A DNA stretch of 64,000 nt from Selaginella moellendorffii (lineage: Eukaryota > Plantae > Lycopodiophyta): contig NW_003314261.1 of NCBI RefSeq assembly GCF_000143415.4, positions 5,730,360 to 5,794,359 on the forward strand, read 5' to 3'. The translations under genes were made by a program, and so were the position numbers. The notes under the pieces were generated by a model, which was not told the origin of the DNA, did no database searches, and saw nothing but the letters and a program-made list of their open reading frames with translations. Shown one piece after another: positions 1-64,000 of this stretch. The first letter of the stretch is position 1, and each line of letters opens with the position of its first letter.

Positions 1-155
1 TCCGACTGTGTAATGAATTTTACTGCGAACGATTCAGACACCTTAGATTTCCCTGGGCCGTTGGATGGGCGGGATCCAACGGCCGCGCGGGACCCAACCG
101 AGGCCGTTGGATGTGGGCAAAGAGAGAAAAGAGCGCTTGTTCGTAATCCAAAGCT

Positions 156-2341
156 ATGGCGGGGGAGTCGAATCCAAGGCCACCGGCGAGGCCGCCAGCG
201 CCCCCGCTGCTCTTCCAATTCCCGACGCTCAGCCCGCAGCCCATCTGGTCGATTCACGCCCAGGGGCAACAGCAGCAGCGGCAGCAAATGGCCGCTCCAT
301 CGATGATGCTACCGCCTCCACAATCGCTGGAGTTCCACCAAATGCCGCAGCAGCGCTTCATCGCGATCCCACCGCAGCAGCAGCAGCAGCAGCAGTATCA
401 TCTCCAGCAGCAGCAGCAGCAAGGTGGGTTTCGTGGAAACCTAAATTTCCAGAGACCATCTCCAGCCCCCGACTTGAACAGCCCGGCCTCGCCATCGCCG
501 GCCCAGCTCGGATTCTATGCCCGACACCACCAAAAATCGCAGCACATGGTCTTCCTCGAGCGCGCCGGAGCTCTCGTGGATCAAACGACGTTCTTGAAAG
601 AAACATCGCCTTTGGCGCCTGTTCTTCCGCCTCCTCCGCCTCCTCCTCCTCGAGCTCAGTGCCAGCAGCTCCAGCAGCCTCTCGATCTTTCCAAGCGCCA
701 TTTCTCCTCCAAGAACGAGGCGAGACAGGCAAAGAAATCAAAGAGAATGGAAATGCCGGCTGTGCAAACTCCGCCGCCGCCGCAAAGATCGAGCCCCTTC
801 GGTAGAGAGGACCTGGAGCAGCCGGAATCGAGAGTTTATCCGGCTCCACTCGCGGATCATCGAGAAGTTGTCGCGGACGAGAAGCTCTTTCTCAGCACGC
901 TCTCGAAGTTTTACGAAGCCATGGGTGGAACTCCACTCCGGTAAGAGCTTGCGATCATAAAAAAAACATTCTTTTTTCTATTGCTCTCGAGACTTTATTA
1001 CTTGGTTTTCCTGGCAGGCTTCCTCGCTTCCATGGCAAAGACTTTGAGATCCATCGGCTGTATTGCGAGGTCTCGGAGCAAGGAGGCATGCTTAAGGTTT
1101 TCTTCTCGCGAGAAAGAGAACAATCCCGAAACTAGCTTCGTGTCTTGCAGGTTATCAGGGAGAAGAAATGGAAAGATATCGCCACAGCATTTGATCTTCC
1201 TCGAAACGTGACGAACCCCGTGTTTTTCCTGCGTAAAAACTACGAGAAGTTTCTTCATCACTACGAGCAAGTGTATTTTCACAGAAAAACTGGAGCACAC
1301 ATTCCACCACCCGGTAAACAAAATTCTTTGTTTTTGTCGCAAAGCTGATCTGATCATTCTCAAACAGGACCTTTGCCAATGCCAGCTCCAGTTTCAGAAA
1401 ACATCAAAGACCATGACTCGAATAACGATAGTAGCAAATTGAATCAAACTCCAGGTGAGTTATTTTCACGAAATAAAATAAATAAATAACTGTGACAATC
1501 TGGTATCTATGTGTGTGTGTGTGTTTTTTTTTGTAGCAAATCCAGCATCTTCACTCGGCCATACTGTAACCGGAGCCATCGAAGGAAAGTTCGAGCATGG
1601 ATACTTCGTCACAGTCGTGGTTGGATCAGAGAAACTACGAGGTGTGATCTACAGTGTTCCTCAAAGTCTGGCCGAAGCACAGGAGCAATTCGCAGATGTA
1701 GAGAGCAACACTGCGGAGAATCCGCAGTTGCTGGATCCGCCCGACAAAAAAGCTGGTAACATAAAAGCTCGTCCTCGGAAGAAGGAGAAACGAAAGCGAA
1801 GGGTGGAGGGAATCAAATCAGTGAGGAATGGATACAACTTCTTCGTCGGGGAGCAAAGACAGAAACTCAAAGGAGGAGGAGGACGAGATGAAATGAGTAA
1901 GATCATCGGGGATCTCTGGTCCAAACTCTCGGAGGAAGAGAAAGAGGTTCGTCTTCCACTCTTTTACGGTGTTCTTTCGATCTAAGATAGTTGTTCTTCG
2001 TTTTTCAGCCTTACAGGGAGATGAGCAAGAGGGACAAAGAACGATTCAGCCGAGAAGTGGAAGAAAAGAAGCAGCGAGAGCTTCGCGCTTCAGAGAGTCA
2101 TTTGGATTCGGGTCTGCAAGACGATGGTGGCGACGACGACGACGAAGACGATGACGAAAAGCAAGCTAGGAGCGAAAATGCGGTCGAAAGATACAACGTT
2201 CAGCTCAACACGAACGAGCAGCAAATCGAGAACTTTGCTCCAAACTATTTGGAGCATCCGATCGATTTCACTCAGCACCAACAAGCCGATTTTACTCCAA
2301 ACCATTTGCACTATCAACAAGCTCGTGTACAGGAGACGTAA
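156..2341 (+). CDS. ARID-HMG box DNA-binding protein (plant HMGB9/15-like), multi-exon, long Q/P-rich N-terminus
   Basis: ARID pieces (EKLFLSTLSKFYEAMG; VIREKKWKDIATAFDLP...LRKNYEKFLHHYEQVYF), the conserved middle block VTGAIEGKFEHGYFVTVVVGSEKLRGVIY, and an HMG box (RNGYNFFVGEQRQKL...IIGDLWSKLSEEEKE/PYRE). GT-AG introns, e.g. 941-1017. Confidence 0.9.
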
Positions 2342-2940
2342 GATTGGATAGAAAACTCACAACTCTAACTAGTTTTGTTCTACCTTTTTTCGAAGTTTAT
2401 GTCCTTCGTGTTTATTTTTCTCTTGTTCCTGTAAGTCAACTTCTTCGTTTCATCCACACGCATTGGCTGCCGTCGATCCATGGGCTTGATCCAAGGGCTG
2501 CGAGGGGTTGGTAATGCTAACGCCGGGCTCGTGGAATGGAGGCTATATAGAAGCTGTGCCCATGCATTGCAGTGCTGGTGGCTTTAGGGATTTATTTTAG
2601 GGCATCGGGTTCGTGGATGGCGCTGGCGCTGGCCATGGCGCCGTGCTGCCGCTGATCGATGCTGCTGCTAGGTCACTCAAAGTTGGCCCATTCTCACGAG
2701 ATTTCAGCTGCTGCGTGCCGTCTAAGGTGAGCGATGCGCGGCGCATGTCGATCTTTGGTGCTCATTCTGTGTTTCTCGTACTACGTCAGAAGCGCCAAGC
2801 CGACGGGAAGAAGAAGAAGCTCCGGTGAGGTAAGAATGCCGCTCTCTCTGTCTCTCGAGTATCTTTGCCTGCGCCGACTCTAGATTTGTGAAAGAGAGCG
2901 TGAAATTTCGGGATCCGGTGTGATGTCCGCAGGTAGAAAG

Positions 2941-3052
2941 ATGCCGTCTGAGGAGCGTGGAAACGGGGGAGAGGCCCCCAACGAAGACCCATCACCGGAA
3001 TGTAGTAACGATGCTGCTGCTGCTCCTGCCGTGGATGCTACTACTCCGGCTG

Positions 3053-3093
<41 letters not shown>

Positions 3094-4935
3094 ACTGCTG
3101 GTGATGGTCCTCCAGGTAAAAACTTTTGCTTGAGGACTTTGGTGCTTAGTTCGGATTCTTTTGCAGTGGCTGCCGACGCTACTCCGGCTCGATCTCCTCC
3201 TGTCGATGGCTCCAATGAGTAAGCTGTTTGGTGCTCTCGATATTTAGTCGCCTTGAGTGGCATATATGGAATTTTTTTCTTCTCTTTTTCTTAAATGTTT
3301 CAGGTACATCACAGTGTACTTAAGCGAGATTCGAAAGGAGATGCAGTGTCCCATTTGTTTGGGTATTTCACACGGCTACCCGCAGTTTGGCTACAGTAAC
3401 TTGTGGATTTTTGTTGCAGGTATCATCCGGAAGACAAGGACGGTTATGGAGTGCTTGCACAGATTTTGTAGAGAGTGTATAGACAAGTCGATGCGTTTGG
3501 GGTACGATGAGCGTTTTTCTTTTTCTTTCATGTTCGTGTCTAATAACTTGGGCGATTGATCTACAGGAACAATGAGTGCCCTGCATGTCGTACCCATTGC
3601 GCCAGTAGGAGGTCTTTACGGGATGATCCGAATTTTGATTCATTAATTGCGGCGTTGTACCAGGATATCGACAAGTATGAAGAAGAGGTACGAAGCCCAA
3701 CTTCTATGTTTATGTGCTAAGCTGTATGTTTTAACAGTATCAACTTTTCATCTAGGAAATGTCTTTGCTCGAAGAAGAGACGTGGAAGAATAAGCAGGTA
3801 ACCATCTCGGTTGACCCTGCATCGCTCGCTGGTTGTTAACGTCGAACGGCTTCCAGATCCAGGCTGACATCGCGGAAACCGCCAAACGACAGTCCGAAGC
3901 ACTTGCCAAACGCAGAACAGCTAAAGCCACTGCTGCTGCTATTGTCAGAAAGGCCCACGGTAAGTTCAGGCCTGTATCAGGTCGAAGGGGGCGAGGCGGC
4001 TCCAGGCGGAGAAGTTCGAGAAGAGAACTTTCGCCTTTGGAAGACGAAAGTGACTACTATATGGAGAAAGACGTTCCTGTGGAGCCAAGGAGAACATCTA
4101 CTCGCAAGAGACAGAGACCTGTTACGTTTGACTCGTCGCTAAGTGTCAGCATTGAGGAAGAAAGTAACGACAGTGACGACGAAGTGGACGATGTCGTAGC
4201 TCGCAGAAGGCATGCATCTCCAGCGACAGGAAATGGAGACGCTATGGTAACCTGGGCAAGAGCTGGCACTCGCAGTCACACACGGTATGGAAGCGTTAGT
4301 ACTGGCGCTGGAAACAGTGCCAGGCACCTGCGGTGTATGCGTGCTACAGTTCTACTTGAGTCTCTGGCCGCTGCTACGTACAAAGATATCAATGAGGTTT
4401 GTAGAGTGACCTTGTTTTCTCGTTTTGTTTTCTTAGCAAAACTTATAACGAATTTTTATTTTGCAGCTTGATGTCCAGTTCAGTTTAATGCCAATGATGG
4501 ATGACTCGAATGCCGCAAACAATCTTCCAAGTCTCGAGAGGCCTCACTTGTGCTGCTCACCAAAACTGTCTATCCAACAAGTTTGTTCGGTATGCTGTTA
4601 CAAGTTTCCTTGTTTTAGGGAATCAGTTACTGACTGCTATCACTTGCAGTTTCTTATGAGTCACGACTTGTTCCCAATGGATACGGAACTCGAAATTGTT
4701 GCGGAATGTGATTGCAGAGATCCCCTCGTCCGTGAAAAGCTGCAAAACAAGGAGCCCAGTGCCAATAGCGGGAAATTTGTGGAGATTCTCGACATGAATG
4801 CTACTCTAGGCGACGTTTATACTGCTTACTGGAATAGATACAACAACTTGGTAAGTCATTAGCGTCATTCTTCTTTGTGTAGTAACCTATATCTGTTGCT
4901 CGCAGTCCTTGCTGTACCGGAGAAAGTGTCAATAA
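2941..4935 (+). CDS. RING1: Polycomb PRC1 RING1-type E3 ubiquitin ligase (RING plus C-terminal RAWUL-like region)
   Basis: Spliced exons give EIRKEMQCPICLGIIRKTRTVMECLHRFCRECIDKSMRLGNNECPACRTHCASRRSLRDDPNFD, plus C-terminal LPSLERPHLCCSP. The last exon 4906-4935 ends in TAA. Confidence 0.9.
3012..3099 (+). repeat. (GCT)n/(ACT) trinucleotide tract encoding poly-Ala in RING1 exon 1
   Basis: Direct inspection of gctgctgct runs. Confidence 0.85.
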
Positions 4936-5024
4936 CTTGTAACCCGTGACGCGTGAGCAGTGTACCATAGCAAGCACACTTTGTAGTCAGTTAGAGGAGA
5001 TTGAGCTAGTTTTTTGCATGTATA

Positions 5025-6458
5025 TTGACGAGGAAACACTTTGCAAACACATTTTCTTCCTCGAGGTATGGATTGTCCACTTTGTTGAGCTTTAAAAGAG
5101 TTTTCTCCGCAGGTTTGAAACTAGATATGGATTTTTCTATCAACAAGGTTCTTCCCCACTCGCCTGCATGGCGGGGGAAAAGCGTGCTGTTTGATAAGAA
5201 AGTAGAAGTTACTAGGGAGGAGCCCCTCGACTTTTCAACAGCGTGGAAGCAGGAGGCTTTCAGAATGCATCTCCGGTGTGGGGGCATTGACCAGGCCGAG
5301 AAACTCTTCAGCAAGCTCCACACGCAGGATGTTATGCAGTACACCCTGCTCATCTCGGCTCTGGTCAGGGAAGGAAGATTTCACGACGCAGTCGGCTGGT
5401 TCCAGAGAATGCTGCTAGAAGGGAGAAAGCCAGATCGAGTTTGCTTCGTAGCAGTTGTGGGTGCTTACGGTGGGATTGGGGACTTGGACAAGGCAAAGTT
5501 TATCCATGGCTACCTCTACAGGTCTGGCTACGAGGCTGATATCATAGTCGGGACTGCTCTCGTCAACTTGTATGCCAAGTGCGGTAGCTTCCGGAACGCT
5601 CGGCTCATGTTCGGCAGGATCACTTCGAGCTCGACAGTGCTGTGGAACGCGATGATCACTGCGTATACCCAGAGCAGGTATGTGGAGCTCTACTGCGGCG
5701 AGGTTGTCAGCTTGTTTCAGCGGATGTGCTTGCAAGGGATCAGAGCGAACCAGGTGACGTTCGTCGCCGTGCTAAACGCCTGCGTTGGCCCGTCCATGGC
5801 GGAGGAAGTAGAAAGGATACATGGGCTGGTGACCGAGAGTGGTTTTCAAGGCGAGCTTCTCGTCCAGACCGCGTTGATCAAGGCTTATGGGAGAGCAAAG
5901 CTCGCGGGGATTGCTACGAGGATCTTCGAGGGGATAGTGGAGCGGGACATCGTTGCCTGGAACACTATGGTGGCGGCTTATGAAGCCGCGGGTCACTTCC
6001 GCGAGGCCGTGCACACCTTCTGGCAAATGCGAGCCGAGAGCCGAGTAACTCCAAACAGGATCTCCTTCGCGGCCGTGCTGAGAGCTTGCGCCGGTCTCCA
6101 GGACTTGAGGCAGACCGAGAGAGTTCATGGTCTTACGATGGAGTTGGGGATGGCTGGGGACGAAGAGGTGCAAGCGAGCCTCGTGGATGCGTATCTGGCG
6201 TGCGGCTCTCCAAGCGGAGCTCTCGGGATCTTTGGCTCGATGGTATCGCGGCCTCCTCGTTCGTGGAGGTCGGCCTTGCGAGCCGCGGGAGACGTGGTGG
6301 TGTTTAGATTGATGATGCTGGATCAAGGGTCAGCAGCAGTGGATGGAGTTACGCTGGGTGCTGCGCTTGGATTCTGTGAAACACGGGCTGACGTAGAGCT
6401 CGTCCGTGCGTGTGCTAAAGAAGCCGGGCTGGACCTGGACGAGGAACGGGCTTGGTAA
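5025..6458 (+). CDS. PLS-class pentatricopeptide repeat protein, intronless, no clear E/DYW end; true start uncertain
   Basis: Repeated PPR motifs (DVMQYTLLISAL, VGTALVNLYAKCGS, LWNAMITAY, DIVAWNTMVAAY, PNRISFAAVLRAC). Confidence 0.85.
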   Translation: MTRKHFANTFSSSRYGLSTLLSFKRVFSAGLKLDMDFSINKVLPHSPAWRGKSVLFDKKVEVTREEPLDFSTAWKQEAFRMHLRCGGIDQAEKLFSKLHTQDVMQYTLLISALVREGRFHDAVGWFQRMLLEGRKPDRVCFVAVVGAYGGIGDLDKAKFIHGYLYRSGYEADIIVGTALVNLYAKCGSFRNARLMFGRITSSSTVLWNAMITAYTQSRYVELYCGEVVSLFQRMCLQGIRANQVTFVAVLNACVGPSMAEEVERIHGLVTESGFQGELLVQTALIKAYGRAKLAGIATRIFEGIVERDIVAWNTMVAAYEAAGHFREAVHTFWQMRAESRVTPNRISFAAVLRACAGLQDLRQTERVHGLTMELGMAGDEEVQASLVDAYLACGSPSGALGIFGSMVSRPPRSWRSALRAAGDVVVFRLMMLDQGSAAVDGVTLGAALGFCETRADVELVRACAKEAGLDLDEERAW

Positions 6459-6722
6459 GATCCTGAAACGTCTGCATGAGAATTTTAAAAAGCTCTCTTT
6501 AGTAAACCTTTCTTTATCTTTGTCGTCAATGTCCAAATGCCAGTGAGCTAGCAAGACAAAATAGGTGTCAATTAACGAAATTCTTGTCTTTTAAGGAAGA
6601 ATATTTATTTTAAAATGTTTTTATACTTGCTTTATTCCATGCTCTTAAAAAACACTTTCACAACAAACAATGCTGGGGTAAATAAAAGATGGGTTAGATG
6701 AAATTGCATCTATAGCTAAGTC

Positions 6723-7134
6723 ATGTCTAACCAATTAAAATTTTCTATTTTCACTATAGTTTCTTTTATATTGGTGAGCAAATAATTTTTATTATGTTTT
6801 CTAACCCATTTCTTCTTTGTAGTGGATTAATATTTTTGGTTATGGGGATGAATGTAATGGGCAATTTAATCTATCTTGTAGTCTTTTGACATGTATTAAC
6901 AGGTATTTAACAGCTTCATGTTTAACAACTGATCTCACCATTAGTGTTCAAACAAATATCCAAATAGAAAATTGTGTTCCAGAGGTAACAAGTTGTAGTG
7001 TGGGTAATGCTGGTGAGTTTACATGTGTGGATGCCGGAGGTAATGAGATAACTCAAGAAGTATTTTGTGCAATTGTAAATACTAATGGTCAACTCTCCTG
7101 TGTACCACATGATCCAGAGGAGCCATTTACTTGA
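6723..7134 (+). CDS. Small secreted Cys-rich protein, CVNH (cyanovirin-N)-like, copy 1 (exons 6723-6773, 6823-7134; 120 aa)
   Basis: ATG 6723 opens hydrophobic exon MSNQLKFSIFTIVSFIL, followed by a 49-nt GTGAG...TAG phase-0 intron and an in-frame exon 2 with 9 Cys. A paralog at 15015-15446 has the same exon structure. The CVNH label rests on a visual motif match only. Confidence 0.8.
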
Positions 7135-7978
7135 ATAATAAATAAAGTATTAAATTATTCTATATTTATTATGTATGGTAGTAGATATAATAGTTTTTAT
7201 TGTAGTATATTTTTAAATTTCATCAAAGTTTTAATTTAACCAAAATAATTATTTCATTAAAATGATATTAAAGTTAAACTGATTAGCTTATTACTATTAT
7301 TAAACTACTGATAATGTTATTATTAACCACTCAACATCTCCCTAGTGAGTGTTCTTCACTGTTTGACAAAGATCTCTTTGATCTAATTAGATCTAGGATA
7401 AATCAATTGAGCTGGTGGGATTGAGCAATAGTTTCTTCTCAGTCAGATTCAAAGAGCCATTGTAAGTGTTGGAAGCATTTGTTACCGAGATTTCAAATTA
7501 TATTATGCTCTAAATTGAATTCTAGTTAAATTCATATAATATTTGATTAAATGCAAAAATATAAAGAGAATATGGTTAAGGTACCACATGCTAAACCATA
7601 TGTTATTCAGAAGAATGAAAGATATAGAACTTTTGCCAATGTTTCTTCATGCTCTGAACTTAATATGGCTCTAAGCCCAGCTCTAGTGTTTGGAATAATA
7701 GTGACTTCTTTCCTGATTCCTTAACATGCACAGGCAGAAGAGATAAAACCTGGAGAATATCCAGGCATATTCCTGGATATCCCTTAATTATTTCTGATGT
7801 TAATATTCTTTTATCAAAGCCTACTTCCATAGAAGAACACCTTGGTGGTTTGTATACCACCTTCGCACTAACTTCTACTAGTAGCTGGAGGGCCAATTTG
7901 GCCTAGGATTATGCCACTTTCCAGGCGGAGGTGTTTAAGAAGCAGTTCAAGCTAGGGTTTCTTGGCTTGGTCTTTATC

Positions 7979-8520
7979 TCACATGGTAGTGGCTAATCCC
8001 ACTTCGCCACGAAGCACTTCCGGAGCATCACTGCATGGGCAATGCTGGCTGGATAGATCCACTGCGTCAGGGTCATGCGTAATGTAGGGCTCTGGTGTTT
8101 TTCTCACGTACTTGCAAGTGTTATCAAGATCAGGCCTCAACACCGAGATCATGCTCACAAGCCCCAAGTTCGAGATGATCTCTTGTCCCTCACCCCAAGC
8201 TCGACGATCACGACCAGGAGCCTCAAAAGCTCGTCCATTTTTTACAAAATCTTTGACTAGAAGGTGGCATTCCTGATCTTCGAGCGCTAGCGGGAGTATC
8301 TGGTTGAAAATCAGGCCAAACTCTCGAGCTTTGTCAGTCAGCTGCCTCATAGCCAGCTCCCTCTGCAGAGGCGTGCCATTCTTCACCTTGAGTAGTAGCT
8401 TCATGATCTGCCTCTCGATCATGTCTCATTCTCAGACATGTCCTCCTCCTTGTATTACTTGACATCCTCAGCCTTCATCAGCAAACCATCCAGATTTTTC
8501 GTCAAAACACCATACTCCTG
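7979..8520 (-). pseudogene. SF3B1 (U2 snRNP splicing factor) fragment, internally deleted
   Basis: [31 protein letters not shown]...FNQILPL...[11 protein letters not shown] and [13 protein letters not shown] match SF3B1 HEAT-region motifs with many missing segments. Confidence 0.8.
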
Positions 8521-8701
8521 ACTGTGATCGTCTACGCTGGAAACCAGAGTTGGAGTTTCCGCAAGCACAAGGTTCCAAGGTGGCAAGCATAGTTGGGGCT
8601 GACTTTGCTAAGATGAGAGGCTTAAGACTTTACCTTTTTAGATTAGCAAACCAAGCATTTTCTTAACAAATAGTTTTGCCCTAAACTCTCTGCGCTAGGT
8701 C

Positions 8702-9544
8702 ATGGCGGATCCCTCCGTGATTCAACAGGTGAGTAAGTCTGGATGGAGAGAATGCAGCACTCCTCCTTGGACGCTTTGTGCCTCGCAGGCTGTGGAGCAA
8801 CAGGTGCTGACAGTTGCCAAGGTGATCGAGGAGCAGCTCGACGATGAGATCTCCAAGCTCGACAGGCTCGACGACGACGATCTGGAGAGGCTGCGCGAGC
8901 AGCGCCTGGCGCAGATGAAGCAAATGGCCGCCAAGAGGCAGCAGTGGCTCGCCCTCGGCCATGGCGACTACCAGGAGATCCACTCGGAGAAGGATTTCTT
9001 CGCGGTGGCCAAGGCCAGCGAGCGCGTCGTGTGTCACTTTTACAGAGAAAACTGGCCCTGCAAGGTACATTCTCCTCTTCTTCCCTTTCTCTCTTTCTCT
9101 CTTCTGTTACGCAGCATTTCTTCCTTCTCAGGTGGTGGACAAGCATCTCGACATCCTCGCAAAGCAACACCTCGAGACGAGATTCGTGAAGATCCATGCC
9201 GAGAAGAGCCCCTTCCTCACGGAGAGGCTCAAGATCGTCATGCTGCCCACGCTGGCTCTCATCAAGAAAGGCAAGGTCGACGATTACGTGGTGAGTATAA
9301 ATAAGCTCTGCCTCCATTCCATGCGAGAGCTCCAAAAACTTTTGCCTCGATCGATCAACAGGTTGGATTCGATGAGCTCGGTGCCACCGATGAATTCAGC
9401 ACGGAAGAGCTGGAGGAGAGGCTCGCGAGATCGAGCATCGTCATGGCGGACGGGCAGAGCTCGCTGGACAGATCCAGAGAGACAGTCCGGCGAAATGTTC
9501 GTCAAAGCAGCCGCGACAGCGACTCCAACTCGGACGATGACTGA
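8702..9544 (+). CDS. Thioredoxin domain-containing protein 9 / phosducin-like PLP3 (4 exons)
   Basis: LERLREQRLAQMK...GHGDYQEI..EKDFF..VVCHFY..WPCK|VVDKHL..LAKQHLETRFVKIHAEKSPFLTERLKIVMLPTLALIK|VGFDELG. Stop TGA at 9542-9544. Confidence 0.92.
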
Positions 9545-9670
9545 CGGCTTAGCTAGAACATAACAGAATATCCGTAGCACTTGTCGGAATATTCTTTCCT
9601 TGCTTATCTATATATCTGGGGTTTAATCGTTTTCGCTGCCTTTTGGGGATTTTAGGGTTCTTGAGGAGCG

Positions 9671-10697
9671 ATGGGAGAGCGCAAGGTCTTGAACAAGTAC
9701 TACCCGCCGGATTTCGATCCGGCGATTCTTCGGCGGCTGCCCAAGACCGAGAAGAAGCAGATCAAGGTGCGTATGATGCTTCCCATGAGCATCCGGTGCA
9801 ACACCTGCGGGAATTACATCTACAAGGGCACCAAATTCAACTCTCGCAAGGAAGACGTTGTGGGAAAGGTATGTAGAGTTCTTGGGATTACTCTCTTTGT
9901 ATTTTTCTTTCTTTCCTAGCTCGATCGGACACTCTACTTAGTATCTTGGGTGTACTGTGCAGACTTACCTGGGCATACAAATCTTCCGCTTCTACTTCAA
10001 GTGTACCAAGTGCTCCGCGGAGCTGGCTATGGTGACGGATCCTCAAAACAGTGACTACGTGATGGAGTCTGGAGCGAAGCGGAACTTTGAGCCGTGGCGG
10101 GAGCAGGACGAGGCGATGGAGAACGCGAAGAAGCAGCGGGAGATCGATGAGATGGGCGATGCGATGAAGGCGCTGGAGAACAAGACCGTGGATTCCAAGC
10201 AGGAGATGGACATCATGGCGGCGCTGGACGAGATGAAGTCGATGCGAGCGAGGCACGCTCAAGTGGACACGGCCGCGATGCTCGAGGTCCTGCAACGCAC
10301 CGCCGCTGCAAACATGCAGAAGAGGATCGATGAGGAAGACGAGGAGATTCTACGAAGCGTGGTTTTCAGAGTAAGTTCTTCCTTGTCGTTTTTGGTTCTA
10401 AGCTTTGAGTTTCCTTAGAACTCGGAGGGCTACGTGAAAAGGCTCATGGACGACGAAGACGACGACGAAGATGAGCCAAGGAAGAAGCAAAACGTGGAAA
10501 CGAATCCAGTGCCTAAGCCGCCATTGCCAGCGGCTGCCAAGAAAGCAAGTGGCGGCCCAAAGTTCATCATCAAACCTGTCGAGAAAAGCATCAAACCAGT
10601 CGAGAAGAGCAACGTAAGTAGTGCTGCTCCTCAAGCTAACGGTGCGCTCTCCTCGCTTGGGGCCTATGCTTCGGACGACGACGACGACGAGGAATAG
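9671..10697 (+). CDS. YJU2: Splicing factor YJU2/CCDC94 (CWC16 family), 3 exons
   Basis: [17 protein letters not shown]...[29 protein letters not shown]|[32 protein letters not shown]. Confidence 0.93.
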
Positions 10698-10987
10698 CTC
10701 CAGAAGCCCAGGAGAAGTTCCCAGATTATTGGAGCTAGCTGCTAAGCGAAGATCATAGATACTTCACCGCAGCTCCATCGTCACAATCACGGTGGGAGAA
10801 ACAGTAAATGATTCTATAGTTTGCTACTACTGAGAGTGAGAACTTTTCCAGGGTCTTTGGAAAGGACACACGCATCACTTCAGTTTGACTCCTATAATCC
10901 TAAATTCTATCTTTTTTCCACCGGTAAAGAGTTTCCTTCTCCAAAATTCCTGGGTTTGAAATGTACAGTTCTTGGTCGTTCTTCCTG

Positions 10988-24738: not shown

Positions 24739-27702
24739 TCACAAGTTGGTAAATCTCAGGCAAACCCGCGTGTTTGGCGGATAAACGTAGTCCGGGTGAT
24801 TGAACGGAATGTCTAGCTCGATCTTGTTCCCGGCCAGCCACTCGGCAAACAAGTCCCCTCGGCTCTCGAGCCTGGCATAGACGAGATCCGTCCGGAACGG
24901 CGAGTCGAGCTCCTCGAGCGCGCTCCTCACCGCCAGCGCGCTCCTCGTCTCCCTGTGCTTGCCAAACCCCGTCACCACCGTCGCCATGGCCGGCCTCCTC
25001 GCCGGCTCGTTGCGGAGCTTCTCCCTGCTGATGAGCAATCCCTGCTTGAGCCCCACAAGCGCCGTGCCTTCGTCCATGTCCACCAGCCATATGAACCAGT
25101 GATCGTTCGCGTTCTCCCACAGGTTCCTCCGGAAGAGCCGGGTGGCGGCCGCCGCCGCGAAGATCTCGTGCGCCTCCGCCTCGTAGCCATACGTCTGGAG
25201 GTAGTGGACGAGCGCGTCCGCGAACTTGGACGCCCACCCCGACCTCTCCAGCCTCAGGCTGTCGAAGAAACGCTGTGACACCCTCCGGAGCTCCTGGAGC
25301 GGGACTTTGCCTCCCAGGACGTCTTCCAGAAACTTATCCGCCGGGTGCCCCGTCTTGCGCATGTAATCCCGCAAGAGATCCACGTACTCCTTGCAGCACT
25401 CGCAGTAATAGTTGAAGAGGTACGTGTAAGTTTGTAGAGTCGCCTTGACACCCCACCCCGGCATCGCGTCGAGAATGCCTGCCACTGGCTCCAAGTCGAG
25501 TGCTTTGATGTAAGCGTCGATGAGAGCGTTGCACATCTCGGGACTGGGAGTAATCCCCCGGCTCCTGGCCTTGTCGAACCATTTCTTCGCATCAGGAGCA
25601 CACCCCTGCCTGGCCCAAGCGCTGATGATCGTGCAGTATGAGAACTTGTCCGGGACCAGGCCGGCCTTTTCGATGTCCTCCACGGCCCACTCGGCCTCCC
25701 GGCAGCGACCCGCAAGGCCGAAGAAGAGAATAGCGTTGTTGTAGACGTATAAGTCCGGCGGCAAGTTGGAGTTGAGGTACTCGCAGTAGATCTTCTCGGC
25801 GAGCATGAAGTTGAGCGACTTTGCGTACATGTTGAGGACGATCGCGTAAGTCACCGTCGAGGGACGGATGCCGCAAACTTTCATGTAGTCGAGAGCCTCG
25901 TCGGCCAGGCCCAAGTCTTTCCACTTGCTGAAGTTGGCGATCATGCTGTTAAAGACGTACTCGTCGGGCTTGAGCTTCCTGGACTGTAGCTCGAGGAAGA
26001 GCTTCCTCACTTCGCTCACTCGCCCAGCTTTCCCCAGCAAGTCGATGAGAAGAGCATACGTGCAAACGTCCGGCTCGAAGCCAAAGTCCGGAAATTCCCT
26101 GAACAAGTCCATGGCGTCGTCCATCCGATTTGCAGAGCCGTAGCACTTTATCATGTTGTTCACCGTGACGAGATCCGGCTTGAGGCCCTTCTCACGCATC
26201 TCGTCGAATAGTTTTCGACCCTGTGTGTAGTTCCCGCAAGTTCCCAGCACCCGGATCATCATCGAGTAGTTCATCGCGTCGTGCTTGAAGAAAGGGACCG
26301 ACTTGGCCCATGTAAAAAACTCGAGAGCCACTCGCCAGTCTCTGACTCGCTTGAGCACCTCGCACACCTGGTAAGGAAGAATCTTGGCGTGCTTGAACTT
26401 CTCCAGTGTCGCTACTTTGTCTTTGTTCCAAGTTCCTCCAGCGTTGAGGATCTCGGACAAGCTCGCAACGATCACTGCTCCACGCCCAGGAATAAGCGGA
26501 GGAACCTCGTAAGTTGGCTTCACGACCGCCAGCTGAGTGGTAGTACCACCACTCTCCACGGCTTCTAACTGCGACGGTGAAGAGGCTTGTACCTCGCTAG
26601 GATGATCCTCAAACCGTGGAACCAGCTTCTTGACGTATCTCTGGAACCTGTCAAACCGCCGGTCCTCTCGAGCTGACAATTCTTCCTCCGTCCTTGGAGC
26701 TTTTTGTCTCGCTCCTTCGTCCTGTTCCTCTTCTACCCCTTCTTCTTCTCCCTCCTCCAAGCCACTCTCTTGCTGGTGATCTTCACTGCGACTTGGATTG
26801 TCCATCTCCTCCGGCAGCACTCCGGTGTATACAGCATTCAAGTTCCTGGGTCGCTTCACCCACAGAGAATGGAAAGGTGGCGGTTGTATCCTCTTGGGCT
26901 TCTTCCTCCTCAATCGCTTCAAAATCTCTGGCGATCGCCAGGGGACCCTCTCCTCCTCGTCATCCGACTCTGGCAAGCCTTGCACCCGCCGGCTATATCT
27001 CTTCTCCACCTCACTCATATTCTCGGCCACCTTCACAGCCTGCTTCTCCCTCTTCTCCTCCTTGTAGAGCTCCATAAGAATGTAGTCGCGCTGCCAGCGG
27101 CGGAGCTTATCGGGGGCCTCGCGGCTCCACTTGTGTCTCGCGTTCTCGGCCTCCACGACGCTCACGTCGTGCCGGATCGTCGCCATGAGCCTCGCGTGTT
27201 CTTCCAGCTTCTGCTGCCGCGTCCGGTATGGGAATGGCATGTTGGCGGAGATGAGGCAATTGTCACGCTCGGTCGGCCCTCCAGGCATCGCTCGCGTGCT
27301 GATCATCCGCAGCTCATCCAATCCTTGCTCCTCCAGGAGCTCCGCCGCCGGCATTGCCTGCCACTGGTAGATTGGCGGCTCCCCAACTAGCTCTCGCTTG
27401 CGCCGCAGCTCGTGATGGCCCCCCGCCCTCTTCCACTTCCTCTTCTCCGCCTTGGTCATCCTCTTCCTCGTCGTGTCCACCGTCTCCGGGAACTCTTGGC
27501 GGGCCTCTTGCTGCCGCCGCGCTCGCCTCGCGGCCAGATGCTCCCGCCGCCGCCGCTCGATCAAGGATTCCTGCGGCTGCTGCTGCTGCTCCGACGCCGG
27601 CCATTCCCGGGGCGATCGCGCTGCCGAGTCGTGGAGGAACTGGCGAGAAATCCTGGAGCGTACCTGGCGGCTCGAAATTTCCCTCAGCCATACCCACATC
27701 CC
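24739..27702 (-). CDS. P-class PPR protein with C-terminal SMR domain and long charged N-terminal extension
   Basis: ALEFFTWAKSVPFFKHDAMNYSMMIRVLG, about 8 P repeats, and SMR-like WFIWLVDMDEGTALVGL...TVVTGFGKH. Likely start MWVWLREISSR (ORF track begins at 27756). Confidence 0.88.
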   Translation of the reverse strand, partial: GMWVWLREISSRQVRSRISRQFLHDSAARSPREWPASEQQQQPQESLIERRRREHLAARRARRQQEARQEFPETVDTTRKRMTKAEKRKWKRAGGHHELRRKRELVGEPPIYQWQAMPAAELLEEQGLDELRMISTRAMPGGPTERDNCLISANMPFPYRTRQQKLEEHARLMATIRHDVSVVEAENARHKWSREAPDKLRRWQRDYILMELYKEEKREKQAVKVAENMSEVEKRYSRRVQGLPESDDEEERVPWRSPEILKRLRRKKPKRIQPPPFHSLWVKRPRNLNAVYTGVLPEEMDNPSRSEDHQQESGLEEGEEEGVEEEQDEGARQKAPRTEEELSAREDRRFDRFQRYVKKLVPRFEDHPSEVQASSPSQLEAVESGGTTTQLAVVKPTYEVPPLIPGRGAVIVASLSEILNAGGTWNKDKVATLEKFKHAKILPYQVCEVLKRVRDWRVALEFFTWAKSVPFFKHDAMNYSMMIRVLGTCGNYTQGRKLFDEMREKGLKPDLVTVNNMIKCYGSANRMDDAMDLFREFPDFGFEPDVCTYALLIDLLGKAGRVSEVRKLFLELQSRKLKPDEYVFNSMIANFSKWKDLGLADEALDYMKVCGIRPSTVTYAIVLNMYAKSLNFMLAEKIYCEYLNSNLPPDLYVYNNAILFFGLAGRCREAEWAVEDIEKAGLVPDKFSYCTIISAWARQGCAPDAKKWFDKARSRGITPSPEMCNALIDAYIKALDLEPVAGILDAMPGWGVKATLQTYTYLFNYYCECCKEYVDLLRDYMRKTGHPADKFLEDVLGGKVPLQELRRVSQRFFDSLRLERSGWASKFADALVHYLQTYGYEAEAHEIFAAAAATRLFRRNLWENANDHWFIWLVDMDEGTALVGLKQGLLISREKLRNEPARRPAMATVVTGFGKHRETRSALAVRSALEELDSPFRTDLVYARLESRGDLFAEWLAGNKIELDIPFNHPDYVYPPNTRVCLRFTNL

Positions 27703-27981
27703 ACATTCTCGCTCAAACCCTAAATTCTGGAATATGCTCCATTTACATATTGTCACCTTTATAATCTAATCTTCAGTTTAGGACACGTTGCCCTAAACTA
27801 CCGGGAAGTTCTAAACCCTAATCCCTCTATTCTTCCAAAAAACTGGATCACGCAGCGCAACGTCTCAAGCATTCGTTTTTGTTGAGGTCCAAGCGTCTTA
27901 AAGAGGAGCTCGAGGTCTTCATCTGGGTCTTCGAGCCTGCTCTTTTGATCGAAGGGCCAACGATCGTTCTTCCCATTTCTG

Positions 27982-29229
27982 TCAGGCCCACTTGTTGGTT
28001 TGCCGGAGACGCCTCTTGGTTCCACTCTTGCCAGGAACTCCTCGCTTGCTCTTGCATTTGCCGTAGAAGAGCGTGTTCCCTCCTCCAGCCATGTTGAGCC
28101 TGGGCGTCACAAACCTCTTCTTCTTCTTCCCTTTGCCATCTTCTTCTTCCCTTTCGGATGGTTCTTCGTCAATCGCGGCATCGGCACTAGCGGCGGCAGC
28201 GGCAGCCTCGGCCTCTTGGATCAGAATCGGCTTGGTCTGCGCGAGGCCTCGCCGCGAAGCCATGCGAGAGACGTACGCATGGAGGACCTCCTTGTGGAGC
28301 TCCGGGGGGACGTTACCACACTGGAGCTTGAAGAGGAACCTGTTCATGGTCTGGAGCTCCCGCTTCCAGTAGAGGCAGAGATCGTTCTCGAGCTTGTGGT
28401 CGGGCTTGTTGAGGAGGTACTCGTCCAGCCCCCCGGCCTTGTCGATGCAGCGGAGGGCGTGGGTGGTGACGTGCACGCGGATGAATCTGTCAAGGCTGAA
28501 GCTGTAGAGACGCTTGAGCCGAACGTTGGGTTTCCATGTCCGCCGAGTCCTGCGAAGGAAGAAAAGTTTGAGATCATCAGCCTTTGTGAGAAATATGAAA
28601 GAGCTACAATCGGAATGACTAGCTAGCACTGATAATCGTCAAAGGTAAACCAAGCAAAAGGCCGATCAACTTAGATGGTTCTGCTAAACAATGCAAAGAA
28701 TGCCACACACGAACATAAGCGAGACTGATAGGGATCAAAAGTACTCTTTTGATCGTCAAGAGCGCTTTTAGAAATCCTCCTAGCATCAAAACCAATTACT
28801 CGAAGATACACTACCAATGCACACTAGCACAAATTCAGCCAGAAAGCAGAAAAAAGAAGGGACAAGAACACAATGCCAAAACTTCCAAAAGCACTCTTCT
28901 GATCGTCAGGAAATCCTTTAGAAATCCTCCTAGCAAACGACAAATCTTTACTCCAATGCACACAAGCAACAGCCACACAAATTCCAGAAAGAAGAAAAAA
29001 GAAGACCAAGAACACAATGCAGGGCTGTTACTTACTTGTTACCCCCCTTCTCGCTCACTTTGTTCCCAAACTGGATGTGGCGACCAGCGAAAATGCCACG
29101 CTTGGCCCGGCCCATGATGATCTTCTCGCCATTCAGCACAACCCTGGCCCTGTTACTCTTCATCCGGTTGCGGCACATCTTCTCCGCCGCCTTGAGCAGC
29201 TGATCCTTCCAGAATCCCGATCTCGGCAT
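27982..29229 (-). CDS. Mitochondrial ribosomal protein bL28m (2 exons, ~490-nt intron)
   Basis: RAKRGIFAGRHIQFGNKVSEKGGNK|TRRTWKPNVRLKRLYSFSLDRFIRVHVTTHALRCIDKAGGLDEYLL. Confidence 0.92.
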
Positions 29230-29299
29230 CGAGGCGTCGTCACATAAACCCTAGAAATATTTTGACAAGAAATTTAGGGCTCTTCCCATCTGGTCGAGA
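29230..29299. promoter_or_regulatory. 70-bp divergent promoter between bL28m and EMC8/9 with telo-box-like AAACCCTA
   Basis: Opposed start codons at 29229 and 29300; aaaccctag at about 29247 and tttagggc at about 29273. Confidence 0.55.
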
Positions 29300-30154
29300 A
29301 TGAAGTACCAGATCTCCCAGACGGCCTACGTCAAGCTCGCGCTCCACGCCCTCAAGCACAGATCGGCAGCTGTGAATGGGATTCTAGTCGGCAGAGTAAG
29401 CGGCGGGGGCGGCGGCGGAGGGGCGGAGGAGGATTCCGCCGCTACCGTCTCGATTGTGGACTGTGTGCCCCTCTTTCACGGTCAGCTGGGTTTGCTTCCC
29501 ATGCTAGAGCTTGCTTTGACACAGGTAAGCGATTCTTCCTCCAGAAAGAATGGTTTTTTTCTACTTTTGATCCTAGATCGAAGAGTATTTTTCCTCCCAT
29601 CAAGAGGGTCTTAGCATTGTTGGATGCTACCATGCGAATGAGCGATTTGACGACTACGATCTGAGTGGAATCCCTCGAAAGATTGGCGATCACATTGCTC
29701 GCTATTTCTCCTCGGCTTGCGTCCTTCTGGTGAGGCTATGATCCTTTGTTTTTCCTTCTGCCTCGTGCTAGAAATTTTCTAACTTCTCTTCAGCTAGACA
29801 ACAGGTTGCTAGAGTCTCTCGCTAAAGCCGGAAAAAAACCGGCTGTCCAGGCAAGTTTCGTCGATCCTTGTCATGTGGCTTTGAGCTGAGATTGAAGAGT
29901 TCTCACAGCTTTTTACACGCGATTCCTCTCGAGGATGGCGCTCGGCACCAGGAAGCAGTGATCTCGTCCTCGCCGAATCCACCGCGAACGAGATTCTCTA
30001 CGATTACATCCTGGAAGGGAGGGAGCAAAGTGTCACAGACTTTGACGATCATTTGGACGATATAAGCAAGTAAGACGAGATGGTTTCATTTGTAGCTATC
30101 AAAATTTTTACAAAATTTTTCAGGGATTGGTTGAACCCAGGCTTGTTCGATTGA
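29300..30154 (+). CDS. ER membrane protein complex subunit 8/9 homolog (UPF0172)
   Basis: AYVKLALHALKH..AVNGILVG..IVDCVPLFH..LLPMLELALTQ|IVGCYHANERFDD|LDN|...DFDDHLDDISK|DWLNPGLFD*. One GC-AG intron at 29851. Confidence 0.92.
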
Positions 30155-30351
30155 TCAGCAAAAGTACTACAAATTTATAAATGGCCCATAAAAAAAACTC
30201 CTTGTTGCGTTGTCAACGCTCGGTCAATGTGGTCAATGAGGTCAACATTTTTCTTGCATGAGATAGTCCGCCAGTAGACTATAGGCCGTGGGCCGTGGAC
30301 CGTGGACTCTCCCTAATAGTGTTGGTGACAAAGAAGCACGCAGCCCTGGCG

Positions 30352-30846
30352 ATGGCGGCAGCCATGCTCTTCCCGATTTCCTCGCCCGGATTCTCCCACT
30401 GGCGAATTGGGCGCTGCGATTTCCAAGAGCGCAACCGCAGCGTCAAGCTAAAATCGTCCAATGCGGCCCATCCAATCGCCGCCAAGGTAAAGCTCCAGCT
30501 CCAGTTAATCGATCCTTAGTTTTCTCCTCCTCTTTTTGAAGAACAACGGCCAATTGGATGGCGATCGCGCCGGGAAGGACGCCAGAGATGTCTTGGGCGG
30601 CGATCCAGCTGCTTGCTGCTCTCGGTGTGGATCCAGTGGCTCTGTGCAGTGCTTGACATGCTCGGGGACGGGACTGTACGTGGAGTCCATTCTAGAGAGC
30701 CAAGGGATCATCGCAAAAGTCCGATGTTTGGGTAAGCCTGGGACTCTTTTCTCGTTCTCGAGGATCTATTGCCTTGTCCAATCACAGGTTGCGGTGGCGC
30801 TGGAAGAATCATGTGTCCTCAATGTGGAGGGCGATGCCATGCTTGA
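30352..30846 (+). CDS. DnaJ-like zinc-finger (CxxCxGxG) protein, probably plastid-targeted
   Basis: CSRCGSSGSVQCLTCSGTGLYVESILESQGIIAKVRCL|GCGGAGRIMCPQCGGRCHA*, with a transit-peptide-like exon 1. Confidence 0.85.
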
Positions 30847-31216
30847 AGATCTCCCATCTTTTTGTAAATAAACCATGGTTTTGCTAGAAATCTTCTCAAG
30901 AGATAACTATCAAGTTTTTTCTAGCGAAGAATAGTTTTTCGATCACAAGCTAAAGCTTGAGATAACATGGCGACGGGTGTGTCTTATCCACACCGACCAC
31001 GTGGCAGCGTTGCTTCCCATAGCCTGGCTCTCTTTCCAGCGTTTAGGAGAGAGCTCGTATAAGCAAACCAGAGATCACTGCGAATATGCCGCAGATGTTA
31101 GATGAATTATTGTCAACCACAATTTCCCTTGGTCGCGGCTTCAAGATAGTGTTCTCCTTCCAAGTTTTTCCTCTCTTCCTCTTTTTTTCTTCTTCTTTGG
31201 TTGAAGGAAGAGGGCG

Positions 31217-33031
<1,815 letters not shown>

Positions 33032-33208
33032 TTCTCTCTTTCTCTCTGTCTCACTATAAACAGTATCGATCGTGTTTCACAAGTTAAACAATGGCATCTA
33101 ATAATTACTTGTGATATTGTTCGATGAATGATTGAATCATTATACTTCTTATAGTTGTGAGCAGTTAATTATTCAAATGATGATCAACCCTAAAGTAGTG
33201 ATGTTAAT

Positions 33209-33479
33209 CTACTTGAATGGAACATTCTTTGGAGCCGAGGATGTCCAGTCCCTCCTTGCTGTTGAGCAGCGGTCTTTGCCCATGTCACTAGATTTATTTG
33301 ACCGGGTGGCTGGCACATGTCGACCGGCTTCTGCCCGACAGTAGCCCCAGTAGCACGACCCCGTAGCGGTAGACATCGCTCTTCGTCCGGTCATTGCGTA
33401 CTCTGGAGCTACGTAACTGCGGCAACCAGAGCCCAGTTTCTCGGATGACAAGGAGCAAAACTACGCTTTTGAAAATCAC
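33209..33479 (-). pseudogene. Receptor-like kinase subdomain VIII-IX fragment, frameshifted
   Basis: YVAPEYAMTG and KSDVYRYGVVLLGLLSGR lie in different frames; no other kinase subdomains seen. Confidence 0.75.
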
Positions 33480-34711
33480 TGCTTACCTGAATGTTCCTAT
33501 TACTCAGTAGAAATGTGGTTCATCTCGTCAAGATCCACAGAGATGTTTATGCTAGGCACAAGCATATGCATGCATTCAGTGAAAGACAAAAGGAATACTG
33601 CTCGCGTGAGTGGCATACCCAAGACAATAGAATGCTACTACCAAGCATGACAATGCCAAACAATAAAAAACAAGCACCATTTCTCCAGGCTCCAGCGCAT
33701 CAGCAATCCGCTTCTTTGTGAGCCTGATATCTCGGGAAATGTCGTGCTCGGAAACTTCTTTATCTTTTGTCGTGAGGCGTTCAAAGTGTCTACCTCCGCA
33801 CTGTCAAGCCATGCGTCCTGGAAGAAAGGAGGGAAAAGGGAAATCAAAGCCAGGAGAAAGACTTTCTCACATACTAGAGCCTTGAAATTGGTCGCGTCCA
33901 CATAATGGCCCATCGTAGTATTTCTTCTCTTTCGCATTTAAGTTGAATGGCTCCATCTTAGCTCAAACAGGTAACAAGGAAAGGATCGCTAACCATCTGT
34001 GCACTACGCAGGCAACAACGCCATCTAAGCATCGCCTCAGAGAGAGAAATCACTCCATTGAACTAGTTGATATTACATTAATGATGTCGCAGAAACGAGC
34101 TTAGAAGTGTTGGTACTGGAATCTCCTCTCTTTTGAGCTCCTTCCTTGAGAAGGCCTTGGTGTGGGGTGGAAAAAGACCATCTTTGCTGTGTTTCAACTT
34201 TGTTGTACTGGGTGTATTTATAGTTGATAGTGGAAAGAATGTGGCCTTCAATCTTGTTGCTCTTTTGGGGGTTGGGTAGTTTTTGAGTTGAGCTCAAGTT
34301 AATGAAAATCAATGAAAGTCAAAGGAGGTTAATATAATCCCCTAACTACCGAAAGTTTAATGGCATTACCTTTGAACCAAGAATTTTTTTTATATAAAAT
34401 CTAGATGTTTAAGGTATTTCATAAGCTCATGTAGATTATTGGTTCGACACAAACTAATCTTTTAGTCTACAAAGAAAGAAAATAATATATTAAAAAAACA
34501 TAATTTGTGAGTGCATGGAATATGGAAAAGGAATACAGAAATGTGCATCTCAATTAACCCAAAAACCCTAGCTTATATACAGGAGCGAGTGGTCCGGATT
34601 GAAACCAATCCGACGGCTACCAAAATCCACTACGCTAATATTAGTATACGGCATCGTAGCCGTACACTTGGCCCTCACATCATCCCCTCCTCTCGGAATA
34701 ATGGAAGGCCG

Positions 34712-37700
34712 TCAGGGTTCTCTTGTAGATGGGCCGGGATCTGGAGGAACGTCAGGAGGAGGCATCGGTGGATCTGTAGACGGTATTAATTGCTCTTGAT
34801 CCCTTTGTATGAAGCGTTTTAATCGCTACACATGCACAATCTCCGGAGGATCGGCCTACTGAACGTCATGCCGAACCTCATAAACTTGTGGTCCAACTTG
34901 CCGCAACACCCGATACGGTCCTTTCCACTGCGCAAGGAGCCCCTTAGATAAACCACGTACCGTAAGATGGGGAAAACGGACTAACACCAAATCATCCACT
35001 TTGTACTCCGCTGGTGGACGATGATGGGAATTGTAGCGCCGTTGTTGTCCCACTTGTACGCGGCCTAAGTGTTCAGCAGACTCTGCTCGGACAAGTGGAA
35101 GAATGCTTGTCAAATATTGATCCCATGACCTAGCATCAGGAGCTCATGGTAATCGCGAAGGTAAACCCAGCTCTGTTGGTAATATTGGATCATGACCATA
35201 TAGAAGTTTATATGGTGAAGCACCAATAGAACTCTGCACCCCTGTGACATAAGCATACCGAAGAGACGGCAAATAACCATCCCAATCCGAATGTTGAAAG
35301 TTCACATACTTCGCAATCATCCCTTTGAATGTCCGAACGAGCCGTTCCACCAGACCGTCTGATTGTGGATGATAAGCACTCGTAAAAGTGTGGTGTATCC
35401 CCAACCGAGATGTCAAAACATGAAATACCTCAGCCATAAATGTAGGACCATTATCCGAAAGAATCCGTTCTGGACAAGAATGCTGGAACACCACTCGATT
35501 GAGGAGGAAGTATCCAACAGCAGTTGTAGAGGCACTAGCAAGAGCACCAACTTCCACCCAACGAGTCAAGTAGTCAGAAGCAATAATAACATACTCATTG
35601 CCAGCAGTCAATCGCGGAAAAGGTCCCATAAGATCAAACGCCACCAACTCAAATGGACGAGAAACTGCAATTGACTCCAACCGTCCTTCCGCAGCACAAG
35701 GGGGAGTATTACGAGCTTGGCACCAAACGCAGCTACGCACATACCGAATAATATCACGTCGCATCTCTGGCCAATAAAAAGATCTGCGCAGCTTCTCAGT
35801 GACACGACGGTGTCCCATATGCCCACCTAGAATAGGAGAATCATGGTAGGCATGGAGAAACCGCGGAATAAACACCGAAGGCACCACCAGCCGTAAATGA
35901 GCATCAGGATCTGTCCCCACAAAATAAAGAAGGCCATCTTCAAGGCGATATTGAGAATGTAAATGCCGAAAAGGCAAGTCATCAGCAAGTGATGCAGGAT
36001 TCTCAAACCCATCTCGAAGCCTTCGAATCCACGGCTCAATCTTTTGAGCCTCGCAAACCTCATCCAGAGAAGGTAGATCTTGCTCTACGCCCTGTGGACA
36101 CTGAACGTCAAGGACAGCAACCGCCGACGGCACAGAATCCTCATCTAGAAAATCCACAGATGCTGGAACAACAGGTTCGTCAGAAATATGAGAAGTGAGT
36201 GGAGAAGGAAGAGGAGCTCGAGAAAGGGCATCAGCATCAGCCATAGAACTCCCTGGGCGATGAACAACATCGAAATCATATATCTGAAGCTTCAAAGCCC
36301 ATTGAGCCGTACGACCAACCAGGTTCTTCTGCTTCAATAATGAAGTAACAGCAGCATGGTCACCTTCAAGTAACGTCCGAGAACCATGTAGATAGGCATG
36401 AAGTTTCTCGAAACCCCAGACTACTGCTAAACACTCCTTCTCCGTCGTGGAGTAGTTCATCTCCGCTGGTTGTAATGTACGGCTTATGTATGCAATGGGA
36501 TGGCGCTGACCAGGCACACTCGAGCTCTCTTGCATCAACACACCTCCAAGACCAATGTCAGAAGCATCCACGCGCAAAATAAAAGGTCGAGTGTAGTCAG
36601 GATATGCCAAAACCGGAGGAGTCGTCAATAGCTCTTTGAGATTCACGAACGCCCGCTCACAATCGGGAGACCAAATGAAAGATGACGTTGATGACTTCAG
36701 CAATGCTCGCAATGGTAAAGTGCGATCGGAAAGATGATCCACAAAACGACCGAGATACTGCACCTTACCCAAAAAACGCTGCACATCATTCACACACTTC
36801 GGAGTAGGGAACTTTAGAACAGCCACAAGTTTGTCAGGATCAACTTGCAAACCCTCACGAGAAATACGGTACCCAAGATAAGTTGTGTCCTTGGACCCAA
36901 ACACACACTTCGACCGCTTCAGATTTAAACCAACGTCGCGTAGCTGATCCAACACTTTACAAACATCACGAACATGCTCCTCCCACGTCCCCTCCGAGTG
37001 GATCAAGACATCATCAATGAAGTCAGCCGTCACCTCCGGCATATCGCAAAGAACCTCGTCCATCATCCGCTGAAAAGTTGCTGGAGCATTGTTCAAACCA
37101 AACGGCATCACCAAAAACTCGTACAAACCAAATGGTGTACGAAAAGCAGTCTTAGGAATATCGTCTTCAGCCATCGGTACTTGCCAATACCCAGAAGCAA
37201 GATCTAGCTTGGTGAACCAATGACTTCGCCCCAGACGATCCAAGAGATCAGCAGTGTGAGGAAGAGGGTACACGTCCGGGATCGTCACTTCATTTAACGG
37301 ACGATAGTCGATGCAGAAACGAATACTCCCATCAGGCTTCGTCACAAGATGAGGTTCACATGCCCAAGGACTCCGCGACTTCCGAATAACACCCTTCTCC
37401 AACATCTCTTTGACGTTTGCACGTAAAATCTTGATCTCCTTGGGTGACCGATGACGAACAAGAACCTTGATTGGACGAGCATCCCCGGTTGGAATGGGAT
37501 GACGTGTGGCAATCTTGGCCCCAGACGATAGGTCAAATTCAAAGAGATCAGAATACTCCTTCATGAGCCATTCAATTGCTGCAACACAAAGATCATCGGA
37601 GGGATTGGAAAAGGGAAGAGCAGAACAAGATGGAAACACAAGAGGAAATAATGGGGGAACAAAAGTAATGGAAGCAGAGGTAGAAGTAGAGGGACGAAGA

Positions 37701-38200
37701 GGTACGGAAGTGAGAGGAATGGATGAAACATAAGGAAGTATGAGACAAGGGGGAAAAGCCTCAAAGTCACACTTGGCATGATTGTGCTGCAACCAATCCA
37801 TACCAAGAATGAGGTCAAAAGCTTGACTCGGCACCACCCGCAACGACTGCAACTCAAGCTCGAGATCACCCACACGCACAACCAGGTCTGCCTCATCTCG
37901 TGCACATGCATGTGTGCGGCCGTTGCCATAAAGAATGAAAACTGGATCCGCCGCACGACGCAAGTGTAGACGACAACGTGTGGCAACAGGTTGAGCAATA
38001 GAAGATAAACTCGAACCTGTATCAACCAACACAGAGAGAAGAATAGAAGACCTCATGTTATAAAATCGAGCTTGGAAAGTAAACACTGGATGAACCGGTG
38101 CCGAGTGAACCCCTTGATGATACTCCCGAAAGAAAGATGGAGGGGTCACTAACTTATTTGCGCAAGGTCCCTCCATTACTCGCGCGACTCCTCGTTTCCC
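34712..38200 (-). pseudogene. pol: pol of copy A (PR, RT, RNase H, integrase with GPY/F motif); premature stops at 35144 and 34856
   Basis: LVDTGSS, RFCIDYRPLN, KLDLASGYWQV, MPFGLNNAPATFQ, FIDD, DASDIGLGG, HHCC, SDNG, WKGPYRV. Confidence 0.93.
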
Positions 38201-39107
38201 GAATGCACCTTGGTATCCAAACCTTCCACCGCAGCAGCACCAACGGGACGTTGCTGACGCCAAAGTCTCCACCCAGGAAATGGAGGTCGCCAATCCGGAA
38301 AGCGCCGACAACGCCGATAAGTATGACCAACTTCATCACACGCCCAGCAACGAATGTCACGGCCACGACCACGTCCTCGCCCTTGTCCTTGGACTCGAGT
38401 AGCAACAGCATCAACCTCCATGGGAACAGGACCATCACTCATAGGAAGTGGAGCTGAAGGACGTGTAGCAAGAAGTGGAAGAGGCGACGTCTCATAACGT
38501 TGTGCCAAGCGAAGAGCATCGTCAAGAGTGGCAGGAGCAAGTGCATGCACAAGTCCGACAAGATCTTGACGAAGTGCTGGCCACAGCATTCCTAGCTTGA
38601 TCCGCTCCGACATATTTGGCTCCGCACGAAGCAAAAGACTTCGGAAACGAACACCAAATTGCATCACTGACTCAGATGGCCCTTGGCGAAGACGATGCAA
38701 TTGTTGGAAGGCATCATCACAATCGTCGGCGTGTCCGAAGGTGCGTTTGAAGACGTCCGGAAGAACACTCCAATCGCCACGAGTAGCTGCGCTCAATCCA
38801 TTGTACCACTGCAATGCCGTCCCTTGAAGACATGTGGGGAACTCACGCAAATGTCGAGCATCATCCCAAGAATGATATGTGGCAATCACCATGAAGTGAT
38901 CGAACCAATGGTACACATCATCCCAGGATTCCCACGAAAGAACTCCGGCCGAACGCGAGGATTGGCACCAAAAGCAGGAGGAGTTGTACCATGTGCCGTG
39001 AACGCCGCCATCAATTGAGTTTGGTTGTTCAATTGCAAGCGCATAGCATCAAGCAATTGAACCAACTGTTGCTCTAGAGTCAAAGGAGGAGATTACGGAT
39101 CGGCCAT
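38176..39107 (-). pseudogene. gag: gag of copy A (1-bp deletion near 38922)
   Basis: Matches the intact gag at 60890-61822 but is one C shorter (tcccagg vs tccccagg). Zinc knuckle CWACDEVGHTYRRC. Confidence 0.9.
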
Positions 39108-40260
39108 GAAAATGAAGGAGAAAGAAAGAGCAAAAGAAGAGAAATGACAAAAAGCTGGAAAGAAATGGTAGATCTAGACAATGCAAAAAGCTAGATCTAA
39201 ACCAAAATCCTGAAAGGAAAGAACAAAAGAAAGGAAATGGAAAAAGTTAGATCTAGACAATGCAAAAGCTAGATCTAAACTGAAATCCCACATCCAAGCA
39301 CTCCCCAGGGACAATCAAAGGTGCCCCTCACCTCCACCAATGTGAGTGCATGGAATATGGAAAGGGAATACAGAAATGTGCATCTCAATTAACCCAAAAA
39401 CCCTAGCTTATATACAGGAGCGAGTGGTCCGGATTGAAACCAATCCGACGGCTACCAAAATCCACTACGCTAATATTAGTATACGGCATCGTAGCCGTAC
39501 ACTTGGCCCTCACAAATTTATATTAAAATCAGAATATATTCAATCTTGTTAACAAAATAATATTAACATTATAATAGCTTTGACTAAATTTTGATAAGTG
39601 ATCCTTTATTTTAAATTAACACTTGTACTTTAGATTGAATTTGCCCATGATAAAACTTATAACATTCATGTGTTATAATTTAATGGTGAATTTGTTGGCA
39701 CTTGAAGTAAGTTATTAAATAAGGAAGTTATGTAGTTGAAGCATTAAAATTACAAGCACCTGTATTAGTAAAAGTGGTATTTCTATGTCAAATAATTAAG
39801 TTTTTTTCTTAAAGCTTATTTTTCATCTATTTTTCTTATTAGTATTTTAAATTGTATTAGATTTGAACGTAATTGAAGAAAACTTTTAGTGTGATATGAA
39901 TATCAGAAGACTTTACCTTTATAATCAAGTGAGACCAATCAACTTACACATTATCAGAGAGGGTGAACTTGATTATCTCCTTCAACTAATATATAATACA
40001 TGTTTTTGAGGTCTTGCAGCCAGACGCAGTGATGACTTTATTAGTGCAATCAACACTAAATAGCATCTGTCAAAGGGTGTTAAATCTACATGACAATCTA
40101 AACATGCCAATGCTTCTTCTGTCTCAATCTACGATGAAGATGGTACCATTGTTGCATGAATATAAAGGGAGAAAGGTGGCAGAACATTCCACTTCCTAGT
40201 AGTGATTGTTTTCAGCCACTCTTACAAAGAGCAAAATAGTTTACGACAATGCTGGTAAAA

Positions 40261-40302
40261 CGGACCAGCTGAGCCACAACGTTTCTATCCTTGTAAACCT
40301 GG
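40261..40302 (-). pseudogene. 42-bp inverted copy of a GOX acceptor/exon segment
   Basis: Reverse complement equals 31940-31981 (ccaggtttacaaggatagaaacgttgtggctcagctggtccg). Confidence 0.85.
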
Positions 40303-40494
40303 CGAGAGAAAAAAAAAAAAGCAAGCGTCTGGAAGAAAAAAACACCCAGCAAAAGTCTGAATTTTGTTGAGCCAAAACAAGTTTCTGAGATAAGTGACAA
40401 TTATTAGTTCCACTCGCTCACAAAAAGCTTGTGTCCCACTAAGTTTCGTGGACGAAAACGTACAAGCAGCGAGAACTTACCTGACTCCCTCAAA

Positions 40495-40580
40495 GGCCCA
40501 GCTCGACTCGGCCAGCGTCTTGTCGCTTCACCCTACGTGCGTCTCCAGCTCGAGCGGCATTCTTCTGGCACCGCCCGGGC
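40495..40580 (-). pseudogene. Inverted, internally deleted fragment of the PRP22 5' coding region
   Basis: Reverse complement contains gagctggagacgcacgtagggtg.agcgacaagacgctggccgagt, matching about 44055-44172. Confidence 0.85.
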
Positions 40581-40616
40581 TCCGTTCATGGATGTAGAGT
40601 TAACAAGTCCTTGGGC

Positions 40617-41986
40617 ATGAAATCTTCCAGGAGATACACACCCTTCTCTGCTTTCTCCAGTTTCACGCCCAAGTTCTTGCAAAACAGTACATCTTGGCCT
40701 GGAAGTAAGTTACCACGATCAGCACAAGGATTGAAGATAGCTCACTCGCAATCTAATTAACTTACAGTCTTGCCTCCAGTACTCGCGAGGAAGCAAATAG
40801 TCGTTCTTGTAGTGATCCTCGTAGATCATCTGAGAAAACCGCGTAAGCTTTCCACAAAAGAGAGCACTATACTCACGTCAACCAGGTAGATGATCATGTC
40901 GTTGATCTGACTCATCCGTGTTTCCAGCGCAGGTTTGTGAACTTGATACCGCCCATTCCACGCTCTAGCTCGTATCCCCTGGAGCTCTTCCAGCGAGCAC
41001 TCGAGCATTCCCGATTCCTTCCAGCGACAGTTCTCGCACAGGCTCACAAAGACACCGCGGAATGCTGCTCCGAAAACGCTGGCTGCCGCATCGTAAAGCT
41101 CCTCGCACCTGTCCCCCTCCTCGTCGTCGGCAGCTCCCTGGAGGCTCCACTTAACGTGCTCCACGAACGACTTGGTGGTGACCCCGCACAGCTTCTGGAG
41201 CTCCGCGTGATCACTCTTGCCTCTCGTCGTCAACGTCCAGGTGTAGAGCAAGCGGCCCATTGTCTCGCTCTCGTCACTGTACGGGTGGAAGTCCCATCGT
41301 TGCTTTCGGTAAAGTCGCGAACGATTTGTGAGCCAGTCTTCGACAAAAGCACTCGTCGCAGCACTGACATTCTCGATGTCAGTGCCTCGCAGTTTCACTT
41401 CCTGAACATTGGGAAACAAAAGCATCAGATAGAGGATCGAGAAAAGTGGCAAATGCTTACTTACCTCGAGCATCTGGCGGACAGCAGCAGTGAGTTCAAT
41501 CGACTTGCACTCTATCCTTGGGACGGTATCAAGCCATGGGACAAGCAGCTCGATTATCTCCTCCGACGGTGGAGACTGGTAGTTCTCTGCGAAAAACACC
41601 AGTGCAGCGTGAGTGGCAGCGTCCGCAAGAGCCCGCGTCTCGAAAGCAGCCAGCCATTCCATCGCCTGCTCGTAGCTCTCCCCGTCAAGCTGAAGTACCA
41701 GCCAGGTATGTATAACATCGCAGGCTGCCTCACTCATGTCAAACAGCCGAGCAGCATCCTCGACGATTGTTTGTGGCATGCAAGTCGAAGGGACTTTCGC
41801 CACTGCGTCCGCCATGGCTGGAAGGTTTCTCGTGTTAGAAGTAACAATGAGAAGCAAAAAGAAACGAGAGAGAAGGCCATGTACATACATGCCAGTGCTT
41901 CTTCGGTCGCATCTATGTTGAAGGTGATACCATCCTTCTGCAACAAGGAACCTTAGCTTCTGGATCGTAAACATAAGAAACCACTT
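40617..41986 (-). repeat. Left arm of a 1370-bp inverted duplication; 5'-truncated copy of the orphan gene (lacks exon 1)
   Basis: Near-identical reverse complement of 42545-43914; mirror-image ORFs in the track. Confidence 0.95.
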
Positions 41987-42227
41987 GGTGTTTGAGCCGA
42001 TGCCAATCGCTCCCATCTCTCCTGTTCGTGGAGCTGCTCGTGATGAAAGAGGATGAAAGAGGTGCGATCTCTTCTTGTCTAGTGGTATGCCTAGGCCTCA
42101 TTTCTTGCATTGTAGAACGCTCGCTCAAGGAACGTCCATCCCTTTGCTCCATCCCGACGCTGGTAAGTCTCTCCCCTTTTATATCCCTTGTATATATACT
42201 CAAGTATATCCCAAGGCCGGAGGTACC

Positions 42228-43945
42228 ATGGCGAATCCTTTTAGCAAGTGGAGGGAGACAGAGATCGGTGAACAAGTGGAACACGTTGTGAGAGCTTTGT
42301 TCTCTCGGTTTGGTCTGGACAACACCGAGTCTCTCAGCTTCTACCACTCGACAGCCCAGCGCCAAGTTCAAGTTTGCGACCTCAAGTGGAGGATTTGGCA
42401 CCATGCCCTTCGTCACGTCCTTCAGACGACCGTCCCGGATGTTTACTTGCTCGCAATCTTCGCTGCTGACTTCTATGTACAGCAGCTGCCTCCCTTTTCC
42501 TTTATGTTCCAGGACGTGGCCAAGATTTTCGATGACGAGGTACTAAGTGGTTTCTTATGTTTACGATCCAGAAGCTAAGGCTCCTCGTTGCAGAAGGATG
42601 GTATCATCTTCAACATAGATGCGACCGAAGAAGCACTGGCATGTATGTACATGGCCTTCTCTCTCGTTTCCTTTTGCTTCTCATTGTTACTTCTAACACG
42701 AGAAACCTTCCAGCCATGGCGGACGCAGTGGCGAAAGTCCCTTCGACTTGCATGCCACAAACAATCGTCAAGGATGCTGCTCGGCTGTTTGACATGAGTG
42801 AGGCAGCCTGCGATGTTATACATACCTGGCTGGTACTTCAGCTTGACGGGGAGAGCTACGAGCAGGCGATGGAATGGCTGGCTGCTTTCGAGACGCGGGC
42901 TCTTGCGGACGCTGCCACTCACGCTGCACTGGTGTTTTTCGCAGAGAACTACCAGTCTCCACCGTCGGAGGAGATAATCGAGCTGCTTGTCCCATGGCTT
43001 GATACCGTCCCAAGGATAGAGTGCAAGTCGATTGAACTCACTGCTGCTGTCCGCCAGATGCTCGAGGTAAGTAAGCATTTGCCACTTTTCTCGATCCTCT
43101 ATCTGATGCTTTTGTTTCCCAATGTTCAGGAAGTGAAACTGCGAGGCACTGACATCGAGAATGTCAGTGCTGCGACGAGTGCTTTTGTCGAAGACTGGCT
43201 CACAAATCGTTCGCGACTTTACCGAAAGCAACGATGGGACTTCCACCCGTACAGTGACGAGAGCGAGACAATGGGCCGCTTGCTCTACACCTGGACGTTG
43301 ACGACGAGAGGCAAGAGTGATCACGCGGAGCTCCAGAAGCTGTGCGGGGTCACCACCAAGTCGTTCGTGGAGCACGTCAAGTGGAGCCTCCAGGGAGCTG
43401 CCGACGACGAGGAGGGGGACAGGTGCGAGGAGCTTTACGATGCGGCAGCCAGCGTTTTCGGAGCAGCATTCCGCGGTGTCTTTGTGAGCCTGTGCGAGAA
43501 CTGTCGCTGGAAGGAATCGGGAATGCTCGAGTGCTCGCTGGAAGAGCTCCAGGGGATACGAGCTAGAGCGTGGAATGGGCGGTATCAAGTTCACAAACCT
43601 CGGCTGGAAACACGGATGAGTCAGATCAACGACATGATCATCTACCTGGTTGACGTGAGTATAGTGCTCTCTTTTGTGGAAAGCTTACGCGGTTTTCTCA
43701 GATGATCTACGAGGATCACTACAAGAACGACTATTTGCTTCCTCGCGAGTACTGGAGGCAAGACTGTAAGTTAATTAGATTGCGAGTGAGCTATCTTCAA
43801 TCCTCGTGCTGATCGTGGTAACTTACTTCCAGGCCAAGATGTACTGTTTTGCAAGAACTTGGGCGTGAAACTGGAGAAAGCAGAGAAGGGTGTGTATCTC
43901 CTGGAAGATTTCATATTCAAATCTATGAATGTAGCGCCTTGTTAG
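42228..43945 (+). CDS. Multi-exon gene of unknown function (no family recognised)
   Basis: ATG 42228 (MANPFSKWRE...) and canonical short GT-AG introns (about 42540-42593, 42643-42713, 43067-43129, 43655-43701, 43766-43832) give a continuous frame ending KSMNVAPC*. Confidence 0.65.
42545..43914 (+). repeat. Right arm of the 1370-bp inverted duplication
   Basis: See left arm; spacer 41987-42544. Confidence 0.95.
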
Positions 43946-44031
43946 ATAAAATATGAAATGTTAGATAAAATATGGAATATTCTTGGTTTCCTTGATTTAG
44001 GGGTTGCTAGGGCTAGGGCAGAGAAGCAGCG

Positions 44032-47000
44032 ATGGAGAAAGCGAGAGACGGCGAGGCGGTGCTCCAGAAGAAGCTCGAGTACTTGTCGCTCGTGTCCAAG
44101 GTATGCGCCGAGCTGGAGACGCACGTAGGGTGCAGCGACAAGACGCTGGCCGAGTTTATCATCGAGCTGGGCCGGGGCAGCGAGAGCGTGGAGGAATTCG
44201 GCGGTAAGCTCAAGGAGAATGGGGCGGAGATGCCGGATTACTTCGTCAAGACGCTGCTGACGATCATTCACGCCATTCTGCCGCCCGTGAGGAAGGAGAA
44301 GGAGAAGGACAAGGAGAGGGACAAGGAGAGGAAGGAGAAGGAGAGAGACCGGGAGAAGGAGAAAGATAGAGAGAAGGAGAAGGAGCGAGAGAAAGAGAAC
44401 AGGGAGAGGGAAAGGGATAGAGAGCGGGACCGAGATAGGGAGAAAGATAGAGATAGAGAAAGGCACAGGGACAGGGATAGCAGGGATAGCAGGACCAGTA
44501 GGAGAAGGAGAGACGAGGAAAATGGAAGAGACCAGCGTCGGGAGCCCGAGTCCCGGCCGGAGGAGCCAGAGCTCTACAAGATCTACAAGGGCAGGGTGGC
44601 GAGGATAATGGACTTTGGCTGCTTTGTCCAGCTGAATGGGTTCTGGGGGCGCAAGGAGGGACTAGTTCATATCTCTCAGATGGCTTCTCGAAAGGTTGGG
44701 CATGCCAAGGATGCTGTGGAGAGGGACCAGGAGGTTTGGGTGAAGGTGGTGTCTTTGACGGGGCAGAAGATGAGTCTTTCTATGAGAGACGTGGACCAGA
44801 AAACCGGGGACGATTTGGTTCCTATTCACAAGCCATCAGGAAATGAAGAGGATGCGTTTAGAACCAATCCATCCATTGCCAACAAGCCGTCGACGACAAG
44901 GAAGGGTCTTTCTGGGATTCCGTTGATCGACGACGACCCAGACGTATCGCACTCCAGAAGGCCTTCGAAGAAGATGAGCTCTCCAGAGAGGTGGGAGATA
45001 AAGCAGCTGGCTGCTTCAGGGGTGGTCGGCATCCGAGAGAATCCCCTGTATGACGATGACGGTGGTGGTATGCTGTATCACGACGAGGGTGCTGAAGAAG
45101 AGCTTGAAATCGAGCTTAACGAGGACGAGCCTGCGTTTTTGAGGGGACAAACAAGATACTCGGTGGATCTCTCGCCTGTGAAGATCGTCAAGAACCCCGA
45201 CGGTTCGTTGCAGAGAGCAGCAACAACTCAGTCGGCTCTGGCTAAGGAGAGAAGGGAGCTTCGCGAACAGCAGCAGCGGACAATGCTGGATTCTATTCCC
45301 AAGGACTTGAATCGTCCATGGGAGGATCCCATGCCAGAGACAGGAGAGCGGCACCTAGCGCAGGAGCTCCGGGGTGTAGGACTGTCTGCATACGACATGC
45401 CCGAGTGGAAGAAGGATGCGTTTGGGAAGGCTCCAACTTTTGGACAACGGTCGAAGCTTTCGATTCAAGAGCAGAGGCAGAGCTTGCCGATTTATAAGCT
45501 GAAGATGGAGCTTGTGAAGGCTGTGAACGAGAACCAGGTCCTGGTCGTGATTGGTGAGACCGGCTCGGGAAAGACGACTCAGATGACACAGTACCTGGCT
45601 GAGGCGGGATACACTTCGAGGGGGAAAATCGGCTGCACGCAGCCTCGTAGAGTGGCTGCCATGTCGGTGGCGAAGAGGGTGGCGGAAGAGTTCGGTTGCC
45701 GTTTGGGTGAGGAGGTTGGATATGCTATCCGTTTCGAGGACTGCACAGGGCCCGAGACCGTCATAAAGTACATGACAGATGGTATGCTTCTCCGAGAGAT
45801 ACTTGTGGACGAAAACCTCTCGGCATACTCGGTGATCATGCTGGATGAAGCTCACGAGAGAACCATCCATACGGACGTTCTTTTCGGGTTGCTCAAGAGC
45901 CTGGTCAAGCGGCGGCCTGATTTGCGGCTGATCGTTACGTCGGCAACTCTGGACGCGGAGAAGTTCTCGGGTTACTTTTACGACTGTAACATCTTCACCA
46001 TACCGGGACGGTCATATCCAGTCGAGATTCTCTACACCAAACAGCCAGAGACCGACTACCTAGACGCGGCATTGATCACGGTGATGCAAATTCATCTTAC
46101 GGAGCCGGAGGGGGACGTCTTGCTCTTTTTGACGGGTCAAGAGGAGATCGACACCGCTTGCCAGATTTTGTATGAACGGATGAAGGGTCTGGGACCGAAC
46201 GTGCCAGAGTTGATCATCTTGCCGGTCTACAGCGCTCTTCCCAGCGAGATGCAAACTCGAATCTTCGATCCAGCTCCTGCAGGGACAAGGAAAGTCGTCG
46301 TTGCTACTAATATTGCGGAGGCGTCCCTGACAATTGATGGCATTTACTATGTCGTTGATCCGGGATTCGCAAAGCAGAAGGTGTACAACCCGAAGCTGGG
46401 ACTCGACTCACTCGTGATCACTCCTATATCTCAAGCGTCAGCGAAGCAGCGAGCTGGTCGTGCCGGAAGAACAGGTCCCGGGAAGTGTTATCGACTTTAC
46501 ACTGAGAGCTCGTTCTGGAACGAGATGCTTCCGACGACTGTGCCGGAGATACAGAGAATCAATCTCGGGATGACGGTTCTGATGATGAAGGCCATGGGGA
46601 TCAACGATTTACTCTCGTTCGACTTCATGGATCCTCCACAGTCCCAGGCGCTTATTTCTGCTATGGAGCAACTCTACAGCTTGCAAGCGTTGGATGAAGA
46701 AGGTTTGCTGACCAAGCTGGGGCGAAAGATGGCGGAGTTTCCTTTGGAGCCACCTCTGTCGAAGATGCTTCTGGCGAGCGTGGACCTTGGTTGCAGCGAC
46801 GAGATCCTCACAATCATCTCGATGCTCCAGGCGCAAAACATTTTCTATCGTCCTCGTGAGAAGCAGGCCCAGGCAGATCAGAAGAGAGCCAAGTTCTTCC
46901 AGCCGGAGGGTGATCACCTGACGTTGCTTGCTGTTTACGAGGCGTGGAGAGCTAAAAATTTCTCCGGACCATGGTGCTTCGAGAATTTTGTACAGTCTCG

Positions 47001-47507
47001 ATCACTGAGGAGAGCACAAGACGTGAGGAAGCAGCTGCTCACGATCATGGACAAGTAAGACAAGTTTTCTTTTTTCCTTTTCGTTTTTCTCATCTGTTCT
47101 TGTTTGTGTGCAGATATAAGCTGGATGTGGTTAGTGCTGGGAAGAACTTCACAAGGATCAGGAAAGCAATATGTGCTGGATTCTTCTTCCATGCCGGGCG
47201 CAAGGATCCTCAGGAAGGATACAGGACGATAGTGGAGAACCAGCCCGTCTACATTCATCCAAGCAGTGCACTGTTCCAGCGTCAGCCCGACTGGGTGATC
47301 TACCACGAGCTAGTTATGACGACGAAGGAGTACATGCGAGAAGTTACACTCATCGATCCAAAGTGGCTGGTCGAGCTCGCTCCCAGGTTCTTCAAGGAAG
47401 CCGATCCAACGAAGCTGAGCAAGAGAAAGCGGCAGGAACGTATAGAGCCGCTGTACGATCGGTACCACGAGCCGAACTCGTGGCGTCTGAGCAAACGACG
47501 AGGATAA
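44032..47507 (+). CDS. PRP22: Pre-mRNA splicing DEAH-box helicase PRP22/DHX8 (2 exons)
   Basis: RD/RE-rich region, S1 domain ([10 protein letters not shown]), [25 protein letters not shown], and C-terminal [21 protein letters not shown]. Confidence 0.97.
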
Positions 47508-47619
47508 GTGGCTGGCTAAATTTCACCATGGCACGATTGTCAAAAAGCCTCTACAGGTTTTTTCCATGGTTTTCAATTCTCTTTCACTCTCGTTTTCGAA
47601 ACTCTTCGTTTTCTACTCG

Positions 47620-48861
47620 TTACAGAAAGCAGTCTTTCCTCCGGGCATTGTTCCTAAAGAACCTGGCCGGATCAAAGTACTTCAAGTCCAAAGTCTTGCA
47701 TTCGCCATCGACGATGAGCTCCGACAAGAAGGCCCCGGTGGCCGGTCCGTTAAGAATCCCCCAGTAGCCGTGTCCGGTGGCAACGTACGCTCCCTCGACG
47801 TTTGGAAGCTTTCCAATGAGCGGCCGTCCATCTTCCGATAGCGGCATGAAGCAGGCCTGGGCGGTCTCGAGCTCGGCCCCTTGGAGGTGGGAGGAGACGG
47901 TCTCGGACACTCTCCTCAACATGGCGACGGCCTCGTTCCTGGGCTTGACTTGATCGGCAGTAGCGGGCAGCTCGGCCTCCTCGGACATGCCCGAGACGTA
48001 AACTTCGCCGGTGGGACGCGGGTAGACCTCCGGAGCGAGCTGCTTGCCTTCCCGGGTCTTGTACCTCAGCAGCAGCGCGTGCGGGGTGAGATCTTGCGAG
48101 CTCTTGGGCCGGACGACGATGCTGTGAGCCTTCCTCCCCGAGATCCTGGTGAGGTCCGAGATGGAGCTGAGATTGCTGGACCAGGGGCCGAGCGCCACCA
48201 CCGCCACCTCGGCCGGGATGAGCTCCTTGTTCACGACAACTCCCAGCAGCTTCATCCGATGTGGATCCAGGCGGAGCTCCTCCACCTCGCCGCGGATGAC
48301 CCGGACGCCAAACTCGGCCTCGGCGGCGGAGAGCACCGCTTGCGTGAAGAGAGCCGGATGGACCTGCGCGGTGGTGGTCTGGTTTCCAATCGGGGTGGCA
48401 CCTTTGACAGGGCCGTCGGTCCAGGATGGAAGAACCGAGGGGGTGGAAGCGTTCACCACCTCGCTGCCACCAGCGTGATGGCTGTCAGTGCCGGACCTTG
48501 GCTCCTCCACGACGAGGCTGAGCGTGTCGAGGGGGCGGTAGCCGTAGCGGTGCGCGCCGTCGAGCTCGGCGGCGAGGCGCTGGTGCATGAGGAAGCTGGC
48601 GCGCGCGAGCTTGCCGAGGGGGCTGCCATCGCACCAGTCGAGCGCGAGGAAGCCGCCGGCCTTGCCCGAGGCGGCGCAGGCGACGCTGCAGCGCTCCACG
48701 ACCGTGACGCGGACGCCCTTCTTGGCGAGGAAGTAGGCTGTGCAGGCGCCGATCACACCCGCGCCGCACACGATGGCGTGGCCGGGGCTGGGAGACGGGT
48801 CGCTGCTGCTGCTGCTGCTACTGGCGCTGGGATCGATTGGAGTGGGCGGAGTCGGATCCAT
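47620..48861 (-). CDS. FAD-dependent oxidoreductase, DAO family (TDA3-like), intronless
   Basis: IVCGAGVIGACTAYFL, ASGKAGGFLALDWCDG, TTAQVHP, PEVYPRPTGEVYV, ATGHGYWGILNGPATG. Confidence 0.9.
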   Translation of the reverse strand: MDPTPPTPIDPSASSSSSSSDPSPSPGHAIVCGAGVIGACTAYFLAKKGVRVTVVERCSVACAASGKAGGFLALDWCDGSPLGKLARASFLMHQRLAAELDGAHRYGYRPLDTLSLVVEEPRSGTDSHHAGGSEVVNASTPSVLPSWTDGPVKGATPIGNQTTTAQVHPALFTQAVLSAAEAEFGVRVIRGEVEELRLDPHRMKLLGVVVNKELIPAEVAVVALGPWSSNLSSISDLTRISGRKAHSIVVRPKSSQDLTPHALLLRYKTREGKQLAPEVYPRPTGEVYVSGMSEEAELPATADQVKPRNEAVAMLRRVSETVSSHLQGAELETAQACFMPLSEDGRPLIGKLPNVEGAYVATGHGYWGILNGPATGAFLSELIVDGECKTLDLKYFDPARFFRNNARRKDCFL

Positions 48862-51214
48862 TGGATTGTTGGAGGTGCCCGCGTCGCCGCCGCGCACCCT
48901 GCGCTGGCGCGGCGCGGCGGAGAGGAAAAGAAAAGACAACGGTTGGGTGTCTTGGCCCTAGGAACAGGAAGGTGAAATCTGTGCCACGTCATGTCATAGA
49001 AAACAACGATATTTTATTTGTGAATAATAAAAGATGTTTTATGATTATTTCTTGTTGTTTCCTTTATTTTTAAAGTGTATCTCTTTTTTTTTGTGAGTTC
49101 TTTTAGTCTTTTTGAATCTTTATTATTGTAATCTTTATTGAAGTCTTTGAAATGTTTTGTACTATATTTGTTATATGTTTTTTAATTAAGTTTTGTGAGT
49201 GCATGGAATATGGAAAGGGAATACAGAAATGTGCATATCAATTAACCCAAAAACCCTAGCTTATATACAGGAGCGAGTGGTCCGGATTGAAACCAATCCG
49301 ACGGCTACCAAAATCCACTACGCTAATATTAGTATACAGCATTGTAGCCGTACACTTGGCCCTCACATCATCCCCTCCTCTTGGAATAATGGAAGGCTGT
49401 TAGGGTTCTCTTGTAGATGGGCCGGGATCTGGAGGAACGTCAGGAGGAGGCATCGGTGGATCTGTAGACGGTATTAACTGCTCCTGATCCCTTTGTATGA
49501 AGCGTTTTAACCGCTGCACATGCACAATCTCCGGAGGATCAGCCTGCTGAACGTCATGCCGAACCTCATAAACTTGTGGTCCAACTTGCCGCAACACCCG
49601 ATACGGTCCTTTCCACTGCGCAAGGAGCCCCTTAGATAAACCACGCACCGTAAGATGGGGAAAACGGACTAACACCAAATCATCCACTTTGTACTCCGCT
49701 GGTGGACGATGATGGGAATTGTAGTGCCGTTGTTGTCCCACTTGTACGCGGCCTAAGTGTTCAGCAGACTCTGCTCGGACAAGTGGAAGAATGCTTGTCA
49801 AATATTGATCCCATGACCTAGCATCAGGAGCTCGTGGCAATCGCGAAGGTAAACCTAGCTCTGTTGGTAATATTGGATCATGACCATATAGAAGTTTATA
49901 TGGTGAAGCACCAACAGAACTCTACACCCCTGTGACATAAGCATACCAAAGAGACGGCAAATAACCATCCCAATCCAAATGTTGAAAGTTCACATACTTC
50001 GCAATCATCCCTTTGAATGTCCGAACGAGCCGTTCCACCAGACCGTTTGATTGTGGATGATAAGCACTCGTAAAAGTGTGGCGTATCCCCAACCGAGATG
50101 TCAAAACATGAAATACCTCAGCCATAAATGCAGGACCATTATCCGAAAGAATCCGTTCTGGACAAGAATGCTGGAACACCACTCGATTGAGGAGGAAGTA
50201 TCCAACAGCAGTTGCAGAGGCACTAGCAAGAGCACCAACTTCCACCCAACGAGTCAAGTAGTCAGAAGCAATAATAACATACTCATTGCCAGCAGTCGAT
50301 CGTGGAAAAGGTCCCATAAGATCAAACGCCACCAACTCAAACGGACGAGAAACTGCAATTGACTCCAACCGTCCTTCCGCAGCACAAGGGGGAGTATTAC
50401 GAGCTTGGCACCAAATGCAGCTACACACATACCGGATAATATCACGTCGCATCTCTGGCCAATAGAAAGATCTGCGCAACTTCTCGGTGACACGACGGTC
50501 TCCCATATGCCCACATAGAATAGGAGAATCATGGTAGGCATGGAGAAACCGCGGAATAAACACCGAAGGCACCACCAGCCGTAAATGAGCATCAGGATCC
50601 GTCCCCACAAAATAAAGAAGGCCATCTTCAAGGCGATATTAAGAATGTAAATGCCGAAAAGGCAAGTCATCAGCAAGTGATGCAGGATTCTCAAACCCAT
50701 CTCGAAGCCTTCGAATCCACGGCTCAATCTTTTGAGCCTCGCGAACCTCATCCAGAGAAGGTAGATCTTGCTCTACGCCCTGTGGACACTGAACGTCAAG
50801 GACAGCAACCGCCGATGGCACAGAATCCTCATCTAGAAAATCCACAGATGCTGGAACAACAGGTTCATCAGAAACATGAGAAGTGAGTGGAGAAGGAAGA
50901 GGAGCTCGAGAAAGGGCATCAGCATCAGCCATAGAACTCCCTGGGCGATGAACAACATCAAAATCATATATCTGAAGCTTCAAAGTGTGAGACACAAAAT
51001 CCCTAGGCCCCAAAGTGGAGCTGGAAGGGCGCCACATGGTAGTGGCCGAAGCGAGAGCCAAACGAGCGTAACACGTTTGGACCAAAAGCTCCGACTTGAA
51101 AAGTCAAGAGCGGGAGTGGAACTCCCAACGAAGTGCTCGAGGAACGAGCACGAAGCGAGCAAAAGGCGAGGCTCCAAAAAGGGACCCAAAAGGACCAACA
51201 CATGACACGTGGGA

Positions 51215-51968
51215 GTGTCCGAGATGGACTCGACTTGGAGTCCGAAGTGGAGTCCGAGATGGACTCGAGTTGGAGTCCGAAGTGGAGTCCGAGATGGACC
51301 CGAGTTGGAGTTCGAAGTGGAGTCCAAGATGGACCCGAGATGGAGTCCGAGATGGAGTCCGAAGTGGAGTCTGAGGTGGACCCGAGATGGACCCGAGTTG
51401 GAGTCCGAAGTGGAGTCCGAGATGGAGTCCGAGATGGAGTCCGAGATGGAGTCCGAGTTGGAGTCCGAGGTGGACCCAAGATGGACCCGAGTTGGAGTCC
51501 GAAGTGGAGTCCGAGATGGACCCGAGATGGAGTCCGAGATGGAGTCCGAGTTGGAGTCCGAGGTGGACCCGAGATGGACCCGAGTTGGAGTCCGAAGTGG
51601 AGTCCGAGATGGACCCGAGATGGAGTCCGAGATGGAGTCCGAGATGGAGTCCGAGGTGGACCCGAGATGGACCCGAAATGGAGTCCGAGATGGAGTCCGA
51701 GATGGACCCGAGATGGAGTCCGAGATGGAGTCTGAGATGGACCCGAGATGGACCCGAGATGGACCCGAGATGGAGTCCAAGATGGAGTCCGAGATGGAGT
51801 CCGAGATGGAGTCCGAAGTCGAGACCGAGACCGGGACCGAGACCGGGACCGAGACCGAGACCGAGACCGAGATCGGGACCGAGACCGAGACCGAGCCCGA
51901 GCCCGAGTCCGAGTCTGAATCCGAGTCCGAGTCCGAGTCCGAGTCCGAGTCCGAGTCCGAGTCCGGAG
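51215..51968. repeat. Satellite-like array in the 5' LTR (GAGTCCGAGATG / GACCCGAGATG units, then GAGACC/GAGTCC hexamers)
   Basis: Direct inspection. Confidence 0.95.
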
Positions 51969-54900
51969 CTTGAGAGGGTGAAAGCCCAAAGCGTTCGTCT
52001 CCCAGACCCTGGGGGGTTTGGTGAGCCCCAAAAGTATAGTAAGGGGGAGGACTGCAGTGGAGCCAGTTTGGCCAGGAAAGGCCAGTTTGGCCAGGAAAGG
52101 CCAGTTTGGCCCAGGAAGGCCAGACCCAGTGTTGGGTGATGAGCTGCCCACTGGGAAGTCCAAGACTAGAGTGAACACAGACCGACAAGCGGGGTAGCTT
52201 GGTGAAGTGTTCAAGAGCCGGCTCTAGTTCCCCCGGGAGATCGACTGGCCGATGCTCCCAGTCCAAGTGTGGGTGGCACTACCTACTTGGATACCTGGTG
52301 TGGCTCAACGGAACCCGCTCTAAGCCCATGGCTAGAGCACCCAAGGGCAGAAGGCGAGGAGAGTACCCAGGTGGCTCGCGTAAGGCCACGGTGTTCCGAA
52401 ATGTTGCCCCAAAGGCCCAGACTGTGGAAAGGAAGAGGAGCAGTCTTCTGGGGTAGTGACCAAGGACACAGTCGTGTGGTGAGGAAGTCCCAGAGGACCG
52501 TGGGACTTAGTGGTCAGGCCTGTGGGTCTTGATCCAGTGGCAGTATTGGCAAACACGGCCAGGGGCAGAAAGGGACTTAGTGGAGACTGACAGAGGGATA
52601 TTGGGGAAGGCTATTCCCCTTGTCGGTGGGCATCCTAAGGATGCTAAGGAGTGGATTTGAGATGACCACTCACGGATGGTTTGCCTAGTCTTGGAGGGCC
52701 AAGACGGTGATGCAAGTGGTGTTGGACCACCAGTGTGACCAAGGTAAATGGGCATGGCCTTAGCGTAACAGGCCGGTACGTCGGTGATACCTTGGGGTGT
52801 CGATCATGGGATCGGACACGTGGAGCACTTGGACCAAGTGCTAAGGTTGAGTGGCATGGATGCCATTCTCGGGGTTAGCAAGCCCCAAGTCCTGAGTTGG
52901 ACTTATGGAAGTTGTCAATGAGACTCCTCCAAGTGGTCAGCCGTGTGGTTAAGTGACTAAAGTAAAATGGAAAAATTAGTCGCTTACAATTTGGTATCGG
53001 AGCTGTTCCTTAGTCCGACTTTTATTGGTGCTCAAGTATATCACCACTAGTGTTGGCATCGGAAGGTCCAAGGAGTGGGCCTATCCTTGAGGAGTAGCAA
53101 GTCGGGAAGACATGGCTCTCCATTACAGTTCATGTGTGAACTTGTAGACGAGGTGGTGGATAGAAAAGGGCCAATAATGGAACGACTTTGGGATCTTGGG
53201 AACAGTGCAAGGTTTTCCTCATTGAGTTGAGGATGTGATCCGGATGAGCATTTGTCTCAGCAAATTGGCTTAGGTTGTTGTGGTAAACAACTAAAGTTGG
53301 GATCACGGGAAAGATAGAGACTCCAAAACAATAAAGGAGTCACAAGATTATCCTCATATGGTTGAGGTTGGTGCTCATGAATGTGAGACCAAAGGTAATG
53401 ACCGTGGAAGGTCAAATACGGAAGAGGACTCAAGTCCTTGAAATGGTAGCCGGGGCTACCTTTAATAAATGCTGGAACAACCCAAGGAGTTGGGGGTGTA
53501 TTAAGTGGATGAGTTGGTATTCTCATCACATGGACAAGTAGTCCTAAAGGGCAAAGGTTGCCCCCAGAGAACAAAATCAAGTGTCGGAGTAACGCTTGTG
53601 AAAATAGTCCTTTTGAGTAGGACCGGAATGCAAGATGTGTATTCCAGTGAGCTAGTGCCCCACAAGTAGGACCTTACGGGTCGGTGGATTAACCAAGTCC
53701 AAAACTGCTAGACGACTCAAGTAGAGTCAAGGGAAGGTCCTAAAAAGGACTGAATGAAGCATTTGGACTGAGGTGCGTTGTACCCCACAAAGGATGGGGG
53801 GGGATCATAGGATCCAAGGATGAGAACAGAGAGTATCTCATCGATGGCAAAATGTGCCATGCTAAAGTTATGGGAAAGGTGTTCCCAGAAGAAAACAACT
53901 TTGACATAAAGTTGTGTGTGACCTCTATGGGGCAGTGCTAATGGTTGGCATGAGAAAGAGCGGTGTTGGTCTTGGCAAAGACTTAGACACGAAGGGGAAA
54001 TGTCATAGAGGTAGGCTCGTGGAGCCGATGGTGTGGAGACACCAAATGTGCCAAGGTGTGGTACCTTGAGGCTATGTTGGTGGGTTCATGAGAACCCCTT
54101 GCCAAAGGAATCCCAATGGAAATGGGAATGGCATAGCCTAAGCTGCAGAGCATGCAGTTGGAGTGTGGTGACCCAGATAGTGATGGAGGTGTGAAAGCAC
54201 CAAACAATGAGTTGTAGGACTTGACAACTATGAGGCAACTAAGCAAGAGGTGCAAAATAACTGGTTAAACGGGTAGAAGGTAGCTACCCAAGACTTCTAG
54301 TATAGGGAAGTCGGATATACCCTTACGGGGGATAAGTTGCTTATGTTGCGATATAGTAAGTCAATGTCATAAAAGGAAATACTCATTGTCAAGAAAGCCA
54401 TCATTGGGACACCCGAACACTCTAGAACACCAGAAGGTGGTGTTTGATGTCGCGAGGGCAATGGATAAAGCCCAAGGGACTAAGTCCCTAGCGAATGATG
54501 GATAGAAGGTGCTATCCAAATGTCCAAGGTTGCGGAGACAGGAGAGGACTGTCTACCCAAATTGGACAAAGCCAAAAATGGAATTTTGGCAAGGCTAGTG
54601 ATGGGCATGTAAAGGCCCGTAAGCAACAATGTAATCCCAGTGTGTGGGATTATAAGGTGAGCATACCCGGATTGAGGAACCACTCCCTAGGCTATTGGGT
54701 AGGTTCATCCCTAAGAATACTTGCTAAAGCGTGATAGAAAGTGCAAAGCTATCCTCCTGGTCTGGAGGAGAATGACCAAAGGAAAGGTGTGAAGCCAAAA
54801 AGCAAGAAGTAAGGGGATAGAACCGAACCATAAGAATCAAAGGGCATAACCAAGGTTGATTATGCCAGCTGGGAGTGGAGAATCAAGTGGGGGCTCAAGG

Positions 54901-57263
54901 GTGTTGCCACTAGCAACCGTGATGCCATGGAGAGTCTAAAATATGGAATTGTCCATGTTAGACTATGTGGCATTTGGAAGGCTTGCAAAAAAGGAGGCCT
55001 TAGCAAGCTGAGGGACAGAGTTCCTTCAAGGTTCCCAAAGACGATTCTAGGTAGCTTAGTACCTAGAAAGGCCAAGTGTAAATGGTTCATGGAACGCGCG
55101 AAATCAGAGTAGCGCAGCAGAAGCGTGGTCTTGAAGCTTGCCATGAGGCAAGGCTATCAAGGTTAGGGAAGTAGTTCCCGAGTGTTCAAAGAGAGGGCTT
55201 TGAACGAAAGTCGATGGTCAAGGACTTTCACGCTTATGCAGGAACCATGTTACAATGGTCGGAGGACTTGCCAAGTGAGATTGGCACGTCGGGGGAACAA
55301 ATACCATAGTTGAAGGTGATATCTTCAAAAAGGGTGGGCCAGGGGGCCGAGCATGGAGGAGTCCATGCATGATCACAGACATGTCAAGTGAGAGGACTTG
55401 GCAGTGTGGAGGAACTAGGTTCCTAAGCTGTGATCTGTAGCGCGCTTTAAAAATAGGTTGGTGCACCGGCGTGGGGAGTCACGCCAGGCATCTAGTGTGA
55501 TGCCGTCCGTAGATGCATATACGGAGGTTGGGTTCGAGTCCCGACCCTCTAGTGCTTGGGTTCGAGTCCCAAATCACTAGGGCGTGGTGATGGTTTGGAA
55601 TATGAGGACACTCATATTTCGGTGGTCATGGACTCTCAGTGGGGAGACTGGTTTGGGCACACCGCCAAGCGAGGGATGCCTCGGAGTCGTGATGCACGGT
55701 TAGATTGCCTAGTGTGAAAGCTCGGCATATCTAACTTGAACGCTTTGGTGCAAGTGGCACCAAGGTCGTGGTGAGTGAGATGGGGACACCTAATCTCAGT
55801 TGCTATGAACCCTTAGCCGTAAGGGCTAGCTTGGGTGCACCGCCAAGTGTGGGGGATGCCCCCGGGGTTATAGTCAACAACTTGGAGGTCTAGAAAACCA
55901 AGTACCTCTTGGCAAATCTGTTAAGGTGCCAAGGTGAGATCACTAGGTGATCTTATGGCTAGATAAGGACAAGGTCCTTGGTTGGCTAAGGAATGAAGTT
56001 CCTGGTTCAAAATGTTGAAATTGAACTGTTTAAGGTAGTGTGGCTTGGTCGTGATAACCAAGTGGGAAGAGCACCTAAGGGAAATAAACTATGTCCGTGC
56101 GATGGCATAGTGAGTCCGAGGAAAGTAGTCTCTATAAAAGACCCATGGGAGGGTCACGAAATTGGGCCGTGAATAGAGCCCATAGCAGAAGATGCTAAAG
56201 AGACGTACTAGGGGTGAACATCCTCCGGACTTGGCAAAGAAGAGTCTTTGCTATGGAACCGAAACAATATCTCAAGGAGGGAGGTAGAGATTCGATGTTG
56301 CTTGGTGCAACAATCAACGGATAGGAGCAAAAGATGAGTGGCCAAGATAGGGCCGTGGAATCCCTTGGAAGGAATCCAAGTGACAAAGTTAGGCGAGGAA
56401 CACTAATGTGTTGGACGCTAACAAGTTGCGGGAAAGGAAGTGTGTTTCCAAGGAGGGATTCCGAAATGCTCCGATTTGGCGAAAGTGGAAGCTCCAAGGG
56501 AGGGAGCGGTAAGGTAGCCAAATGATAGGGCCATGAACAGCCCTAGCACAAAGTATGATAACTGGAACTTTGGCACGAAATAGAAGAGAGGATGATGGTG
56601 CCCTCGAGTAGAGAACTTCCTAGGATGGGAAGTGGAGTTGCACAAAAGGTGCAAGGCAAGGTGTCGGAGACACCTAAGATATTGACTCCAAGAAGTCAAA
56701 ATTCAAAGTTCCAAAGTGCAAAGGTTATATCGATGGAAATTAAGACTACTCGAGAAGGAGTAGTGGGATTGACTGAGAGAAGGGTCTCTAAGAGGTTTAG
56801 CGAGAACTAAACCAATAAAAGGAGAGAACCATTACATGTGGTCCAATCAGTCTCTAAGTTGGAGAGACTACGCTCCTTAAAGGATGGACAAGGCATGGTG
56901 AGCCTTTGATGTCAAACCATAGACAAAGATTGGCTAGGTGCCAAGGATGGAAATGGTAACACGTGTGGGTGTCACTTTAGAAAAGGGTTTACCGTTCGAT
57001 GAGGACATCGAACTTCGTCTATGGGTGGTGAAGTTGTGAGACACAAAATCCCTAGGCCCCAAAGTGGAGCTGGATGGGCGCCACATGGTAGTGGCCGAAG
57101 CGAGAGCCAAACGAGCGTAACACGTTTGGACCAAAAGCTCCGACTTGAAAAGTCAAGAGCGGGAGTGGAACTCCCAACGAAGTGCTCGAGGAACGAGCAC
57201 GAAGCGAGCAAAAGGCGAGGCTCCAAAAAGGGACCCAAAAGGACCAACACATGACACGTGGGA

Positions 57264-58005
57264 GTGTCCGAGATGGACTCGACTTGGAGTCCGAAGTGGA
57301 GTCCGAGATGGACTCGAGTTGGAGTCCGAAGTGGAGTCCGAGATGGACCCGAGTTGGAGTCCGAAGTGGAGTCCAAGATGGACCCGAGATGGAGTCCGAG
57401 ATGGAGTCCGAAGTGGAGTCTGAGGTGGACCCGAGATGGACCCGAGTTGGAGTCCGAAGTGGAGTCCGAGATGGAGTCCGAGATGGAGTCCGAGATGGAG
57501 TCCGAGTTGGAGTCCGAGGTGGACCCAAGATGGACCCGAGTTGGAGTCCGAAGTGGAGTCCGAGATGGACCCGAGATGGAGTCCGAGATGGAGTCCGAGT
57601 TGGAGTCCGAGGTGGACCCGAGATGGACCCGAGTTGGAGTCCGAAGTGGAGTCCGAGATGGACCCGAGATGGAGTCCGAGATGGAGTCCGAGATGGAGTC
57701 CGAGGTGGACCCGAGATGGACCCGAAATGGAGTCCGAGATGGAGTCCGAGATGGACCCGAGATGGAGTCCGAGATGGAGTCCGAGATGGACCCGAGATGG
57801 ACCCGAGATGGACCCGAGATGGAGTCCAAGATGGAGTCCGAGATGGAGTCCGAGATGGAGTCCGAAGTCGAGACCGAGACCGGGACCGAGACCGGGACCG
57901 AGACCGAGACCGAGACCGAGATCGGGACCGAGACCGAGACCGAGCCCGAGCCCGAGTCCGAGTCTGAATCCGAGTCCGAGTCCGAGTCCGAGTCCGAGTC
58001 CGGAG
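57264..58005. repeat. Same array in the 3' LTR
   Basis: Direct inspection; two hexamers fewer than in the 5' LTR. Confidence 0.95.
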
Positions 58006-59006
58006 CTTGAGAGGGTGAAAGCCCAAAGCGTTCGTCTCCCAGACCCTGGGGGGTTTGGTGAGCCCCAAAAGTATAGTAAGGGGGAGGACTGCAGTGGAGC
58101 CAGTTTGGCCAGGAAAGGCCAGTTTGGCCCAGGAAGGCCAGACCCAATGTTGGGTGATGAGCTGCCCACTGGGAAGTCCAAGACTAGAGTGAACACAGAC
58201 CGACAAGCGGGGTAGCTTGGTGAAGTGTTCAAGAGCCGGCTCTAGTTCCCCCGGGAGATCGACTGGCCGATGCTCCCAGTCCAAGTGTGGGTGGCACTAC
58301 CTACTTGGATACCTGGTGTGGCTCAACGGAACCCGCTCTAAGCCCATGGCTAGAGCACCCAAGGGCAGAAGGCGAGGAGAGTACCCAGGTGGCTCGCGTA
58401 AGGCCACGGTGTTCCGAAATGTTGCCCCAAAGGCCCAGACTGTGGAAAGGAAGAGGAGCAGTCTTCTGGGGTAATGACCAAGGACACAGTCGTGTGGTGA
58501 GGAAGTCCCAGAGGACCGTGGGACTTAGTGGTCAGGCCTGTGGGTCTTGATCCAGTGGCAGTATTGGCAAACACGGCCAGGGGCAGAAAGGGACTTAGTG
58601 GAGACTGACAGAGGGATATTGGGGAAGGCTATTCCCCTTGTCGGTGGGCATCCTAAGGATGCTAAGGAGTGGATTTGAGATGACCACTCACGGATGGTTT
58701 GCCTAGTCTTGGAGGGCCAAGACGGTGATGCAAGTGGTGTTGGACCACCAGTGTGAGCAAGGTAAATGGGCATGGCCTTAGCGTAACAGGCCGGTACGTC
58801 GGTGATACCTTGGGGTGTCGATCATGGGATCGGACATGTGGAGCACTTGGACCAAGTGCTAAGGTTGAGTGGCATGGATGCCATTCTCGGGGTTAGCAAG
58901 CCCCAAGTCCTGAGTTGGACTTATGGAAGTTGTCAATGAGACTCCTCCAAGTGGTCAGCCGTGTGGTTAAGTGACTAAAGTAAAATGGAAAAATTAGTCG
59001 CTTACA

Positions 59007-60914
59007 CAAAGCCCATCGAGCCGTACGACCAACTAGGTTCTTCCGCTTCAATAATGAAGTAACAGCAGCATGGTCACCTTCAAGTAACGTCCGAGAACCA
59101 TGTAGATAGGCATGAAGTTTCTCGAAACCCCAGACTGCTGCTAAACACTCCTTCTCCGTCGTGGAGTAGTTCATCTCCGCTGGTTGTAATGTACGGCTTA
59201 TGTATGCAATGGGATGGCGCTGACCAGGCACACTCGAGCTCTCTTGCATCAACACACCTCCAAGACCAATGTCAGAAGCATCCACGCGCAAAATAAAAGG
59301 TCGAGTGTAGTCAGGATATGCCAAAACCGGAGGAGTCGTCAGTAGCTCTTTGAGATTCACGAACGCCCGCTCACAATCGGGAGACCAGATGAAAGATGAC
59401 GTTGATGACTTCAGCAACGCTCGCAATGGTAAAGTGCGATCGGAAAGATGATCCACAAAACGACCGAGATACTGCACCTTACCCAAAAAGCGCTACGCAT
59501 CATTCACACACTTCGGAGTAGGGAACTTTAGAACAGCCACAAGTTTGTCAGGATCAACTTGCAAACCCTCACGAGAAATACGGTACCCAAGATAAGTTGT
59601 GTCCTTGGACCCAAACACGCACTTCGACCGCTTCAGCTTTAAACCAACGTCGCGTAGCTGATCCAACACTTTACAAACATCACGAACATGCTCCTCCCAC
59701 GTCCCCTCCGAGTGGATCAAGACATCATCAATGAAGTCAGCCTTCACCTCTGGCATATCGCAAAGAACCTCGTCCATCATTCGCTGAAAAGTTGCTGGAG
59801 CATTGTTCAAACCAAACGGCATCACCAAAAACTCGTACAAACCAAATGGTGTACGAAAAGCAGTCTTAGGAATATCATCTTCAGCCATCGGTACTTGCCA
59901 ATACCCAGAAGCAAGATCTAGCTTGGTGAACCAACGACTTCGCCCCAGACGATCCAAGAGATCAGCAGTGTGAGGAAGAGGGTACACGTCCGGGATCGTC
60001 ACTTCATTTAACGGACGATAGTCGATGCAGAAACGAATACTCCCATCAGGCTTCGTCACAAGATGAGGTTCACATGCCCAAGGACTCCGCGACTTCCGAA
60101 TAACACCCTTCTCCAACATCTCCTTGACGTTTGCACGTAAAATCTTGATCTCCTTGGGTGACCGATGACGAACAAGAACCTTGATTGGACGAGCATCCCC
60201 GGTTGGAATGGGATGACGTGTGGCAATCTTGGCCCCAGACGATAGGTCAAATTCAAAGAGATCAGAATACTCCTTCATGAGCTGATCAACAGCTGCAACA
60301 GAAAGATCATCGGAGGGATCGGAAAAAGGAAGAGCAGAACAAGATGGAAACACAAGAGGAAATAATGGGGGAACAAAAGTAATGGAAGTAGAGGTAGAAG
60401 TAGAGGGACGAAGAGGTACAGAAGTGAGAGGAATGGATGAAACATAAGGAAGTATGAGACAAGGGGGAAAAGCCTCAAAGTCACACTTGGCATGATTGTG
60501 CTGCAACCAATCCATACTAAGAATGAGGTCAAAAGCTTGACTCGGCACCACCCGCAACGACTGCAACTCAAGCTCGAGATCGCCCACACGCACAACCAGG
60601 TCCGCCTCATCTCGTGCACATGCATATGTACGGCCGTTGCCATAAAGAATGAAAACTGGATCCGCCGCACGACGCAAGTATAGACGACAACGTGTGGCAA
60701 CAGGTCGAGCAATAGAAGATAAACTCGAACCTGTATCAACCAACACGGAGAGAAGAATAGGAGACCTCTTGTTATAAAAACGAGCTTGGAAAGTAAACAC
60801 TGGATGAACCGGTGCCGAGTGAACCCCTTGATGATACTCCCGAAAGAAAGATGGAGGGGTCACTAACTTATTCGCGCAAGGTCCCTCCATTACTCGCGCG
60901 ACTCCTCGTTTCCC
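59007..60914 (-). pseudogene. pol: 5' part of pol of copy B (PR-RT-RH), stop at 59493
   Basis: Near-identical to copy A pol; continues at 50985 down to 49400 (integrase, stop at 49922). Confidence 0.9.
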
Positions 60915-61822
60915 GAATGCACCTCGGTATCCAAACCTTCCACCGCAGCAGCACCAACGGGACGTTGCTGACGCCAAGGTCTCCACCCAGGAAATGGAGG
61001 TCGCCAATCTGGAAAGCGCCAACAACGCCGATAAGTATGACCAACTTCATCACACGCCCAGCAACGAATGTCACGGCCATGACCACGTCCTCGCCCTTGT
61101 CCTTGGACTCGAGTAGCAGCAGCATCAACCTCCATGGGAACAGGACCATCACTCATAGGAAGTGGAGCTGAAGGACGTGTAGCAAGAAGTGGAAGAGGCG
61201 ACGTCTCATAACGTTGTGCCAAGCGAAGAGCATCGTCAAGAGTGGCAGGAGCAAGTGCATGCACAAGTCCGACAAGATCTTGACGAAGTGCTGGCCACAG
61301 CATTCCTAGCTTGATCCGCTCCGACATATTTGGCTCCGCACGAAGCAAAAGACTTCGGAAACGAACGCCAAATTGCATCACCGACTCAGATGGCCCTTGG
61401 CGAAGACGATGCAATTGTTGGAAGGCATCATCACAATCGTCGGCGTGTCCGAAGGCGCGTTTGAAGACGTCCGGAAGAACACTCCAATCGCCACGAGTAG
61501 CTGCGCTCAATCCATTGTACCACTGCAATGCCGTCCCTTGAAGACATGTGGGGAACTCACGCAAACGCCGAGCATCATCCCAAGAATGATATGTGGCAAT
61601 CACCGTGAAGTGATCGAACCAATGGTACACATCATCCCCAGGATTCCCACGAAAGAACTCCGGCCGAACGCGAGGATTGGCACCAAAAGCAGGAGGAGTT
61701 GTACCATGTGCCGTGAACGCCGCCATCAACTGAGTTTGGTTGTTCAATTGCAGGCGCATAGCATCAAGCAATTGAACCAACTGCTGGTCTAGAGTCAAAG
61801 GAGGAGATTGCGGATCGGCCAT
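60890..61822 (-). CDS. gag: Intact gag of copy B (310 aa, one CCHC knuckle)
   Basis: Open ORF MADPQSPPL...PEFFRG...LRQGPSESVMQF...CWACDEVGHTYRRC...HSGNEESRE*. Confidence 0.92.
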   Translation of the reverse strand: MADPQSPPLTLDQQLVQLLDAMRLQLNNQTQLMAAFTAHGTTPPAFGANPRVRPEFFRGNPGDDVYHWFDHFTVIATYHSWDDARRLREFPTCLQGTALQWYNGLSAATRGDWSVLPDVFKRAFGHADDCDDAFQQLHRLRQGPSESVMQFGVRFRSLLLRAEPNMSERIKLGMLWPALRQDLVGLVHALAPATLDDALRLAQRYETSPLPLLATRPSAPLPMSDGPVPMEVDAAATRVQGQGRGRGHGRDIRCWACDEVGHTYRRCWRFPDWRPPFPGWRPWRQQRPVGAAAVEGLDTEVHSGNEESRE

Positions 61823-64000
61823 GAAAATGAATGAGAAAGAAAGAGCAAAAGAAGAGAAATGACAAAAAGCTAGAAAGAAATGGTAGATCTAGACAATGCA
61901 AAAAGCTAGATCTAAACCAAAATCCTGAAAGGAAAGAACAAAAGAAAGGAAATGGAAAAAGCTAGATCTAGACAATGCAAAAGCTAGATCTAAACCGAAA
62001 TCCCAAATCCAAGCACTCCCCAGGGACAATCAAAGTTGCCCCTCACCTCCACCAATGTGAGTGCATGGAATATGGAAAGGGAATACAGAAATGTGCATAT
62101 CAATTAACCCAAAAACCCTAGCTTATATACAGGAGCGAGTGGTCCGGATTGAAACCAATCCGACGGCTACCAAAATCCACTACGCTAATATTAGTATACG
62201 GCATTGTAGCCGTACACTTGGCCCTCACAGTTTTAAATTGTTTTATGTTTTTTTTAAGATTTGGTGTATATTTATTATTTGTATATTTATTTTATTATTT
62301 TATTGTCAATTATGATCTAGGAGTTTAACAAAGTTTTTTCCTATAGCTTTTAAATTAGTTTTGTGATGTTTACATTTAGTTTCAGAATAAAACTTATTGC
62401 ACAGTTTTGATTTTTTCCATAAATTATTTATAAATAAATTTTAAAAATTCTAATCACTTTTTACCATTTTTTTCTAACCATTATACACCTTACCAAATCC
62501 CTATATTATTTATTAGCTCATTTCTCCTTTATTGCATTATTTGCTTATTTATTAATCCTATTTTGAGTTGAGTATATAATCTGGTAAACTTATTTTTTTA
62601 GTAAAATTAAATATAATTATTAGATTAATAAATATATAAAATTATTTTTATTTTCTTATAGTTCAGTATATATATAATTCCATCTGTGGTGGAAAATTGT
62701 GAAAAATAACTTCTATAAATATTGTTTAAATATTTTAAGAATTATGTTAAAACATCATGTAATTAGAGCACTAGATTTACCCTATTATAAGATGCCTTTT
62801 GTTATATACAAAAGGTTAAAACATTTTTAAAAAAAACGTTTTTTTTTTTTTGCAACGTTTCAGTACTTCTTTCAAATTTCTAAGTTAATAATGCTTTTAA
62901 TACATTTATGATTGGTTAGTTTGCACTTAGTGAATTATCATTCATTCATTCATTAGCTGTTTATGAGGTTTTATAATGTATGATACTGACAGATTATAAT
63001 CTTTTGAGCCATTCATTTGCTGAACTCCTTGAAGTCTTATACCACCAAGCCTTCTGTCCTCACCCTAGGCTTCGCTGATCTACCTGCCGTACATCATGGG
63101 TTCAAGCCTGAATGCAATCCTGAGGTGTACTCACCAGTTTATCAATTTGAATGTTAATGTTAATCAATTTCCACTGTTTCTGATGATGTTGTAAATGTAA
63201 ATTTTATCAAGTGTGTTAAATAAAATACATCAACAACATCATGCATGCCACGCTGCAGATTGCTACGTCATTAATCCATGGTGGCACAGAATGAATAGTG
63301 AAAGCTATGCCGTGATAGGTTGTGGGTATACTATACACCATGTGCTGTCCTTGAATGCATACATTTACACAAGCCAACGTGCCGAGGAAGTGATAGTTCA
63401 AATACACACAAGTCCTCCTGGCACAAGAAATAACAAACATGGCATCAAAAGATCTCTTGATCTTTGCGGATCGGTGTCTATTACTGGAAGCGCGTATCGA
63501 TTGATTCAATCCAATGGATCTAAACAAATGAGCATGTAGATTTTGGAGAGTTTCACGTGCCTTTGCGCAGTCGTACGATATAATCTCATATCCTCACGCG
63601 AGAGTCCCTCTCGATCAATCAAACTCCTCTCCTCTCTTAGCTTTCAAAACCAGAGAGTTTCTGCTATTCCAGTAGCGAGAAAGAGGCTTTGAATCGATAC
63701 ATGGTTTCGTCGTCTTTCATGGATATATATGAGCTTGAAGAGATTCCTTGATGATTCCATCAGCCAGCGCGCGTAGAATAAAACCGTATACAAAGTGGGA
63801 AGGAGTGCCCCTGTCGACTCCATTAAATTCCCACACAGCTTGGCATGAAAAGGAACGTCGTTATTTGCTTGGACCCGCTGGAAACTTTAATGCTTTCATC
63901 TCACAAACGGGGGCGCGCAGAAAGTCAGGGACATGAGAAGGAAAGAAAGAGGAAGAGATTGATTTTCTTCTTAAATCTCGTGCTTAAAACCTTTCAAAGC

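Follow-up and report, generated by a model that had tools for sequence, protein, structure and literature searches.

The window analysed here, meaning the whole 64,000-nucleotide stretch of Selaginella moellendorffii DNA, contains PPR genes, a GH17+X8 glucanase gene, a DEAH helicase gene, and Ty3/gypsy elements. It also holds two paralogous genes, designated A and B, whose second exons each encode nine cysteines. The features of the two genes and of their decayed neighbors are as follows.

6723-6773, plus strand, gene A exon 1: 17 codons, with a translation resembling the hydrophobic N terminus of a signal peptide
6774-6822, plus strand, gene A intron: 49 nt, GT..AG, phase 0, with a CTAAC branch-point-like motif
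6823-7134, plus strand, gene A exon 2: 103 codons and the stop codon, comprising the putative end of the signal peptide and a 95-aa mature 9-Cys domain
6859-7020, plus strand, gene A segment aligned to cyanovirin-N (CVN) residues 2-54: repeat 1 with the Cys pair equivalent to C8-C22, up to the start of repeat 2
7072-7095, plus strand, gene A C-terminal hairpin motif IVNTNGQL, matching the signature I-x-N-x-[DN]-G-x-L of the cyanovirin-N homologs (CVNH)
14077-14353, plus strand, dead 3' PPR fragment: duplicated with gene B from 6038-6389 (blastn identity, 88-92%; 56% GC)
15015-15065, plus strand, gene B exon 1: signal-peptide-like, identical in the allele
15066-15137, plus strand, gene B intron: 72 nt, GT..AG, phase 0
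15138-15446, plus strand, gene B exon 2: 94-aa mature 9-Cys domain
15560-15640, plus strand, decayed partial third copy: KDCV...CS and EITQL.DC..IN pieces with an internal deletion

The exons, the GT..AG introns, and the open reading frames were all found for both genes, in agreement with the sequence-only reading, which had proposed an intact two-exon gene at 6723-7134 and a paralog at 15015-15446. An in-frame stop lies two codons upstream of the gene A ATG, this ATG and the splice donor occupy homologous positions in gene B and in the allele, and the intron motif TTCTAACCCATTT is common to gene A, gene B, and both alleles. The encoded proteins have 120 (gene A) and 119 (gene B) amino acids. 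Their exon-2 portions align with a single 1-codon gap, are identical at 70 of 102 positions (69%), and share all 9 Cys, which bears out the earlier manual count of about 68% with nine conserved Cys, and the motifs GQFxxSC-x13-C, IQI, and IxNxNGxL were present as had been described. The 17 mostly hydrophobic residues of exon 1 run on into the first 8 residues of exon 2, and this hydrophobic stretch closes with G-Y-G or A-I-G directly before D-E-C. Exon 1 together with the first 8 exon-2 residues would thus form a signal peptide, and the proteins are probably secreted. All of the searches described below were made exon by exon, with exon 1 and exon 2 unjoined.

The major data bearing on the reality of the genes were the comparisons between alleles and between paralogs. 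The scaffold of the other haplotype, GL377577.1, carries both genes intact (ATG, GT..AG, the CTAAC motif, and 9 Cys). Allele A' differs from A in exon 2 by 6 nt, comprising 5 nonsynonymous changes and 1 synonymous change, while between allele B' and B there are 3 nonsynonymous changes, 2 synonymous ones, and a stop shifted by one codon, giving 8 nonsynonymous versus 3 synonymous differences overall. Between the paralogs, which share 79% nucleotide identity in exon 2, dS was 0.38 and dN was 0.23. A dN/dS near 1 had been set by the sequence-only reading against its own proposal, and on this point the outcome is split: the Nei-Gojobori estimate of 0.60 lies below 1, but its bootstrap interval of 0.32-1.28 includes 1. 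In a neutral simulation with 67 random substitutions placed in exon 2, the frame stayed open in 3.7% of runs, all 9 Cys were kept in 0.19%, and both were retained in about 0.01% (P about 1e-4). The retention of the open reading frame and of the Cys between the paralogs is therefore far beyond the neutral expectation. From this simulation and from the intact alleles, it was concluded that, through the greater part of the period after the duplication, the sequence evidently evolved as that of a protein dependent on disulfides. The evidence for selection is nevertheless mixed, as dN/dS alone is not decisive while the Cys and frame retention is strong. A high share of amino acid changes is often seen in defence-type secreted proteins, and it would also fit a recent relaxation of constraint.

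Such a relaxation is the core of one alternative, which we consider very improbable, namely, that genes A and B, after functioning through most of the period following their duplication, are now unexpressed relics drifting in AT-rich DNA. This would be consistent with the predominance of nonsynonymous changes between alleles (5:1 and 3:2), with a dN/dS interval that takes in 1, with the decayed third copy beside gene B, and with the finding of no transcript-derived protein in the collections searched. The last of these is weak evidence for a gene that could be specific to a tissue or a stress, and the alternative has to accommodate four copies that all keep the frame, the splice sites, the branch-point motif, and the 9 Cys, as well as the low probability of that outcome in the neutral simulation. 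Genes A and B, known from genomic sequence alone, are taken to be real or recently real protein-coding genes.

The two genes differ sharply in composition from their surroundings. Their GC3 values are 18% (gene A) and 10% (gene B) versus 66-82% for the neighboring PPR and GH17 genes. Sharp AT-rich islands of 15-35% GC were observed in this window of approximately 50% GC at about 6500-7800, 14600-15700, 20500-23000, and 62000-64000, and the first two consist solely of the 9-Cys genes and their flanks. No other Cys-rich or CVNH-like open reading frame was present in the islands at 20500-23000 and 62000-64000 within the window, and no convincing inverted repeats of the kind that mark transposon ends were seen around the two gene islands. 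Upstream of gene A lies a PPR gene, and it is a piece of this gene (6038-6389) that was duplicated together with gene B. The dead PPR piece is still GC rich, as listed above, and allelic divergence is nearly equal in the island (2.6%) and in GC-rich genes (1.7-1.8%). From these two observations it was deduced that the AT richness belongs to the gene unit and does not reflect regional decay.

Several further features of the locus were recorded. The 9-Cys exons (6820-7166 versus 15135-15472) are 79% identical, compared with 88-92% for the PPR piece duplicated along with them, which is about twice the divergence; the gene may have evolved faster, the PPR piece may have undergone gene conversion, or two separate events may be involved. 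Two tRNA-Pro(UGG) genes that are 99% identical, at 13940-14011 and 15717-15789, both on the minus strand and 1778 bp apart, bracket exactly the dead PPR fragment, gene B, and the decayed third copy, which suggests that a tRNA gene was the site at which the bracketed block was inserted or duplicated. In GL377565.1, gene A is closely followed on its downstream side by a called gene at 7979-8422 (minus strand; 12853-13296 of L001) encoding 147 amino acids without a Pfam family; its counterpart on the allelic scaffold has no called gene, and the DNA there is 91% identical with many gaps. The neighboring PPR gene has, apart from its allele, a nearest database relative of only 33% identity and led to no further members of the family, and no exact-sequence record was found for the PPR open reading frame at 15836-17626. 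Farther along the window, 50986-52380 and 57035-58398 form a duplicate of approximately 1.4 kb with 92-100% identity, 6 kb apart, which holds short units densely repeated in tandem (12, 23, and 35 nt apart) and long overlapping open reading frames on both strands. A Ty3/gypsy polyprotein frame at 35144-38311 (minus strand) encodes protease, reverse transcriptase, RNase H, and integrase. The segment 36293-39221 is repeated at 59007-61936, 22.7 kb away, and since the two copies are 98-99% identical, the Ty3/gypsy retrotransposons are deduced to have been recently active or recently duplicated.

An exact match to the neighboring PPR protein assigns the window to scaffold GL377565.1 of the S. moellendorffii assembly GCA_000143415.2. 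No called gene exists at the site of gene A or gene B in the record of this scaffold, and a word-index search with gene A exon 2 against a collection of 5.8 billion protein sequences returned no protein sharing three 5-mers. On these two results the genes are considered unannotated, and it is probably their position in AT-rich islands with low GC3 that caused gene finders to miss them. Within the window, tblastn found genes A and B as the sole copies, together with the decayed fragment near 15560-15640, for which the match itself covers 15589-15624 (EITQLIDCEFIN) and the remainder was recognized by reading the sequence.

Standard searches for relatives gave nothing usable. In the Pfam scan of the whole exon-2 proteins and four sub-pieces, which was the profile check advised by the sequence-only reading, the CVNH family (PF08881; gathering score, 24.5 bits) did not appear even at E values up to 10, and the rows that did appear (DUF421, RQC, and zf-P11, at E 0.06-0.3) were dismissed as noise. 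Searches of PDB sequences with single sequences, pieces, and a profile found no CVN at E up to 10. A knottin (asteropsin-like) identity was considered because of a phmmer match to the sponge knottin asteropsin F; it was rejected, as this match spans only 21 residues (E 0.25), no profile match accompanied it, and the fold searches list no knottin. Exhaustive HMMER comparison of the two-paralog profile with 1.84 billion representatives produced three matches, all of them long repetitive proteins; these were deemed artefacts, being bacterial-type proteins of unrelated Pfam families with scores summed over 6-16 repeats. The ESM Atlas feature search gave no usable match and nothing CVNH-like. The Atlas shape search gave TM values of about 0.4 to NTF2-like, CooT, and other folds, again with nothing CVNH-like, a result that was considered uninformative since the query model was of low confidence. 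By standard homology searches alone, then, the 9-Cys protein is an orphan.

The sequence-only reading had nonetheless placed the protein in the CVNH family, and this assignment was examined with a purpose-built profile. Genuine cyanovirin genes were located in a bacterial genome collection through a degenerate DNA pattern of the cyanovirin motif, and the following three, all encoding signal peptides, were retrieved.

L003 7240-7638, minus strand, cyanovirin gene of Nostoc spongiaeforme FACHB-130
L004 3046-3450, minus strand, cyanovirin gene of Nostoc sp. FACHB-280
L005 3268-3672, plus strand, cyanovirin gene of a Pleurocapsa MAG

The three proteins belong to Pfam CVNH at 80-83 bits. From their alignment 85 CVNH proteins were collected, with no plant members among them, and a hidden Markov model was built from 82. 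Against this model the four Selaginella proteins (A, B, and both alleles) scored 13.8-17.2 bits, while composition-preserving shuffles (2000 each of A and B) reached maxima of 9.0 and 9.4 bits. The hmmsearch alignment was almost gapless, placing model positions 2-43 on mature residues 5-47 and pairing GQFNLSC with g-d-f-s-q-t-C, L-T-A-S-C with L-s-a-t-C, and I-Q-I with i-d-L. Comparison of the four-sequence alignment with the CVNH alignment by hhalign gave a probability of 85.6% and a P value of 5.6e-6 over 53 columns, with a local span of mature residues 5-58 on CVN 2-54. The score of 34.3 was compared to those of 300 column-shuffled controls, which did not exceed 19.1, and to that of the reversed alignment (9.9); the smallest P value among the 300 shuffles was 0.0065, as expected, so that the hhalign P values behave as calibrated. 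As a control against the choice of a family made after its motif had been seen, the CVNH model was also run over 1509 six-frame stop-to-stop open reading frame pieces of the window. Gene B exon 2 ranked first (16.1 bits) and gene A exon 2 second (14.6 bits), with the next piece at 6.4 bits.

The first-half residue mapping previously proposed by eye was reproduced exactly by these profile alignments, with GQFxxSC-x13-C on CVN 2-22 and IQI on IDL. Support at the sequence level is limited to the first 43-54 residues (CVN residues 2-54). The second-half domain of the model, covering the C-terminal hairpin, was weak at 1.4-2.0 bits and fits either CVN hairpin.

The predicted structures point in the same direction. 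AlphaFold2 models, built with an input of only two to four sequences, were all-beta with 7-8 strands and of low confidence (pLDDT of 55.6 for A and 57.1 for the B mature domain). When model B was compared with 48,161 representative chains, the first place went to the fern protein CrCVNH (Z 4.9; 85 residues; residues 1-94 of the model on 1-109 of the chain), followed by a circularly permuted CVN at rank 2 (Z 4.7), MoCVNH3 at rank 3 (Z 4.2), and GzCVNH at rank 17, so that four different CVNH cluster representatives stood in the top 17. Foldseek with model B gave CVN or CVNH for 14 of the 17 best matches listed (ranks up to 17), at E 0.1-0.3. In a second look at model B, ranks 1-8 were all CVN or CVNH, with Z 4.6-5.4 and rmsd 3.0-4.5 A over 72-85 residues of the whole chain. 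An independent run with model A placed CVN and CVNH chains among beta-propeller fragments at Z 4.1-4.6. The monomer comparison suggested by the sequence-only reading thus returned the anticipated family as its best matches, on models with pLDDT values of 55-57. Individually, Z values of 4-5 lie in the noise range, and the AlphaFold2 models may partly echo the N-terminal motif. For one small family to head two whole-PDB rankings is still not the chance expectation, even though each score is weak.

These data were weighed against the possibility that the protein is a lineage-specific secreted Cys-rich orphan unrelated to CVNH, with a GQF..C-x13-C likeness that arose by convergence or chance and was then echoed by AlphaFold2. 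The failure to match any Pfam family, PDB sequence, or large database would be explained on those terms, as would the low structure confidence with Z values of only 4-5, the Atlas structure and feature searches that show nothing CVNH-like, and a second half without a significant sequence match. An unrelated orphan would not, however, be expected to give model and hhalign scores far above 4000 sequence shuffles and 300 column shuffles, to supply exactly the two exon-2 frames singled out by a window-wide CVNH scan, or to place four CVNH cluster representatives in the top 17 of 48,161 chains (model B). This alternative was judged distinctly unlikely. Since the custom model, hhalign, and the unbiased fold searches agree, kinship to the cyanovirin family is regarded as supported with good, though not full, confidence, and the earlier family assignment is upheld, albeit with no match to the curated Pfam model.

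How much of the CVNH fold is present was deduced mainly from the path of the alignment through the Cys-rich middle. CVN has two tandem repeats of about 50 residues, 10 strands, one disulfide in each repeat (C8-C22 and C58-C73), and neighboring N and C termini, and its fold consists of two pseudo-symmetric lobes that both combine a three-stranded sheet with a hairpin. Among the 82 CVNH proteins, all of about 100-109 amino acids, 78 have 4 Cys. The 9-Cys core is about 83 residues, and its models have 8 strands. The sequence-only reading had envisaged a single repeat split by an insertion of approximately 30 residues. This was not borne out, as hhalign runs on through the middle and the fold matches span the whole CVN chain. 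The segment E-N-C-V-P-E-V-T-S-C, which belongs to the supposed insertion, falls on CVN hairpin 1, and a second G-E-F-T-C (G-Q-F-L-C in gene B) is placed on N-F-I-E-T-C, the start of CVN repeat 2. The global hhalign alignment (mature 4-86 versus CVN 1-101) next opens gaps of 2, 3, and 14 residues and then sets the terminal Q-E-V-F-C-A-I-V-N-T-N-G-Q-L against CVN I-N-L-D-D-H-I-A-N-I-D-G-T-L, with IVNTNGQL on CVN 91-98. Cys occupy the C8 and C22 columns at 13-residue spacing and the C58 column, while the partner equivalent to C73 is ambiguous. The second half has a C-x13-C pair like that of the first half, and an internal-repeat test of the 9-Cys proteins found no significant repeat (P 0.09-0.6).

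The continuation of the profile alignment through the middle, the whole-chain fold matches, and the 8 strands are the basis on which the protein is read as a CVNH that is complete but compacted. As far as the alignments and models indicate, it is likelier that the Cys-rich middle represents a shrunken hairpin 1 and repeat 2 than a foreign module. The converse proposal, a true half-CVNH consisting of one repeat with a foreign 30-residue Cys-rich insertion that would homo- or heterodimerize, possibly via the ninth Cys, into a two-lobed lectin, draws on the restriction of recognizable sequence signal to repeat 1 and the terminal hairpin, on the odd number of Cys, on the two neighboring paralogs, and on the domain-swapped dimers that CVN itself forms (PDB entry titles and established knowledge). 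It conflicts with the hhalign path through the middle, in which the second GEF-x-C meets NFIETC, and with the superposition of the monomer models on 72-85 residues of whole CVN chains, and we consider it highly unlikely. Obligate homo- or heterodimerization and an interchain disulfide are not required by the compact CVNH interpretation, and a reading in which the protein must dimerize is not supported.

The structure proposed here is as follows. Genes A and B are paralogous coding genes, in each of which a short phase-0 intron separates a putative signal-peptide exon from an exon for a mature domain of approximately 95 residues. The mature protein is probably a highly divergent, compacted member of the CVNH fold, secreted from these unannotated genes; the alignments and models make this the favored explanation, held with moderate confidence. 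The first repeat is kept almost without gaps, with strands 1-3 and the pair equivalent to C8-C22 at the same 13-residue spacing, and the C-terminal hairpin signature IxNxNGxL is likewise retained, such that domain A would survive as strands 1-3 plus the last hairpin. Of domain B, about 31 residues would remain, stapled by Cys. The middle, proposed to start with the second G-[EQ]-F-x-C...x13...C motif, would consist of remnants of hairpin 1 and repeat 2 that together fall about 18 residues short of their CVN length, with about 19 residues of repeat 2 missing. Four of the nine Cys would make up the two canonical disulfides; the other five would probably provide two staples and one free Cys, with one of the extra staples plausibly tying the N terminus to the C terminus.

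The proposed protein may be compared with three known systems. The cyanobacterial CVNH proteins (PF08881; Nostoc spongiaeforme and Nostoc sp. FACHB-280) likewise consist of a signal peptide and a small all-beta domain, and Nostoc cyanovirins start with GQFSLTC where the Selaginella proteins have GQFNLSC in one copy and GQFLESC in the other. Also held in common are the Cys pair with 13-residue spacing, the L-T-x-x-C strand, the third strand I-x-[LI], and the terminal I-x-N-x-[DN]-G-x-L hairpin. The cyanobacterial core, in contrast, has about 101 residues and 4 Cys compared with about 83 residues and 9 Cys in Selaginella, hairpin 1 of the Selaginella proteins is without the D-G turn of CVN, and the Selaginella genes differ in their eukaryotic host, their spliceosomal intron, and the absence of a Pfam match. 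CrCVNH from the fern Ceratopteris richardii (PDB 2JZJ), the best structural match of model B, also comes from a seedless vascular plant; it is, however, a full-size two-repeat CVNH, and model B, itself of low confidence, matches it weakly (rmsd 4.5 A; 8% identity). MoCVNH3 of Magnaporthe oryzae (PDB 5C8O), a type III member with a LysM domain between its repeats, indicates that the fold tolerates large changes at the repeat junction. There a whole extra domain is inserted, while the Selaginella middle is shortened and Cys rich, with cross-linking predicted.

With regard to function, the protein would be a secreted apoplastic glycan binder acting through a domain-A-type site, most likely in defence. 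A secreted glycan-binding defence role is plausible. CVNH proteins are characterized by their binding to high-mannose (Man-alpha-1,2-Man) glycans. At the established CVN sugar contacts of domain A, the hhalign mapping retains a few identical or similar residues (T7 to S, T25 to T, N93 to N, and D95 to N), while the domain-B contacts are mostly lost or deleted. Since few CVN sugar contacts survive the alignment, lectin activity is offered as a hypothesis and not as a finding.

Lectins of the cyanovirin type are investigated for their antiviral and antifungal glycan binding, and they also serve as a model for domain swapping. What appears to be new here is an odd, shrunken, 9-Cys variant of this known family, with the smaller size and extra disulfides being predictions from sequence and models. 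A variant about one fifth smaller, with extra predicted disulfides and perhaps a single site for binding, would reveal the extent to which the fold tolerates reduction, and such a compact form could serve as a sturdier scaffold. The genes also exemplify a class of small secreted Selaginella genes that escapes gene prediction and Pfam through extremely AT-rich coding sequence and divergence. Because such genes escape both, inventories of plant lectins and defence peptides in early vascular plants are incomplete. In the broadest formulation, which we regard as unlikely though well short of negligible, lycophytes may hold an annotation-invisible branch of the cyanovirins, whose minimal disulfide-reinforced scaffold would comprise 8 strands, one glycan site, and a core of approximately 83 residues. 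The branch would be carried in gene-sized units of extreme AT richness, a composition that would move together with the gene. If this were true, the AT-rich units could be the sign of a mutational or epigenetic regime particular to such genes; alternatively, they could point to an ancient transfer out of cyanobacteria, in which CVN proteins have the shared start GQFSLTC.
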